A stretch of 64,000 nucleotides of DNA from an uncultured bacterium (GCA_963727525.1 CAVSGO010000007.1:960001-1024000); one strand, 5' to 3'; positions 1 to 64,000 are shown, numbered from the stretch's first letter. The notes: generated by a model not told the origin, from the letters alone. Program-made: numbers and translations.

Positions 1-458
1 TCCTCGTACTGCGCCGGGCTGGTGAGCACCGCCACGCGCCCGAAATTCTTGGCCGCCGCGCGGAGCATCGCGGGCCCGCCGATGTCGACCTGGTCGACCA
101 TCTTCGCCGGCTCGAGATTGCGCGCGAGCGCGTCGGCGAAGTCGTAGAGATTCACGACCACGATATCGAAGGGCTGCAACTCCAGCGCCGCGATCGCGGG
201 GTCGTCGTAGTCGGCCAGGGTCTTGCCGAGGATGCCGCCGTGGATCAGCGGGTGCAGAGTCTTCACGCGGCCGCCGAAGATCTCGGGGAAACCGGTCACC
301 TGGCTCACGTCGGTCACGTCGAAGCGATGGTCGCGCAGATAGGTGGCCGTGCCCCCGGAGGCGACCAGTTCGTAGTCGTACGAGGCGAGGACCGCGGCCA
401 CGTCCTCGAGACGTGTTTTGTCCGTGACGCTCAGCAGCGCGCGCCGCACGCGCTTCAC
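1..458 (-). CDS. purH: PurH (IMP cyclohydrolase/AICAR transformylase), N-terminal part; runs off window
   Basis: Manual translation from GTG at 458 (overlaps purC stop): MKRVRRALLSVTDK...ASGGTA...TGFPEIFGGRVKTLHPLIHGGIL...DIGGPAMLRAAAKNF. Confidence 0.95.
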   Translation of the reverse strand, partial: MKRVRRALLSVTDKTRLEDVAAVLASYDYELVASGGTATYLRDHRFDVTDVSQVTGFPEIFGGRVKTLHPLIHGGILGKTLADYDDPAIAALELQPFDIVVVNLYDFADALARNLEPAKMVDQVDIGGPAMLRAAAKNFGRVAVLTSPAQYE

Positions 459-1357
459 AGTGTGCTCGCCCATCGCTTAGCCTCCTCCGGGAACAGGATC
501 TCCAGAACCTCGTGATACCGGCCCGACGTGCGCGTGAGGATCCCCTCGGGCAGCTTCGGCGGGGGAGGCGCGTGGTTCCAGTCGAGCGTCTCCAGGTGAT
601 TGCGCAAGATCTGCTTGTCCCAGCTAGGCGGCTCCTCGCCCGGGCGATGCTCGGACGCGGGCCAGAAGCGGCTGGAGTCCGGTGTGAGCACCTCGTCGAT
701 GAGGGCGATCTTCCCGTCGATGAGCCCGAACTCGAACTTCGTGTCGGCCAGGATCACACCGCGTGGCTCGGCATACGCGGCGCCGTCGCGGTAGAGGCGC
801 AGCGAGAGGTCGCGCAGACGCTGCGCCGCCTCCTCGCCCACGATGCCAGCCATGGTCGCGAAGTCGATGTTCTCGTCGTGCCCCACGGCCGCCTTGGTCG
901 AGGGTGTGAAGAGCGGCTCGGGAAGCTTCTCGGCCAGGCGCAGTCCTGCCGGCAGGTGGTGGCCGCAGATCGTGCCATCGCGCTTGTACGACTTCCAGCC
1001 GGACCCCGCGATGTAGCCGCGGACCACGCACTCCGCATCGAAGCGCTGCGCCTTGTGCACGAGGACGCTGCGCCCCGCGAGGCTGTCGGCGTGGTCGCGG
1101 AACGGCGCCGGGAACGCGCTGGCATCGGCCGTGATGATATGATTCGGGACGTCGCGGAAGTGGGCGAACCAGGCCAGGCTCATCACGTTGAGGACCACGC
1201 CGCGGCCGGGCACGACGTCGTTCATCACGACATCGAAGGCGGAGATGCGGTCGGTCGTGACGATGAGGTAGCGGTCGCCGAGATCGAAGACGTCACGGAC
1301 CTTGCCGACATAGGTCGGCGCAAGCCCGAGTTCCTCGGTGCTGCGCAGGGCTGGCAT
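455..1357 (-). CDS. purC: SAICAR synthetase
   Basis: GKVRDVF, TDRISAFD, ECVVRGY, FTPSTKA, DTKFEFG, DEVLTPDSSRFW, DKQ motifs. Confidence 0.97.
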   Translation of the reverse strand: MPALRSTEELGLAPTYVGKVRDVFDLGDRYLIVTTDRISAFDVVMNDVVPGRGVVLNVMSLAWFAHFRDVPNHIITADASAFPAPFRDHADSLAGRSVLVHKAQRFDAECVVRGYIAGSGWKSYKRDGTICGHHLPAGLRLAEKLPEPLFTPSTKAAVGHDENIDFATMAGIVGEEAAQRLRDLSLRLYRDGAAYAEPRGVILADTKFEFGLIDGKIALIDEVLTPDSSRFWPASEHRPGEEPPSWDKQILRNHLETLDWNHAPPPPKLPEGILTRTSGRYHEVLEILFPEEAKRWASTL

Positions 1358-1367
1358 GGGTCTCCTC

Positions 1368-3941
1368 TTAGGGATGGCGGGGATGGGTCACCGGGCTCGC
1401 GCCCGCCGTGCGCGCATGGTAGAAGTCCCCTGCGATGGTGTCAAGCGACGCCCCTGTCCGCCCGGGTTCCTGCGGCCAGGCTCCCCGCCGGCCGGAAACC
1501 GTGCGCCAGCGCCCGCGCCCGTCGGCCGTCCAGCGCACGATCAGAGTCCCGTCGAGATCCGTGCGCACCGTGGCGAGCGTATCGGCGCCGACCACGTACG
1601 GCCCGTGGCTGGGGTGGCGGTGGCGGTTCGCGACCCCGCAGCTGAGGGCGATGAGACGGGGACGCACGGCGCGCACGAGCGCGGCGCTTCCGGACGTGCG
1701 GCTGCCGTGGTGACCGGCCTTCCAGTAGTCGATCCCGGCGGCCGGCACGCCTGCGAGGGCCGGGACGAGTCGCGCCTCGCCAGCCGTTTCGAGGTCGCCC
1801 GTCCACAGTCCCACGAGCATGCCCGCCCGTAGCAGTCCGATCGCCAGCGAACGGTCGTTCTCGGCGGCGTCGGGCGGCATGACCGCGGGAGGATGCAGAC
1901 AGACCACCGCCCAGGGTCCGGCTGCGTGCAGCGTGTCCCCCGCCACGGGCCGCGTCGACGACCCGGGCGCGCCCTCCGGCGGCTGCGCGTCGCCGCCGAG
2001 GATCCAGGTGCCGACGGGAAAGGCGTCCCCCACCCGTGCGGCACCGCCGGTGTGGTCCAGATGGCCATGGGTGAGCATGACCGCGTCGAGGTGCCGCAAC
2101 CCGCGGCGAACGAGCCACGGCACGACGTCGCGCCCCACGACGGGCCCCGCGAAGCCGGCGTCGCCCGTGTCGATGAGAACCGTCCAGTCGTCGGGCAGAC
2201 GCAGCAATCCGCAGTCCCCCTGCCCCACGGCGAACTGGGCCGCCACGACGCCACGGTGCGCCGCCAGCGGATCATGCGCAGCGACGGCGATAAGCGCCGC
2301 CACCACAACGGCTGCCGCGGCGAGCGCCCGCCGCTGCCCACCACGCTGGCCACGGTGCAGGACGAGCCCCAGCCCGCACGCCAGCGCCAGGGCGAGGACG
2401 AGCCGCGGCGGATCGAAGGCCGGCAGGCCGATCTCGGCGAAGCCCAGGACCTGCGCGCCGCGTGACGCCCCGGCGGCGAGCAACCGTAGCAACACCGCTC
2501 CGCAGGCGAGGGCGCCGTCCGCGGCCCACGGCCACACGAGGCGCACCACGGCGCCGCCGGCCACGCCCGCGACCGCGAGCGAGAAGACCGGTACGGCTAC
2601 GAGGTTCACCAACGGAGCGCAGAGATTCAGTCGGCCGAACGATGCGGCCACCTCCACCAGTGTCGCCGTCTGCGCGGCGAGCGTGACGACGAGCCCCCCG
2701 GCCACGGCCCGCCATACCGGGGCCAAGCTGCGAAGGTACGGTGCGAGCAGCCGATGCCCACCCACGATGCCGGCGGCCGCGAGGTACGAGAGCCGCAGAC
2801 CGGTGTCGAGTACAGCCAACGGCTCCCACATGGCGTTTGCCCAGAACAGCAGCCCGAGCGTGCGTAGGCTGTCGCCGCGTCGCCCCACCACCGGCGCTCC
2901 CAGCGCCACCACCGCCAGTCCTGTCGCGCGCGTCACCGACCCGGGCATGCTCACGAGGACGGCGTACACCGCAAGCAGGGGACCGAGCGACCACGCCCGC
3001 GACCGCGGGCCGCGCGCCAGCGGCCGGAGGGCGAGGGCGGCGAGGCCGGCGATCAGCCCGACGTGCAGACCGCTCAACGCGAAGAGATGGGCGAGCCCGA
3101 GCCGCACGAAAGGGGCGCGCAACGCGGGGTCGGATCCGGCCCCGAGAAGGATCGCGCCGGCGAGGGCCGCCTCGCGCGGCGGCAAACCTCGGGCGAATAC
3201 TCGCAGGATGCGATCCCGGCCCCGGCCCAGCCGAACCCCGACACGGCTCAGGACGTCGCCGCCGGCGACGGACCGCCAGCGCGTCTCGTCGGCGACGTGC
3301 CCGCGCCAGCGCAGGCCGCGCCCCGCGAGGTACCGCGCGTCGTCGAATCCTGCGTCCACGGCCGGCTGTCGCGGGGGCCGCAGCACGGCGTCCGCCACCA
3401 GCACGCCCCAGAGTGCGGGCGGCTCACCCTGCGCGCGCAGGATGAGTCCCTCGCCGCGGCGCGGTCCGTCGTCGCCGCGCCAGGCGATCACCGCAGCCGG
3501 GGCGGTCCAGCCCCCGCGGCCATCGCGGCGTGGCCATGCGGTGATGCGCAGGAGTACCCGGCCCTCCGCCTCGCACCACTGGCTCGGCGACCACGGTTCG
3601 GCTGCCCGCGCGGCCTGCCGGCCGTGACGCGTCCGCACCTCGGCCACGCCCCCGCTCCAGGCGGCGACACCGGACAGCAGCGGCGCCAGCAGGATTGGCC
3701 CCGCGGCCGCGGGCGCGGCCAGGACGACCGGCGCCGTCGCGGCGAACCGCCACCAGGACGTGGCCGGCATCCGCGGCCACCAGGCCGGTGCACTGCCGCA
3801 GGCGCCGCCGGCAGCGACGAGCAGGAGGTGCCATCCCGCCCAGAGCAAGGGCCACGGGCCGGGCAGGGCAAAGGTCAGGCGTCTGGTTCGTCGGGAGGAA
3901 ACACTGCGAGCGGTTCTCCGGCCTCGCTCCAGAAATGGCAT
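1368..3941 (-). CDS. comEC: DNA internalisation competence protein ComEC/Rec2 (start uncertain, probably downstream of 3941)
   Basis: GLAHLFALSGLHVG competence motif, many TM segments, C-terminal MBL domain (VGQGD, THGHLDH, GHHGS). Confidence 0.9.
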   Translation of the reverse strand: MPFLERGRRTARSVSSRRTRRLTFALPGPWPLLWAGWHLLLVAAGGACGSAPAWWPRMPATSWWRFAATAPVVLAAPAAAGPILLAPLLSGVAAWSGGVAEVRTRHGRQAARAAEPWSPSQWCEAEGRVLLRITAWPRRDGRGGWTAPAAVIAWRGDDGPRRGEGLILRAQGEPPALWGVLVADAVLRPPRQPAVDAGFDDARYLAGRGLRWRGHVADETRWRSVAGGDVLSRVGVRLGRGRDRILRVFARGLPPREAALAGAILLGAGSDPALRAPFVRLGLAHLFALSGLHVGLIAGLAALALRPLARGPRSRAWSLGPLLAVYAVLVSMPGSVTRATGLAVVALGAPVVGRRGDSLRTLGLLFWANAMWEPLAVLDTGLRLSYLAAAGIVGGHRLLAPYLRSLAPVWRAVAGGLVVTLAAQTATLVEVAASFGRLNLCAPLVNLVAVPVFSLAVAGVAGGAVVRLVWPWAADGALACGAVLLRLLAAGASRGAQVLGFAEIGLPAFDPPRLVLALALACGLGLVLHRGQRGGQRRALAAAAVVVAALIAVAAHDPLAAHRGVVAAQFAVGQGDCGLLRLPDDWTVLIDTGDAGFAGPVVGRDVVPWLVRRGLRHLDAVMLTHGHLDHTGGAARVGDAFPVGTWILGGDAQPPEGAPGSSTRPVAGDTLHAAGPWAVVCLHPPAVMPPDAAENDRSLAIGLLRAGMLVGLWTGDLETAGEARLVPALAGVPAAGIDYWKAGHHGSRTSGSAALVRAVRPRLIALSCGVANRHRHPSHGPYVVGADTLATVRTDLDGTLIVRWTADGRGRWRTVSGRRGAWPQEPGRTGASLDTIAGDFYHARTAGASPVTHPRHP
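1416..1444 (-). promoter_or_regulatory. sigma70-type promoter for purC-purH, inside the comEC 3' end
   Basis: TTGACA-N17-TACCAT, about 60 nt upstream of purC. Confidence 0.75.
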
Positions 3942-5275
3942 CGGTTACGCCCGCGCTCCTTCGAGAGGTAGAGCATCGCGTCGGCCTTGCGATACAGGTC
4001 GAAGGGGTCGGCGCCGGCCTCGGGATAGGTCACCACACCGTACGACATCGTCACGGCGATCTCGGACGCCTCCGCGCCGTCCGCCGCGATCGCGAAGGGA
4101 TGCGCGAGCAGGCGCACCATGACGTCGTGTGCCTCGTCGACACGGGTATGCGGGAGAATGAGGGCGAACTCCTCGCCCCCGATTCGGCAGATGTGGTCGA
4201 TCCGGCGGAGCGCGCCTTGCAGCCGGCGGGCCACTTCCTGGAGCATGCGGTCGCCGCAATGATGGCCATGGTTGTCGTTGACGAGCTTGAAGAAGTCGAG
4301 ATCGCCGAGAACCAGCGCCAGCGGGAAGTCGCCGCGGCGCGCGCGTTCCAGTTCGATGGCAAACTGGCTATCGAAGAATGCGCGGTTGTGCACACCGGTG
4401 AGGCTGTCGGTGTGAATCCGGCGGTTGACGGTCCACTGGTGGCGCCAACGCTGGGTGACGAAATCCGCGAGCCGGCGCGCCAGGCGCAGCAGCACGTGAT
4501 CCTCCCACGCTCCGTCCCCGACGACGAAGAGAAGCCCCTTCTCGCGTCGTCCCGCGCCATGCTCGGCGGCCATCTCCGGCAACTCGACGATGGGCACGGC
4601 GGCGGCCACCATGGCACTGGCGCGGTCGCCGAGCGCGCCCACAATGGCGCCCGGCAGCTCCGCCCCATCGGGAAGCCACATCGCCGAGCCCGGCGCCCGT
4701 TGCTGCAACCAGAAGGGCTGGCCAGGCGTCGTTCCGCGGCCCACCACCCGGATCGCCCCTTCACGAAGCGCATCGCCATGATCGAGCAGGAGGAAGAGTC
4801 GGAGATCCGGCAGGTATCGCTCCAGCAGTGCCAGGATTCCCTCCAGAACGACCTCGCTCACCCCCGAGCGCGGATCGCCGACCTCGAGATCCTGGGCAGC
4901 CTCCATCGCATCGAGGACACCGTGGAGATTGCCGAGATCCGCCGCGGGACCGGCTGCAGGCGGCGTCGCCGTGTGCGGAAGGGCGGGCAAGGGCGCTTTC
5001 CCCGGCGCGAGCGCCCTCAGGTCGACAAGGCGGCTCGTGCCCCGCACGAGGAAAAGCGGTCCTGCCAGCGTGTCGTCACCAGCAGCGACAGCCACCCGGA
5101 TCAGATCGCCCCGGCGCAGCAGCTCGCCGACGATCTGCTTGCCGATCTGGCGCATTCGCCGGGCATCACCCTCGTAGACGGCGCGACGCACCGCCATGCG
5201 CCACTGCGGCCCAACTCTCTCCAGCAGCAACGAACTCCCGAGGAGCCGTTTCAGGTCGCGCAGGTCATCCGCCAA
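3875..5275 (-). CDS. Diguanylate cyclase (GGDEF) with N-terminal sensory/GAF-like region
   Basis: DSLTGVHNR, DLDFFKLVND, RRID-x5-GGEEF (I-site and active site), ADAMLYLSKERGRN. Confidence 0.92.
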   Translation of the reverse strand: MADDLRDLKRLLGSSLLLERVGPQWRMAVRRAVYEGDARRMRQIGKQIVGELLRRGDLIRVAVAAGDDTLAGPLFLVRGTSRLVDLRALAPGKAPLPALPHTATPPAAGPAADLGNLHGVLDAMEAAQDLEVGDPRSGVSEVVLEGILALLERYLPDLRLFLLLDHGDALREGAIRVVGRGTTPGQPFWLQQRAPGSAMWLPDGAELPGAIVGALGDRASAMVAAAVPIVELPEMAAEHGAGRREKGLLFVVGDGAWEDHVLLRLARRLADFVTQRWRHQWTVNRRIHTDSLTGVHNRAFFDSQFAIELERARRGDFPLALVLGDLDFFKLVNDNHGHHCGDRMLQEVARRLQGALRRIDHICRIGGEEFALILPHTRVDEAHDVMVRLLAHPFAIAADGAEASEIAVTMSYGVVTYPEAGADPFDLYRKADAMLYLSKERGRNRCHFWSEAGEPLAVFPPDEPDA

Positions 5276-5323
5276 GATGTGCCATCCACGGTGTTGCGGG
5301 CGAACTTTGACAGATCTTTATTA

Positions 5324-5352
5324 ATTATGACATATCATCACTGAATTCTCAA
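5324..5352 (-). promoter_or_regulatory. sigma70-type promoter for the GGDEF gene
   Basis: TTGAGA-N17-CATAAT with extended TGn, in an AT-rich intergenic patch. Confidence 0.6.
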
Positions 5353-5377
5353 GCCCCGGCTTGCCTCTTACCCCACT

Positions 5378-5393
5378 TGGCGCAAATCTTGTA
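5378..5393 (+). promoter_or_regulatory. Possible sigma54 promoter for the mltD-like gene
   Basis: TGGCGC-N5-TTGTA (-12 GC is GT). Confidence 0.4.
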
Positions 5394-5442
5394 AAGGCAC
5401 TCACGACAGTTCGGCCAGCTAGCACGAAAGGACCGATCACGG

Positions 5443-7176
5443 ATGATCTCCCGGCCTGGAATATTGCGCGCGCAATCGCGCGCGTGGAACGATAACGCAT
5501 GGCTCCCCCCGGGAGCAATGATTCTCGTCTGTCTGTGGTTCGCCGCCTGCAGCGGCACGGCGCCCGTGCCGGAATCCGACCCCGAGCCATGGCAGCCCTC
5601 CGAACCCTACGCCCTCGCCTCGGACACGCTTTCCCTGGCCGAGACCATGCCCGATTCGCTACCGTGGCCGGACGCACCTCCGGGCGAGGTGCCGCTCGCG
5701 CAGATCGAGGACCTCTACGCCGAAGCCGTGTCCCTCGTGGCCAGCGGCGATCTCGATCGCGCGCAGGACCATCTCTTCAGCCTCCAGGACCTCGTCCTGG
5801 CCCCGTCTCCCGCTGACGCCGACAGCATGTACGTGCAGCACCGTCGCAGTCTCGAGCGACGGGTCTATCTCCTGGGCGCCATCGTCGCCGAGGAGCGAGC
5901 ATTTCCCGGGGTCGACGTGAACGCGGACTCCGTGCTGACCGCGAGCTACGCCACCCTCGAGGCCATGGCTCTACCCGATTCCCTCGTGCCGGCCACGGGC
6001 ACCGTCCTGCCGCCCTTGCAGGCCGACCTGCTGCGCTGGCACAACAGCCACGTGCAGCAGTGGATCGACTACTTCTCGGGACGCGGCCACCACAACTTCC
6101 AGATCTGGCTCGAGCGCAAGGCCACCTACGAACCGCTCATCACCAGCATCCTCGACGAGTACGACCTCCCGCGCGAACTCATCTACCTGGCGCTCATCGA
6201 AAGCGGCCTCAGTGCCCGGGCCCGGTCCTCCGTGGGCGCGGTCGGCCCGTGGCAGTTCATGCCGGGGACGGCGAAGCTCCAGGGGCTGCGGCAGGACTGG
6301 TGGGTCGACGAGCGTCGCGACTTCGAGAAGTCCACGCGCGCGGCGTGCCGCTATCTGACGCAACTCTACGACGAGTTCGGCGACTGGGCGCTCGTGCTGG
6401 CCGCGTACAACAGCGGCGAGGGACGCATCCGCCGTCAGATCGCCCTGACCGGGCACACCGACTACTGGGCGCATCATCTGCCCCGGCAGACGGTAGCCTA
6501 CGTGCCCAAGTTCATCGCCGCGGTGAAGATCGGGGAGGATCCCGAGGCGTACGGCTTCCACGCGCCGCAGGTGACGCCGCTCGTCTACGACACCGTGCCC
6601 GTGAGCGACGCCACCGATCTGCAACTGATCGCGTCGTGTGCGAACGTCGACCCGGCGGCGGTGGTGGCACTCAACCCGCAGCTCCTGCGCCGCGCGGTGC
6701 CGCCCGATGCCAAGGACTACGCGGTCCACGTCCCTACCGGCACCGGCGGGCGCACGCGCCGCGAGCTGGCCAAGGTTCCGGCATCGCAGCGTTTGACCTG
6801 GCGCCGCCATCGCGTCGGACGCGGCGAGACGCTCAGCCAGATCGCGTCCCACTATGGCACTTCCGTCGGCGGCATCCAGCGCGCCAACGAGATGGGGCGG
6901 CGCACGCTGATCCATCCCGGCGACCAGCTCCTCATTCCGATGCCGCAGGAGCTGAAGGATCGAGCCCGGGCCCGCGCCGTGGAAGCCGGGCACTACGTTC
7001 CGCCCGAAGGCTACGAGCGCGTGAGCTACAAGGTGCGCAGCGGTGACTCGCTCAGCACCATCGCCCGGCACCTCGGCGTGAGCATCAAGCACCTGCGCAA
7101 GGTGAACAACCTGAGGGGCGACCTCATCAAGCCGGGCCAGCACCTCTACGCCTACCGGAAAGGCGTCACCGGCTGA
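5443..7176 (+). CDS. mltD: MltD-like lytic transglycosylase lipoprotein with LysM domains (start may be 5518)
   Basis: Lipobox-like WFAAC; LALIES, AVGPWQFM, LAAYNSGEG; two clear LysM repeats. Confidence 0.9.
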   Translation: MISRPGILRAQSRAWNDNAWLPPGAMILVCLWFAACSGTAPVPESDPEPWQPSEPYALASDTLSLAETMPDSLPWPDAPPGEVPLAQIEDLYAEAVSLVASGDLDRAQDHLFSLQDLVLAPSPADADSMYVQHRRSLERRVYLLGAIVAEERAFPGVDVNADSVLTASYATLEAMALPDSLVPATGTVLPPLQADLLRWHNSHVQQWIDYFSGRGHHNFQIWLERKATYEPLITSILDEYDLPRELIYLALIESGLSARARSSVGAVGPWQFMPGTAKLQGLRQDWWVDERRDFEKSTRAACRYLTQLYDEFGDWALVLAAYNSGEGRIRRQIALTGHTDYWAHHLPRQTVAYVPKFIAAVKIGEDPEAYGFHAPQVTPLVYDTVPVSDATDLQLIASCANVDPAAVVALNPQLLRRAVPPDAKDYAVHVPTGTGGRTRRELAKVPASQRLTWRRHRVGRGETLSQIASHYGTSVGGIQRANEMGRRTLIHPGDQLLIPMPQELKDRARARAVEAGHYVPPEGYERVSYKVRSGDSLSTIARHLGVSIKHLRKVNNLRGDLIKPGQHLYAYRKGVTG

Positions 7177-7205
7177 GCACCGGCGACATGCCGCCATGCA
7201 CGGGA

Positions 7206-7230
7206 AGGGCCGCCCCAGCGGGGCGGCCCT
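7206..7230. terminator. Hairpin between convergent mltD and porV-like genes
   Basis: AGGGCCGCCCC-agc-GGGGCGGCCCT, 11-bp perfect stem. Confidence 0.7.
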
Positions 7231-7254
7231 CGCCTTCCTTGTCCGCGATCGCGC

Positions 7255-8310
7255 CTAGAAACGCACCGACAGACTGATGCGGTGCGTGTACTCGTCGATG
7301 TTGAGCACATCGCCCGCATACGCGTAGTCGACGGTGAGAGGGTCGATCCGGAAGCCCGCGCCTGCCGTCAGGTTCTCCGCAGAGAAGCCGCTGTTGAAGC
7401 CGCCTCGAATGAAGACCCGCCGCGCGAACCCGACCTCCATGCCCCAGTGCGTGTTCGCGCTGAACGACCCGCTCTTGTACTGGTCGCCCACGCGATTCTC
7501 GAAGCGGCACTCCGCGCTGCTGGCCACCACCACGTCCATGTTCATCCGGGGCAGGTTGAACGTGTAGGCCAGACCTGGCGTGATCGCCGGGTAGATGACC
7601 TCGTTCGTGCCGGTGCTCCAGCTCAGGTACGTGGTCGTGATGTCCTGCAGCTTGACGCCGAAGTCGAGGTTGCGCCACAGGCGCGGCCGTATCAGCCCCA
7701 CGTCGGTCCCGATGCCAAGACTGGAGTAGTCGCCCACGCTCTGGCGGATGAGCTTCAACGTACCGCCGACCAGCCAGCTACCCCGACGCTCCCCGTACGA
7801 GACCATCAGCGCGAACTCGGAGTCGCTCTTGAAGCGGAACTGATCTTGCAGATCGAAGAGGCCGAGCAACTCGTTGTCGTCGACGATACCGTCATGATTC
7901 GTGTCGAGGCGGTCGTGCAGATGTTCCGTGAACGGGATGTTGTCGATGCCCAGGCGGATCACCGATACCCCCACGCTGCTCTCCGTCCCTCCCAGGAGCG
8001 ACCAGTTCACGGGCGCCACGAACGACGCGAAGTCGCGATCGATGAGGTCGCCGAAACGCTCGGCGTGCATCAGGAGCAGCTCGCGGGTGCGGGTCCGCGA
8101 GAGTCCGGCGGGGTTCCAGAACGTGGTCGACGGATCGTTGGCGACCGCGGTGAACGCACTTCCCATCGCCAGGGCCCGCGCGCCGCCGCCGTCCTCCATG
8201 AAGGCGCCCGCGTACTTCGCAGCGTGCGCCGGCGTCGATACCAGCACCAACGCAAAGACGAGGAAGGACACAGGCACACCAAGGTGCCCACGCCAGGCTC
8301 GAATCTCCAT
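7255..8310 (-). CDS. PorV/PorQ-family outer-membrane beta-barrel
   Basis: Signal peptide; GGGARALAMGSAFTAVANDPSTTFWNPAGL; VDYAY...THRISLSVRF with terminal Phe; RBS before ATG 8310. Confidence 0.8.
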   Translation of the reverse strand: MEIRAWRGHLGVPVSFLVFALVLVSTPAHAAKYAGAFMEDGGGARALAMGSAFTAVANDPSTTFWNPAGLSRTRTRELLLMHAERFGDLIDRDFASFVAPVNWSLLGGTESSVGVSVIRLGIDNIPFTEHLHDRLDTNHDGIVDDNELLGLFDLQDQFRFKSDSEFALMVSYGERRGSWLVGGTLKLIRQSVGDYSSLGIGTDVGLIRPRLWRNLDFGVKLQDITTTYLSWSTGTNEVIYPAITPGLAYTFNLPRMNMDVVVASSAECRFENRVGDQYKSGSFSANTHWGMEVGFARRVFIRGGFNSGFSAENLTAGAGFRIDPLTVDYAYAGDVLNIDEYTHRISLSVRF

Positions 8311-8371
8311 GTTGCTAGCCTCTCTGACCAGGGGATGTTTGTAGGGTGACAATGCGGACGTTCTGAATATG

Positions 8372-8400
8372 AGTATAACCCACGGCCGGCTTTTCGCCAA
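8372..8400 (-). promoter_or_regulatory. sigma70-type promoter for the porV-like gene
   Basis: TTGGCG-N17-TATACT. Confidence 0.6.
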
Positions 8401-8432
8401 GACCCCGACGAGCGCCCCGACGAGCGCCCGGG

Positions 8433-9944
8433 CTAGAGCCCGTAGAGCCTGATTTTCCGGTAGAGAGTGCGCTCGCTGATCCCCAGCCGCCCGGCCGCCC
8501 GCCGCCGATTGCCCCCCGCCGCCCGCAGAGCGTTGGCGATGAGTGCCCGTTCGGCGACCTGCAGATCGCCCTCGGCCGGCGCGTCGCCGTTCTCCGCCGC
8601 CGGCGACGAGAACACCACGCCGTCGTGCGGGATCTGCCCCGGCGCCATCCTCCCGCTCCCGACGGCGCTCGCCAGATCGTCGAGCTGGTTGCGGATGGCC
8701 TTGATGTCCTGGTGCAACTCCAGCAACGTGCTGGCCAGAAGCCCCGGATCGAGACCGTTGGCGCCCTGGCGCGTGTCGAGCAACGCCGGCAGGTAGGGCG
8801 AGCGGTGGCTCTGGTCGGCCGCCAGCACATCGTCTGGCAGGTCTTCCAGCTCGATCAAACCGCGTTGCTTCATCACCGCCGCGGCCCGCACCACATTGCG
8901 CAGCTCCCGGATGTTTCCGGGCCAGCTATGCTGCCGCAAGGCCTGCTTCGTGTGCCGGCTGAAGCCACGTACCGCCAGGCCATGCTCGCGGTTCTCCAGC
9001 TTGAGGAAGTGGTCGGCCAGGATCGGGATGTCCTCCTTGCGCTCACGCAGCGGCGGCGTGGGGATGACGATGACCCGCAGCCGGTAGTAGAGGTCCTGCC
9101 GGAAGCGACCCGCCTCGACGTCGCGTACGAGATCGCGGTTGGTCGCAGCGACGAGGCGAATATCGCTGTGCAGGACCCCCTTGCCGCCGACTGGCGTGAA
9201 CTCCCCGGTCTCCAGCGCGCGCAGGAAGCGCGTCTGCATGCCCAGCGGCATCTCCCCTACCTCGTCGAGGAAGAGCGTCCCACCGTCGGCGCGCTTGAAC
9301 ACACCATTGTGATCGGCCACGGCACCGGTGAAGGCGCCGCGCATATGGCCAAAGAGTTCGCTCTCCAGGACACCCTCGCCAATGGCCCCGCAATTGAGGC
9401 TGATGAACGGGGCGGCCCGGCGGGGAGAATGACGGTGTATGGCCCGGGCCACGAGTTCCTTGCCGGTGCCGCTCTCTCCCTGGATGAGCACGTTGATGTC
9501 CACGGGCGCCGCCTGGGCGATGAGCGCGAGCATCTGCCCCACCGCGCGCGACCGACCGACGATGCCGCTGTCCGCTCGGACCTGGCGCAGTTGCAGCAGG
9601 CGCCGCACCACGCTCTGCAAATCGGCGCCGTCGACGTCCGTCGGCAGCACCCGCACCATGGCCTCGCTGGCTTGCACCGCGTCGTCGTCGAGCTCGGCCG
9701 GATCGCCGAGCAGGACGAGGTCCGTATCGCCCGGCAAGCCGAGGGCCTTGCCGACGGTGCCGCGCGCGCCCTGGAAGCCGGTGGTGTCGAAGAGGAAGAG
9801 CGCTGCCTGACCGGACGCGAGGCGCGAAAGTGCGGCCGGCGCATCCTCGAAGACGAAGATCTCGGTATCGGGCAAGCGCCAGTCGGCCGCGGTCTTGTAG
9901 AGCGCCGGACGCTTGCCGAGCAGGATGAGGGCGTGTCTGGACAT
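8433..9944 (-). CDS. sigma54-dependent enhancer-binding protein with degenerate receiver-like N-terminus
   Basis: GESGTGKE, ESELFGH, GAFTGA, LFLDEVGE, WPGNIREL, Fis HTH; N-terminus lacks the acidic pocket. Confidence 0.9.
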   Translation of the reverse strand: MSRHALILLGKRPALYKTAADWRLPDTEIFVFEDAPAALSRLASGQAALFLFDTTGFQGARGTVGKALGLPGDTDLVLLGDPAELDDDAVQASEAMVRVLPTDVDGADLQSVVRRLLQLRQVRADSGIVGRSRAVGQMLALIAQAAPVDINVLIQGESGTGKELVARAIHRHSPRRAAPFISLNCGAIGEGVLESELFGHMRGAFTGAVADHNGVFKRADGGTLFLDEVGEMPLGMQTRFLRALETGEFTPVGGKGVLHSDIRLVAATNRDLVRDVEAGRFRQDLYYRLRVIVIPTPPLRERKEDIPILADHFLKLENREHGLAVRGFSRHTKQALRQHSWPGNIRELRNVVRAAAVMKQRGLIELEDLPDDVLAADQSHRSPYLPALLDTRQGANGLDPGLLASTLLELHQDIKAIRNQLDDLASAVGSGRMAPGQIPHDGVVFSSPAAENGDAPAEGDLQVAERALIANALRAAGGNRRRAAGRLGISERTLYRKIRLYGL

Positions 9945-10007
9945 GGTGCCCGGAATCATACACACGCCCGGGCGACAGGCCAGCAGAAACTCGCGGACGC
10001 GTACAGG

Positions 10008-10886
10008 CTAGGCGATGTGGACGAACGCCGCCGCGTCGGCGATGGCCTCGCGGATGGCGTCATGATGCGTGACGACGTCGTCGCGATCGAGCGGGACGGC
10101 GGCGAACAGATCTCGCTCGGTGACACCCGCGGTCGCGAATCCGAGGTCGCCACGCGGCGGCACGAGTACGTTCGCGAGGTAGTCCCCGAGAGCCACGATC
10201 GTGACGGCATCTCCCTCGTGCGTGCCGGCGTGGTGGTCACCGATGCAGACCACGAGTTCGGGCGGGAAGAGCCATGACTCCGCCATCGCCGCGCCCGCCT
10301 GCGCATGGTCGAATCCGAAGACATGTCGCTCCTGCGCGACGAGCGTGCTGCCGCTGCGCGCACGATCGGCGATCACACGGTCGTACGTGCCCGGCGCATG
10401 GAGCGTGAGCACGAACTTCCCCAGGTCGTGGAGCAGGCCGCCGGTGAAGACGAGTTCGGGATCCGGAAACCGCACGAGGCGGGCGAGATAGCGCGATGTG
10501 GCGCCCACGGCCACGCAATGCCGCCAGATCTCCTTGTAGTCGATCTGCGGCCGCCGCTCGCTGAACGCCTTGCCGAGACTCGATACCACGGCCACGCAGA
10601 TGGCGACCTGGCGCACCGTGCGCATGCCGAGCACCGCAACGCACTCCTGCACCGACGTCAGTGTGCGCGACTTCTGGTAGTACGGCGAGTTCGCGAGGCG
10701 CAGGACCTTGCTGGCCAGCGGCGGGTCGTGGCGGATGACCTCGGCGAGGTCGCCGGCGCTCGAGCTGGGATCGTCGATGAGCTGCAGGATCCTGGTGAGG
10801 ATCTCCGGGATCGTCGGCAGGTCGTCGACGGTCGCCTGCAGCGTCGTGAGGGTCAGGATCGGCTGGTCGTCGTCGCGCGCGTTCAC
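10008..10886 (-). CDS. HDOD domain protein
   Basis: LPTIP, DPPLASKVLRLANSPYY, WRHC, GLLHDLGK, GFDHAQAG; GTG start at 10886. Confidence 0.9.
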   Translation of the reverse strand: MNARDDDQPILTLTTLQATVDDLPTIPEILTRILQLIDDPSSSAGDLAEVIRHDPPLASKVLRLANSPYYQKSRTLTSVQECVAVLGMRTVRQVAICVAVVSSLGKAFSERRPQIDYKEIWRHCVAVGATSRYLARLVRFPDPELVFTGGLLHDLGKFVLTLHAPGTYDRVIADRARSGSTLVAQERHVFGFDHAQAGAAMAESWLFPPELVVCIGDHHAGTHEGDAVTIVALGDYLANVLVPPRGDLGFATAGVTERDLFAAVPLDRDDVVTHHDAIREAIADAAAFVHIA

Positions 10887-10902
10887 GGCCCGGCTCCTTG
10901 GC

Positions 10903-11808
10903 TCAAATGAAGATCTCCATCTCGGTCTCGAGCGTCCGCTGCAACTGGAGCGAGACCCCGTCGAGATCGGATTGTTGCAGACCCAATCGGGCCAGCGACG
11001 GCGACTCGTAGAGGGCGAGGTCGGGCTCATCCTGGAAACCGATGCCATGCTTGTGGCAGATCTGGTTGCCGAGATCGAGGCAGAGCAGGAGCGTGTTGTC
11101 CGACGCCAATGCTGCCGGATCGTGATGGTGTCCGATGATGTCCTCGAGCAGCGGTGACAGCTTCCACTTGTTGACAAGCAGCGACCCCGCCTGGGCGTGA
11201 TCGAATTGCAGGATCTCGCGCTCGGTCTCACAGAAGGTGCGGTGTTCGTTGTAGACGATCTGGACGATCTCGTCGAAGCGGTCCGGCTCCTGCAGGTTGA
11301 GCACGAGCTTGCCGATGTCGTGCATCAGACCCGCCAGGAACGCCTCTTCCGCCAGCGCGGGCCAGCGTCCCGCCACGAGCAGACGGCAGGCGAAGGCGCA
11401 CCCGATCGAGTGCTCCCACAGCAGCCGCTCCTTCAGTCCCATGCGCGCGCCACCGCTCGTGTAGAGGTTGCGTGCCGCGCTCGTGACGACAAGGCTGCGG
11501 ATGGAGTTGAAGCCGAGCATCACGATCGCCTCGGAGAGCGTCTTGATGCGGCGGCTGCAGGCGTACATGGCCGAATTGGCGATCTTGAGGATGCGCGCCG
11601 TCATGGCCTGATCGTCGGCGATGACCTGCTGGAGCTGGGCGGCCGAGGTATTGGGATCGGACGAGAGTTCCAGGACCTTGCTGGCGACATGGGGCATCGC
11701 CGGCAGATCCCGGGTGGTCATGATCAGGGCTTTGAGCTTGGCGTCGCCCCCAGATGGTGCGCCCGCGGAGGGCGTTCCAGGTTCGGACGTCGCCGGAATG
11801 CTGGTCAT
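10903..11808 (-). CDS. HDOD domain protein
   Basis: LPAMP, DQAMTARILKIANSAMY, WEHS, GLMHDIGK, FDHAQAG. Confidence 0.92.
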   Translation of the reverse strand: MTSIPATSEPGTPSAGAPSGGDAKLKALIMTTRDLPAMPHVASKVLELSSDPNTSAAQLQQVIADDQAMTARILKIANSAMYACSRRIKTLSEAIVMLGFNSIRSLVVTSAARNLYTSGGARMGLKERLLWEHSIGCAFACRLLVAGRWPALAEEAFLAGLMHDIGKLVLNLQEPDRFDEIVQIVYNEHRTFCETEREILQFDHAQAGSLLVNKWKLSPLLEDIIGHHHDPAALASDNTLLLCLDLGNQICHKHGIGFQDEPDLALYESPSLARLGLQQSDLDGVSLQLQRTLETEMEIFI

Positions 11809-11853
11809 GGTGTCTCCCGACCGTCGCTGCTAGGATTCGCCCGTCGAGCTCGG

Positions 11854-12315
11854 CTACGATCCGCACGCTTTGAAGACATATTCGACCTCGACTGGCGCCA
11901 CCTTTAGGGCCGGTTCGGGCATGTCTTCAAGGTCGCCAGCCAGATCGCGGGCCACGTCCTCGAGCCGGTCGCCGGCCGAGTGGAGACGCCGCAGCAGGAG
12001 GGCCAGGGAGGGGAGGTCCGCCGCAGGTATGGGCGCGACGCGCGGACCGAGCGATCCGCGGGCGGCCAGGGGCGGTGTGGGATGTGCGGGAGCGGGTTCC
12101 GCCGCGGTCGGGGCGGCCTTGCCGGCGGCGCGGTATGCCGCCAGCGCGGCCAGAGCGCCCGGCCGATGAGGCTGACGCGCGCGGGCGAAGCGCCGCTTCA
12201 GGGCGAATCCCGCGGCCACGAGCATGAGCGTGAGCCCCAGCGCGATGGCCCCGGTCGCCAGCCAGAACACGGACGTCTGCCCCACCATCGCCTGCACCCA
12301 GCCATGCCCGTTCAT
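11854..12315 (-). CDS. Hypothetical single-TM protein
   Basis: N-terminal hydrophobic helix, RBS GGAAGGGA, operon context. Confidence 0.65.
   Translation of the reverse strand: MNGHGWVQAMVGQTSVFWLATGAIALGLTLMLVAAGFALKRRFARARQPHRPGALAALAAYRAAGKAAPTAAEPAPAHPTPPLAARGSLGPRVAPIPAADLPSLALLLRRLHSAGDRLEDVARDLAGDLEDMPEPALKVAPVEVEYVFKACGS
11879..11906 (-). promoter_or_regulatory. sigma28-type promoter for the HDOD genes, inside the upstream ORF
   Basis: (C)TAAA-N16-GTCGAATA, about 70 nt upstream of HDOD start 11808. Confidence 0.55.
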
Positions 12316-12330
12316 CGGCGTCCCTTCCCA

Positions 12331-12648
12331 TCAGGCCTTGGTATCGATGAGCCGTCCGACCGTGTCGGGCGACGTGCCATCCGCCGTCTCTTCTTCGAGG
12401 TCCGCAGCGTCGTCGTCCGTCGCGGCGCGTTGCTTCTGGTCGCGTTCGCGCTTCTTGTCGGGGTCGATGTGCTGCTTGTCCGCCTTCTCGGCTTCCTGCA
12501 CCCGTTGCGGACGCAATTCGTCGTGCTTGTTCAGCTGGTCGGCAAAGGCGGGGCCACCTGCCGGCGCCTGCTGGTTGCGGGGCTGAGTCTTCGCGACGTT
12601 GCCCAGCTGCACCAGATTCGTCTGCAACGATACGCCATCGCCGGACAT
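12331..12648 (-). CDS. Hypothetical protein downstream of fliA
   Basis: RBS GGAGG; charged; ends GRLIDTKA, resembling small flagellar-locus proteins. Confidence 0.7.
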   Translation of the reverse strand: MSGDGVSLQTNLVQLGNVAKTQPRNQQAPAGGPAFADQLNKHDELRPQRVQEAEKADKQHIDPDKKRERDQKQRAATDDDAADLEEETADGTSPDTVGRLIDTKA

Positions 12649-12669
12649 CGCCGACCTCCCCCGCGCGGC

Positions 12670-13653
12670 TTATACCACCGGGGCTCTTGCCAGCAACGAC
12701 GCCAGCGCCGCCACGAGTGGCACAAGCGCCAGGCACGCCGTCACGTTCACCGAGGCCAGGGGCGCCTCGGTCGGGTCCACGGTCTCACTGTTCCTATCCT
12801 CGGCACGGCCGCGCGAGGCGGTGCCACGGCGCCCCTTCTCCTCGCGGATCTCGGCCGTGAGGCGGCCGATGGACTGCTTGCCCTCATGCCTCTGGATCTT
12901 CCCCTTGAGCCGCATGATCGCCTTCGTGTGCACCTGGCACACGCGACTCTCCGTCACGTCGAGGATCTCGCCGATCTCCTTCAGCGTCAGCTCCTCGTAG
13001 TAGTAGAGCACGAGCACGAGCTGTTCCTTCTCGGGCAGCTCGGCCAGGCGCAGTGCGATCAGGTCGCGCATCTCCTGCGCGGCGATGGTGCGTTCCACGT
13101 CCTCGGCGCGCGGGTCGGCGAGGTAGTCGCCGAGGCTCGTCGACTGATCGCTCTCATCACCGGAGGTGTCAGCGTCGAGGGACATGATCGTGGCCACGGC
13201 CACCTCGCCCAGGATGCCGTCGAGTTCCGACACATCGACATGCAGTTCCCGGGCCACTTCATGGTCGGTTGCAGGGCGGCCGAGGCGGGCCTCGAGCGTC
13301 GCGTAGATCTCCTCGACCTGCTTCGCCTTGCGGCGCAGACTGCGCGGGAACCAGTCCTGGCTGCGCAGCTCGTCGAGGATGGCGCCACGGATGCGGGGGA
13401 TCGCGTAGGTCTCGAACTTGATCCCGCGCTCGTGGTCGAAATTGTCGATCGCCTGGATCAGGCCGAGGAGGCCGGCCGAGATCAGGTCGTTGAACTCGAC
13501 GTAGTGAGGCAACCCGACCGCCATGCGCCCGGCAACGTACTTGACGACGCGGGCATACTTCTGCACCAGTTCCTGCCGGGCAGCCTGGTCGCGCGAGTCG
13601 CGGCAGAGGCACCACAGGTCGAGATATGCGATCGGAGGGGTCGTTTCGATCAT
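12670..13653 (-). CDS. fliA: Flagellar sigma factor sigma28 FliA/WhiG with C-terminal extension
   Basis: DLISAGLLGLIQA, KFETYAIPRIRGAILDELR, DWFPRSLR, LYYYEELTLKEIG, ESRVCQVH. Confidence 0.95.
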   Translation of the reverse strand: MIETTPPIAYLDLWCLCRDSRDQAARQELVQKYARVVKYVAGRMAVGLPHYVEFNDLISAGLLGLIQAIDNFDHERGIKFETYAIPRIRGAILDELRSQDWFPRSLRRKAKQVEEIYATLEARLGRPATDHEVARELHVDVSELDGILGEVAVATIMSLDADTSGDESDQSTSLGDYLADPRAEDVERTIAAQEMRDLIALRLAELPEKEQLVLVLYYYEELTLKEIGEILDVTESRVCQVHTKAIMRLKGKIQRHEGKQSIGRLTAEIREEKGRRGTASRGRAEDRNSETVDPTEAPLASVNVTACLALVPLVAALASLLARAPVV

Positions 13654-13695
13654 CTCTGCTTCACCCTTTCGCGTGCGTCGCAATACCCCTCAGTT

Positions 13696-13710
13696 GCACG
13701 AAACGTGCCA
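13696..13710 (-). promoter_or_regulatory. sigma54 promoter for fliA
   Basis: TGGCAC-N5-GTGC(A), about 40 nt upstream of fliA ATG. Confidence 0.7.
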
Positions 13711-13714
13711 GGCG

Positions 13715-14074
13715 TCACCGGTCCGCCGGAACCGTTTCGGCAGCATCCGGAACCGATTCCGGGGCCGGTTTCGTTTCCCCGTCGGCAGGGCTTTCCGCCT
13801 CGGCCGGCGTCGATGCGGCCGGTTTCCGGCCGTCCCTGGCGGTTTTCGCCTTGCGACGCCAGGCCGGCTTGCGCTCGGTCTCGGCCGGCGGCGGCGGCGC
13901 GTTCCCGGCGAGGACCCGGGCCACCACCGCGACCACGGCGCCCATGAAGAAGACGGCGAAGTAGGCCGTGAAGACCCGACGCAGGGCCGCGGCCAGGCTA
14001 TAGTCGCGCCAGATCGCGCTGGCGAGCGTCACCAGCGCCGCGCCGAGAGCCAGGGTCTGGATCACGCGCACCAT
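13715..14074 (-). CDS. Hypothetical 2-TM membrane protein between flhF and fliA
   Basis: Two hydrophobic helices and a Pro/Ala/charged tail; RBS AGGAG. Confidence 0.7.
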   Translation of the reverse strand: MVRVIQTLALGAALVTLASAIWRDYSLAAALRRVFTAYFAVFFMGAVVAVVARVLAGNAPPPPAETERKPAWRRKAKTARDGRKPAASTPAEAESPADGETKPAPESVPDAAETVPADR

Positions 14075-14077
14075 CGG

Positions 14078-15274
14078 CTACTCCTGGGCATGGGCCAGCT
14101 GCACCGCCGCCCGCGTTTCGGGAGCATCCGCGGCCGCCGTCGCGTCCATGATCAATGACACGAGAGCCGCCGGGTCTGCGATGTCCAGCTCCCGCCGCGA
14201 CCACGCCCCGCGCCCGAGCAGGGACACGGGCCGCGCCAGGATCGCGAGCACGTCCAGCAATTTGGCGTGGCGGGTCACCTGGTCGAGGCGTGTCAATGCC
14301 ACCCAGTCGGCATTCCACTCGCGTGCGAGCGCCGCCTGAGCCGCCGCTTCGCGCGGATCCCGATCGAGTGGAAAGACGACGTGACGATGGTACGCCGCGC
14401 TGCGCACGACCTGCGCACGGAGAGCCGTGTCCGCCTCGTCGAAGCCGTCATCCCAGGCAGGCGTGTCCATGAGCACCGCGTCGTACTCGGCGAAGTGGTC
14501 CGCCCCGGACTCGAGCTGCTCCGGGTCCTGGATGATCGCCGCGTCGTACCCCTTCTGGGACGCTTCCATCTGCAACCGGCGGATCTCACCGGCATGGCGC
14601 GGCAGTAGCGACAGTACGAGCACGCGCCGACCGACCGCGCGCAACCGGGCGGCGGCCGTGTACACCAGGGACGACTTGCCCGCACCCGATGGCCCCACGA
14701 AGACGTGGCCGCCGCCGAAATCCTCCCACGAACCGCTGCCGGTCGGCAGATTATCCTCGAGATAGCGCGCGAGGGCCTCGCTGTCGTCGGGAGCGCTGCC
14801 GGTCTCCACCACCAACCGCTCCAGTACCCGCGAGACCACGTCCTCACCTGCGCCCGCAGCGACCAGCGCGCGGGCCAGGGGGTTCACCGGCCGCGCCGCC
14901 TGGCGCTCCACCTGCTCCAGTACGAGGCGTTCGTGGTCGGCGGCCACACGCCTGACGAGGGCCTCGATACGGTCCACCTCGGCCGCGATCTCCCGGGCCA
15001 CGTGACCTTCGGCGGCGCCGAGCGTGCCGCGGCCCGGGAAGGGCCCGCGGTCCACGCGAGCGCTCTCCTCCGTTGGCGGCTCCACCAATACCTCCACCAC
15101 GCGCTCGGCCCCGAGCCGACCCCGCTGGCGGCGGTTGATCGTCCGGCTGCGGATGACGCGGGCGTCCACACCGTAGCGCTGACGCACGAGCCGCAAGGCA
15201 TCCTTCAGAGTCGCAGCCTCGACCACGGCCGGGCCCTCGTTACCCGATGGCGACATGCTGTTGCGCATGTCCAT
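14078..15274 (-). CDS. flhF: FlhF-like SRP-family GTPase (degenerate)
   Basis: B-domain start (EAATLKDALRLVRQRYG.DA.VI), GPSGAGKS, DTPA, TRLD; follows flhA. Confidence 0.8.
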   Translation of the reverse strand: MDMRNSMSPSGNEGPAVVEAATLKDALRLVRQRYGVDARVIRSRTINRRQRGRLGAERVVEVLVEPPTEESARVDRGPFPGRGTLGAAEGHVAREIAAEVDRIEALVRRVAADHERLVLEQVERQAARPVNPLARALVAAGAGEDVVSRVLERLVVETGSAPDDSEALARYLEDNLPTGSGSWEDFGGGHVFVGPSGAGKSSLVYTAAARLRAVGRRVLVLSLLPRHAGEIRRLQMEASQKGYDAAIIQDPEQLESGADHFAEYDAVLMDTPAWDDGFDEADTALRAQVVRSAAYHRHVVFPLDRDPREAAAQAALAREWNADWVALTRLDQVTRHAKLLDVLAILARPVSLLGRGAWSRRELDIADPAALVSLIMDATAAADAPETRAAVQLAHAQE

Positions 15275-17369
15275 GGGTCACCACCGTTCCGGCCGACTGG
15301 ATCTGAGCATTCGGAGCGACCTCCGTGTAGCCCATGACGGCCAAGTTGGGGTACGTCGGTTCGACGAGTCGCTTGAGGAAGAAGCGGATCGCCGTCGGCA
15401 CCAGCAGCACCGGCGAGCACCCGGCGCCGTACGCCTGGCGCAGCACCGCATCGAGCCGCTGCATGAACTCCTGGGTGAAGGCCGGGTCGAGCGCGACCTG
15501 GCCATGCTGCTCGCTCTGGTGGCAAGCATCCAGGAAATGCTGTTCTGCCTGCGGGTGCAGGCTGATCGCGTGCACCTTGCCGTCCGGCTCGGTGTGCAGC
15601 GCGGTGATCGACCGGTGCAGCACCTCGCGCACCTTCGTGGTCACGAAATCCGTGCCGGCATTGGTGCCCGCGAAGTTTGCCAGGGTCTCCAGGATGGTCA
15701 CGATGTCGCGCACCGGCACCCGTTCGTGCAGCAGAGCCCGCAGCACGTTGTGCAGCGTGTTGACAGGCACCTTGTCGGGAATGAGATCCTCGATGAGCGA
15801 CGGCGCGAACTCCCGCACCGACTCGCACATGTCCTTCACGTCCTGTCGCGACAGCAGCTCGTCGGCATGGCTGCGGATGGTCTCGGACAGGTGGGTGGCC
15901 AGCACGGCCGCCGGCTCCACCACGGTGTAGCCCTCGCGCTCCGCGCGGCTGCGCTGGTCGCGATCGATCCACACGGCCGGCAGGTGGAAGGCCGGTTCCA
16001 CCGTGGGCGTGCCGCTCAACTCGCCGGCGTCGCCGCGCGTGCTCATCGCCAGGAGCTGGCTCGGCTCGAGAGCGGCGCGCGCGATGGCCACGCCCTTGAG
16101 CTTGATCACGTACTCCTGCGCGCCCAGCGCGAGGTTGTCGCGCACCCGGACCGGATGGACGAAGACGCCCAGCTCGTTGCCCACCTGGCGGCGGATGTTG
16201 CCGATGCGCTGCAGCAGGTCGCCGCCGCGCGCCTCGTCCACGAGCGAGATCAGGCCGTAGCCGATTTCCAGCTCCAGGCGATCCATGACGAAGAGGTCCT
16301 CGCCCCGCAGTCCTTGCGGCTCGGGTGCCGCCGCGGTGGCAAGGTCCTCCCGCTCCTGCTCGGCCAACTGCTCCGCCCCCGCCGCCTTCACGCGCTTGCC
16401 GATGACGCGGGCGGCCACGGCGATGCCGGCCGACAGCAGCAGGAACGGAACTGTCGGTAAGCCGGGAATGAGGCCCAGGGCGGCGAGCGATCCGGCGGCG
16501 AGATTCAGTGCCTTCGGCTGGTTGAAGATCTGCATCGTGAGCGCCTGGCCAAGGCTCAGGTCGCCGCTGCTGCGCGTGACGATCATGCCCGCGGCCGTGG
16601 AGACCAGCAGCGCCGGCACCTGGCTCACGAGGCCGTCGCCCACCGTGAGGATGGTGAAGCGGGCCAGCGCCTCTCCGGCCGGTAGACCGAGTTGCAGCAT
16701 GCCGATCACGAAACCGGCCACGATGTTCACCAGAGTGATGATGATGCCGGCAACCGCATCGCCGCGCACGAACTTGCTGGCGCCATCCATCGCGCCGTAG
16801 AATTCCGCTTCGAGCGCGATCTTTTCGCGACGGCGCCGCGCCTCGCTCTCGTTGATCATGCCGGCGTTGAGATCGGCGTCGATCGCCATCTGCTTGCCGG
16901 GCATCGCGTCGAGAGTGAAACGCGCGGCGACCTCGGCGATACGCGTGGAACCCTTCGTGATCACGAGGAAGTTCACCACGACGAGGATCACGAAGACGAT
17001 CACGCCGATGACGTAGTTGCCGCCCACCACGAAGTCGCCGAAACTCTGGACCACCTGACCGGCCGCCCCCCGGCTGAGGATGAGGCGGGTAGACGCCACG
17101 TTCAACGAGAGACGGAACAGCGTCATGATCAGGAGCAAGGACGGGAAAGCATTGAACTCGAGAGGTTCGCGCAGATAAAGCGCCACGAGAAGCACGATGA
17201 CGGACAGAGCGATGCTGAAGGTCATCAGCATGTCCAGCAGCACCGGTGCGACGGGGATCACCATGAGCGCCAAAATGACCAGCACGGCCACGGCACTCAT
17301 GGCGTTGCTGTTGGCCAAAACCAGGTCTCGGCTGAGAACCTTGTCCTGATCCAACCCACTACCCCACAA
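15240..17369 (-). CDS. flhA: Flagellar export protein FlhA (start 17369 or TTG 17354)
   Basis: RIAEVAARFTLDAMPGKQMAIDADLNAG, FYGAMDGASKFVRGD. Confidence 0.98.
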   Translation of the reverse strand: MWGSGLDQDKVLSRDLVLANSNAMSAVAVLVILALMVIPVAPVLLDMLMTFSIALSVIVLLVALYLREPLEFNAFPSLLLIMTLFRLSLNVASTRLILSRGAAGQVVQSFGDFVVGGNYVIGVIVFVILVVVNFLVITKGSTRIAEVAARFTLDAMPGKQMAIDADLNAGMINESEARRRREKIALEAEFYGAMDGASKFVRGDAVAGIIITLVNIVAGFVIGMLQLGLPAGEALARFTILTVGDGLVSQVPALLVSTAAGMIVTRSSGDLSLGQALTMQIFNQPKALNLAAGSLAALGLIPGLPTVPFLLLSAGIAVAARVIGKRVKAAGAEQLAEQEREDLATAAAPEPQGLRGEDLFVMDRLELEIGYGLISLVDEARGGDLLQRIGNIRRQVGNELGVFVHPVRVRDNLALGAQEYVIKLKGVAIARAALEPSQLLAMSTRGDAGELSGTPTVEPAFHLPAVWIDRDQRSRAEREGYTVVEPAAVLATHLSETIRSHADELLSRQDVKDMCESVREFAPSLIEDLIPDKVPVNTLHNVLRALLHERVPVRDIVTILETLANFAGTNAGTDFVTTKVREVLHRSITALHTEPDGKVHAISLHPQAEQHFLDACHQSEQHGQVALDPAFTQEFMQRLDAVLRQAYGAGCSPVLLVPTAIRFFLKRLVEPTYPNLAVMGYTEVAPNAQIQSAGTVVTHGHAQQHVAIG

Positions 17370-17373
17370 TCAG

Positions 17374-18435
17374 TTATGCCTTCTTGAGGCGGTACACGTA
17401 AGCCAGGATCTCGGCCACGGCCTGGAACAGTCGCTCCGGGACCGCGCGGCCCACTTTGACATCCTTATACAAGGCACGTGCCACCGGCTTGTTCTCGATC
17501 ACCGGGACGCGCGATGCCCGCGCGATCTCGCGGATCTTCTGGGCCAGGTAGTCGGCCCCCTTGGCCACCACCACCGGTGCCGCGGTTCCCGGCTTGTACT
17601 GGAGCGCCACAGCGAGGTGGGTCGGGTTCGTCACCACGACGTCGGCCCCGGGCACTGCCGCGAGCATGCGCTGGCGTGCGAGATCCATCTGCATGCCGCG
17701 AATACGCGCCTTGATCTGCGGGTCGCCCTCGTACTCCTTGTTCTCTTCCTTCACCTCTTGCTTGCTCATCTTCAGGTCTTCCTCGTACTGCCATCGCTGG
17801 TACGTCCAGTCGACCACCGCGAGCAGCGCCACGAACCCCAGGAGCACGATCATCAGGTGGATGAACCCACCCCGTGCCACACGCACGATGTCGGACAGGT
17901 CCAGGTTCGATGCCGGCAAGAGGCGCACGAGCTGCGAGCGAATCACCAGCCAGGCCAGCACGCCGATGATGCCCACCTTGGTGAGCCCTTTCGCGAGCTC
18001 GAAGAAGGTGCGCTTCTGGACGAAGCGCTTCATGCCGGCGACGGGATTCAGCTTGCTCGCGTTGGGCATGAGCGCCTCGGCCGAGAAATTCATCCCCACC
18101 TGCGCGATGTTGCCCCCCACCGCCGCGACGAGCACCACGGCCATGATCGGCGCCAGGCACAGGGCGAGGTTCTGGGTATTCCCGATGAGCATGGTGCGCA
18201 GGCCCCCGATATTGTCCACCCGCAGCAGATAGGCCTGGCTGAAGAGGTAGGCGGCATTGCGGCCGATCGTGATCGTGAGGTAGCGAGGCAACAGGAGGAG
18301 CATCGCGATGCCGGCCGTCAGCACGAAGAGGGTGTTCAGCTCTATGCTCTTGGCCACCTGGCCCTTATCGCGCGCCTTGTCGCGCCGTCTACCGGTGGCA
18401 CTCTCTGTGCGTTCGCCTGCGACCTCGTCCGCCAT
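17374..18435 (-). CDS. flhB: Flagellar export protein FlhB
   Basis: ERTESAT, EGDPQIK, NPTH cleavage motif. Confidence 0.97.
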   Translation of the reverse strand: MADEVAGERTESATGRRRDKARDKGQVAKSIELNTLFVLTAGIAMLLLLPRYLTITIGRNAAYLFSQAYLLRVDNIGGLRTMLIGNTQNLALCLAPIMAVVLVAAVGGNIAQVGMNFSAEALMPNASKLNPVAGMKRFVQKRTFFELAKGLTKVGIIGVLAWLVIRSQLVRLLPASNLDLSDIVRVARGGFIHLMIVLLGFVALLAVVDWTYQRWQYEEDLKMSKQEVKEENKEYEGDPQIKARIRGMQMDLARQRMLAAVPGADVVVTNPTHLAVALQYKPGTAAPVVVAKGADYLAQKIREIARASRVPVIENKPVARALYKDVKVGRAVPERLFQAVAEILAYVYRLKKA

Positions 18436-18499
18436 TACTCACCTCCTTCACGTCTGGCCCCGGGGATCGGAATCCCCGCGCCCGCATGTTCCCGAGGCG

Positions 18500-19288
18500 T
18501 CATTGCGCCGTCAGGGCCAGCAGCACGCGCTCGACGAGCGCCTCGCCGCCGGCGAAGAGTCCGAGTACCCCGTTCTTGAAATAGACGAGCGACAATCCGA
18601 TCACGAGCAGACCCACGCCGATCTTGATGGGAAAGCCCACCACGAGCACGTGGATCTGCGGTGCGGTTTTCACGATCACGCCCATCGCGGCGCTGATGAG
18701 CAGCAGGACCGTCACCAGCGGCGCCGCCAGGCGCAGCCCGAGACCGAAAACCGAGCCGTATTCCTCCACCATCTGCCAACCGCCGGCGCCGACCGAGAGT
18801 GGCGCGAAGGGCGGCAGCACGCGGCACGAAGCCACCACCTCCCGCAGCATCACGTGGTGGGCATCCACCGAGAAGAAGAGCAGCACGGCGAGCAGGTAGT
18901 AGAGCTGCGAGATCACCGAGATCTGCGAGCCCGTCTGCGGATCGAAGGTGTTCACGATGCCGAAGCCGATCTGCATGTCCATGATGGTGCCCGCGTAGCG
19001 CACGGCAGTGAAGGCGAGATTCACGGCAAAGGCGAGCAGGGCGCCGACCACGAGGGATCGCAGAGCCTCGCCCACCAGCGTGGGCCAGGCGAGCAGCGCC
19101 GTGCCGGGTGGCACCAGCGGCGCCACCGTCGGCGCCAGGGCCGCGGCCAGGGCCGCGGCGAGGGCGAGGCGCCAGAGCAGGGGCACCGCGCGCAGATCGA
19201 GCAGCGGCAGGGTCGCCATCAACACGGACAGCCGCAGCACCAGGGCAGCGGTGGTCAGGAGCAGGGTGAGGTCGAATGTGATGCGCAC
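18500..19288 (-). CDS. fliR: Flagellar export protein FliR
   Basis: AGTIMDMQIGF, KTAPQIHV.VVGFPIKI. Confidence 0.95.
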   Translation of the reverse strand: MRITFDLTLLLTTAALVLRLSVLMATLPLLDLRAVPLLWRLALAAALAAALAPTVAPLVPPGTALLAWPTLVGEALRSLVVGALLAFAVNLAFTAVRYAGTIMDMQIGFGIVNTFDPQTGSQISVISQLYYLLAVLLFFSVDAHHVMLREVVASCRVLPPFAPLSVGAGGWQMVEEYGSVFGLGLRLAAPLVTVLLLISAAMGVIVKTAPQIHVLVVGFPIKIGVGLLVIGLSLVYFKNGVLGLFAGGEALVERVLLALTAQ

Positions 19289-19295
19289 GGCGCCT

Positions 19296-19559
19296 CTACA
19301 TGCCGGCCACGCGGTCGAACATCGCGCGGGTGAAACCGGTGATCTGCGCGATCGCCCACGGCAGCGTGATGATCAACACCACGAACACCGTGATGATCTT
19401 TGGCACGAAGGTCATCGTCATCTCGTTGATCTGCGTGGCGGCCTGGAAGACGCTGATGAGCAGGCCCACGAGCATGCCGGCGATGAGCATGGGACCGGAC
19501 ACGAACAGGATCACCTTGATGGCCTGCTGGGCGATGTCGACGACGGTTTCGGGAGTCAT
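19296..19559 (-). CDS. fliQ: Flagellar export protein FliQ
   Basis: FQAATQINEMTMTFVPKI. Confidence 0.97.
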   Translation of the reverse strand: MTPETVVDIAQQAIKVILFVSGPMLIAGMLVGLLISVFQAATQINEMTMTFVPKIITVFVVLIITLPWAIAQITGFTRAMFDRVAGM

Positions 19560-19580
19560 CGGACGCGGTCCTTTCGCAGC

Positions 19581-20360
19581 CTACTGGAAGGCCGTGAGCA
19601 GCGATTTCACGATCAGGTACCAGCCGTCCACCATCACGAAGAGCAGGATCTTGAACGGCAGGCTGATCAGCACGGGCGGCAGCATCATCATGCCCATGGA
19701 CATGAGGACCGACGCCACGATCATATCGATGATCAAGAACGGGATGAAGAGCACGAAGCCCATCTGGAAAGCCGTACGCAACTCGCTGATGACGAAGCTC
19801 GGCACCACCACCAGCATCGGCAGATCGGTCGGTGACGCCGGCGCCTCGCGATTCGTGGTGTCGAGGAACAAGCCGATGTCCTTCTCGCGCGTCTGCGTGA
19901 GCATGAACTCCTTCAGCGGCGCCGACGCACGCTGCACGGCTTCCTGCTGACCGATCTCGTCGGCCAGGAAGGGCTGCAACGCGTCCTGGTTGATCTGCGT
20001 GAGCGTAGGCGACATGACCACCAGGGTCAGGAACAGGGCCAGACCGACGACGATCTGATTGTTCGGCGCCTGCTGCGTTCCGATCGCCTGGCGCAGGAAG
20101 CCCAGCACGATGACGATGCGGGTGAAGCTGGTCAGGAGTACCAGGAAGGCCGGCGCGAGCGAGAGCACCGTCATCAACAGGACGATCTTGATCGCCGTGT
20201 CAGTGCCCTGCGGCGAATCTATCCCGCCGACGGTGAATGTCAGCGGCTGGCCAGCCGCGGCTCCCGTGCTGGCGCCGCCGGCCGGCTGCGCCAGCGCGGG
20301 CGCAGCCAGACCCAAGACGATGACGAGGATCAGAATGACGGGACGGGACGGGATGAGCAT
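19581..20360 (-). CDS. fliP: Flagellar export protein FliP
   Basis: TSFTRIVIVL, MGMMMLPP, LPFKILLFVMVDGW. Confidence 0.97.
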   Translation of the reverse strand: MLIPSRPVILILVIVLGLAAPALAQPAGGASTGAAAGQPLTFTVGGIDSPQGTDTAIKIVLLMTVLSLAPAFLVLLTSFTRIVIVLGFLRQAIGTQQAPNNQIVVGLALFLTLVVMSPTLTQINQDALQPFLADEIGQQEAVQRASAPLKEFMLTQTREKDIGLFLDTTNREAPASPTDLPMLVVVPSFVISELRTAFQMGFVLFIPFLIIDMIVASVLMSMGMMMLPPVLISLPFKILLFVMVDGWYLIVKSLLTAFQ

Positions 20361-20402
20361 GGTGCCTCCGGCGCGGGTGCCACGACTGTTCCCCCGGCCG
20401 TC

Positions 20403-20417
20403 GCAACGGGCGTGCCA
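20403..20417 (-). promoter_or_regulatory. sigma54 promoter for fliPQR-flhBAF
   Basis: TGGCAC-GCCCG-TTGC, consensus -24/-12. Confidence 0.85.
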
Positions 20418-20543
20418 AAGCTCCGGTCCGTCGGGGCACGAACACCGTCGGTAAGTGCTTGCGGTATCGTTGCTTGAAGGATGCCACCGGGAGAGGGTGG
20501 CGGCAGGCCCCGACCGTGGCCGACCGGGTTCCAGGCAGGTTGC

Positions 20544-20849
20544 TCAGCTTCGGATCAGGCCAGCGCCGGCGGCCGCCGGCTGGGCCGCCTCCCAGCTCGC
20601 GAGCGGCTCGCTGCGCAGCAGCACCAGCCCGGTGTCGGCCTTGTAGAGGTAGTGCACCTCGTCGTGCAGACGGACGACCTGGATCTCCCGGCGCGGCGCC
20701 ACGGGCCATACCGCGAGCAGCCCCGCCTTGCCTCCGCCCACGCGACGAGACAGCCGGCCGAGGAACTTCAGGGCGACGATGAGCAGCGCGAATACCACCA
20801 CCAGCGCACCCGTCACCTGCCACCAGGAGGCGAGACCGTGGCTCATCAC
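20544..20849 (-). CDS. fliO: FliO (short)
   Basis: One TM plus short beta domain, located between fliN and fliP. Confidence 0.75.
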   Translation of the reverse strand: MMSHGLASWWQVTGALVVVFALLIVALKFLGRLSRRVGGGKAGLLAVWPVAPRREIQVVRLHDEVHYLYKADTGLVLLRSEPLASWEAAQPAAAGAGLIRS

Positions 20850-21202
20850 AGCACCCGCTTGAGACGTTCGACCCGGTTCAGCAGCTTCGTGATCCGCACC
20901 GCGAAATGGTCGTCGATCACCACCACCTCGCCGGTCGCGAGGAGGGAGCCGTTGACGAGGATGTCGACGGGTTCGCTCGTGAGCTTGGACAGCTCCACCA
21001 CCGAACCCGTGGTCAGGTTGAGCACGTCGCGGAACTTGAGACGTGCGCGGCCAAGCTCGACGGCGACCTTCAGATTCACGTCCAACAGAAGGTCGAGATT
21101 GCCCCCGGCCGCCGCCTCGCTCGCGAGCTCTTCCAGGCTCGTGGCAGCGTTCGTGGCGTCTGGGGTCGGGGATTTCGTGTCGGTGTTGCCCACGGTGGCC
21201 AT
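20846..21202 (-). CDS. fliN: C-ring protein FliN
   Basis: NLDLLLDV.LKVAVELG, GEVVVIDDHFAVRI. Confidence 0.95.
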   Translation of the reverse strand: MATVGNTDTKSPTPDATNAATSLEELASEAAAGGNLDLLLDVNLKVAVELGRARLKFRDVLNLTTGSVVELSKLTSEPVDILVNGSLLATGEVVVIDDHFAVRITKLLNRVERLKRVL

Positions 21203-21203
21203 G

Positions 21204-22244
21204 CTATTCCTCCAGAAGCTTGTGGATCAGCTTCACGGCGCGATTCTGATTGATGCGTCCGGCCTCGGCCAGGAACACGTCCTTGCCCTCCACCTTCACG
21301 GTGAGGGGGCTGGCGACCGCTTGCGGCAAATGCAGCAGGTCGCCCTCCTGGAGCTCGAGCACCTTGTCGAGGGTCGTCTCCAGCTCCCCGAGCACGACCA
21401 CGACCTCGCTGGTCGTGCCCTGGATCATCTCCAGGATCTGCTTGCGGTCCTGGGTGACCTCCTTTGGCGAGCGCAGCTCGAGCGTCTCCTCGGGATCGAA
21501 GATGTGCCGCACCGGCCCGAAGGCCGGCAACGGGATGCAGAGGTTCATGAGTCCCTCGACCGTCTCCAGCTTGATCTGGAAGCGGACACTGACCATCGAC
21601 TCCGTGGTCGGCAAGCCGGTGAGGTAGTTCGGGTTGTTCTCGAGACCCACGAATTCCGGCCGCACCTCGAGCAGGCGACTCGCGGCGTTGCGCAGCAGCT
21701 CGTTGATGCGCGACACGAAGCCCGCGAAGATTGCGCGCTCGATCTCGGTGAAGCTACGCAACCGATCCTCGGGGTCGGGGCGCCCGCCCATGAGCTTCTT
21801 GATGATCACGAAGCACACGCCCAGATCCAGATGGATGAGCGAGTGCCCGTTCAGCGGGCGCATGGTGATCGTCGCCGCGCAGGTGGGGTTGGGCATGTCC
21901 TTCAGGTATTCCTGGAACGTGCTGAGCTGCACGCCCCGGTACTCGACCACCGTGCTCGTACGCAGCAGATTGGTCAGCGAGATCGTCCCCAGGCGGGCGA
22001 CCTGCTCGGCGAGGTTTTGCAAGTTCTGCTCGAATATGCGCGAGATCTTGTGCGGACGGTTGAAATCGTAGGCGCTGGGGCCAGCCGGCCCGTCATCGTC
22101 GGAGCGCGCGTTGAGCACCTGCTCGAGGTCGAGGCCGAGATCGGCCCCGCTGCCACGCTCGAGGGTCTCGGCCTGGTCGAGCGCGGCGTCGAGATCCAGG
22201 TCGTCCAGGAGATCGGTGCTCGCGTCGTCGATGTCGTTGGCCAC
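21204..22244 (-). CDS. fliM: C-ring protein FliM (atypical N-terminus)
   Basis: YDFNRP, LMGG, FTEIE, C-terminal SPOA domain. Confidence 0.93.
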   Translation of the reverse strand: MANDIDDASTDLLDDLDLDAALDQAETLERGSGADLGLDLEQVLNARSDDDGPAGPSAYDFNRPHKISRIFEQNLQNLAEQVARLGTISLTNLLRTSTVVEYRGVQLSTFQEYLKDMPNPTCAATITMRPLNGHSLIHLDLGVCFVIIKKLMGGRPDPEDRLRSFTEIERAIFAGFVSRINELLRNAASRLLEVRPEFVGLENNPNYLTGLPTTESMVSVRFQIKLETVEGLMNLCIPLPAFGPVRHIFDPEETLELRSPKEVTQDRKQILEMIQGTTSEVVVVLGELETTLDKVLELQEGDLLHLPQAVASPLTVKVEGKDVFLAEAGRINQNRAVKLIHKLLEE

Positions 22245-22291
22245 TGCTGCCGTCCCGTCGTCTGGAGCGTGTCGCCTACCAGATAGCGTAT

Positions 22292-22816
22292 CTACTGGAT
22301 CACGAGGTCTGAGAAATAGATGTCCTTGAGCGTGTCGGGCGGCAGCTTCTCGGCGAGACGCCGCGAGAGGTCGTCACGCAGTCCCTTCTTGCCCTCCGGC
22401 GTGATGAGCTGCGCCGCCGACCGCTGTGAGATCGCCATGATCAGGGCGTCGCGCAGCATCGGCAGGCGCGCCGTCACCAGGGCAGCGGTGGCCTGGTCCA
22501 CCACCTCCAGATCGACCGTGGTGCGCAGATAACGAGCAGCGGGTCCGTCGCCTTGCAGGGTGACGATGACCTCGTTCAGGCTCACGAGCACGCCGATGTC
22601 CTCGCCCTTGGCCAGCGTGCTCGCGGCCTTGCTGTCCATGTCGGCCGCTCGGGTGCCCAGCTTCGGCATGATGACGAACTGGGTGATCCCGATCGCCAGG
22701 ATCGCCTGCAGCACCACCATGGCGCCGAGCAGGACCACCTTGTTCTCGAGGATGGCGGGCTTATTCTGCGCCGCGCTCCCGGTGGGCTCCGCCTGTTCGT
22801 TCTTCGCGTCGGCCAT
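22292..22816 (-). CDS. fliL: FliL
   Basis: TM helix, RYL, P.LRD, IYFSDLVIQ. Confidence 0.92.
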   Translation of the reverse strand: MADAKNEQAEPTGSAAQNKPAILENKVVLLGAMVVLQAILAIGITQFVIMPKLGTRAADMDSKAASTLAKGEDIGVLVSLNEVIVTLQGDGPAARYLRTTVDLEVVDQATAALVTARLPMLRDALIMAISQRSAAQLITPEGKKGLRDDLSRRLAEKLPPDTLKDIYFSDLVIQ

Positions 22817-22825
22817 GCCTGCTCC

Positions 22826-23635
22826 TCATTTCGCGGTCGTGCCGCGTAGCATCGTCGTGATCGGTAGCAGGGGTGGTGCCACCCCGGCCTCGGGAATCAC
22901 GGCCTCGCTGAGTGGTTTCGCTCCGTGGACCGGTCGATTCCGTTCCACTTTCAGGTGGATCTCCACCCTTCGGTTCCGCGCCCGCCCCTCGGGCGTGGCG
23001 TTGTCGGCCAGCGGATGGAATTCCCCGTAACCGACGGCCGCCAATCGCTCTGACGGCACACCGTGCTCTTGAAAGTATCGTGCCACGGACACGGCACGGG
23101 CCGCGGAAAGGTCCCAGTTCGAGGGGAATCGCACCGAGCGGATCGGCAAGGGGTCGGTGTGCCCTTCCACGCGGATCTCGTTCGGGAATTTGCGCAGGAA
23201 GCTGGCGAGTTTATCCAGCAACACGGCGCTGCTGGGCTGCAGCGACGCCTGCCCCCGCGCGAAGAACACCGGCGCATCCACGCGGAACGTCACACCGTCG
23301 GGGGTGACAGCCACCTGCACCTGGTCCTGCATATTCTGGTCGAGGAGCGCCATCTCCAGCTCGCGTACCTCGTAGAGGAGGTCGTCGCTGTCGCCGAAAT
23401 CGTTCTTCGGCACGAGGGGGCGGTTGAAATCGATGACGGAGTTCGGCTGCACGAGCACGCCAAAGGCCTGGCGCAGCGAGTTGGCCGCCTCCTTGAATTT
23501 GGCTTCCTGCATCGACGAGAAGCTCACGATGAGCACGAAGAACGTCAGCAGCAGGCTCATCATGTCCCCATACGTCATGACCCAGATATCCAGGCCCTTC
23601 TTGATGACGATGGGGCGCTTGTTCTTGTCACTCAT
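22826..23635 (-). CDS. motB: Stator B subunit (MotB/PomB)
   Basis: WVMTYGDMMSLLLTFFVL; OmpA domain EGHTD, NWDLSAARA, NRRVEI. Confidence 0.95.
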   Translation of the reverse strand: MSDKNKRPIVIKKGLDIWVMTYGDMMSLLLTFFVLIVSFSSMQEAKFKEAANSLRQAFGVLVQPNSVIDFNRPLVPKNDFGDSDDLLYEVRELEMALLDQNMQDQVQVAVTPDGVTFRVDAPVFFARGQASLQPSSAVLLDKLASFLRKFPNEIRVEGHTDPLPIRSVRFPSNWDLSAARAVSVARYFQEHGVPSERLAAVGYGEFHPLADNATPEGRARNRRVEIHLKVERNRPVHGAKPLSEAVIPEAGVAPPLLPITTMLRGTTAK

Positions 23636-23671
23636 GCCGGACCCCGGACGGCCACGACCGGGTGCGCCGGC

Positions 23672-24454
23672 CTAGGCCGCCTTCTGCTTGGCGTTCTCGA
23701 TCTTCTGGCGGACCTTCGGCGAGAGGAAGCTCTTGAGCTTCTCCTCGACGATGCGTGGCGAGTCGCCGCTCTGGATGGCCATGATGCCGTCGATGATCAT
23801 CTCCTTGACCAGCGTCTCCTCCGCCGACCGCGCCTCGAGCTTGGCGGCCAGGGGCAGAAACACCGCATTGGCCAGGAGGGCCCCATAGAAGGTCGTGATC
23901 AGGGCCGTGGCCATGCCGGCGCCGATCGAGCTGGGATCCTCGAGGGCGGCGAGCATGTTGATCAGACCGATCAGCGTTCCGATCATGCCGAATGCTGGAG
24001 CGTACGTGCCACCGGTCTCCAGAACGGCCTTGCCGTCCTTGTGCCTGGCCTCCACCTGCCCCAGATCGGTCTCGAGGATCTTCTCCAGGAGCTGGGGATC
24101 GGTGCCATCGACGGCCAGGCGCAGACCCTTGCGCAGGAAATCGTCGGGCTCGTTTTCCGACTCCTCCTCCAGCGCGAGCATGCCCTCGCGGCGGGCCCGC
24201 TCGGCGTAACCCACCATCTTGGAGATCACGGCGTCGGGATTCTGGCTCTTGGTGACGAACGAGTTCTTGATGACGTTCATCACCCCCAGCACACGTTGGA
24301 GGGGGTAACAGATGAAGATGACGGCGATCGTGCCGCCGATGACGATGGCCACCGAGGGGCCGTCGTAGAACTGGCTGAGCGAGCCACCCAGCAGGATGCC
24401 CCACACGACCAGTGCGAACGCGGCAACGATTCCTCCGATGGTGGCGATGTCCAC
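23672..24454 (-). CDS. motA: Stator A subunit (MotA/PomA)
   Basis: GTG start (DIATIGG); ARREGMLALE, APAFGMIGTLIGL, ALITTFYG. Confidence 0.95.
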   Translation of the reverse strand: MDIATIGGIVAAFALVVWGILLGGSLSQFYDGPSVAIVIGGTIAVIFICYPLQRVLGVMNVIKNSFVTKSQNPDAVISKMVGYAERARREGMLALEEESENEPDDFLRKGLRLAVDGTDPQLLEKILETDLGQVEARHKDGKAVLETGGTYAPAFGMIGTLIGLINMLAALEDPSSIGAGMATALITTFYGALLANAVFLPLAAKLEARSAEETLVKEMIIDGIMAIQSGDSPRIVEEKLKSFLSPKVRQKIENAKQKAA

Positions 24455-24491
24455 GGCGTTCCTCTCGGGACCTGGCAACCCGCCGAGCGGG

Positions 24492-24716
24492 TCAGCCCTC
24501 GAAGACCGAGCCCGTACCGCCGGTGGGGATCGGGTAGATCCGGGCCCGGCTGCGGTAACTGACGGCTCGCTTCACAACCTCGTCCAACTCTTCCAGTACC
24601 ATAATCTTACGGCCGGTGGTCAGGCTGATCAGCGTGTCAGGCGTACTCTCGACGAACTCGATCAGGTCGGCGTTGACCACCAGTTCCCTGCCATTTAGTT
24701 TCGTGACTTTGATCAT
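24492..24716 (-). CDS. flbD: FlbD/SwrD family flagellar protein
   Basis: MIKVTKLNG..LVVNADLIEFVESTPDT. Confidence 0.93.
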   Translation of the reverse strand: MIKVTKLNGRELVVNADLIEFVESTPDTLISLTTGRKIMVLEELDEVVKRAVSYRSRARIYPIPTGGTGSVFEG

Positions 24717-24740
24717 GGACTTTAGCTCCCTCGCTGCGGC

Positions 24741-24768
24741 GTCCGGGCGGCAGGTGCACCGCCCGGAC
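24741..24768 (-). terminator. Intra-operon hairpin after flgE
   Basis: GTCCGGGCGG-N8-CCGCCCGGAC, 10-bp stem without a U-tract. Confidence 0.5.
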
Positions 24769-24785
24769 ACACGCCGTCGCCGCCG

Positions 24786-26834
24786 CTACCTCACGAGATT
24801 CACGAGCTCCTGCATGAGGGTGTCCGCCGACGTCACCACACGGCTGTTCGCCTGGAAGGCGCGCTGTGCGATGACCAGGCGCGTGAACTCCTTGGCGAGG
24901 TCCACGTTGCTCGTCTCCAGCGCGCCCGGCGTGAGCGTCACGCCGTTGCCGTCGCCGGCGAAGACCAGGTTCGGTTCGCCGGAGTTGCCGCTCGTGCTGT
25001 AGGTGTTATTGGCCTCGCGCAGCAGACCGCCATCGTTCGCGAACTGGGCGACGGCGACCCGGGCCAGGTCGCGCATCGTGTCGTTGGAGAAGCGGCCCAC
25101 GATCGTACCTGTCTGATCGATCTCGAAATCCACGAGCTGGCCGGCCGTGTAGCCGTCCGCGATCGACTGCAGGTGGCCGGTGCCCTCGAACTGCGTCAGC
25201 CCATTCAGACCGCCCACGTCGCCGAGGTCGAGGGCCAGGGTCACGATGTCCGCACCCTCGCTGCCGTTGGGCTGCGGCTGGAAGGTGAGCGCCGAGGCGC
25301 CACCGTCATAGGTGAAGCTGGAGAGGGCCCCGTTCTCATCGAAGCTCACGCGGCCGCTGTTGCCTTCCAGCATCACCTCGTCGCCCTCGGTCTCCGCCTG
25401 CCATACCCACTCATTCCGATCGGGCACCTTCTCGAAGGTGAACGTCACGGTGTGCTGACCGCCGAGGGAGTCGTATGCGGTGGTGGAGAGGGTGAAATCG
25501 GTCTGGTCGCGTGCCTGCTGCGTCGGGCTGAATCCGAAGGCCGTGCGCACGGTCGTGTTGTCGGCGCCGTCCTCCATGATCTGCACGCCGCTGAGCGCAC
25601 TTGCAAGTCCCACCTCGCCGCGCAGGATGACGGTGCCGGTATCGCTGATCTCCACCGGGTTCGAGCTCAGACCCAGCGTCTGGCCGATCTCCGTCATGAG
25701 CGTGTCGAGGGTGGTGCCACTGGTCACCGAGAGGTTGTTGTTCGGCACCGACGTGCCGCCGGTCGAGCCGGAGATGACGAGCACCGCCGAACCGCTCGAG
25801 AAGTCGATGCCAAGCTCGTTGCCGCCGGACGTGTAGAGGGTCCCGAGGGTGTCGGTGCCGTCGGCGTAGGCCCGCAGCTCGCCGCTGTCGCCGTTGGCGG
25901 TGGTGCCGGTCGTACCGGCGGTGATGGTGCTGTCGAAGACGAAGTTCGCATTGAAGTTCGGCTTGTTCTGGCTGGAGAGGTGCAGATTCGTCACGTCCAG
26001 CCCCGTCCCGTTGTTCACGTTCAACTCGCCGTTGGCGCCGATAGCGAACGTGAGGTTGGGAACCCCGCCGTTCAACGCGTCGACCATGTCCTGATAGGTC
26101 GATCCGGACGTGACGGTGAAGGTGACGGGCGGACTGATCGACACTCCGCCGATCTGTCCGGAGAGCGTGATCGAGTTGCCCGGAACGAGGCCCAGGCTCG
26201 AAGTGCTCTGGGCGCTCATCGCGGTCAACAGATCCGTGCCTGCGGCCGGCGCGTAGAACGACGGCGACTCCATCACCGTGCCCGTGGCGTCGGAGTTGGA
26301 ATCGAGGTTGCCGATCAGCTGCACCTCGCTCGAGGCCGCGGCCGGCACCACGGTGCCCGGATCGATGAAGATGTCCGAGATCGGACCGGTGCCCACCACA
26401 CCGTCCGCGTTGGCCATCACGCCCTGCACGCGCATTCCGGTGGACGGGTTCACGAAGTAGTTATCCGAATCGAGACCGAAGACGCCCGCGCGCGTGTAGC
26501 TGTTGCTCTGGCCATTGCTGAGGATGAAGAAGCCGGCCCCCTGGATCGACAGGTCGGTCTTGATACCCGTCGTCTGGAAATTGCCCTGGCTGAAGTTGCT
26601 ATCGATGCTGCCGACCCGGGCGCCGAGCCCGATCTGCTGCGGATTCGTGCCGCCGAGGCCACCGGACATGGGACGACTGGCCGAGCGGATCGTCTGGGTG
26701 AGCATCTCGTTGAATGTGACGCGGCCGGTCTTGAAGCCGATCGTGTTGCTGTTGGCGATGTTGTTGCCGATCACGTCGAGTTCGGTCATGTTGGCCGACA
26801 TGCCGGACACCGCGGAGTACAGCGACTTGAACAT
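24786..26834 (-). CDS. flgE: Hook protein FlgE (682 aa, large insertion)
   Basis: IGNNIANSNTIGFK, TRAG.F, LETSNVDLAKEFT.L..AQRAFQAN. Confidence 0.96.
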   Translation of the reverse strand: MFKSLYSAVSGMSANMTELDVIGNNIANSNTIGFKTGRVTFNEMLTQTIRSASRPMSGGLGGTNPQQIGLGARVGSIDSNFSQGNFQTTGIKTDLSIQGAGFFILSNGQSNSYTRAGVFGLDSDNYFVNPSTGMRVQGVMANADGVVGTGPISDIFIDPGTVVPAAASSEVQLIGNLDSNSDATGTVMESPSFYAPAAGTDLLTAMSAQSTSSLGLVPGNSITLSGQIGGVSISPPVTFTVTSGSTYQDMVDALNGGVPNLTFAIGANGELNVNNGTGLDVTNLHLSSQNKPNFNANFVFDSTITAGTTGTTANGDSGELRAYADGTDTLGTLYTSGGNELGIDFSSGSAVLVISGSTGGTSVPNNNLSVTSGTTLDTLMTEIGQTLGLSSNPVEISDTGTVILRGEVGLASALSGVQIMEDGADNTTVRTAFGFSPTQQARDQTDFTLSTTAYDSLGGQHTVTFTFEKVPDRNEWVWQAETEGDEVMLEGNSGRVSFDENGALSSFTYDGGASALTFQPQPNGSEGADIVTLALDLGDVGGLNGLTQFEGTGHLQSIADGYTAGQLVDFEIDQTGTIVGRFSNDTMRDLARVAVAQFANDGGLLREANNTYSTSGNSGEPNLVFAGDGNGVTLTPGALETSNVDLAKEFTRLVIAQRAFQANSRVVTSADTLMQELVNLVR

Positions 26835-26885
26835 GGGAGCCTCCTTGTGCTCTTGCTTGCGGCCGCGAACGGCCGGTAGGGGTCG

Positions 26886-27536
26886 TCAACTGATCTGGTA
26901 GATATCGGCGACGTTGTAGTCGTGTCCGAAGACGGTGACCACCGCGGCGTTGTTCTCGTAGCGCAGTCCCTGCACGGCCCCAGTCATGAGCACCGTGGCG
27001 TCGACGGAGGAGCCCGCAGTATCGTTCACGGTGACGCGCACGCTGTACTCGCCGTCTTCCGCCTGCGCGTCGCCATCCAGTTTGCCGTCCCAGGTGATGG
27101 TGTTCAGACCGGCGGCGACGTCCTTGGTGTAGGTGCGGACGACCTCGCCGCTGGCGTCGAGGACCTCGATCGTCGCCGTGCCGGCACCGGTCGCGTTGAG
27201 CATGCTGGTCGACGCCGTCTTGTCGGTCACGTCCACGCGATCGCCCTCCACCGTGACATCGCGGCCCACGAGGGCGAGCATCGCCGTGTTGTTGATCGCC
27301 TGCGACATGAGGACCTGGTTGTCGAGCTTGTCGCCCAGCGAGGTGATCTGCTGCAATGTCGAGAACTGCGCGATCTGCGAGGTGAACTCGGCATTGTCCA
27401 TGGGCGACAGTGGGTCCTGGTTCTGGATCTGGGTCACCAGCAGATTCATGAAATCGATCTCCGACATCGAGCTACTGTTGTGCTCGGTTCCACCGACGAT
27501 GGGCGTCGTGCTGTTCTGGACGCTGGAAACAGCCAT
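26886..27536 (-). CDS. flgD: Hook cap FlgD
   Basis: FMNLLVTQIQNQDPLSPMDN, WDGK. Confidence 0.96.
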   Translation of the reverse strand: MAVSSVQNSTTPIVGGTEHNSSSMSEIDFMNLLVTQIQNQDPLSPMDNAEFTSQIAQFSTLQQITSLGDKLDNQVLMSQAINNTAMLALVGRDVTVEGDRVDVTDKTASTSMLNATGAGTATIEVLDASGEVVRTYTKDVAAGLNTITWDGKLDGDAQAEDGEYSVRVTVNDTAGSSVDATVLMTGAVQGLRYENNAAVVTVFGHDYNVADIYQIS

Positions 27537-27549
27537 CGGTCACCTCCCG

Positions 27550-29151
27550 CTATGCAGCACCCTGCTGCTGCCTGAAACCCTCGTCGAACTGACGTCTGCC
27601 GTCCTGCCTGGCGTGATCGTGGCCGCCGCCGTCCGGGGATGACTCGTCGTGCGCACGATCTCCCTGACGCTGCTGGCGCTCGTCCCGGTTGGCATCCGGG
27701 CGCTCGTGCCGAACCTCGACCTGGTGCCAGCGTCCCCCACCGCCGCCGAGGACAGCCGCTGCGAGTTCCCTGGTACCCTCGCCGAGCGCCTTCTCGGCCT
27801 CGGCCGAGTGCGCGGTGAACACGATCTCGAGCTTCTGACCGTCGGCCTGCAGCCGCACCTCGATGGGGCCCAGGTGGGCGGGATCCAGGTGCAGCACCAT
27901 GCGCTCGTGGCCTGTGGAGCCGAGTTCCTGTCCCAGCAACTGCGTGAGCACCTGTCCGCGGATGGCTCCCGGATCGGGCACCGACGAGTCGCCCGTCTGG
28001 CCCGAGCCTCCTTGCGCGTGCGCGTGCGGCGCGCCGGCCCTCGCCAGCGCGATCCTCTCCCCGGCCAGCGCCGCCGAGGCATCCGCCAGGGCGGTGGCTG
28101 CGGTCGCGGCCTCCGTCGGTCCGGCCGTGTTGGCCTCCCGGGGCGTGTCCCCCCCGGTCGACGCGCTTGCCTCGTGCGCCGCGTCCCGCGCGGGGACCTG
28201 CGGGTCCCGCGCCGCAGCCTCGGGTGTCGCCCCGTCTGCGGACCCCGACTCGCCCCCGTCGCCCGTGGTCGCCTGGCCGGACGTTTCGTCGGTCGTCGGC
28301 GTGGCGGATGCGGCGACGGCCGACGACCATGCGGGCGCTGCCGGTCGGCCGGCGGGCGGAGGTGCATACGAGCCGGCCACCGCGGTGCCCACGGGATTGG
28401 TCCCCAGGTCGCTCCCGACGGCAGCGTGGTGCCCGCCCGCGTGCGCGTCCGTCGCGCCCTCCACCACGATTCCCGATTGAGGCGTCGCGGCGGGCTTGGC
28501 CGGATGCGCGGGCATGGCCATGGCCGCCGCGCTCGCGAAACCGAGCGTCGCGGATGCCGGTGCAGTGGGTGCCGGTGGGGTCGGCGTTGCGGATGCCGGT
28601 GCAATGGTCGCAGGTGGGGTCGGCGTCGCGCATGCCGCCAGGCTCGGACCCATGGCCACCGGACGGCCCCCGGGAGCCGCGGGCGTGGCGTGGTTCTCGG
28701 TCGACGGCGACGCTGCCGCGATGCGAGACAGGGGCGCGGCGAGGGTCGTCACGGTCGCCAGCGAAGCTGGTTCGGCACCATCTTCGGCGACGGCCTCTCG
28801 TGGCCCGTCGGACGCGACGGTCGGGGTACTCGGCGTCGTCAGGGCCGCCAGCATGCCGAGCAAGCCAGCCGGCAACCCGGCGATCGCGGGTGTGTCGGCC
28901 GACGCGGCAGCGGGCGACCTGGGCGTGTCGCCTGCTTCCGGGTCCGCCGAGGGCGTGGCGCTCGTATTGCCGGCGCCGGACACCGTCGGCGTCGGCGTCG
29001 GGGCCACGGCCTGCGCGAGCGCCGTCGCGAATGCGAGGTTCGCCGCGGCGGCCGCGTCGCTGGCCGGCGAACCGGCCGCCGGGGCGGCGGGGCGCGCCGT
29101 GCCCGTCGTGGAGACCGCCGGGAGGTTCAGAGCTGTGCCTGCGCTTGCCAC
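27550..29151 (-). CDS. fliK: Hook-length control protein FliK
   Basis: Ala/Pro/Thr-rich body, C-terminal LHLDPAHLGPIEV motif, upstream of flgD. Confidence 0.88.
   Translation of the reverse strand: MASAGTALNLPAVSTTGTARPAAPAAGSPASDAAAAANLAFATALAQAVAPTPTPTVSGAGNTSATPSADPEAGDTPRSPAAASADTPAIAGLPAGLLGMLAALTTPSTPTVASDGPREAVAEDGAEPASLATVTTLAAPLSRIAAASPSTENHATPAAPGGRPVAMGPSLAACATPTPPATIAPASATPTPPAPTAPASATLGFASAAAMAMPAHPAKPAATPQSGIVVEGATDAHAGGHHAAVGSDLGTNPVGTAVAGSYAPPPAGRPAAPAWSSAVAASATPTTDETSGQATTGDGGESGSADGATPEAAARDPQVPARDAAHEASASTGGDTPREANTAGPTEAATAATALADASAALAGERIALARAGAPHAHAQGGSGQTGDSSVPDPGAIRGQVLTQLLGQELGSTGHERMVLHLDPAHLGPIEVRLQADGQKLEIVFTAHSAEAEKALGEGTRELAAAVLGGGGGRWHQVEVRHERPDANRDERQQRQGDRAHDESSPDGGGHDHARQDGRRQFDEGFRQQQGAA
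28545..28630. repeat. 39-bp in-frame tandem repeat (about 2.2 copies) in fliK
   Basis: Encodes PTPPATIAPASAT / PTPPAPTAPASAT. Confidence 0.75.
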
Positions 29152-29676
29152 CTACTTCACCCCCTGGCTCAGGCGTGTGCTGATCTGCGCCGCGAGACCG
29201 GGATCCATGGCCGACAGGATCGCCGCGGCCTGACGGTCCTTCACGCGCCGCAGAATATCGATCGTGATGTCGATGTCGAGCGATGCGAGGATGGGGGCGG
29301 CCTTGGGCGCCTTCATGGCCTCGTACATCTTGGCGAGCTTGGCGAGCGTCTCCTCGCTCTCCGCATCGTAGGAAGTCTGGCGCGCGTCGAGTTGCGACAC
29401 GATCTCGCGCAGTTGCTTCTGCGCGGCCTCCAGCACCTGGGCCTGCACCGCGTAGGACTGGCCGAGTCCGGACAGGCGCTCGCGATCCTGCTGGATCCGG
29501 TCGCGCTCCACCTCGGCGTCGTGCAGCACGCGCTCGCTCGCGGCATAGTCGTCGGCGCTCAACTCGGGTCCGCCGTTGGTTCCGCCGCTGGCCTTGTCGA
29601 GTTGCAGGGTGAGCACCGCCACGCCACCGAAGATCAGCACGAAGGTGATCGTGGAGAGGATGAGTACGCTCTTCAT
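29152..29676 (-). CDS. MotE/FlbB/YlxF-like protein (TM, coiled coil, MgtE_N-like)
   Basis: LAKMYEAMKAPKAAPIL, AAAILSAMDP..AAQIS. Confidence 0.85.
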   Translation of the reverse strand: MKSVLILSTITFVLIFGGVAVLTLQLDKASGGTNGGPELSADDYAASERVLHDAEVERDRIQQDRERLSGLGQSYAVQAQVLEAAQKQLREIVSQLDARQTSYDAESEETLAKLAKMYEAMKAPKAAPILASLDIDITIDILRRVKDRQAAAILSAMDPGLAAQISTRLSQGVK

Positions 29677-29737
29677 GGTCGATTCTCCTCAAGCCGCGCC
29701 GCGGCTGGCCGATCACGATCCTGGTGGCATCCGCCTG

Positions 29738-29752
29738 GCAACCGCGGTGCCA
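29738..29752 (-). promoter_or_regulatory. sigma54 promoter for motE-fliK-flgDE-flbD-motAB-fliLMNO
   Basis: TGGCAC-CGCGG-TTGC. Confidence 0.85.
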
Positions 29753-29844
29753 GTCCGGCGGCGAAATCCGTCAGCGCCAATCGATTCTCGCGCAATCAGT
29801 TATCGATTCTTTCCAGAGAGCCTGGATTGGCACGGTCGCCAAAG

Positions 29845-29859
29845 CGGCAATTCGTGCCC
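29845..29859. promoter_or_regulatory. Putative enhancer palindrome
   Basis: CGGCA-ATTCG-TGCCC, about 95 bp upstream of a sigma54 promoter. Confidence 0.5.
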
Positions 29860-29881
29860 GATGTCCCGCCCCCCGCGCCGT

Positions 29882-30322
29882 TCATGTCCGTCGTGCCGCC
29901 CGGTTGCTCGCTACCTCGTCGAGGAGGCGCCGATCGCGCCTCGCCTGCTCCTGCTGCCACTGGGCGTACCGTCGATCGCGAAGACTCTCCAACACCTGCT
30001 GGTCGCGATGGGCCGCCACCAGCCGCTCACGCGCCGTCGCAACCGCCGTCTGTGCATCCGTGACCGCGCAGTGCTCGCGAATGCGTCGCTGATCGAGCCA
30101 ATGCAGCCACGCCAGTTCGTCGGACTGCCGGCGCGGATCCACCGCCACGTGGCGCCGCGCGGCGGCCGCCGTCTGCACGCGGGCGATTTCCGCCTCGGTG
30201 TTGGCCAGGGTCAGCCCGGCCACCTCCAGGTTGGCATTCGCCTTCGCCACGTCTCGCGACGCCGCGTCCACCTGCCGCTGCCGATGCCGTAGCACCTTTT
30301 CCAGCCGGAAGACGAAGCTCAT
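29882..30322 (-). CDS. fliJ: FliJ
   Basis: F.FRLEKVL, LE.LR, LDE; follows fliI. Confidence 0.9.
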   Translation of the reverse strand: MSFVFRLEKVLRHRQRQVDAASRDVAKANANLEVAGLTLANTEAEIARVQTAAAARRHVAVDPRRQSDELAWLHWLDQRRIREHCAVTDAQTAVATARERLVAAHRDQQVLESLRDRRYAQWQQEQARRDRRLLDEVASNRAARRT

Positions 30323-31644
30323 GCTGCGTCCCCATCAGTGAGGGCGGCGAGGCCGCGCCATGTCGCCGCGATTTCAGCGGGCTCGGCCACCTCCTGCGTC
30401 AGGAATCCGCGCAACGCCTCTTCCCGGGCGAGAGCCGTGTCGAGGATCCGATCGTGGCCGGCGGCATACGCTCCGATCGTCACGAGGTCTCGGTTGTCTT
30501 CCAGACTCTTCAGCCAGCGCATCACCTGCGTCCCCTGCGCACGGATGGCCGGCGCCACGATGTCATTGCGCAGCCGGCTCACGGAGCCCAGCACGTCGAT
30601 CGCCGGATAGTGCCCCTGGCGGGCGAGGTCGCGGCTCAGCATCAGATGGCCGTCCAGGATGGCGCGCATGGCATCCCCGATCGGGTCCTGGATGTCATCG
30701 CCCTCGATGAGCACGGTGAAGAACGCCGTCATCGCATTCACGTGCGACCAGCCCGCGCGTTCGCACAGGCGCGGCAGCGCCGCGAAGACAGACGGCGGGT
30801 AGCCCTTCGTCGTGGGCGGTTCGCCCGCGGCCAGGCCGATCTCGCGAAGGGCCATCGCGTATCGCGTGGCGGAGTCCATCATCAGCAGCACGTCGTGGTC
30901 GCTGTCGCGGAAGTGCTCAGCGATGGTCATGGCCGTCTCGGCACCCTTGGCACGCATCACCGCCGATTCGTCGGAGGTGACGACCACGACCACACTGCGC
31001 GCCAGGCCTTCCGGCCCGAGGTCACGTTCGAGGAACTCGCGCACCTCGCGTCCGCGCTCGCCGATCAGTGCAAGCACGTTCACATCCACGGACGAGTTGC
31101 GCGCCAGCATGCCCAGGAGCACCGATTTGCCGACGCCGCTGCCGGCGAAGATGCCCAGGCGCTGCCCCCGCGCCACGGAGACGAGCGCGTCGAGCGAACG
31201 TACGCCCGTGGCGAGCTGATCCTGGCATCGCCGGCGCGCCAGCGCGTTGGGCGCGGCACTGCCGAGGGGCCGCCGCGGTAGGTGGCCCAGCGGCGGGCCG
31301 CCATCGATGGGTTCGCCCAAACCGTTGAGCACGCGTCCCAGCAGCGCCTCGCCCGTCGGCACGGTGGGACGGCTCGCCACGAGCGTGACGGGCAAGCCGG
31401 CTGCAAGACCCTTGGCCAGCACATACGGCATCACGAGCAGGCGCCCCTCGCGAAACCCGACAGCCTCGGCGAGTACCGGCTCGCGATCGCGCCCCATCTC
31501 GATGCGACATAGTGCCCCGACCGGCGCGGCGAGGCCGCCCACCTCGATGGTCATGCCGACCATCTCGGCCACGCGGCCGACCTGGCGGACCGGATCGCAA
31601 CCGCGAACCTCGGCCACGCAGTCAGGCCAGGGGAGCTGGAGCAT
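30319..31644 (-). CDS. fliI: Export ATPase FliI
   Basis: FAGSGVGKS, GERGREV, GEPPTTKGYPPS, HYPAIDVL. Confidence 0.97.
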   Translation of the reverse strand: MLQLPWPDCVAEVRGCDPVRQVGRVAEMVGMTIEVGGLAAPVGALCRIEMGRDREPVLAEAVGFREGRLLVMPYVLAKGLAAGLPVTLVASRPTVPTGEALLGRVLNGLGEPIDGGPPLGHLPRRPLGSAAPNALARRRCQDQLATGVRSLDALVSVARGQRLGIFAGSGVGKSVLLGMLARNSSVDVNVLALIGERGREVREFLERDLGPEGLARSVVVVVTSDESAVMRAKGAETAMTIAEHFRDSDHDVLLMMDSATRYAMALREIGLAAGEPPTTKGYPPSVFAALPRLCERAGWSHVNAMTAFFTVLIEGDDIQDPIGDAMRAILDGHLMLSRDLARQGHYPAIDVLGSVSRLRNDIVAPAIRAQGTQVMRWLKSLEDNRDLVTIGAYAAGHDRILDTALAREEALRGFLTQEVAEPAEIAATWRGLAALTDGDAA

Positions 31645-32392
31645 CGGGCACCTCCTTCGCGACGTCGCGGGCGTTTGTCGCCAGGGCCTCCCGCGCCACC
31701 TCTTCCAGTACCGTGAGCTGCCGCCGCACCGTGGCATCCCACTCGAGGTCGGCCGCCCTCACGAGACAACCGCCGAGCTGGATGCGTCGGTCCTCCTTGA
31801 CGTCGCTGATACGCAGGCGCGCGCAGACCTCGGGCGCGCTGCGCAGGTTGGCGGCGTCGTCGGGATGGCAGGTGACGGACACGGTCGCGCCCGGCTCGGC
31901 CTTGAATAGCACCGTCTCGATGCCGCGCAGGAGCACCTCGTCGTCGACCTCGACCCGCGCCCGCACGATCTTCTCCGCCATCGCCAAGGCCAGGTGCACC
32001 GCCGCGTCGGCGGTGGCGCGCAGGGCCTCTTCGAGCCCCGACTGCATCTGGTCGGCGAATTCGGCCGTCCAGGTGGCGATGCGCTGCTCGGCCACGATCT
32101 GCGCCTCCGCGATCTGCCCCGCGCAAGCAGCCTCGGTCTCGCCGAGGCGCCGGTCGTACTCCGACCGCAGGTCGAGATCGACCAGGTCGACGAGCTGGGC
32201 CCGCTCCTCCCGGGAGAGCTGCTCGAGGACGCTGCGGTGATCGGCGAAGCCCGCTTCCGGCCGGAAGGCGCCGCCACCCTCGGTCGCCGGCGGCGGCGCG
32301 GATCCCGTGGCCAGCGACCGACCGCCCAGCGACACGAAGGCCCCGTTCGCCCCCGTCGGCACGGCCAGCGGCTCAGGACACCATTTCTGCAT
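31622..32392 (-). CDS. fliH: FliH
   Basis: Between fliG and fliI; HPDD, GGCLV, DATV. Confidence 0.85.
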   Translation of the reverse strand: MQKWCPEPLAVPTGANGAFVSLGGRSLATGSAPPPATEGGGAFRPEAGFADHRSVLEQLSREERAQLVDLVDLDLRSEYDRRLGETEAACAGQIAEAQIVAEQRIATWTAEFADQMQSGLEEALRATADAAVHLALAMAEKIVRARVEVDDEVLLRGIETVLFKAEPGATVSVTCHPDDAANLRSAPEVCARLRISDVKEDRRIQLGGCLVRAADLEWDATVRRQLTVLEEVAREALATNARDVAKEVPDAPAPLA

Positions 32393-33377
32393 CCTTGCCG
32401 CCCTTTCCGATCACGATGGTCCCGGCTTCCTCGAGACTGCGGACGACCTCGACGATGCGTTGCTGGGCCTCTTCCACCTCGCTGAGGCGTACCGGGCCCA
32501 TATATTCCATGTCCTCCTTGATGCCGAGCGACGCGCGCTTGGACATGTTGTCGAAGATCTTCACCTGGATCTCCTCGGTGGCGCCCTTGAGTGCCAGCGT
32601 GAGCTCCTTGCCGTCGATCTCCTTGAGGATCTCCTGGATGTACTTGTCGTTGAGGAGCACGAGGTCCTCGAACACGAACATCAGATTGTTGACCTCGTTG
32701 GCGACCTCGTCGTCGATCTCGCGCATCTCGTCGAGGATCTCCTGCCAGGTCTCGCGCTCGGTCTCGTTGAGGATCTCGGCCACCTGCTTGCGGCCGCCGT
32801 ACTTGCTCTTACTCGCGGTCAACTCGCCCTGGAGCTGCGAGGCCAGCACCTGCTCCACGATCTTGAGGGCCTCCTGGTTTGGCGTGTCGAGCACCGCCAT
32901 GCGGTAGGCGACGTCGCCCTGCAGCTCGGCCGGGAGCAACTCCAGAATGGGGCCGCTGTCGCGCGGGTCCATGTGGGCGAGCACGACCGCGACGGTCTGC
33001 GGATGCTCGTTCTTGAGATAGTTGGCGACCGTGAGCGGGTCGAGCGTACGCAGGTGCTCGAAGCTCTTGATCTCGCTATAACTGGTGACACGGCTGAGCA
33101 TCGAGCTGGCGCGACGCGTACCGAACCCGGCCTCGAGGATCTGCTTCGCCGTCTCCTCGCCACCGAAGGCGATGCCTGCGATCTGGCCGCTGAGCGAAAT
33201 GAACTCGCCGAGGACTCCGCGCTTCTCCTTGTAGGGCACCTGACCGGCGTTGGCGATGGCGTGGGTGATCTTCTCGACGACCGCCTCCGGCAACGCCGCG
33301 ACCACCCGCCCGCCCGACTCCGGGCCGAGGGCCATGACGAGGATCGCTGCCTTGCGCACGTTGGGATTGTCAGGCAT
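32373..33377 (-). CDS. fliG: C-ring protein FliG
   Basis: KAAILVMALG, EHPQ, MFVFEDL, NMSKRA, GPVRL. Confidence 0.97.
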   Translation of the reverse strand: MPDNPNVRKAAILVMALGPESGGRVVAALPEAVVEKITHAIANAGQVPYKEKRGVLGEFISLSGQIAGIAFGGEETAKQILEAGFGTRRASSMLSRVTSYSEIKSFEHLRTLDPLTVANYLKNEHPQTVAVVLAHMDPRDSGPILELLPAELQGDVAYRMAVLDTPNQEALKIVEQVLASQLQGELTASKSKYGGRKQVAEILNETERETWQEILDEMREIDDEVANEVNNLMFVFEDLVLLNDKYIQEILKEIDGKELTLALKGATEEIQVKIFDNMSKRASLGIKEDMEYMGPVRLSEVEEAQQRIVEVVRSLEEAGTIVIGKGGKDAEMVS

Positions 33378-33395
33378 GCTCGACCTCGCGGCTTT

Positions 33396-34916
33396 CTAGC
33401 GACTGCCGCTGCGTTCGGGTTCGTGCAACCAGGACTGGATGACCTCGGCCACCCGATCCGGGTTCTCGGAGGCGTACTCCCGTACGTCATCGATCATCTG
33501 GTCGGTCATTTCCGGGAAGCCCTCGAAACGTTCCCCCTCCACGGTCTTGTCGGCGACCTGGCCGCCGCGGGCGGTGGTGACCGGACGGAATACCGAGTCC
33601 ACGGCCTGGGTCAGGTTCTTCTTGAAAACGAGGACCATGACGGCCAGCAGAATCACCAGCACCGCGCGTCCACCGTACTGCGCCACCAGTTCGAGCCAGC
33701 GGCCCGGCCCTGCCGGCATCCCCCCGTCGCCCAGCGCGTCGGGCGGCCCCTGGAACTGCATGTTGACGACCTCGATCTGGTCGCCGCGGGTGGTGTTCAG
33801 CCCCAAGGCGGTCTGGACCACGCGTTTGATCTGGTCGAGTTCCTCGGTGCTGCGCGGCTGGTAGGCGGGGTCGCCGCCGCCGGCCGGAGCCTCGTAGCGC
33901 CCGTCCACGAACACGGCCACCGAGAGCGCCTTGAGTCCACCCGTCTGGCCGACGATGCGCTCGACTGTCTGATTGATCTCGTAGTTCGTGACGTTCGACG
34001 CGTCGCCGCCGCCGGTCTGCGGATCGGTGGTCTCGTGCCGTTCCTCGGACCTTACCACCGGCGCCTTGGGGTCGTAGCTCGTGCGTTCGGTATCGATCTT
34101 CTCGAAATTCAGCGTGGCGTCCACGCGCACCAGCGAGCGACCGTCGCCAAGCACGCCGGCAAGCATCGTCTGAGCCTTCTCCGCGAGATAGGCCTCCACG
34201 TCCTTCTTGAGCCCGAGCTGACCCTCCGTCTGACCGACTCCCTCGTCGGCGTACGCACTCGAGAGCACCTTGCCAGACTGGTCCAGAACGGTGACGGCGT
34301 CCGCCTGGAGCCCCTCGACGCTTCCGGCCACGAGCGCCTGGATGCCCGTGATCTGATGCTCGCTGAGGCGGTTCGCCCGGCCCATGCCTAGCACGACCGA
34401 TGCCGTCGGTTCGGACGCCAGCTTGCGGAAGATCGACGGCTTCGGCATGACCAGGTGCACCCGAGCCGAGGTGATTCCCTCCAGCCCCTCGATCGTCTTC
34501 GTCAGCTCGCCCTCGAGCGCGCGCTTGAAGTTCACGTCCTGCAAGAAGTCGGTGAGCCCGTACTGCTGACCGTCGAAGATCTCGAAGCCCACGATTCCGC
34601 TCGACGGAACACCCTTGGCCGCCAGGTCCACGCGCAAACGCGAGACCTGCTGTTCGGGGACCATGATCGTGGTGCCGCCGTTGGTCAGCTCGGACTGGAC
34701 GTCCTGTTTCGCCAGTTCCTGCAGCGCCGACTGCGCATCCTGTGGCGACAGGTTCGTGAAGAGAACCGCCATGGAATCCTTCTGCAGCCAGAGACTGAAG
34801 GCCACGGTGCTGACGATGGCCGCCGCCACCACCACCACCAGCGTCAGCTTCTGGTTGAAGGTCAGTCCGCCGAGCTTGCTCTTGGCGGTCTCGAGTGTCT
34901 GCCTGAACCCGTCCAC
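33396..34916 (-). CDS. fliF: MS-ring protein FliF
   Basis: GFEIFD, RALEGELTKTI, ARVHLVMPK, PTASV; two TMs. Confidence 0.97.
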   Translation of the reverse strand: MDGFRQTLETAKSKLGGLTFNQKLTLVVVVAAAIVSTVAFSLWLQKDSMAVLFTNLSPQDAQSALQELAKQDVQSELTNGGTTIMVPEQQVSRLRVDLAAKGVPSSGIVGFEIFDGQQYGLTDFLQDVNFKRALEGELTKTIEGLEGITSARVHLVMPKPSIFRKLASEPTASVVLGMGRANRLSEHQITGIQALVAGSVEGLQADAVTVLDQSGKVLSSAYADEGVGQTEGQLGLKKDVEAYLAEKAQTMLAGVLGDGRSLVRVDATLNFEKIDTERTSYDPKAPVVRSEERHETTDPQTGGGDASNVTNYEINQTVERIVGQTGGLKALSVAVFVDGRYEAPAGGGDPAYQPRSTEELDQIKRVVQTALGLNTTRGDQIEVVNMQFQGPPDALGDGGMPAGPGRWLELVAQYGGRAVLVILLAVMVLVFKKNLTQAVDSVFRPVTTARGGQVADKTVEGERFEGFPEMTDQMIDDVREYASENPDRVAEVIQSWLHEPERSGSR

Positions 34917-34950
34917 GTTGCGTCCTTTGCTGTCGTTCCCTCAGGCGTCG

Positions 34951-35250
34951 TCACACCTGCATGCGCATGATTTCCTGGTACGATTCGAGGAGCTTGTTCC
35001 GAACCTCGAGCATCAGGTCGAACGAGAGCTGCGCCTCTTCCGCGGTGGTCATGATCTCCTCGACGCCGATCTGGTCGCCGCGGATCATCGACTGCACCTG
35101 CTCGTCGCGCGCGACCTGAGCGTTCTGAACCCCCTGCACAGCCGACTTGAGCTGGTCGGCAAACGATACCGCCGGCTTCGCCTGCGCCTGGCCGGCGTAG
35201 ATGGCGCGCGGATCGATCGAACCCAGCGAACGAATTCCATTCACCGCCAC
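34951..35250 (-). CDS. fliE: FliE
   Basis: EVRNKLLESYQEIMRMQV. Confidence 0.96.
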   Translation of the reverse strand: MAVNGIRSLGSIDPRAIYAGQAQAKPAVSFADQLKSAVQGVQNAQVARDEQVQSMIRGDQIGVEEIMTTAEEAQLSFDLMLEVRNKLLESYQEIMRMQV

Positions 35251-35265
35251 CGGTCACCTCCCCCG

Positions 35266-35775
35266 CTAGATCTTCAGTGCCTGGGTGAACATGTCCTTTG
35301 CCGATTGCACCGCGCTCAGATTCGCCTCGTAGGCGCGGCTAGCGGCGATCATGTCGACCATCTCCGTGACCACGTCGACATTGGGCATCATCACGTATCC
35401 CTCCTCGTCGGCGTCCGGATGGCCAGGGTCGTAGACCATGCGGAAGTCGGACGCATCGGGCGCCGTGGTCACCTCGGAGCTGATCGCGGGCACCGACGTC
35501 GCTTCCTGCTCGCGCAGACCGCCGAGATGGCCCGGTTGCGTGCGCGCCAGCGTCTCGCGCTGGGCCACCAGCGACGACGCGCGCTCGTGCACGGCCTGGA
35601 CCCGGTTCTGCAGCACCTCGTGGAACACCGCGCGCTGCCGGCGGTACGGCGTGCCGTCCTCGGTGTGCGTGGTCTCGGCGTTTGCCAGATTGCGCGCCAC
35701 CACGTCCATCTTGACGCGCTGCCCGCGCAGCCCGCTGGCGCTGGTCTGGATCCCGGCGAAGAGTCCCTTGCTCAT
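35266..35775 (-). CDS. flgC: Rod protein FlgC
   Basis: NLANAETT, YDPGHPDAD, PNVDVVTEM. Confidence 0.97.
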   Translation of the reverse strand: MSKGLFAGIQTSASGLRGQRVKMDVVARNLANAETTHTEDGTPYRRQRAVFHEVLQNRVQAVHERASSLVAQRETLARTQPGHLGGLREQEATSVPAISSEVTTAPDASDFRMVYDPGHPDADEEGYVMMPNVDVVTEMVDMIAASRAYEANLSAVQSAKDMFTQALKI

Positions 35776-35788
35776 GGGTCATCCCTTC

Positions 35789-36199
35789 CTAGACGCTGCG
35801 ACCGCGGATCGCGCCCCGCAGCATGCTGTAACGCATGGTGAGCAGCCGGGTGGTCAGGCGGTAGGTGAGATCGTTCGTCGCGAGATCGGTCATCTCGTGA
35901 TCGATGTCCACGTTGTTCGTTCCGTTGTCGAAAGCGCTGGCGGTCTCGCGTACTTCGCCGCTCGTATCGTCGATGCCACGCGCGCCGATGGCCAGGTGCT
36001 GCTGGTGCGTTCGCGTGCCCGCAATCCGCGCCTGGGCACCGCTGAGGAGATCCTCGAAACGGTATTCCTGCGCCCGGTAGCCCTGGGTGTCGATGTTGGC
36101 GACGTTCTCGGAGATCACCTCGTGGCGCCGGGCGTAGACGCCCACGGCCCGCTTGAGGTCGTTCAGGTGTTCATGCGAGAAGATGCCGGTCATGCTCAT
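35789..36199 (-). CDS. flgB: Rod protein FlgB
   Basis: SENVANIDTQGY, NNVDIDHEM. Confidence 0.96.
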   Translation of the reverse strand: MSMTGIFSHEHLNDLKRAVGVYARRHEVISENVANIDTQGYRAQEYRFEDLLSGAQARIAGTRTHQQHLAIGARGIDDTSGEVRETASAFDNGTNNVDIDHEMTDLATNDLTYRLTTRLLTMRYSMLRGAIRGRSV

Positions 36200-36203
36200 G
36201 GTC

Positions 36204-37577
36204 CTAGCTCGGGATGGTCACGCCGAGCTCGTGGTACAGGTTCAGCTTGTTGCGCAACGTCCGGACACTGATGCCCAGTTCCGTGGCAGCCTGAGTGCGA
36301 TTCCCGGCCGTTTTGCGGAGCTTCCGCAAGATCAGTTCCTGCTCCATCTCCCGCAGCGTGAGATCTCCGCCCAGGGTCGCCGGCGTCTCAGCCACATGGT
36401 CGATCTCGTCGTTCAGCCCGAGCAGCGCCTCTTCCATCTCACCGCCCTGGCTCATGATCACGGCGCGCTCGACCACGTTCTGGAGCTGACGCACGTTGCC
36501 GGGCCAATCGAGCATCGTCAGGACGTGCAACGCGCGGTCGGTCACCGCGAGCACGGGTTTCCCGTTCTCGGCGCAGAAGGTTTGCACGAAGTGGTGCACG
36601 AGGATGGGGATGTCGGCCTTGCGGTCGCGCAGCGGCGCGAGATGGAGGGGAATGACGTTGAGGCGGAAGAAGAGGTCCTCGCGAAATTCCTTCTGCAGGA
36701 TCGCTTCCTTGAGATTGCGATTCGACGTGGCGATGATCCGCACGTCGGTGCGCGTGGCCGCCCGCGCCCCCAGCCGCGTGAACTCGCGTTCCTGCAAGAC
36801 ACGCAGCAGCTTGGCCTGCATGGCGCACGGCATCTCGCTGATCTCGTCGAGCAGCAGCGTGCCGCCGTTGGCCAGCTCGAACTTGCCCGCCCGCGCCTGC
36901 ACCGCACCGGTGAATGCGCCGCGCTCGTAGCCGAACAGCTCACCCTCGAGCAGAGTCTCGGGAATGGCCGCGCAATTGAGGCGGATGAACGGCGCCTCGC
37001 GGCGTGAGCTGGCGAGGTGGATGGCGCGCGCCGCCACCTCCTTGCCCGTGCCGCTTTCGCCCTGCAGCAGCACCGTGCCGCGGCTGTCGGCGATCATCTC
37101 GATGCGCTCTCGCATCTTCACCATGGCGGGGCTGCTGCCCAGCAGGCCCAGGTGTTTGCGCTGGTTCTGCAGCGACGTGCGCAACGTCCGGTTCTCCTGG
37201 CGCAGCGCGCGCAGCTCGAAAGCCCGCGTGAGCGTGTGCTCGAGCTGCTCCATGCCGAAGGGTTTCGTGAGGTAGTCCACGGCGCCGCACTTCGTGGCCT
37301 CGACAGCCTCCTTGATCGTGCCGAAAGCGGTCATCATGACGACCAGCGGCGGCTCGGGGATCTCGCTCTGGATCGCCGCGAGCAGGTTGAGCCCATCGCC
37401 GCCGGGCATGCGAACGTCCGACAGCACGAGGTCCACGGACTGGGTCTTCAGCCGCGCCAGAGCCTCGACACCATTGCTCGCAGTGGCCACCTGGTAGCGA
37501 CCGTTCATCGATGCGCTCAGGAACTCGCGCATGGTCTGCTCGTCGTCCACCACCAGAATGCTCGGTTTCTTCGCCAT
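36204..37577 (-). CDS. sigma54-dependent response regulator (FlrC/FleR/FlgR-like)
   Basis: REC (VVDDE, SDVRMP, TKPF), GESGTGKE, GAFTGA, HTH. Confidence 0.93.
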   Translation of the reverse strand: MAKKPSILVVDDEQTMREFLSASMNGRYQVATASNGVEALARLKTQSVDLVLSDVRMPGGDGLNLLAAIQSEIPEPPLVVMMTAFGTIKEAVEATKCGAVDYLTKPFGMEQLEHTLTRAFELRALRQENRTLRTSLQNQRKHLGLLGSSPAMVKMRERIEMIADSRGTVLLQGESGTGKEVAARAIHLASSRREAPFIRLNCAAIPETLLEGELFGYERGAFTGAVQARAGKFELANGGTLLLDEISEMPCAMQAKLLRVLQEREFTRLGARAATRTDVRIIATSNRNLKEAILQKEFREDLFFRLNVIPLHLAPLRDRKADIPILVHHFVQTFCAENGKPVLAVTDRALHVLTMLDWPGNVRQLQNVVERAVIMSQGGEMEEALLGLNDEIDHVAETPATLGGDLTLREMEQELILRKLRKTAGNRTQAATELGISVRTLRNKLNLYHELGVTIPS

Positions 37578-37594
37578 GTTCTTCCCTTCTGCGC

Positions 37595-38347
37595 TCAATC
37601 GCCGAACGCGGCCGCGGTATCCGGCCAGCCGACCTCGAGTGTCACCACGGTGCCCGACCCGGGCGCGCTACGCAGTCCCCAGCCGAGCCCATACATGTCC
37701 ATGATCGTATCGACGCGGGCCAGACCGATGCCCAGGTGTCCGTCTCGCGTGGTCACGAACGGATCCATGGCCTGCGGCAGCAGTTCGGGCGCGATGCCCG
37801 GACCGTCATCCGCCAGCGCCACATAGAGGTGGCCATCGCCCGCCTGACCGGTCTCGACGGTCACCGTCACCTCGCCGGACCGGCTCTCGGCGCTGTTCGC
37901 GAAGATCTCCTGGAGCACGAGTTCGAGATCGCGCACGGGCAGTAGCAACTGTCCGCCCAGCGCGGGCCGGTTCGCCACTCGCAGATTGGTATGGCGCGAT
38001 TGCGCCATCGTGATCGCCCGATGCACGGCCACGTCCGGCTGGTCGTCGCCCAGCGTCTGCTGCTCTGGAAACGCCATGTCCTGTACCGACCGGTAGATCG
38101 TCTCCAGCCTCTCGACCTCGGCGATGATTTTGCGCGCCCAGACCTGGGGGCGGGACGCCTCGTCCGGTCCGCGCGCGATCAGGCTCGCATATCCCTTGAT
38201 GCCGCACAGGCTGTTGCTGGTCTTGTGCAGGTACCCGTGCAGCAGACGGCCCCGGCAGTCGGTCGCACTGCCGGCGGGCCGTTCCCATGCGGACACCATC
38301 GGGGTCTCTGCCATCAGCAAGGTGTCACCTGGCCCGTTCGTGGTCAT
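37595..38347 (-). CDS. Sensorless histidine-kinase-like protein (atypical HisKA plus HATPase)
   Basis: HKTSNSL H-box, EIFANS N-box, DDGPG, PFVTTR, GHLGIGL; ATGA overlap with upstream gene. Confidence 0.8.
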   Translation of the reverse strand: MTTNGPGDTLLMAETPMVSAWERPAGSATDCRGRLLHGYLHKTSNSLCGIKGYASLIARGPDEASRPQVWARKIIAEVERLETIYRSVQDMAFPEQQTLGDDQPDVAVHRAITMAQSRHTNLRVANRPALGGQLLLPVRDLELVLQEIFANSAESRSGEVTVTVETGQAGDGHLYVALADDGPGIAPELLPQAMDPFVTTRDGHLGIGLARVDTIMDMYGLGWGLRSAPGSGTVVTLEVGWPDTAAAFGD

Positions 38348-38733
38348 CGGGCGTGCTCGAGCAGCACGCGGTCGTTCTCTTCCTCGCACTGCAGGATGTC
38401 CTCGATGAGCTGTCCCACATCCTGCAGAGCCCGGTGGAGGCTGGCGCGGCTCGCGGCGCTCCACTGGTCGCGGCCCTCGCGCCAGCGGTTCTTCGCCAAC
38501 CCTTCCGAGCTCTCCAGCCTGCCGATCGCCTCGAGGCGCCGCTTCTTGTCCTGCAATAGCCGCCGGACCTCGCCCAGCGAGCGCCCGGATCCGATGGCGT
38601 CCCCCTGGCGGCGCGAGATCGACAGCACCTCGCCATACAGACGCAGTTCCTCTTCGTAGAGGCCGAGGAGACGGTCCAGCAGTTGACGCTCTTCGCGGGC
38701 GAGGTCAGGGCTGATAGAGACTGGCCGTGCCAT
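38344..38733 (-). CDS. FlgN/FliT-like helical protein
   Basis: 129 aa; LYEEELRLY..LSISRRQ...KKRRLEAI..LE...EEENDRVL; RBS GAGGAGG. Confidence 0.65.
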   Translation of the reverse strand: MARPVSISPDLAREERQLLDRLLGLYEEELRLYGEVLSISRRQGDAIGSGRSLGEVRRLLQDKKRRLEAIGRLESSEGLAKNRWREGRDQWSAASRASLHRALQDVGQLIEDILQCEEENDRVLLEHAR

Positions 38734-39799
38734 GCGTCGCCCCCTCCTCGCGAATCCGGTTGATGTCGTCGGCGAGGCTCGCCATCTCGCAGGCGAAGCT
38801 GCGCCAGGGATCGGCGAGCGGGTCGTCGCACAGCTCGCCGTACACGGCGCCCGCGCGCTGATGGCGGCCGGCCAGCAAGTCGTAGTTGGCGAGCTGCAGG
38901 CGCGCCCAGCGACTGGCCCCGGGCAACGTCGACGCGGCCAGCGCCTTGTAGAGCGGCTCCGCCGCGGTCGCATCGCCCGTGAGGAAGAGCAGGTCGGGCA
39001 CAGCCACGAGGAACCACGTGCGCTGGCTCTCCGTCAGACCGTACGAGAGTCCGCCCTGGGGCAACAGCGTGCGAGCCGTGGTCAGGCTGGCCTCCCACGC
39101 GCCCAGGGCGCTCAGCGCGTAGGCCTGCCAGAACACGAGACGACCGCTGTGAGCTGTGGTGTCGGCCGCCATGGTCCGCGTGAGCAGACGCAGGTTCGCC
39201 TCGTCGCGACGCCCAAGCAGGAAGCGGTAGGCTACGATCAGCTCACTCTCCCGACCCTGGAATCGCCGGGTGCCGAGCACGTTGAGGAGGTGCTGGATCA
39301 CGGCCACGGAATCTTCCACGGCCGCGGCCGTCGCAAGCGACTCGGTGGCGATCTCGCTTGTGAAGTCGCCGTCGCTGTCGCGCGCGGCCGCATTGTCGTA
39401 CCACACGAGGGCGGAGTCGAACTCGGCCAGATGGCGGTAGTTGCGGGCCAGGTTGAGCGCGTGCAACGCGGTCATTCCCGTGGCATCGCGCAGGAGCCGC
39501 GGCTGCTTCTCGAAGGATGCGAGCGCGCGGCCGATAGCGATGAGTTGCAGGGGATCGCCCGCGGCCTCGGGGACGAACTCCTGCCCGAAGGGATAGAGCA
39601 GACGCCCCTCGTCCTGATCGGCGGCCGCTCGCGCCGCCAGGGTCTGCGTCACGGCGTGCAACCATTCGAGGTAGCCGTCGCTCTCGACGGCCGTCAGGCC
39701 GGCGCCCCGCCCGATCTGCGGCAGCGCCGCCAGTATGAGCAGCGCGAGTATGAGCCACCTATTGCGTCCTGGTGCTTGTGCGAGCCGATGCCGGTGCAA
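38705..39799 (-). CDS. Secreted TPR-like protein of unknown function
   Basis: TTG start after GGAGGGG; signal-peptide-like segment; TPR-like helices (LARNYRHLAEFDSALVWY, WQAYALSALGAWEAS). Confidence 0.7.
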   Translation of the reverse strand: MHRHRLAQAPGRNRWLILALLILAALPQIGRGAGLTAVESDGYLEWLHAVTQTLAARAAADQDEGRLLYPFGQEFVPEAAGDPLQLIAIGRALASFEKQPRLLRDATGMTALHALNLARNYRHLAEFDSALVWYDNAAARDSDGDFTSEIATESLATAAAVEDSVAVIQHLLNVLGTRRFQGRESELIVAYRFLLGRRDEANLRLLTRTMAADTTAHSGRLVFWQAYALSALGAWEASLTTARTLLPQGGLSYGLTESQRTWFLVAVPDLLFLTGDATAAEPLYKALAASTLPGASRWARLQLANYDLLAGRHQRAGAVYGELCDDPLADPWRSFACEMASLADDINRIREEGATHGTASLYQP

Positions 39800-39838
39800 T
39801 GCGTCCCCTCCCGGGATGTCTGGTTGCCGGCCGCCAGC

Positions 39839-39853
39839 GCAAACGGCGTGCCT
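39839..39853 (-). promoter_or_regulatory. sigma54 promoter for TPR-flgN-like-HK-RR-flgBC-fliEFGHIJ
   Basis: AGGCAC-GCCGT-TTGC. Confidence 0.75.
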
Positions 39854-39953
39854 GCCGAGGCGGCAACCTCGTCCGGGTACGAGTGTCGATACCGGCGGTC
39901 TCGTGCCTCGGGTACGCGGTTCAACATCCGTGGCGACAGGCAGTTGGAGCGGA

Positions 39954-39968
39954 CGGCAAGATTTGCCG
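39954..39968. promoter_or_regulatory. Putative enhancer palindrome
   Basis: CGGCAAGATTTGCCG, about 100 bp upstream of a sigma54 promoter. Confidence 0.65.
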
Positions 39969-40069
39969 GGAACGCATGGGCCCGCCCTGCCGCCGTGTCG
40001 GCGACCGGGCGGGCCATCGATGAGGTCAACCTCCACGCACCGGTGGATGGATTGTGGGCAACCCCGTGG

Positions 40070-41493
<1,424 letters not shown>

Positions 41494-41497
<4 letters not shown>

Positions 41498-43743
41498 GAC
41501 GCCTCCTCGGCTCGCGCTCGCGCGCCGGCCGTGTTCTGGCGAGGCAGCAGCACCCGCATGCGCGTGACGTCGCCGTCACGCTCCGCACGGATCTCCCCGC
41601 CGTGGGCGGTCACGACCTTCTGGCTGATCGCCAGGCCGAGACCGGTTCCGGTATTCTTGGTGGTGAAGAAGGGGCGAAACAGCGCCTCGACCGCGATGTC
41701 GCCGAAGCCCGGCCCGTCGTCCTCGACGACGATCTCCAGCCCCGCGCCCAGCCGCCGTACCCCGTCGGCACAATTGGCGAGCACGAGCTGGGGACGATCG
41801 CGAAGCCGTACGACCACGTGACCGCCGTCCGGCACCGCATCGATGGCGTTGATGACGAGATTCAGCAGCACCTGCTTGATCTGCACCGGGTCCACGTCGA
41901 TCGCCCCGGCGGCCTCGCCCTCTGCCGCGACCGCGACGTTCGCCGCCATGGCGCGCGGGCGTGCGAGGGCAATGCAGTCGCGCACCAGCCCGTCGACGTT
42001 CACCATCCGCCGCTGCGGCGCGTACGGTCGCACGAACTGGAGCATGCGCGTGATCGTCTGCTCGATGCGTTCGATCTCGGCGGTGATCACGTCGAGGTAG
42101 CGCTTGCGCGGGTCGTCCCCCGGCAGGTGCTCGGCGAGCAGTTCCGCCTGGGCGCTCAGGCCCATGAGCGGGTTGCGGATCTCGTGCGCGAGCGTGGCCG
42201 ACATCTCCACGAGACCCTCGAGTCGTTCCGCACGCAGCCGGGCCGCCTCGGCTCGGTGCGCCTCGCGCAGATCCTCAGCCACGACAAGCAACCAGCGTTC
42301 GTCGCCCCAGCGTCCCGGCATCGGCGAAGCGTGCACCTGCACGGGTACCGCCTCGCCGTCGCGGCCGACGAGGCTCCCGGTGCCCTGGAATGGCGCAGGG
42401 CTCCGGAACAGGACAGGGAACGGCACCTCCGCCATGGCATCGAGCCGGAGCCGCCGGTCGAGAAAGATCTCCGGCAGTTCCTCGCAATCCACGCCCGCGG
42501 GCTGCGCCCGCTCCTCGCCGCGCCCTCGCCCCACGGTGAAGACACCGGCCGGGTCGGCTGTCTCCACGGCGCTCGCCGCGCCCAGGAGCACTCGCGCTGC
42601 GCGGTTGACGTAGATCGTACGCCCACGTTCGTCGCAGACCCAGATGGCCGCCCGCACGGTCTCGAGGACCCGCGTGTTGAAGGCACCGATCTCGCGCAGT
42701 CGATCGAGCATCTGCGCGCCCGCCACCTCCTCCGAGAGCACCACCTGCACCATCTGCAGGAACGGCAGCAAGCTCGCCGCGCGCGCCTCCCGCTCGGTAG
42801 CGGTCGCGTAGAGCAGCAGCAGGAACCCCAGCCGCACGCCCTGGTGCTCCAGCGGCAGCGCCATGATGCGCCCCGCACCCGCCGAACCGTCCCGCGCCAC
42901 GGCGAAGATCCCTGGTGCCAGCAGGCACTCGGCCACGTCGCCGTCGACCTGGCGGTTGAGATTGAGCAGCACCTTGTCCCAGGAGCTCTCGTCCCAGCGG
43001 TACGTCTGCCGGGGCGCGTAGTCGCCGCCCGACGCGGCACGCAGGACCACGGCCGTTCCGACGGCACCCACGAACTCCGCGAGGTACTCGAGAAAGCCAC
43101 GCAACGTCGCGTCCCAGTTGCTGGCGGTGCTCAGGTCCCGCCCCAGCCGGTAGAGCAGGGAAAGCTGCGACATGTGAGTGGAGAGCCGGCTGTTGGCGTC
43201 CTCGAGATCGAGCTGCGTCTGCAGAAGCGCCTCAGCCTCGTGCGCGACCTCGTCGCGCACCCGGCGTCGCTGGGCGTGGAGGAGTTCCTGCGCCGACCTC
43301 GCCTCGCGTCGCACCGACTCCTTCGTCGCGCGCGTGGCGACCGGATCGCCGCCGCGCCGGAACAGGGCGCGCCAGGTGCCCCGGTCCGCGCGTGCGGGCA
43401 CGACGTCATGGGCTCCGGTCCGCAGGAGGGCGGCACACTGCGCGGCGGACATCTGGCCCCCCACGATCACGACGCGCACCTGGGGATGGCCTCGCCGAAG
43501 CGACCGCACCCACGCCTCGACCTCCGTCCAGTCGCCCTCCGGCGCCACGTGCGACCCGTCCACGACGACCCACGCCTCGTATGGCGCCCGGGCGCCCAGA
43601 GCACGGCGGCACGCGCGCAGGGAGGAATAGGTCGTGGGGTCGCTCCCGCGATGACCGCGCCCGCTCAGCCAATCGGCCCGGCCCACGCCGCAGGCATCGG
43701 CGGGAAGGCTGAGATCGTCGGGCAGGACGGCGCGCGGTGGCAC
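41494..43743 (-). CDS. Cytoplasmic sensor histidine kinase (REC-like, coiled coil, GAF-like, PAS, HisKA, HATPase)
   Basis: AHEIRNPL, NLVINAIDA, DDGPG, PFFTTK, GTGLGL; ATGA-coupled to the RR. Confidence 0.9.
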
Positions 43744-43791
43744 GAAGGCTCTCTCTCGGGGTGAAGACGGGCTCGCAAACGGGCGAGGCCA

Positions 43792-43820
43792 ACTGTAAGA
43801 ATTCTAGCCACTGACGGCAA
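43792..43820 (-). promoter_or_regulatory. sigma70-type promoter for the HK-RR pair
   Basis: TTGCCG-N17-TACAGT. Confidence 0.55.
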
Positions 43821-43866
43821 TCGGAAATTTGAGGTGGGACGATCGATGATGGTCGGCGTACGACGC

Positions 43867-43900
43867 AAAACACGGCACCTCTGGCGGCCGAGGTGCCGTG
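43867..43900 (-). terminator. Rho-independent terminator after flgM
   Basis: CACGGCACCTC-N8-GAGGTGCCGTG followed by TTTT on the minus strand. Confidence 0.75.
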
Positions 43901-43919
43901 CACGAACTTTTCGCGATGT

Positions 43920-44294
43920 CTAGAGGCTATCGAGGGCGTCGATGACCTTGAGGACGCGTCCCGCGACCCGTTGCCGCACCTCCGCCGATTGGTAGTAGCC
44001 CGCGGCGAGCCGTTCCCGCACCTGGGCCAGTCGCTCGTGCCGCACGTCGGGAGTGCTGGCGATGACCTCGCGGCCGGTGTCGACGGCCGCGCGCAGATCG
44101 ACAAGGACGCGCGCGTTCGACGAGATCACGGCGTGGTCCCCGGGATTCGCGCCCACCGAGGCCGGATCCACCGCCGACGTGTTCATGGCAGCGCCGTTCT
44201 TCTGGCCGATGCCCTTCTGCCCGATATTCTGCGGATAGCAGTCCCCCGGGCGGGGCTGGACGGTATGATTCGTATCGAGTCTCTGCATCGCCAT
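43920..44294 (-). CDS. flgM: Anti-sigma28 factor FlgM-like
   Basis: D.AVISS.A and PDVRHERLAQVRERLAAGYY match the FlgM C-terminus; RBS GAGAGG. Confidence 0.8.
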   Translation of the reverse strand: MAMQRLDTNHTVQPRPGDCYPQNIGQKGIGQKNGAAMNTSAVDPASVGANPGDHAVISSNARVLVDLRAAVDTGREVIASTPDVRHERLAQVRERLAAGYYQSAEVRQRVAGRVLKVIDALDSL

Positions 44295-44553
44295 CGGGTC
44301 CAACCTCTCGCTCGGGTCGCGCCGCCACGCCAGGGTCGTGGCCTTCGGTCGTCAGACTAGCAAGCGCGGGACCCGTTCGCAATGGCGCTCCCGCTCGAGC
44401 TCGCCCGCCGCTACGCTTACCGCAAATCACTTCAAGTCGTTGTGCCAGAGCAGGTTATTACTCAAGACGCGAAGCCGCTCGACTTTTCGGGTGCCAGCGC
44501 ACCGCTGATCGCCCGCGTCGGTCGCGGTCAGCCTGCAACCACGGCTGATCAGG

Positions 44554-44581
44554 TTATCGACACCGAACGCGAGGATCTTGA
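44554..44581 (-). promoter_or_regulatory. sigma28 promoter upstream of flgM
   Basis: TCAA-N16-GTCGATAA. Confidence 0.7.
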
Positions 44582-44590
44582 GGGCGACTG

Positions 44591-45727
44591 TCACCCCGCG
44601 CGCCCGGCGGCGGCGGTGCGGGCGTGCCGATCGAGGCGCCGGGCCAGGGCTCCCATATCCTCCCAGTGCGGATAAAGACGCGCGAGCCTGCGCACGATCT
44701 CCGCCGCCGCATCGAGGCGCCCCGTCCTGGCCAGGCAACGCAACTCCTCCTTGGCCAGCAAGGGGTCGTCGCCGAAGCGGGCCCGCGCCCTCGCGAGCAC
44801 GTGTTCCATCGCGTCCCACCGTTCGAGATCGGCCAGGGCGCGCAGCCACTCGACCCAGCAGAAGATCAGGCGTGCGTCAGCAACCACCGCGCCGGCGAGC
44901 AGGTCGGCGGCGCGCGCGGGCTCACCGCTCTCCCGCAGCAGACGCCCGAGAAGGAAACGCGCCTGGGTCACGCTGCTGTCGGTGTCGCGACTCGCCGCCA
45001 CCCGCTCTAGGAGGGGAACGGCCGCTCTCGTGCTGCCGTCCTCGATCCTCACCACGGCGAGTTCGAGGAGTGCCCCGGGATCGTCCGGGGTATCGGCCAC
45101 CTTGCGTTCCACCAGGGCGCGATAGACCCGGCGGCGCTCGTGATTGCGTGCGGAGCCCTTCACGAAGCCGTAGTGGTGCACGGGCACATCGAGCACGTCG
45201 TACGGCACACCGGCACGGGTCGCGGACGGCAGGATCGACTCGTGGACCCGCCCCGTGAAACGCAGATCGTCCCGACGCGGAAAGAGGCCGGCGCGATTCG
45301 CGAGAAAGTAACCTGTTTGACCGGCCTCCTCGCGAGGGTAGCGGCCGCTCACCGGTCGCCATTGCGGATGGCGCATGTCGGCGCAGTAGTTCACGGTGGG
45401 TTGCACGCGCACCCGCGACGGGTCCGTGAGCGCCGCGCGCACGCGCGGGAAGTCCCGCGGCGCCACGACCTCGTCGGTGTCGAGGATGACGATCCAGTCG
45501 GTGCGGGCGGCGGCGAGTCCGGCATTGCGCGCTGCGGCAAAATCGTCGCACCAGGGGAACGCTACCACGTCGGCGCCGGCCTGTGCGGCGATCGCGGCCG
45601 TGGTGTCGCGGCTGCCGGTATCCACCACGGTGACCGCATCCACGAGAGGGCGATGATGCTCCAGGAACGCCGCCAGCGTCCCGGCAACGTCCTTCGCGAT
45701 CACCACCAGTCCGAGCGTCGTCGCCAC
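44591..45727 (-). CDS. GT2 glycosyltransferase with C-terminal TPRs (probable flagellin glycosyltransferase)
   Basis: VVDTGSRDTT, WCDDFAAARN, LDTDE, F.GRVHE, HHYG; GTG after AAGGAGG. Confidence 0.88.
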   Translation of the reverse strand: MATTLGLVVIAKDVAGTLAAFLEHHRPLVDAVTVVDTGSRDTTAAIAAQAGADVVAFPWCDDFAAARNAGLAAARTDWIVILDTDEVVAPRDFPRVRAALTDPSRVRVQPTVNYCADMRHPQWRPVSGRYPREEAGQTGYFLANRAGLFPRRDDLRFTGRVHESILPSATRAGVPYDVLDVPVHHYGFVKGSARNHERRRVYRALVERKVADTPDDPGALLELAVVRIEDGSTRAAVPLLERVAASRDTDSSVTQARFLLGRLLRESGEPARAADLLAGAVVADARLIFCWVEWLRALADLERWDAMEHVLARARARFGDDPLLAKEELRCLARTGRLDAAAEIVRRLARLYPHWEDMGALARRLDRHARTAAAGRAG

Positions 45728-45738
45728 CCCTGCCTCCT

Positions 45739-46719
45739 TCAGACCGAATCGAAGCCCCAGACCGCCAACCTCAACGGGCCAAACACCACCTCGCCCGCCG
45801 GCGTCACCCGACCGAGCCAGGCGCGCACGTCGTCCGTGTCGGCAGGCGCCTGTCCAGGCGCCACGGCGTGCGCGAGGCCGGAAGGATCGAGCAAGGCCCA
45901 CAGTCCGCTGGTCATGGCGCTCCACACCGCGCCGCGCGGCGCCAGAAGCGCGAGCAAGTCTTCCCCGCCTTGCGGCACGAGCACCGAGCGAGCCCAGCCG
46001 CGTGCCACCATCGCTGCCAGGACGGCCGCCGCGAGGGGCGGCGCGCCGCCCCACTCGGCAACGTATTGCGGGAAATCGTCGCCCTTGCCGGCGAAGGCAT
46101 ACGCGCGAATATCGCCGGAGCGATCCGCAAGGACGAGGCCATGCGTGCCCGGCATGGCGTAGAGCGCGGCATGGTCCGCGTCATGGCGCCGCATACGCAG
46201 GGGATGCTGCGCGTAGAGCGTAGCCACGGCGGGCGTGTCGGCCGCCGTGAACGGCCGGATGGCGTCTCCCTCCGGCAGGAAATCGTCCAGCGCGGCCGCG
46301 CGCAGATCGGCGTGGTATTCCCAGCCGGCCGCCACGAATCCGCGGCCGGCGTACACCTCCGGGCGATCGCTCCACAGGACGGCGAGGGGGACGCCCGCGT
46401 GTCGCAGCTCGGCCAGGCAAGCATCCTGGAGCCGCCGGCTCAGGCCCTGGCCGCGCTGGTCGTCGCGCGTGACCACCGAACCGATGCCGGCCACCGGCAA
46501 ATCTTGCCGACCCGTCGTCGCATTGCGCACGAGCCAGACCAGTCCGCCAAGCAACGCGGCGCCGTCCCAACAACCGAGCATTCCGGCGCGGTTATCCGGG
46601 CCGAGAGCCACGGGGAAGTCGTCCATGACACGTGTTGCGCTGCCTTGAGGACGCATCCCTGCGTCGAGAAACGCCACGAAATCAGGGTGCTCCGCGAGGG
46701 TGGGCGGGCGAATCTCCAT
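45739..46719 (-). CDS. GNAT family N-acetyltransferase (Eis-like tandem GNAT)
   Basis: IGSVVTRDDQRGQGLS acetyl-CoA motif, LWS...Y...GF. Confidence 0.85.
   Translation of the reverse strand: MEIRPPTLAEHPDFVAFLDAGMRPQGSATRVMDDFPVALGPDNRAGMLGCWDGAALLGGLVWLVRNATTGRQDLPVAGIGSVVTRDDQRGQGLSRRLQDACLAELRHAGVPLAVLWSDRPEVYAGRGFVAAGWEYHADLRAAALDDFLPEGDAIRPFTAADTPAVATLYAQHPLRMRRHDADHAALYAMPGTHGLVLADRSGDIRAYAFAGKGDDFPQYVAEWGGAPPLAAAVLAAMVARGWARSVLVPQGGEDLLALLAPRGAVWSAMTSGLWALLDPSGLAHAVAPGQAPADTDDVRAWLGRVTPAGEVVFGPLRLAVWGFDSV
46495..46509. promoter_or_regulatory. Putative enhancer palindrome inside the GNAT gene
   Basis: CGGCAAATCTTGCCG, exact reverse complement of the 39954 site. Confidence 0.6.
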
Positions 46720-46732
46720 GCTTCGTCCCATC

Positions 46733-46748
46733 TGGCGTGCAAGTTGCA
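46733..46748 (+). promoter_or_regulatory. sigma54 promoter for fliC1
   Basis: TGGCGT-GCAAG-TTGCA. Confidence 0.75.
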
Positions 46749-46935
46749 ATGGCCCGACAAGCCTGGCTCGCAATGTGCGACGAGCGCCCACGGCGATCGT
46801 CAGCGAGCATCGTCTGAAGGAGCGGACGAGCCAACAGTACCGGCAAGCGGCGATCACGGGCAAGCCGCAAGTTGCGTGAAATCACGTTGGCCGGCCGACC
46901 GTACAGCGGCGGCCTCGACAATGGAGGAGATCGGG

Positions 46936-47775
46936 ATGGGTCTGCGCGTCAATACCAACGTCGCTTCGCTCAATGCGCAGCGGCACCTCTACAACACGAC
47001 GATGAACTTCAACAGGTCGATGGAGCGGTTGAGTTCCGGACTGCGGATCAACCGCTCTGGCGACGACGCGGCGGGACTCGCCATCAGCGAGGGCCTCAAG
47101 AGCGACATCCGCGCCCTCGACCAGGCCAGCCGCAATGCGGCCGACGGCATCTCTCTCGTGCAGACCGCGGAGGGCGCACTGGACGAGGTCAACAACATCC
47201 TGCTGCGCCTGCGCGAACTGGCGGAACAGGCGGCCACCGAGACGCTGGGCGCCACCGAGCGCAACTACCTGGACGGGGAGTTCCAGGAGCTGCTCGGCGA
47301 GATCGACCGCATCAGCGTGACGGCCGAATTCAACGGCATCCGCCTGCTCGACGGCAGCGCCGACGTGCTCGACGTGCAGGTCGGTATCGGCACCGATGCC
47401 ACCACCAGCGCCGTGTCCATCGATCTCAGCCAGCCGATGAACACGACGCAGCTCTCGCTGAACGGCACCACGATCGCCGGCACCGACGGAACCGTGGCGC
47501 GTGCCCTGATCGGCACTATCGAGGCGGCCACGGGCACCGTGAGCCAGCTGCGCGCAAGCTTCGGCGCGGCCCAGAACCGTCTCGAGACATCGATCCGCAA
47601 CATCGGCATGACCGTGGAGAATCTCAGCGCGGCGAACAGCCGCATCCGCGATGTCGACGTGGCTGTGGAGACCTCGAACATGACGTCGCTGCAGATCCTG
47701 CAGCAGGCCGGCGTGTCGATCCTCTCCCAGGCCAACATGACGTCGTCGCTCGCCCTGAAACTCCTCCAGGGCTAG
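46936..47775 (+). CDS. fliC: Flagellin 1 (279 aa)
   Basis: RVNTNVAS, RLSSGLRIN, DDAAGLAISE, GAAQNRL, SRIRDVD, QAN. Confidence 0.97.
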   Translation: MGLRVNTNVASLNAQRHLYNTTMNFNRSMERLSSGLRINRSGDDAAGLAISEGLKSDIRALDQASRNAADGISLVQTAEGALDEVNNILLRLRELAEQAATETLGATERNYLDGEFQELLGEIDRISVTAEFNGIRLLDGSADVLDVQVGIGTDATTSAVSIDLSQPMNTTQLSLNGTTIAGTDGTVARALIGTIEAATGTVSQLRASFGAAQNRLETSIRNIGMTVENLSAANSRIRDVDVAVETSNMTSLQILQQAGVSILSQANMTSSLALKLLQG

Positions 47776-47804
47776 ACGCGGCCGCGCAGACTCCGCCCGT
47801 GATA

Positions 47805-47834
47805 CGAGGGCGCGCCAACCCCGGCGCGCCCTCG
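47805..47834 (+). terminator. Hairpin after fliC1
   Basis: CGAGGGCGCGCC-N6-GGCGCGCCCTCG. Confidence 0.7.
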
Positions 47835-47855
47835 CCCCGCCCCAGGAGATTCCTC

Positions 47856-47882
47856 TCAAGTTCGCCGCCGCTACGTCGATCA
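47856..47882 (+). promoter_or_regulatory. sigma28 promoter for fliC2
   Basis: TCAA-N15-GTCGATCA. Confidence 0.7.
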
Positions 47883-47971
47883 TCTGCGCGTCACGTGTTA
47901 TCCACGGACGGATGACGTGCGAGCCTCGGACGTCCTCGTCCCGCCAAGCAGAGTCTTCAAGGAGGAAGATC

Positions 47972-48799
47972 ATGGGTATCCGCATCAACACCAACATCTC
48001 GTCGATCAACGCGCAGCGGCACCTGTATAACGCCAGCGTCGACTTCAACAAGTCCATGGAGAAGCTGTCCAGCGGCCTGCGCATCAACCGCGCCAGCGAT
48101 GATGCCGCCGGTCTGGCCATCTCCGAGGGCTTGAAGAGCGACATCCGTGCGCTCGACCAGGCCAGCCGCAATGCTGCCGACGGCGTGTCCCTTGCGCAGA
48201 CCGCCGAGGGTGCGCTGGACGAGGTCAGCAACATCCTGCTGCGCATGAAGGAGCTGACGGAGCAGAGCCTGAACGGCACGCTGGGCGATTCGGAGCGGGG
48301 CTACCTCGATTCCGAGTACACCGCGCTGCAGGGCGAGATCGACCGCATCGCGCAGTCGACCGAGTTCAACGGCATCCACCTGCTCGACGCCACCGGCACC
48401 AACGTGAACATCCAGGTCGGTATCGGCACCCAAACATACGACTCGATCGCCATCGACCTGAGCACCAACCGTGACAGTGCGAACCTCGGCGTCAGCACCG
48501 CCATCGACACGGCCGGCAATGCCGCAACGGCGATGGGCGAGATCGACACGGCCATCGACACCGTGAGCTCCGCGCGCGCCGACTTCGGTGCGATCCAGAA
48601 CCGTCTGGAAAGCTCGATCCGCAACATCGCGAACACATCGGAGAACCTGAACGCTGCCAACAGCCGTATCCGCGACGTCGACGTGGCGTCCGAATCGGCC
48701 AAGATGATCAGTTCCCAGATCCTGCAGCAGGCTGGTGTGTCCATCCTGGCGCAGGCCAACACCGTTCCGAGCCTGGCGATGACGCTGCTGCGCGGTTAG
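47972..48799 (+). CDS. fliC: Flagellin 2 (275 aa)
   Basis: Flagellin N- and C-terminal motifs; RBS AGGAGG. Confidence 0.97.
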   Translation: MGIRINTNISSINAQRHLYNASVDFNKSMEKLSSGLRINRASDDAAGLAISEGLKSDIRALDQASRNAADGVSLAQTAEGALDEVSNILLRMKELTEQSLNGTLGDSERGYLDSEYTALQGEIDRIAQSTEFNGIHLLDATGTNVNIQVGIGTQTYDSIAIDLSTNRDSANLGVSTAIDTAGNAATAMGEIDTAIDTVSSARADFGAIQNRLESSIRNIANTSENLNAANSRIRDVDVASESAKMISSQILQQAGVSILAQANTVPSLAMTLLRG

Positions 48800-48830
48800 C
48801 CGCGTCGGGCGACACGAGGGTGACGGTCCA

Positions 48831-48858
48831 AGGGCCCGGCGCAAGTCGGGCCCTCTTC
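48831..48858 (+). terminator. Terminator after fliC2
   Basis: AGGGCCCGGC-GCAA-GTCGGGCCCT followed by CTTC. Confidence 0.7.
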
Positions 48859-48897
48859 GCGCCCGCGGCTAGAGCCATAAGCGCAAATATAATTCCC

Positions 48898-48924
48898 TAA
48901 AGTCAAAACTAATGATGCCGACAA
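48898..48924 (+). promoter_or_regulatory. sigma28 promoter for fliC3
   Basis: TAAA-N15-GCCGACAA with an AT-rich upstream tract. Confidence 0.85.
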
Positions 48925-49014
48925 TATTCCTAGATGACCTCAAATTCATCCGGCGTCGCCCCGCCCCATGAATCCGCGGTCGCAAGACAGGAATCTCGTT
49001 CAGGGAGGACGAAC

Positions 49015-49839
49015 ATGGGTATCCGCATCAACACCAACGTCGCGTCGATCAACGCGCAGCGGCACCTGTACAACGCCAGCGTCGACTTCAACAAGTCCAT
49101 GGAGAAGCTGTCCAGTGGCTTGCGCATCAACCGCGCCAGCGATGATGCCGCCGGTCTGGCCATCTCCGAGGGCTTGAAGAGCGATATCCGTGCGCTCGAC
49201 CAGGCCAGCCGCAACGCTGCCGACGGCGTGTCCCTCACGCAGACCGCTGAGGGTGCGCTGGACGAGGTCAGCAACATCCTGCTGCGCATGAAGGAGCTGA
49301 CGGAGCAGAGCCTGAACGGCACGCTGGGCGATTCGGAGCGGGGTTACCTCGATTCCGAGTACACCGCGCTGCAGGGCGAGATCGACCGCATCGCGCAGTC
49401 GACCGAGTTCAACGGCATCCACCTGCTCGACTCCACCGGCACCAACGTGAACATCCAGGTCGGTATCGGCACCCAGGGGTACGACTCGATCGCCGTGGAC
49501 CTGAGCACCAATCGTGACAGCGCGACCCTCGGTGTCAGCACCGGCATCGACACGGCCGGCAACGCCGCCACGGCGATGGGTGAGATCGACACGGCCATCG
49601 ACACCGTGAGCTCCGCGCGCGCCGACTTCGGCGCGATCCAGAACCGTCTGGAGAGCTCGATCCGCAACATCGCGAACACGTCGGAGAACCTGAGCGCTGC
49701 CAACAGCCGTATCCGCGACGTCGACGTGGCGTCCGAATCGGCCAAGATGATCAGCGCCCAGATCCTGCAGCAGGCTGGTGTGTCCATCCTGGCGCAGGCC
49801 AACACGACCCCGAGTCTGGCGATGTCTCTGCTTCGGTAG
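49015..49839 (+). CDS. fliC: Flagellin 3 (274 aa), near-identical to flagellin 2
   Basis: Flagellin motifs; RBS GGAGG. Confidence 0.97.
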   Translation: MGIRINTNVASINAQRHLYNASVDFNKSMEKLSSGLRINRASDDAAGLAISEGLKSDIRALDQASRNAADGVSLTQTAEGALDEVSNILLRMKELTEQSLNGTLGDSERGYLDSEYTALQGEIDRIAQSTEFNGIHLLDSTGTNVNIQVGIGTQGYDSIAVDLSTNRDSATLGVSTGIDTAGNAATAMGEIDTAIDTVSSARADFGAIQNRLESSIRNIANTSENLSAANSRIRDVDVASESAKMISAQILQQAGVSILAQANTTPSLAMSLLR

Positions 49840-49855
49840 ACAGGATGTCCATTTG

Positions 49856-49881
49856 GCGGGCCCTGCCCCGGCGGGGCCCGT
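49856..49881 (+). terminator. Hairpin after fliC3
   Basis: GCGGGCCCTGCC-cc-GGCGGGGCCCGT. Confidence 0.55.
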
Positions 49882-49902
49882 CGAACCAGGTGAGGGAACA
49901 CC

Positions 49903-50283
49903 ATGCAGTCGATCACCGCGATCCCGAGGGCTCGACCAACCTCCACCGCGCCGGTGGGCGTAGATCTCCCCAGCACGATGCACCCCCCGACGGGGGAAGA
50001 TTCGATCCCGGCCGGCCCGGCGGTCCCGGCGCCGACCGCGCAGACCGTCGACCCCGAGGCCGTCGCCATGGCAGCCGCGGACCTGGCCGACACCATGCAG
50101 GCCCTCATGTATGAACCCCATGACGTCGTCCTGCGCTACGATGCCGACCACCATATCCCGATCGTCGAGGTGCGGGACGCCTCCAGCGGCGAACTGATCC
50201 GTCAGTTTCCCCCTGAAGAAATCCTAAAGATGAGGGGACATATGGACGAACTGTTGGGCACGGTCATCGACCGCAAGTCCTGA
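49903..50283 (+). CDS. flaG: FlaG family protein
   Basis: VEVRDASSGELIRQFPPEEIL, GTVIDRK. Confidence 0.92.
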   Translation: MQSITAIPRARPTSTAPVGVDLPSTMHPPTGEDSIPAGPAVPAPTAQTVDPEAVAMAAADLADTMQALMYEPHDVVLRYDADHHIPIVEVRDASSGELIRQFPPEEILKMRGHMDELLGTVIDRKS

Positions 50284-50329
50284 CATGCTCGTTGCTGGCG
50301 GCAAGTCCGCCATGGCCTTGGAGGCATAT

Positions 50330-51655
50330 ATGAGCAGCACGCTGTCCTTCAGCGGACTGGCCACCGGACTCGACACGGCGACCATCGTCGACCAGCTCTG
50401 CGCCATCCGCGGCGCGCCGATCTCGCGCATGCAGAGCCAGCAGTCGGCATTCAAGAAGCAGATCACGGCGCTGAACACCCTCAAGACCAAGCTCCAGGCA
50501 CTCCAGGAAGCCGGCCGGAAGATCGATAGCGCCACGGAATTCTCGGCGATCACCGCGACGTCGTCCAACGAGAGCATCCTCGTCGCGACGGCCAATGGCG
50601 AGGCCTCCCCCGGCGGGCACGATGTGATCGTGCACTCCCTCGCCCAGGCGCAGCGTTCCGTGTCGCAAGGTCTCAACAGCCAGCTCACACTCGTCGGCTC
50701 CGGCACCATGACGTTCAATGTGGGCGGCACCGCCACCGATCTCACCATCGCGAACGGCACGTCGCTCCGGGACCTTGCCAACCAGATCAACGACGACGTC
50801 GATGGCGTGAACGCCAGCATCGTCTACGACGGCAACACGTCCGGCGGCTACCACCTGGTCCTCTCCGGCGATGCCGGTAGCGACGGTGCGTTCACCGTGG
50901 ACTCCTCGGGACTCAGCGGCGGTACCGCGCCCACGTTCACCACGACCCAGGACGCGCTGGACGCCACGCTCACTGTCGACGGCCTCGAGATCACGGCATC
51001 GGGCAACGTGCTCGACAACGTCATCAGCGGCCTTACCCTGGACCTGCGCAAGGCCGAAGAAGGCACCGCCGTCCATATCGAGACCGCCGTGGACGCGGCC
51101 GGCGTGCAGGACCAGGTGCAGGCGTTCGTCGACGCCTACAACGACGTTTTCTCGTTCGTCAAAACGGCCCTCGCGACCGGCGGCGCACTCGAAGGCAACT
51201 CCACGGCGCGCACGGTCGCGTCGCGCGTCGAGGCCGCCATGTCCTCGTCCCTCGGCAATCCCGACGCGTCCTTCACCATTCTCGCCCAGGCCGGCATCGA
51301 GCGCACACGCGAACGCACGCTCGAATTCGATACGACCAAGTTCGCGGACGCCTTGCAGGACAATTTCGCCGCCGTGCGCGATCTCTTCATCACGCGCGAC
51401 GGCAACAGCGGCAAGGCCGGCGTCATCGACGACATGATCGACCAGCTCACCGACAGGGTCGACGGGCTGTTCAAGATCGGCACCGATGCGTTGAACCGGA
51501 AGGTCGACAGCCTCGACGACACGATCGCCCGCTACGAACTCAGTCTCGACAACTACCGTACGACGCTCGAGCGCAAGTTCACGGCGATGGAGTCGCAGGT
51601 TTCGATGCTGCAAGCGCAGGGACAGTACCTCTCGTCCCTCTCGTTCAATTCCTAA
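50330..51655 (+). CDS. fliD: Filament cap FliD
   Basis: FSGLATGLDT, LAQAQ, FVDAYND, FTAME. Confidence 0.95.
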   Translation: MSSTLSFSGLATGLDTATIVDQLCAIRGAPISRMQSQQSAFKKQITALNTLKTKLQALQEAGRKIDSATEFSAITATSSNESILVATANGEASPGGHDVIVHSLAQAQRSVSQGLNSQLTLVGSGTMTFNVGGTATDLTIANGTSLRDLANQINDDVDGVNASIVYDGNTSGGYHLVLSGDAGSDGAFTVDSSGLSGGTAPTFTTTQDALDATLTVDGLEITASGNVLDNVISGLTLDLRKAEEGTAVHIETAVDAAGVQDQVQAFVDAYNDVFSFVKTALATGGALEGNSTARTVASRVEAAMSSSLGNPDASFTILAQAGIERTRERTLEFDTTKFADALQDNFAAVRDLFITRDGNSGKAGVIDDMIDQLTDRVDGLFKIGTDALNRKVDSLDDTIARYELSLDNYRTTLERKFTAMESQVSMLQAQGQYLSSLSFNS

Positions 51656-51681
51656 TCGCCGGCAAGGGAAGGCCAGGACAG

Positions 51682-52203
51682 ATGGACAGCAGCTTCGGGA
51701 TCCGTGCCTACCAGGAAGCGGACTACGGCTCCATGGGCAAGGAGAAGATGGTCGTCCTGCTCTACGAGAAGATGATCGAGCACTTCCTCGCCGCAGAGGT
51801 GGCGGCCCACAACCACGAGCGGATCGAGATGACCCGGCGTCTGAACCGGGCTCAGCCCATCGTGGTCGAACTGCGCAACGCGCTCGACATGGGGATCGGT
51901 GGCGATATCGCTCGCAACCTGGAAGCCCTCTACGACTTCGTCTTCCACGAGGGCCTGGCGATGCTCACCGACCAGTCGCCCGAGCATGCACGCAACTGCT
52001 TACGCGTCCTGCAGCCTCTGCTCGACGCGTGGCGCCGGATCCCGCCGGGCACGGCGGAGCGTACGGCCCGGGACCGATCTCAGGCGGCTGGCCCGGAACC
52101 TGCTCCTCATCCCGTCGAGACCTCCAGTCCGGTCCGGACCGCCCACGATGCCGCGGGCGCGAATCCGGTGGACACGAGCCGGCTGCTATCGGTCTCTGCC
52201 TGA
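51682..52203 (+). CDS. fliS: Flagellin chaperone FliS with C-terminal extension
   Basis: VVLLYE, ELRNALD..GGDIARNL.ALYDF, LLDAW. Confidence 0.93.
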   Translation: MDSSFGIRAYQEADYGSMGKEKMVVLLYEKMIEHFLAAEVAAHNHERIEMTRRLNRAQPIVVELRNALDMGIGGDIARNLEALYDFVFHEGLAMLTDQSPEHARNCLRVLQPLLDAWRRIPPGTAERTARDRSQAAGPEPAPHPVETSSPVRTAHDAAGANPVDTSRLLSVSA

Positions 52204-52205
52204 TC

Positions 52206-52529
52206 GTGCCGACCTGCGAGAGCATCATCACGTCCCTGCTGGCGGTCTCGTCCGACCTGCGCGAAGCGTTGCGTGCGACCGACACAGCCACCTGCGACGC
52301 CTTGCTGGTCCATCGTCAGGCCCTCCTCGAGACGCTTCCCGGCGTTCTGGCCGATCTGTCCGCCTGCGAGCGCGAAGCCTGCCTGGCCACCCTCGGTGAC
52401 GATGACGGCGCGCTGCAGAACGCGTTCCGGGTGGTGCGCAACGAGGTCGCCAGCCAGCTCGCACAGCGCCAGGCATCCCCGGCCGCGCCCGACAGCCGAC
52501 AGCCGCGCCGGTTAGACCGTCGCGCCTGA
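52206..52529 (+). CDS. FliT-like small helical protein
   Basis: Follows fliS; helical; ends RRLDRRA. Confidence 0.55.
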   Translation: MPTCESIITSLLAVSSDLREALRATDTATCDALLVHRQALLETLPGVLADLSACEREACLATLGDDDGALQNAFRVVRNEVASQLAQRQASPAAPDSRQPRRLDRRA

Positions 52530-52555
52530 GCCAACCCTCGAATCAGCACGGGTAA

Positions 52556-52819
52556 CTACTTGTCGACAGGGTCCTTGGAGTCGATGGGCCGCGTCGCCTT
52601 GACGCGTTTCTTGAGGGCTTCGACGTCGGCGGGGGCGGACTTGGACGCGTCGAGAGTGGAGTTCTTGATCTCCTCGTAGATCTCGTGGCGGTGCACGGGA
52701 ATCGAGCGTGGCGCGTCGATTCCGATCTGCACCTGATCGCCGCGTATGTCCACGATCATGATCGAGATCTCGTCCCCGATCATGATCTTCTCATTGCGTT
52801 TGCGGCTGAGGATGAGCAC
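52556..52819 (-). CDS. csrA: Carbon storage regulator CsrA
   Basis: MLILSRK.NEKI.IGD, IGIDAP, VHR.EIY. Confidence 0.96.
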
Positions 52820-52863
52820 GGGACCTCCCTGTCCGGCCTGTGGCGGCGCCTACGCGCCGCCGG

Positions 52864-53400
52864 TCAGAGGCTAGCCGCCGCCGTCTCCGGCAGAGCCGGA
52901 TCGGTGCTCGCGGTCACCTCGGATGCGCCATTCTCCGCTGGGATGCCCTGGACGGCAAGCCCAAATTTGAACGAGTCGATGTCCTGGCGCATGGTGAGGC
53001 GATCGTCGTTGAGCGCGATCTGCACCCCACGCCGCGTCTCCGAATCCATCACCAGAGGCGCCCTGAGGTTCGCCGTGATCCGCTCGCCGCCGGCGTGGAT
53101 CGTCGCGATCACGAGGGTCACCAGGTGTTCCGGACGGTCGTTACGCAGTGACTCCCGGTCCACGGCCGGCAGGTCGACCTCGTAGTCGTCGGTGAAGAAG
53201 TGCGGCGCCATGACCGGCACCCCGAAGTCGTCGCGATCGAGCGACTGCAACCACTGCATCGGCAGTTCGTCACCCATGGCCAGGAGCAGCCAGCGTCGCA
53301 GGCCGGTCATGCCGATCAGCCCGTCGGGTATCAGGATGATGTCGCTGTCCAGGTACTCCAGGACCCCGAACTGCACAGTCTTGAAGGAAGGCATCGTCAT
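52864..53400 (-). CDS. fliW: FliW
   Basis: T.QFG, GLIG, WLQS, TANLRAPLV. Confidence 0.92.
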   Translation of the reverse strand: MTMPSFKTVQFGVLEYLDSDIILIPDGLIGMTGLRRWLLLAMGDELPMQWLQSLDRDDFGVPVMAPHFFTDDYEVDLPAVDRESLRNDRPEHLVTLVIATIHAGGERITANLRAPLVMDSETRRGVQIALNDDRLTMRQDIDSFKFGLAVQGIPAENGASEVTASTDPALPETAAASL

Positions 53401-53435
53401 CTCCTCGTCCGGCCGGACGGCGTGGCCGCCCGGTG

Positions 53436-54974
53436 CTACAGGTACATCATCAGGTTGGCCTGGTAGAGCCGGCTGGTGACCATCAGGCTACTCTGATAGC
53501 TCGTCTCGGCCTGCGCGAGATCGGCCGAGACCTGGGCCACGTCGGCGTCCCGCTCCAGGGATAGCTTCGAGCGCAACTGCTCGTCGCGCTGGCGCAGAAT
53601 CCCGTCGGCCCAGTTCAGATCGTTCTCGCGCCCGCCGACCTTGATCAGTTGACCCTGGATCATCTTCTCCAGTGCTGCCAACTCGGTCATCGCCCCCCGG
53701 ATCGAGTCCTTGTCGTCAGCCGCGAGACTGGCCCGCAGGTCCTCCAGGAACCCGAAGATGCGCACCGGCGTGCCGGTTCCCTCGAGCCCAAGCAGGGAGG
53801 CGGTGTTCGTGGCCCCGACGTTGCGCACCACGAAACTGGTCGACGAGCCGCTGATGATCGACAGGCTCGACGTCTCGAGACGCAACTCGTGGCCCGGCAC
53901 GGCGGCTTCGTAGGCCGTCTTCAGGTCGCCGAGGGTGGTCGCCGCGGAGAAATCGACGGTGTACGTCGTCCCGTCGATCTCCACCTCGATGCTCCCCAGA
54001 GGCAACTGGCCGGCGAGGGAGGGGATGTCGGTCAACGGCGTGGTCGTGGCGATCGCGGTGCGAATGTCACGACCCTCGAGGATGCCGGCCGCGCTCGTCG
54101 CATTCAAGCCGAGGCTCGTGGCCGTCTGTCCTCCGCTCACCTCGGTCACGGTCAGGGGGCCGGTCCCATTGAGCGTGATGCCGGTGCCGTCGCCGTTGAT
54201 GGTGGCCGTCACCGCCCCGCCCGTGGCGGTGCCGATGGTGGCGAGCACATCGTTCACGGTGCTGGCCGACGAGAGATCGACGGTCCAGACCGAGTTATTC
54301 CCGTCTCGGATCTCGATCGAACCTGCTTCCCAGCCACTGCCGAGATTGATGTCCGCGAGCAACTCGGTGCCGTTCAGGCTTGGCGCGATGTCGGCGCCGC
54401 CGGGCAGCACCGCACTCTGCGTGCCCATGAAGTCCGACCCGGGCAGGTTCACCGGGACCGTCGTGTTCGGGCCGGCTTGCGTGGTGATCACACCGTCGTC
54501 ACCCTGGTAGACGACCGTCGAGCCGTTGCGCACGAAAGGCGGCGTGCTGGTCTTGTGACCACTGAAGATGTAATTGCCCTCGACCGAGGTGTTCAGCACG
54601 TCCATGAGACGATTCGTGAGGTTCTCGACCTCGATCACGGCATTGGTATGGGACTCCGGTGTCCCCAGCGCGCTCGACTCGCGCAGGATGAGTTCACGCG
54701 CCTGGCTCATGAGGTCGAGCATGTCCTGCATCGCCGTATCCGTGGAATCGACGACCACCTGGCTGCGGGAGATGTTGCGGATGTACTGGCTGTTCGTCTC
54801 GATGAGCGACCTGTAGCGCTGCATGGAGCCGACGGCGCGAGGATCGTCGGCAAAATCGTTGATCCGACGCATCGACCCCGCCATGCGCTGGAGGTCCAGC
54901 ATATGACCCAGGCTGCGATTCAGATCGCCGACGAGGATCTGGCCGAGATAATTTTCGCTGATCCGGATCGTCAT
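53436..54974 (-). CDS. flgL: Hook-filament junction protein FlgL (long)
   Basis: ADDP, GNYIFSG.KT..PPF, YQGD; follows flgK. Confidence 0.92.
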   Translation of the reverse strand: MTIRISENYLGQILVGDLNRSLGHMLDLQRMAGSMRRINDFADDPRAVGSMQRYRSLIETNSQYIRNISRSQVVVDSTDTAMQDMLDLMSQARELILRESSALGTPESHTNAVIEVENLTNRLMDVLNTSVEGNYIFSGHKTSTPPFVRNGSTVVYQGDDGVITTQAGPNTTVPVNLPGSDFMGTQSAVLPGGADIAPSLNGTELLADINLGSGWEAGSIEIRDGNNSVWTVDLSSASTVNDVLATIGTATGGAVTATINGDGTGITLNGTGPLTVTEVSGGQTATSLGLNATSAAGILEGRDIRTAIATTTPLTDIPSLAGQLPLGSIEVEIDGTTYTVDFSAATTLGDLKTAYEAAVPGHELRLETSSLSIISGSSTSFVVRNVGATNTASLLGLEGTGTPVRIFGFLEDLRASLAADDKDSIRGAMTELAALEKMIQGQLIKVGGRENDLNWADGILRQRDEQLRSKLSLERDADVAQVSADLAQAETSYQSSLMVTSRLYQANLMMYL

Positions 54975-55000
54975 GGCTCACTCCTGCGGCAACCGCCGCC

Positions 55001-56371
55001 CTACACCATGTTGAGCAACGAGTCGTATAGCTGCTGCACCGTCGCGATCACCTTGGCTGCGGCACCGTACGTGTTCTGATACCGCAGCATGTTCGCGCCC
55101 TCCTCGTCGAGGCTCACGCCCGAGGTGCTGGCGATCTTGGCCTGCACCGTATTCACGGCGCTCTGTTGATTGTCGACGAGGAACTCATAGCTGCTGCGCT
55201 GCGACGCCAGGTCGATGAGCATGGCGCGGTAGCGGTCGCCCACGGACTCGGATCCCTCGCCGCCGATCCCGTGGTTGGCAAGGGCGGCAATCTCCAGCGC
55301 GAGGTCGTTGTCGCCAGCTTCCCCCGATCGCGAGGTGGCAATGAGGCGGCTATCGTTCTCGATGAACGGATTGATGGCGATCGTGTGCATGCTGTCGCCG
55401 CTGAAGAACGGCAATCCGCTGCTCGAGGCGGTGTGCCCCTGCACATGCAAGGCGTTGACGGAGTCGACGAGTTGCTTGGCGACGGCGTCGAGCTGCTCGC
55501 GGATGTCCGTGACGTGTGTATCGCGCGAATCCAGGAGGCCTTTGAGCCTCCCGTCGGGCAGGATGACGCTGCGCAGGTTCTCCTGCGTCACCACCGTCAT
55601 GCGGTAGCCCTGCGACGTCTGATCGTACTGCGTGGTGAACTGTTGCACCGTGTCACGCGTGACCATGGTGCGGCCGTTGAGGATCACGTCGAGGCTGCCG
55701 TCGTCGCGCTCGTGCGTCGTGACCTCGGCGATCTCGCTGATCTGCGTCAACAGATAGTCGCGCTGGTCGCGCAGATCGTTGGCCGTGGCACCGCCGATCT
55801 CGGCCGCCATGATCTGGCCGTTCAGATCACTGACCTGCCCCAGCATGTTATTGAGCGAGACGATCTCCTGCTGGACCGCCACCTCGATGTTGCGGTCGGT
55901 CTCGTCGAGCGACGAGCTGATGTTGTGGAAATCGTCCACCAGCGACTTGGCCATCGCCAGCACCGAGTCCTTGTGGCTGTCGTCGAACGGCGGTGTGGCG
56001 AGGTCGCTCCAGGCCTTGAAGAAGTTCGAGAGCGCGCCGCCCAGGTGGTCGTTGTCCACCGACCCGAGGATGTTCTCGACCTCGTACAGGGTGCTGTCCG
56101 TCGCGCTGTAGCTTGCGAGCCGGGCCGTCTGCGTGCGCAGGTTCATCTGCAGATATTCGTCGCGTGCTCGCCGGATGCCCTGCACGTTCACACCGGTGCC
56201 GATGGCGCCGTAGGGCATCAAGAGGGCAGCCCGCGCCGCGACCAGATTCTCCTGGCGGCTGTAGCCCGGGCGGTCGGAGTTCGCGATGTTGTGGCTCGTG
56301 GTCGCCAGCCCGATCTGGGCTGCGAACATGGCAGTCAGGCTGCTGTCCATGACCGATGCGAGGCTCGACAT
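55001..56371 (-). CDS. flgK: Hook-filament junction protein FlgK
   Basis: HNIANS..PGYSRQ, NDLRDQRD, SGVSLDEE. Confidence 0.96.
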   Translation of the reverse strand: MSSLASVMDSSLTAMFAAQIGLATTSHNIANSDRPGYSRQENLVAARAALLMPYGAIGTGVNVQGIRRARDEYLQMNLRTQTARLASYSATDSTLYEVENILGSVDNDHLGGALSNFFKAWSDLATPPFDDSHKDSVLAMAKSLVDDFHNISSSLDETDRNIEVAVQQEIVSLNNMLGQVSDLNGQIMAAEIGGATANDLRDQRDYLLTQISEIAEVTTHERDDGSLDVILNGRTMVTRDTVQQFTTQYDQTSQGYRMTVVTQENLRSVILPDGRLKGLLDSRDTHVTDIREQLDAVAKQLVDSVNALHVQGHTASSSGLPFFSGDSMHTIAINPFIENDSRLIATSRSGEAGDNDLALEIAALANHGIGGEGSESVGDRYRAMLIDLASQRSSYEFLVDNQQSAVNTVQAKIASTSGVSLDEEGANMLRYQNTYGAAAKVIATVQQLYDSLLNMV

Positions 56372-56380
56372 GCTGTTCTC

Positions 56381-56908
56381 CTACGCCTGACGCACAAGGA
56401 CGCCGCCCGGCCCCGACTGGGTCGGACGCGCTTCGCCATCGTAACAACCGGCCGGATCCTCGAGCACGCCGCGACGAAAGAGCGAAGCTTCCTCGGCGAC
56501 GAGGTCGAGGCAGAAGGCGGCGAGGCGGCGATTCAGCTCATTCTGGCGCGCCAGGGCCAGCGCCGCCCGGCGGACGCGCGTCAGCCGCGGGGCCAGTTCG
56601 CGGCGCGCCGTCGGCGGCAGAGCCGGCAGCGCTGCCGTCAGCGAGGTCGGCCGCGAGGCGACGGTCGCCAGCAGCGCGGCCGCACACCGCTCGCGCTGGA
56701 TGCGCACCGCGTCGGCCGGGGGCAACGATTGCTGCCACCGCTGGGCATTTTCCGCCAGCGCAGGGACGTCGTGATGCTCCATGCAATGCTCCTGTTCCAT
56801 CGCGAGTGCGAGCAGGATGGCGTACTGCTCGGCTTCATCTTCAAGCAATGCGCAAAGTTGGCGCGTTTCCGCGTCGTTCGTCATGGCGGCCTGCGTGGGA
56901 TGCATCAT
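56381..56908 (-). CDS. flgN: Chaperone FlgN
   Basis: Helical; QNELNRRL and Y-x-x-x motif near the end; immediately before flgK. Confidence 0.75.
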   Translation of the reverse strand: MMHPTQAAMTNDAETRQLCALLEDEAEQYAILLALAMEQEHCMEHHDVPALAENAQRWQQSLPPADAVRIQRERCAAALLATVASRPTSLTAALPALPPTARRELAPRLTRVRRAALALARQNELNRRLAAFCLDLVAEEASLFRRGVLEDPAGCYDGEARPTQSGPGGVLVRQA

Positions 56909-56952
56909 GCTCCGTCTCTCCTTGGCGAACGGGCACCGGGATTTCTCACGAG

Positions 56953-57867
56953 CTACTTCGCCAGTTCCATGCCAGGTGTCAGCCCCAGGCGAACCGCCAG
57001 ATCGCTCACCCTGGCCACGTAGCGTCGCGTTTCCCCGTAGTCCGGAACCTGGACTCCGGCCCGATCCACGGCGCCGGGGCCGGCGTTGTAGGCGGCGAGG
57101 GCGAGATCGAGGCGCCCGTCGTACCGGTCGAGCATCCGTGCGAGATAGCGTGCGCCGCCCAGCAGCCCCTGGGCGGGGTCGTGCGGATCGCCCACCCCCA
57201 CCTCGCGGGCCGTGGCGGGCATGAGCTGCATGAGGCCGCGGGCGCCACGGGATGACACAGCGCCCGGATTACCGCCCGATTCCTGTACCGTGACGGCGAG
57301 CAGCAATCCCGGGTCGACGCCCGTCTCCCGCGAGGCCCGCGCCAGTTCGGTCCCGAAGCTGGCCAGACTGTCGGCCGCCGCGCCACCCACGACACCAGCG
57401 CGCTCGTGCAGGACCCGCATGCGATCCGATCCTGCCGCGATCGTCGGCGACGGGCACGCGGCCTGTGCCTGGTACGCGGCCACGGAGCGGTGCGGCAACC
57501 CGCGGGCCGGCAATGCCGCCGCGCCGTCCTCGCCCGACGGCACGATTCGGTCGCGGAACTGCCGGACGATGAGGTCGCCGATACCGAATTCGCCGCGCGT
57601 CGCGAGACCGTCGGCGAGCGCCTGGTCGTGCATCTGCTGATAGATCCGCGAGCCGCCGCTCTGACCCCAGAGGTCATTCTCGGGCACGGTGCTGCGCATC
57701 GACTTGAGCATCTCGTTGAGGAAGAGCGCCTCGAACTGCTGGGCGGCTTTCTGCAAGCCGGCGAGATCATTGTGCTCAGCCGCGGCCTCCAGCGACCGCG
57801 TCGCACGCGAGGTAGCGGCGCGGGCGCTCGCGTTCTCGGTGGCCAGGCTGTCGTTCAGAGGTTCCAC
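56953..57867 (-). CDS. flgJ: FlgJ rod-binding domain fused to an SLT lytic transglycosylase
   Basis: AAQQFEALFL.EMLKSMR; QESGG, GARGLMQLMPAT, LAAYNAGPG, ETRRYV. Confidence 0.9.
   Translation of the reverse strand: MEPLNDSLATENASARAATSRATRSLEAAAEHNDLAGLQKAAQQFEALFLNEMLKSMRSTVPENDLWGQSGGSRIYQQMHDQALADGLATRGEFGIGDLIVRQFRDRIVPSGEDGAAALPARGLPHRSVAAYQAQAACPSPTIAAGSDRMRVLHERAGVVGGAAADSLASFGTELARASRETGVDPGLLLAVTVQESGGNPGAVSSRGARGLMQLMPATAREVGVGDPHDPAQGLLGGARYLARMLDRYDGRLDLALAAYNAGPGAVDRAGVQVPDYGETRRYVARVSDLAVRLGLTPGMELAK
56960..56974 (-). promoter_or_regulatory. Possible sigma54 promoter for flgNKL-fliW-csrA, inside the flgJ 3' end
   Basis: TGGCAT-GGAAC-TGGC (GG-N10-GC), about 50 nt upstream of flgN. 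Confidence 0.45.
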
Positions 57868-57875
57868 GGCACTCC

Positions 57876-58985
57876 CTACATGATCACCAGTTCGGCTTGT
57901 AAGGCCCCCGCCTGCTTCAGGGCCTGTAGGATGGCAATGATGTCGCGCGGGCTCGCGCCGACATCGTTGAGAACGGCCACCACGTCGGCCACGGTGCTCG
58001 TCTCCGGCACTCGCAGCACCTGCGCCTCCTTGTCGTGCACTTGCGTGTTCACGTCGGGCGTGACCACGGTGCGACCATTGGGGCTGAATGGCGCCGGCTG
58101 CGACACATCGTACGACGTGCGGATCTCCACCTTGAGCGTGCCATGCGCGACCGCCGCCTCCTTGAGCACGACGTGCGCGCCCACGACGATCGTCCCCGTG
58201 CGCTCGTTGATCACCACGCGGGCCGGCGCATCGCTCGTGGACACCAGCTCGCCCATGCGGGCAAGAAAGGTCACCGGCTCGGCGCGCAGCCTGGCCGGGA
58301 CTTTCGCCTCCACGCGGTTGGCGTCGATGGCCACGGCCGTGGTGTCGCCGAAGGCGGCGTTGATCGCGTCGGACATCGCCGCTGCCGTGCTGAAGTCGGG
58401 ATTGTGCAGCAACCAGACCACGGTGTTGTCCTTGATGATCTGACCCGGCCGGGGCACCTTCACCGTGCCGCCGCCGGGAATCATGCCCACGGTCGCATGA
58501 TTCTTCCGGTAGCTATTGTTCGCGCCGCTCTTGATGTTGAAGCCGCCGATGCTCACCGGCCCCTGCGCCACCACGGCCACGTTGCCGTCGGCCGCGAGGA
58601 GCGGTGTCATGACGAGCATGCCGCCCTCCAGGCTGCTCGCATCGCCGAGCGAGGATACCGTGACGTCGATGCGCGCCCCCACGCTCGCCGTGGGGTCGAC
58701 CGCCGCCGTCACCAGCACCGCCGCCACGTTCTTCATGCGCACCTGCGCGGGATCCACCGACACGCCCAGACGCTCGAGCATGACCTGCAGCGAGTTGATG
58801 GTGAAGGCCGAGCTCTGGCCATCGCCGGTACCGCCGAGCCCCACGACGAGGCCGTAGCCGAGCAGGGGCTCGGGCGCCATGCCGTCGATGGCGGCGAGGT
58901 CCTTGATCCGCGAGTCGCCCGCCAGAGCGGCCGCGGTCCACAGTGCCAGGAGCATGGTGCTCAGGATCGCGATGCGTGCGTGCAT
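57876..58985 (-). CDS. flgI: P-ring protein FlgI
   Basis: RIKDL, GYGLVVGL.GTGD, KNVAAV, VINERTGT, LKQAGALQAEL. Confidence 0.97.
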   Translation of the reverse strand: MHARIAILSTMLLALWTAAALAGDSRIKDLAAIDGMAPEPLLGYGLVVGLGGTGDGQSSAFTINSLQVMLERLGVSVDPAQVRMKNVAAVLVTAAVDPTASVGARIDVTVSSLGDASSLEGGMLVMTPLLAADGNVAVVAQGPVSIGGFNIKSGANNSYRKNHATVGMIPGGGTVKVPRPGQIIKDNTVVWLLHNPDFSTAAAMSDAINAAFGDTTAVAIDANRVEAKVPARLRAEPVTFLARMGELVSTSDAPARVVINERTGTIVVGAHVVLKEAAVAHGTLKVEIRTSYDVSQPAPFSPNGRTVVTPDVNTQVHDKEAQVLRVPETSTVADVVAVLNDVGASPRDIIAILQALKQAGALQAELVIM

Positions 58986-58993
58986 GGTCACTC

Positions 58994-59605
58994 CTAGAAG
59001 AGCCAGTTGACGATCTTGGTGATGATGCCCGGCTGTGCGGCACTCTGGATCGCGCCGGATCCCGAGTACGAGATCTGCGCATCGGCGATGTACGTGGAAA
59101 GGATCGTGTTGTCGGCGCGGATGTCGGTGGGCCGGCACAGGCCGCTGATCTCGATGAGCTGCTTGTCGCCGTTGATGTCCACCAGCCGCGTGCCGACGAG
59201 GCGGAAATCGCCGCTGGGCAACACCTCGTTGATCCGCACGGAGATCTCGGCTTGCAGGCTGCCCGTGCGCGACGTCTTGCCGTCGCCCTTGAACTTGTTC
59301 TCCGAGTCGAGGCTCCAGTCGGTGATCGAGCTGAGCAGCCCGAGTCCCGGGCCGCCGCCGACCTCGGTCTTCGTGTTCGCATCCACCTTGCTCGTGGCGT
59401 TGGCGGTGCTGCTCTCCACGATGATGATCGTGACGATGTCGCCGACACGCAGGGCCTTGGCGTCGGTCACGAGACTGCGGCCCGTGCGCAGGTCGATCAA
59501 TGGGGTCTGCGCAGCGGCTGTCGCCGCCAGGGCGCCGAGCAGGAAGAGGATGATCAGGACCGGCAACAAGCGAACGAGCCGGGTCCAGCGCGTACCTCGT
59601 GACAT
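58994..59605 (-). CDS. flgH: L-ring protein FlgH
   Basis: D.KA.RVGDIVTI.I.E, RP.DI..DNTI.S..IADA.ISY.G. Confidence 0.93.
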   Translation of the reverse strand: MSRGTRWTRLVRLLPVLIILFLLGALAATAAAQTPLIDLRTGRSLVTDAKALRVGDIVTIIIVESSTANATSKVDANTKTEVGGGPGLGLLSSITDWSLDSENKFKGDGKTSRTGSLQAEISVRINEVLPSGDFRLVGTRLVDINGDKQLIEISGLCRPTDIRADNTILSTYIADAQISYSGSGAIQSAAQPGIITKIVNWLF

Positions 59606-60591
59606 CAGCGACTGCCTCCACGTTGGAGTTCCACGCGGCCGGGTCCCACCACGCGCCCCGTGACGAGACCGCCGTTTGCCTCATTGCGCACCGTGATGAC
59701 CTGGCCGAGACGACCGTCCTGCCGGCTCAGCCCGCGTACCACGACGCTCACGCCCCCTCGCCGCAAGACCAGCTCCACCGCATCGCCACGGTGCACCATC
59801 GGCGCCACGGCGAGATCGTTGCGGCTCAGCGCCGTGCCGGCGCGCAGGTCGTGGGCGGCCGCCGTCCCATCCAGTTCCGACGGATCACCCACCAGCCCCG
59901 GGCTGGCCGTGGCCAGATCCTGCCAAGCCCACGAGAGCGCCTCCGGAAGCACCGCCGTCCCGCGGGGCACCGTGCGGGTGACCGTGGGCACGGCACCGAA
60001 GGCGTGCAGGACGACCGTGGCGGTCACGCGCTGGCGCCGCGGGCCATCGCACACCAGCACGGGCACGAGGTTGCGGCCGGGCGTCAGGGGCTCGATGCGC
60101 TCTAGGGTCACCCGCCAGCCGTCGCTCGCCGTCAGGCGCGACCCTGGCAGCGTCACCTCGAGCCAGGAATCCGGCGCGCTCGCTCCCGGTGGCGGGATCA
60201 GGGTCGCCAGTGCCGCCCGCACCCGTGTGAGCAGCGAGTCGGGCTCGACCTCGCCGCCCGCGAAGCGCAGCGTGCAGACCTCCGCACCGGCAAGGCGCAG
60301 CCCGTCGGCCTGGCCCGCCAGCACGAGCTGGCGCAGGATCGAGCGCCGGCTCACCAGGCGCACGTCGCCCGGCAATCCCCCGGCTGCGACGGCGAGACTC
60401 GCCACCTGCTCGGGCACGCCGGTCATGGCCACATCGGTCAGCCGCGCCACGGCGCCCGCCACCGTCGCGCCGGGAGCCAGCTCGAGGGTCCAGATAGGCG
60501 CAGCCTGGCCCACCACCGGCAGGGCCATGAGCAAGCCAACCATCAGCCAGCACTTGAGCCATCGAGCATCATGCGTTGCTGTATCCATCAT
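59605..60591 (-). CDS. flgA: P-ring assembly protein FlgA (long)
   Basis: SAF domain; V.RGD.V, G..GQVI.VRN..G; TAATG-coupled to flgG. Confidence 0.85.
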   Translation of the reverse strand: MMDTATHDARWLKCWLMVGLLMALPVVGQAAPIWTLELAPGATVAGAVARLTDVAMTGVPEQVASLAVAAGGLPGDVRLVSRRSILRQLVLAGQADGLRLAGAEVCTLRFAGGEVEPDSLLTRVRAALATLIPPPGASAPDSWLEVTLPGSRLTASDGWRVTLERIEPLTPGRNLVPVLVCDGPRRQRVTATVVLHAFGAVPTVTRTVPRGTAVLPEALSWAWQDLATASPGLVGDPSELDGTAAAHDLRAGTALSRNDLAVAPMVHRGDAVELVLRRGGVSVVVRGLSRQDGRLGQVITVRNEANGGLVTGRVVGPGRVELQRGGSR

Positions 60592-61382
60592 TACCGCTTG
60601 ATCGAGTTGGCGATCTGGAGCATCTGATCGGCCATGGTGATCGTCTTGCTGTTCAGTTCGTAGGCTCGCTGGGCCGTGATCATGCGCACCAGCTCGTCCA
60701 CCGTTTCCACGTTGCTCAGCTCGAGGTACCCCGACGACGTCTCGCCCACACCGTCCTGACCAGGCGTGGACAGGACCGGAGGGCCGCTCGCCGGCGACTC
60801 CAGGAAGAGATTGCTCCCGCGCGCCGTGAGGCCGGCGGCGTTGGGGAAACGCGCCAGCTCGAGCGAGCCGATCTGTTGCACCGTCGACGTGTCGCCCGAG
60901 AGCATCACGTTCACGGTGCCGTCGCGAGCGACACTCACCTCCACGGCGTCCATCGGAATCTGCACCGGCGGCTCGAGGCGATAGCCCATGGCGGTGACGA
61001 CGTTGCGCTCGCCATCCATCTTGAAGCTGCCGTCGCGCGTGTAGGCGAGGTTGCCATCGGGCAAGCGCACCTGGAAGAAACCGTCGCCCTCGATCATCAG
61101 GTCGAGGGGATTGCTGGTGGAAACGATGGTGCCCTGGGAGAAGTCCTTGGCCGTGGCCACGAGCTTCACGCCATGGCCGACCTCCACCTTGCTCGGCGCG
61201 GACTGTCCGGTCGCGCTCGCCTGTCCGCCGGGCGCCACCTGCTCGTACAGCAGGTCCTGGAACTCCGCGTGGCTCTTCTTGAACCCCGTGGTGCCCACGT
61301 TCGCCAGGTTGTTGGCGATCGTGTCGATATTCGTCTGCTGGGCCTTCATGCCGGACGCCGCGGATCCCAATGCGCGCATCAT
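60591..61382 (-). CDS. flgG: Distal rod protein FlgG
   Basis: ANNLANVGTTGFKK, FQDLLY, YTRDGSF, AQRAYELNSK. Confidence 0.97.
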   Translation of the reverse strand: MMRALGSAASGMKAQQTNIDTIANNLANVGTTGFKKSHAEFQDLLYEQVAPGGQASATGQSAPSKVEVGHGVKLVATAKDFSQGTIVSTSNPLDLMIEGDGFFQVRLPDGNLAYTRDGSFKMDGERNVVTAMGYRLEPPVQIPMDAVEVSVARDGTVNVMLSGDTSTVQQIGSLELARFPNAAGLTARGSNLFLESPASGPPVLSTPGQDGVGETSSGYLELSNVETVDELVRMITAQRAYELNSKTITMADQMLQIANSIKR

Positions 61383-61401
61383 CAGGCCTCACCCCTTTCG
61401 G

Positions 61402-62193
61402 TCACTGATTGACCCGTCCGAGCGTGTTCGTGCTGTGACTGAGCAATTCGTCGTTCGCGCGCAACACCTTCGACTCGATCTCGAAGGCCCGCTGCGCCTG
61501 GATCATGTCGACGAGGGTCTGCACCGCGTCGACATTGCTGGTCTCCAGGAAGCCCGTCGTCACGGTGACGGCGCCGTCGGTCACCGGTTGCGGCGGCATG
61601 TCGTCGGGCGCGGCCAGCAGGCCGTCGCCGCGGTGCTCGAGGTGGTTCACGTCGTCGAAGGTCACCAGCCGCAGCTTGCCGGGGCTGTTGCCGTCGACGA
61701 TCACGCTCCCGTCCTGGGCGAAGTCGAAGCTCTTGCCATCCAGGGTGATCGCGCCGCCGGACCCCTGCACGGCGAGCCCGCCGCTCGTCACCAGCTGACG
61801 CTTGTCGTCGACCCGGAAGGCGCCGTCGCGTGTGTAGTACTCGTGTCCTTGCGCGTCGCGCACGACGAAGAACCCCTGTCCCTCGAGCGCGAGGTCGGTA
61901 GCGCGCCCCGTCACCTGCAACTCGCCCTGGCGGCGATCGAACGCCTGGCTCATGACCAGCGGCCGCTGCACCGGCCAGGCGTCGTTGGCGTCGCCGATGA
62001 GGCGAGTGCTGGCGGAAAACGGCATGCCCCCCGCGCCCGGGTTGCTCACCCCGCCGCTGGCCTGCTCGGCCACACGGGTGAGAACCTGCTTGAACCCCGT
62101 GGCATCGATGTTGGCCAGATTGTGGGCCAGCGTATCGATCCGGGTCTGCTCCAGGTGCATGGCCGTCTCGGCGGTCTTCAACGTGCGCAGCAC
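61402..62193 (-). CDS. flgF: Rod protein FlgF
   Basis: GTG after GGAAGGGA; AHNLANIDATGFK, YTRDGAF, LETSNVD. Confidence 0.92.
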   Translation of the reverse strand: MLRTLKTAETAMHLEQTRIDTLAHNLANIDATGFKQVLTRVAEQASGGVSNPGAGGMPFSASTRLIGDANDAWPVQRPLVMSQAFDRRQGELQVTGRATDLALEGQGFFVVRDAQGHEYYTRDGAFRVDDKRQLVTSGGLAVQGSGGAITLDGKSFDFAQDGSVIVDGNSPGKLRLVTFDDVNHLEHRGDGLLAAPDDMPPQPVTDGAVTVTTGFLETSNVDAVQTLVDMIQAQRAFEIESKVLRANDELLSHSTNTLGRVNQ

Positions 62194-62241
62194 GGCGTGT
62201 CCCTTCCGCCGGGCATGGGCAGTCCCGGCCCTGGGGAAACC

Positions 62242-62256
62242 GCAAGCGATGTGCCA
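62242..62256 (-). promoter_or_regulatory. sigma54 promoter for the flgFGAHIJ operon
   Basis: TGGCAC-ATCGC-TTGC. Confidence 0.85.
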
Positions 62257-62295
62257 CGAGCCGCGATGGGAAAGGCGGCTACCCGCCGCCACGGT

Positions 62296-62372
62296 CGGCA
62301 ACGATTGCCGCCGTACGGGGCGCCGTGCCGGGCGGCTGGGGCGGATTTGGCAGCTCCCGGCAGCTCTTGCCC
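62296..62372. promoter_or_regulatory. Two putative enhancer palindromes
   Basis: CGGCA-ACGAT-TGCCG (62296-62310) and CGGCA-GCTCT-TGCCC (62358-62372). Confidence 0.6.
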
Positions 62373-62443
62373 GGTGTGCGCGCGAGCGGCGGCGCGGGCC
62401 GCAAGGCGGGAACCATGGTCAGCGAGAATCCGGCGGTGGGTGA

Positions 62444-63910
62444 TTACCTGGCGGCGGTGGGCTCGGGGGCGATCGCCGAGGGGATCGCCGCGGGCAGGCG
62501 GAGCGTGACCAGGGTCAGGTCGTTCGGGCGGCTGGTGACCGCGATGTTCCCGCCGTGGGCGTCCACCAGCTTCTTGACGATCACCAGGCCGAGCCCCGTC
62601 CCCTTGATCTCTCGCTGGGTGCGGCCACGTCGGTACGGCCGGAAGAGCTCCGCCAGTTCCGCCGGCGTCAATCCGATGCCGCCATCGGCGACCTCGATCA
62701 CGACCCAATCATCGTCCCGGCGCGCGCGGACGCGGACCCAGCCGCCGTCCACATTGTACTTGATGGCGTTGCTCACCAGGTTCTGCAGGATCTGCGTCAG
62801 GCGCAGCGGGTCGCAGGCGAGTTGCAGGTGGTGCGGTTCCACGGTCACCGAGACCGCGACCTTCTTCTCCTGCGTCACCAGCTCGAGATCGTCGAGCGCA
62901 TCGGCCAGGAGGGGCTCGAGGTCGATCACCTCGCGGTTCAGATTCACGAACCCGGCCTCGATCCGGCTGACCTCCAGGAAGTCGTTCAACAGGCGAGTCA
63001 GCTCATCCACCTTCTGCAGCACGTGACCGAGGAACTCGCCCTGCAGGTCGGTGACCGGCCCGGCCTTGCCGCTCGCGATGAGGGCCGCATAGCCCTGGAT
63101 CACCGCCAGCGGGGAACGCAGATCGTGGGCCACCATCGAGTGGAAGTCGGCTTTCATCCGCTCGTGGGTTACCTGCTGCGTGACGTCACGAAACACGAAT
63201 GCCGTGGCGTCCTCGTGGCCGCCAATGCGGATGGCCGCCACCCGGCAGGTGAGGGTGAGCTCGGCCTCGCCACGCCGGGCGCCGAACGTCACGGTCTTGC
63301 CGTCAGCGACGCGCAGGCGTACGCGCACGTCGGCCGGCACCGCCAGGTGGTCGAGGATGGCGTCCAGCGGCTGTCGCGGCGGCAGGTCGGACGGGAGCTG
63401 AGCGAGCGTGAGAAAAGCGTGGCTGACCAGCAGGATCCGCTCGTCCTGGTCGCAGATCACCACCGGTTCGTGGAGGTTGCGTAGAATGGTCGCGAGCCGA
63501 TCGGTCTCCTGTTGACGCTCGTCCTGAAGGTCCTTGATGCGCAGGAACGCACGGATGCGCGACTCGAGTTCGCGCGCGGCGATACGCTTGGGTAGGTAGT
63601 CGTCGGCGCCCATGTCCAGGCCGCGCACACGCGAGTCGAGCTCGTCATCGGCACTGATCATGAGGATCGGCAGGAGCTGCGTCTCGGGATCGCGCCTCAG
63701 CGCGCGGCACACCTCGAGCCCGTGCAAGCCGGGTAGCTCCTTGTCGAGCAGGATGAGATCCGGCCGGTGAGCCATGGCCTCGCGCAGCCCGGTGAGACCA
63801 TCGGTTGCCACGCTCACCTGATGCCCCTGCGCCTCGAGACGACGACGCCACACGAGCGCGGTGACTGCATCATCCTCGATGAGCAGGATTCTGGCCGGCG
63901 ATGAGGTCAT
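62444..63910 (-). CDS. Hybrid REC-PAS-histidine kinase
   Basis: LIEDD, LLDKELPG, GADDYLPK; AHDLRSPL, NLVSNAIKY, GTGLGL. Confidence 0.92.
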   Translation of the reverse strand: MTSSPARILLIEDDAVTALVWRRRLEAQGHQVSVATDGLTGLREAMAHRPDLILLDKELPGLHGLEVCRALRRDPETQLLPILMISADDELDSRVRGLDMGADDYLPKRIAARELESRIRAFLRIKDLQDERQQETDRLATILRNLHEPVVICDQDERILLVSHAFLTLAQLPSDLPPRQPLDAILDHLAVPADVRVRLRVADGKTVTFGARRGEAELTLTCRVAAIRIGGHEDATAFVFRDVTQQVTHERMKADFHSMVAHDLRSPLAVIQGYAALIASGKAGPVTDLQGEFLGHVLQKVDELTRLLNDFLEVSRIEAGFVNLNREVIDLEPLLADALDDLELVTQEKKVAVSVTVEPHHLQLACDPLRLTQILQNLVSNAIKYNVDGGWVRVRARRDDDWVVIEVADGGIGLTPAELAELFRPYRRGRTQREIKGTGLGLVIVKKLVDAHGGNIAVTSRPNDLTLVTLRLPAAIPSAIAPEPTAAR

Positions 63911-64000
63911 GCGATCTCCCGTACCTGGACGGGGGCCCGGAGACGTGACAGACGGCCCCGCAGGTGACTCGCGTCAGATAGCTATCGGCAGATCACGGCA

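Follow-up and report, generated by a model that had tools for sequence, protein, structure and literature searches.

What do the four genes packed ahead of flgB do, and do they work as one unit? In the window, the whole 64,000-nucleotide stretch of DNA analysed here, genes for a TPR protein, a FlgN/FliT-like protein (NL), a sensorless histidine kinase-like protein (HK) and a sigma54 response regulator (RR) precede flgB in this order, all on the minus strand. A preliminary description took them for a new assembly-checkpoint cassette in which NL acts as the detached sensor of HK. The source phylum of the cassette-bearing DNA is Ca. Krumholzibacteriota, and the genes, their overlaps and the sigma54 promoter are all confirmed. 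Specifically, the TPR and NL genes overlap by 29 bp, NL and HK share an ATGA overlap, and gaps of 17 bp and 4 bp separate HK from RR and RR from flgB, exactly the packing first described. A description of the arrangement TPR-NL-HK-RR-flgB was not found in the open-access literature. The features are:

38705..39799, minus strand: TPR gene, TTG start with a ribosome-binding site, 364 aa
38344..38733, minus strand: NL gene, 129 aa, FlgN/FliT-superfamily paralog, with no C-terminal Tyr helix in the window's family
37595..38347, minus strand: HK gene, 250 aa, sensorless DHp-CA histidine kinase-like protein
36204..37577, minus strand: RR gene, 457 aa, sigma54 enhancer-binding response regulator
35789..36199, minus strand: flgB, first structural gene, on the same transcript as TPR-NL-HK-RR
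40070..43743, minus strand: HKup and RRup, PAS-HisKA kinase (start not fixed) and sigma54 regulator
39839..39852, minus strand: sigma54 (-24/-12) core of the class II operon TPR ... fliJ, from motif and conservation
29738..29751, minus strand: internal sigma54 core before the MotE-like/fliK/flgD/flgE hook operon, from motif and co-loss with RR
40044..40060, minus strand: candidate enhancer, gapped palindrome with 6-bp arms and a 5-bp spacer, from de novo sampling
52206..52529, plus strand: FliT-like gene in the canonical place after fliS, from position, lacking a Pfam FliT match
56381..56908, minus strand: canonical flgN before flgK, above the Pfam cut-off

Comparison of gene content across genomes, a direct observation, shows that the four genes are two separable modules, a TPR-NL pair and an HK-RR pair. 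Across 70 loci, NL is followed by HK and RR in 39, by neither in 27, by RR only in 2, by a kinase remnant in 1 and by a contig edge in 1. The synteny on which the cassette was to be judged thus holds in part, with the order conserved in the 39 loci and TPR-NL-flgB standing alone in the 27. The TPR gene lies upstream of NL in 68 of the 70 loci, and TPR-NL-flgB adjacency persists in all seven families with NL. Of the 122 genomes that have rod genes, 116 carry NL; the core unit is sigma54-TPR-NL-flgB. Among 91 family genomes, 63 carry HK. It is missing from all 24 genomes of eight genera, and 23 of these 24 genomes have NL. Whole-genome searches of five HK-less genomes found no HK orthologue elsewhere, and the HK-less genera have intact flagellin and FliI and a complete flagellar gene set. 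In three families (f1, f5 and f6) HK-RR separates NL from flgB, and it occurs away from TPR and NL in 3/3 genomes examined from f3, f4 and f8; in G027, G083 and G060 the separate locus reads HKup-RRup-sigma54 site-HK-RR-fliA. In a FlgC-FliF-FliG tree of 56 loci, the linked state falls in f1, f5 and f6, and NL and HK have come apart about four times independently. The single four-gene unit proposed at the outset is therefore not supported, and because the modules are separable, we regard the locus as a variant of a known assembly checkpoint and not as a novel machine of four parts.

The promoters indicate what the HK-RR module may control. The window holds four sigma54 core matches against 1.22 expected (5 of 100 shuffles reach four), all of them just upstream of flagellar gene starts; sigma54 promoters are placed at 39839, 29738, 20403 and 62242. 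The promoter claimed ahead of the cassette stands: the GG and TTGC columns of its core (39839-39852) are unchanged in 17/17 aligned upstream regions, and the core is recovered by a short regex in 35 of 36 family upstream regions and by a strict regex in 40 of 68 loci (0 in 12 f5 loci). A separate sigma54 site before flgB was found in 0/67 loci. The hook sigma54 promoter is present in 23/27 RR-bearing genomes and in 0/13 RR-less genomes, the latter representing only two or three independent losses in the FlgC-FliF-FliG tree; the fliP promoter is retained in 19/19 regardless of HK-RR status. This distribution suggests that HK-RR is probably a second-tier hook activator akin to FlgSR/FleSR/FlrBC, and the internal hook promoter at 29738-29751 is probably the target of RR. 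The co-loss is observed directly, whereas the direction of control is our reading of it; to that extent, the pair behaves in keeping with the assembly-tier role first suggested for it. The co-loss has five exceptions. Three genomes of genus g39, one of them poorly anchored, have HK-RR and lack the hook promoter, and in G110 the promoter is a one-mismatch site only. G062 (92% complete) and G075 (90% complete) keep the promoter, and an HK or RR orthologue was not found in them. G038, which keeps RR and the promoter and lacks HK, is compatible with either sign of HK control.

It might be supposed that the neighbourhood is incidental, with HK-RR controlling an unrelated process and merely located in a flagellar operon. 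Complete flagellar gene sets do exist without HK-RR, and the pair is retained in G006, a genome with neither rod nor hook. Against this, every HK-RR locus seen has a flagellar context, before flgB or fliA, and loss of the pair accompanies loss of one specific flagellar promoter, which makes this explanation very improbable.

An enhancer had also been described for the cassette promoter, with no coordinates given, and here the result is divided. The obvious palindrome at 39954-39968 was rejected as the enhancer, as it is not conserved. A gapped palindrome at 40044-40060, approximately 208 bp above the class II core, is conserved. In de novo sampling it scores 10.3 at spacer 5 compared with 7.1-8.4 at 21 other spacers, the shuffle control having covered four spacers with spacer 5 not among them. 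Among 20 loci that have both an intact HK-RR and a located core, 17 carry this palindrome at 166-233 bp upstream; of 14 loci without HK-RR, only 4 carry it. Because it is mostly absent where HK-RR is absent, RR rather than RRup could bind this candidate enhancer, a point against the cascade proposed below. RR has its Asp54, Thr83, Lys105 and GAFTGA motif intact in the window copy; across 40 RR sequences, Asp54 is kept in 39/40, Lys105 in 40/40 and GAFTGA in 34/40. HKup is a PAS-HisKA kinase with a canonical H-box, and HKup-RRup is probably the first tier and the constant partner of HK-RR.

HK itself is the kinase that had been described as input-less. It matches Pfam HATPase_c above the cut-off and HisKA below it, shows no sensor domain in any of 22 homologues with located starts, where roughly 30 variable N-terminal residues stand instead, and is cytoplasmic, with no membrane segments. 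In the 21/22 homologues that have an H-box, the phospho-accepting His comes some 30-40 residues after the start. Among 80 HK sequences, the His is unchanged in all, the N, G1, F and G2 boxes are preserved, and Asn occupies H+4 in 70. The residue at H+1, however, is Lys in 61 and Arg in 8; an acid occurs there in 0/79 true members (the one case in 80 being a wrongly included canonical kinase), compared with 32/36 kinases of the window's own genome. In Lys-type HK, the N-box carries Glu or Asp in 54 of 60 (Glu 50, Asp 4). In the window's family, this pairing of an H+1 Lys with an N-box Glu/Asp amounts to an HWE-like swap on a HisKA frame. The Glu swap is absent from families f3-f6 and f8, and because f6 has neither acid yet keeps the hook promoter in 3/3, the swap is not a general route to activity.

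HWE/HisKA2 kinases have a basic H+1 residue and Glu for the first N-box Asn (bioRxiv 10.1101/2020.06.26.173310; PMC12148442), and HK shares both. Unlike them, HK has Lys rather than Arg, keeps the F-box and best matches the HisKA kinases AtoS and ZraS; Pfam HWE_HK and HisKA_2 give no match to HK at E values up to 1. The likeness looks convergent. For the window's family, residue patterns leave roughly an even prospect that HK is an active kinase by way of the Lys/Glu swap. A phosphatase-only protein is clearly less likely, and a phosphotransfer relay would be less likely again. In the phosphatase case, a kinase-dead HK would hold RR off, HKup or small donors would phosphorylate RR, and the checkpoint would remove HK activity. 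Kinase activity depends on an H+1 acid, whereas phosphatase activity does without it and depends instead on the H+4 Asn (PMC3510030, PMC8292422). HK lacks the former and largely keeps the latter, with f5 and f6 having no compensating N-box acid. The phosphatase-only HisKA bacteriophytochrome DrBphP of Deinococcus is comparable, in that it also lacks the H+1 acid and the first N-box Asn and keeps the phosphatase residue (PMC8292422). Unlike DrBphP, however, HK has no sensor domain, and f1 HK has an acid at the partner position; the unchanged His and the preserved N, G1, F and G2 boxes speak for a working kinase, and V. cholerae FlrB, with Gln at H+1, still autophosphorylates (PMC12607845). The phosphatase reading alters the chemistry alone and leaves the two-module picture unaffected.

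The gene orders fleQ-fleSR-fliEFG in Pseudomonas and flrA-flrBC-fliEFG in Vibrio resemble the regulator-kinase-regulator-fliEFG order found here. Like FlgSR (Campylobacter, Helicobacter), FlrBC (Vibrio) and FleSR (Pseudomonas), HK-RR consists of a cytoplasmic kinase and a phosphorylatable sigma54 regulator, and such pairs serve rod and hook genes (PMC7064773). FlrB also lacks the H+1 acid (Gln in V. cholerae) and is third of 81 solved-structure matches to HK, behind ZraS and KinB; a plasmid search for FleS/FlrB-like references returned generic kinases only. Unlike these systems (PMC7064773), HK has no N-terminal PAS or coiled coil and carries the Lys/Glu swap. Additionally, the first tier here is a full kinase-regulator pair, flgBC share a transcript with HK-RR, two extra genes are present and the pair has been lost repeatedly. 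The co-transcription of the rod genes flgBC with HK-RR, unlike FlgSR/FlrBC targets, counts against a cascade account.

What, then, is NL? It scores 22.9 bits against Pfam FlgN (PF05130), below the 30.5 cut-off. The separate canonical flgN already noted at 56381 passes that cut-off, and that gene rather than NL holds the flgK-adjacent place. The FlgN profile is matched by 27 of 30 NL members (best E 4e-7) and the FliT profile (PF05400) by none of the 30, with a profile-profile probability of 14%. The NL structure model (pLDDT 93.7) aligns with P. aeruginosa FlgN 2fup at Z 11.2 (rmsd 2.5, 103 aligned), tied with syntaxin and Smac bundles, and with FliT 5gna and 3h3m at Z 9.4 and 8.9, where generic helical bundles rank alongside; Foldseek gives E 0.38 against the FlgN fold. 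Profile searches with NL retrieved no solved FlgN structures. On this evidence NL is a third paralog of the FlgN/FliT superfamily, beside canonical FlgN and FliT, with a weak FlgN profile match and a fold that may be their three-helix one; unlike them, it sits in an early operon beside flgB. The idea that NL is the missing FliT was rejected: the gene at 52206-52529, overlooked in the preliminary description and lacking a Pfam FliT match, has a similar ORF after fliS in 19/19 loci. Atlas neighbours in Fibrobacterota and Verrucomicrobiota score below 0.9 and are leads only, and an NL profile gave no match in four other genomes or in 201 sampled genomes of G208's phylum, the 201 being searched with no positive control.

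One explanation is that NL is an export chaperone for early (rod) subunits (FlgB, FlgC, FliE), the TPR protein guiding periplasmic rod assembly, with no signalling at all. All seven NL families retain the TPR-NL-flgB adjacency, NL tracks the rod genes, and late substrates are already served by canonical FlgN and FliT. A C-terminal Tyr-bearing tail, which resembles the FlhA-docking helix of FliT and FlgN (PMC5932034), is present in 22/23 NL from f3, f5, f7 and f8. However, the tail occurs in 0/48 from f1, f4 and f6 (f1: 0/41), so that FlhA docking would be lost in those three families, where the Tyr helix has been lost naturally; tail-less NL resembles the engineered FliT94 and FlgN-Y122A, which bind FliJ but not FlhA (bioRxiv 10.1101/2020.01.10.902387). 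Salmonella early subunits, moreover, are described as unchaperoned (PMC8983047), and NL is kept in the rod-less G006, which leaves this explanation with perhaps one chance in a few. G006 has lost the rod, the export gate including FlhA, and flagellin, the TPR gene was not found there, and NL-HK-RR is kept together with the C-terminal half of FliF, FliG, FliM and FliN. An intact NL in this genome is unexpected under a purely export-side role. By position, NL Trp84 may correspond to the FliJ-binding Trp78 of Salmonella FlgN; among 71 NL sequences it is non-aromatic only in G006, and one more sequence is cut off there.

The other explanation is the detached sensor of the preliminary description, in which NL, also a chaperone, would bind HK and switch it by export status (free versus bound to FliJ or early substrate). 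NL and HK are translationally coupled, with the HK start at most 17 bases from the NL stop in 22/22 loci, the linked state looks ancestral, and NL is still in the same genome where HK-RR is unlinked. In G006, NL-HK-RR was kept with no export gate; the Trp84 face has seemingly lost its partner and another face would be in use. There is also precedent in Salmonella, where FliT and FlgN proxy subunit supply (bioRxiv 10.1101/2020.01.10.902387). Against these points, all key residues are retained in 15/15 NL sequences from lineages without HK, and NL and TPR both accelerate about 1.4-fold relative to FliF, so that NL shows no relaxation of its own. HK-RR relocated with HKup-RRup, not with NL, and among the 150 best of 1011 matches no NL-kinase fusion occurs (longest 241 aa; 84 scanned, none with a kinase domain). 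A predicted complex of an HK dimer with NL (score 0.09, mark 0.32) speaks neither for nor against contact. The sensor role is thus unlikely, the NL-HK link surviving residually through G006. Its narrower form, in which unloaded NL, a chaperone of rod subunits or FliJ, would bind charge-swapped HK and so read early-substrate supply into hook sigma54 transcription, is slightly less probable still.

The TPR protein has no Pfam match, its label coming from predicted fold and Atlas rather than from a sequence profile. A hydrophobic N-terminal segment is present in 24 of 29 TPR proteins by a hydrophobicity heuristic that is not a signal-peptide predictor; the protein thus looks exported, in keeping with the secretion originally claimed. 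Modelling suggests a TPR superhelix that would be a core flagellar accessory travelling with flgB. PflA and PflB, periplasmic motor scaffolds of Campylobacter, are likewise exported TPR superhelices from a flagellar operon, but for this 364-aa protein the C. jejuni scaffold chain 9hmf_K is only the 38th match (E 0.02), amid generic TPR proteins; the match is at generic TPR level and no specific kinship is demonstrated. HK lies in the cytoplasm and lacks a membrane segment, which makes a direct connection with the apparently exported TPR protein implausible.

Taken together, a two-module operon head with a two-step sigma54 cascade appears, with fair though far from complete confidence, to be the best overall account. 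We propose that a class II flagellar operon begins in this region, with the two modules interleaved at its head. The first (TPR, NL) would be a basal-body accessory, an exported TPR scaffold plus a third chaperone of FlgN/FliT type, acting most probably at the export apparatus. The second (HK, RR) would form the second tier of the cascade. HKup-RRup would switch on the class II operon, so that HK and RR would be made along with FliF, FliG and the export ATPase; HK would then set RR phosphorylation, and RR would activate the internal sigma54 promoter of hook and motor genes. In lineages without HK-RR, where the hook promoter is lost too, hook genes would be read through from the class II transcript. 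HK would require no dedicated sensor protein. Its foremost candidate input, held tentatively, is docking on FliF/FliG through its catalytic core; the C-terminal half of FliF, FliG, FliM and FliN, kept in G006, are what FlgS binds in C. jejuni (PMC7064773). An input limited to delayed synthesis is a weaker candidate, contact with HKup would come somewhat behind it, and NL is the least probable of the four.

The locus offers an initial, testable outline of how flagella are regulated in an uncultured phylum, in which lineages without the second tier, their hook genes fused to the early operon, serve as natural knock-outs. HK is a minimal natural probe of how sensorless flagellar checkpoint kinases read assembly, and also of whether the catalytic acid of a HisKA kinase can pass from H-box to N-box, a move already made by HWE kinases. 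NL, for its part, would be the first member of a chaperone family to be connected with early flagellar genes, whose subunits are held to be unchaperoned.

The four genes preceding flgB, with their overlaps and with the sigma54 core ahead of them, match the preliminary description in the window sequence, where these features and their partners are located as follows.
39799-38705, minus strand: TPR protein
38733-38344, minus strand: FlgN/FliT-like protein (NL)
38347-37595, minus strand: sensorless kinase (HK*)
37577-36204, minus strand: sigma54 regulator (RR)
40070-43743: upstream kinase-regulator pair (HKup-RRup)
39839-39852: sigma54 core of the TPR promoter
29738-29751: sigma54 core of the hook promoter

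Of 208 genomes in the phylum, 118 carry NL, with a single strong match per genome, 122 carry rod genes and 116 carry both. In the Atlas, the cluster closest to NL is drawn for the most part from Ca. Krumholzibacteriota. The six genomes that have rod genes and no NL comprise three fragmentary assemblies of the organism's own family (f1) and three of families f2/f9, and gene order differs in the two of these three that were opened. The flagellar clusters of f2 and f9 (L179, L180; G035, G195) contain neither TPR nor NL, and that of G195 has a kinase and a sigma54 regulator immediately upstream of flgB. We fetched 70 loci, a non-random sample comprising all 30 non-own matches of an earlier search and 40 of the other 87 NL matches, the latter picked to cover all distant families and the genera with suspected losses. 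TPR lies upstream of NL in 68 of the 70. Downstream of NL, 39 loci carry both HK* and RR and 27 carry neither; two have RR alone, one a kinase remnant and one a contig end.

An unselected count places HK* in 63 of the 91 f1 genomes; eight genera lack it throughout (24 genomes). Whole-genome searches of five of these 24 returned no HK* or RR orthologue, and their flagellin and FliI are intact. In G027, G083 and G060, an HKup-RRup-HK*-RR-fliA module sits at a separate locus; a sigma54 core precedes HK*, and there is no NL-like ORF in between. On a midpoint-rooted FastTree phylogeny of FlgC-FliF-FliG (56 loci with enough sequence), the linked state falls in f1, f5 and f6, and approximately four partings of NL from HK* are implied. 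Taken together, the locus counts, split modules and tree identify HKup-RRup as the constant partner of HK*-RR, and flgB as that of TPR-NL, rather than the single four-gene checkpoint cassette proposed earlier. The first domain of HKup (41494-43743) is receiver-like; it can be recognised in f3 and f8 (L172, L173) and has no Pfam match in the window. An HDOD gene and another conserved gene (8433-9965) end the cluster at 8433-11808; the latter is also found after fliA in G006 and in the split modules that f3, f4 and f8 carry.

Four sigma54 cores occur in the window, before TPR, a MotE-like gene, fliP and flgF. The MotE-like gene heads fliK-flgD-flgE-motAB, in which fliK is named by position only. 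The fliP site is present in all 19 genomes compared. Of the 27 flagellated genomes that have RR, 23 retain the hook site, versus 0 of the 13 that lack intact RR, a group that represents two or three independent losses; in the upstream DNA of most of these 13, the end of fliJ runs directly into the next start. Counter-cases are three genomes of genus g39 with HK*-RR and no hook site, G110 with one mismatch in the site, and G062 and G075, which have the site and in which HK* and RR were undetected. Additionally, a gapped palindrome approximately 210 bp upstream of the TPR promoter is shared by 17 of the 20 loci that have HK*-RR versus 4 of the 14 that lack it (35 of 36 regions sampled); this candidate enhancer could be bound by either RRup or RR. 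The interval from RRup to the promoter contains a 17-bp G+C-rich inverted repeat that has no T run (39979-40015) and is not conserved in the upstream-region alignment.

In the loci compared (L178, L182-L201), flagellin number tracks HK*-RR: the nine f1 loci without an intact pair have one gene, and loci with an intact pair have one to six. The window has three (46936-49839), of which the third alone has a clear sigma28-type site (48898-48921). The flagellar clusters of G007, G171 and G110 (L202, L206, L218) lack motA and motB between the flbD region and fliL. Two clusters are in decay. In G141 (L181, G141:C1:8000-24000) the TPR gene is broken, flgB is reduced to half, flgC is missing and flagellin has no match, but FlhA remains; in G022 (L208, G022:C13) the hook and motor genes are fragmented and RR is degenerate.

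HK* starts at most 17 bases from the NL stop and has only a short, variable N-terminus. In a census of 80 distinct HK* sequences from 104 loci, the phospho-His is invariant, the H+1 residue is Lys in 61, Arg in 8, Gln in 3, Asn in 3 and His in 2, and H+4 is Asn in 70 and Ser in 10; the one acid at H+1 belongs to a canonical kinase let through by the filter. Kinases of the organism's own genome have an acid at H+1 in 32 of 36. By the residue rules of Willett and Kirby (as set out in part of PMC3510030), and equally those of Multamaki et al. (part of PMC8292422), this pattern reads as kinase-dead and phosphatase-competent. The kinase-dead reading is tempered by the FlrB precedent and by the N-box acid of f1. 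Specifically, V. cholerae FlrB (chain 9p6i) has Gln at H+1 and autophosphorylates, according to sections of the paper that names this entry (PMC12607845), and passages of a recent preprint caution against applying the H+1 rule generally (10.64898/2026.02.27.708494). Of the 60 Lys-type sequences of f1, 54 have Glu or Asp at the N-box position whose Asn is the usual partner of the H+1 acid. HWE/HisKA2 kinases share this charge arrangement, as far as portions of bioRxiv 10.1101/2020.06.26.173310 and PMC12148442 describe it; the best matches of HK* are AtoS and ZraS. We infer that the two domains of HK* would still meet in the catalytic pose; the RR receiver site is complete. In g39, two kinases (L078, L079; G127, G131) have Ala in place of the N-box acid and the genomes also lack the hook promoter; HK* there is possibly a kinase losing its job.

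NL is modelled confidently as a helical bundle; its structural matches include FlgN and FliT among generic bundles. The FlgN profile is matched weakly by 27 of 30 members and the FliT profile by none of the 30. Because a canonical flgN and a FliT-like gene are also present, NL is a third paralog. FlgN and FliT dock on FlhA through a Tyr-bearing tail (in the portion of PMC5932034 concerned), which NL keeps in f3, f5, f7 and f8 and lacks in f1, f4 and f6. Since Salmonella tail-less variants bind FliJ, not FlhA, and damp export (excerpts of bioRxiv 10.1101/2020.01.10.902387), the analogy suggests a role for NL on the export side. The TPR protein, predicted to fold as a superhelix with no specific structural match, looks exported.

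The preliminary description took NL for the detached sensor of HK*, and one case speaks for this: G006 (98% complete) keeps NL-HK*-RR beside part of FliF, FliG, FliM, FliN and the stator, with no match to rod, FlhA, flagellin or TPR, and it is the only genome in which Trp84 of NL is non-aromatic. However, G006 is a single genome, and NL may be kept there for translational coupling. In lineages without HK*, NL residues are unchanged and its rate speed-up is no greater than that of TPR. The boldest reading, in which NL chaperones early subunits and switches HK* as well, is improbable in our estimate. The G006 remnant (L174-L175, G006:C16:140000-162000) contains csrA, fliW, flgM, both regulator pairs, NL, half of fliF, fliG, motAB, fliL, fliM, fliN and fliA, with no rod, hook, export gate or filament gene, and could be a filament-less rotor-stator with another use.

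Among the open-access papers listed by our searches, we found no description of this arrangement. By analogy, HK*-RR would work like FlgSR, FlrBC and FleSR (in the part of PMC7064773 that treats them), but HK* lacks the sensor domain that characterises the kinases of those pairs. All activities of HK*, RR, NL and the TPR protein are ones that we infer. Most likely, HK*-RR would gate the hook genes in a two-tier sigma54 cascade, and TPR-NL would be an accessory pair of the basal body interleaved with it.
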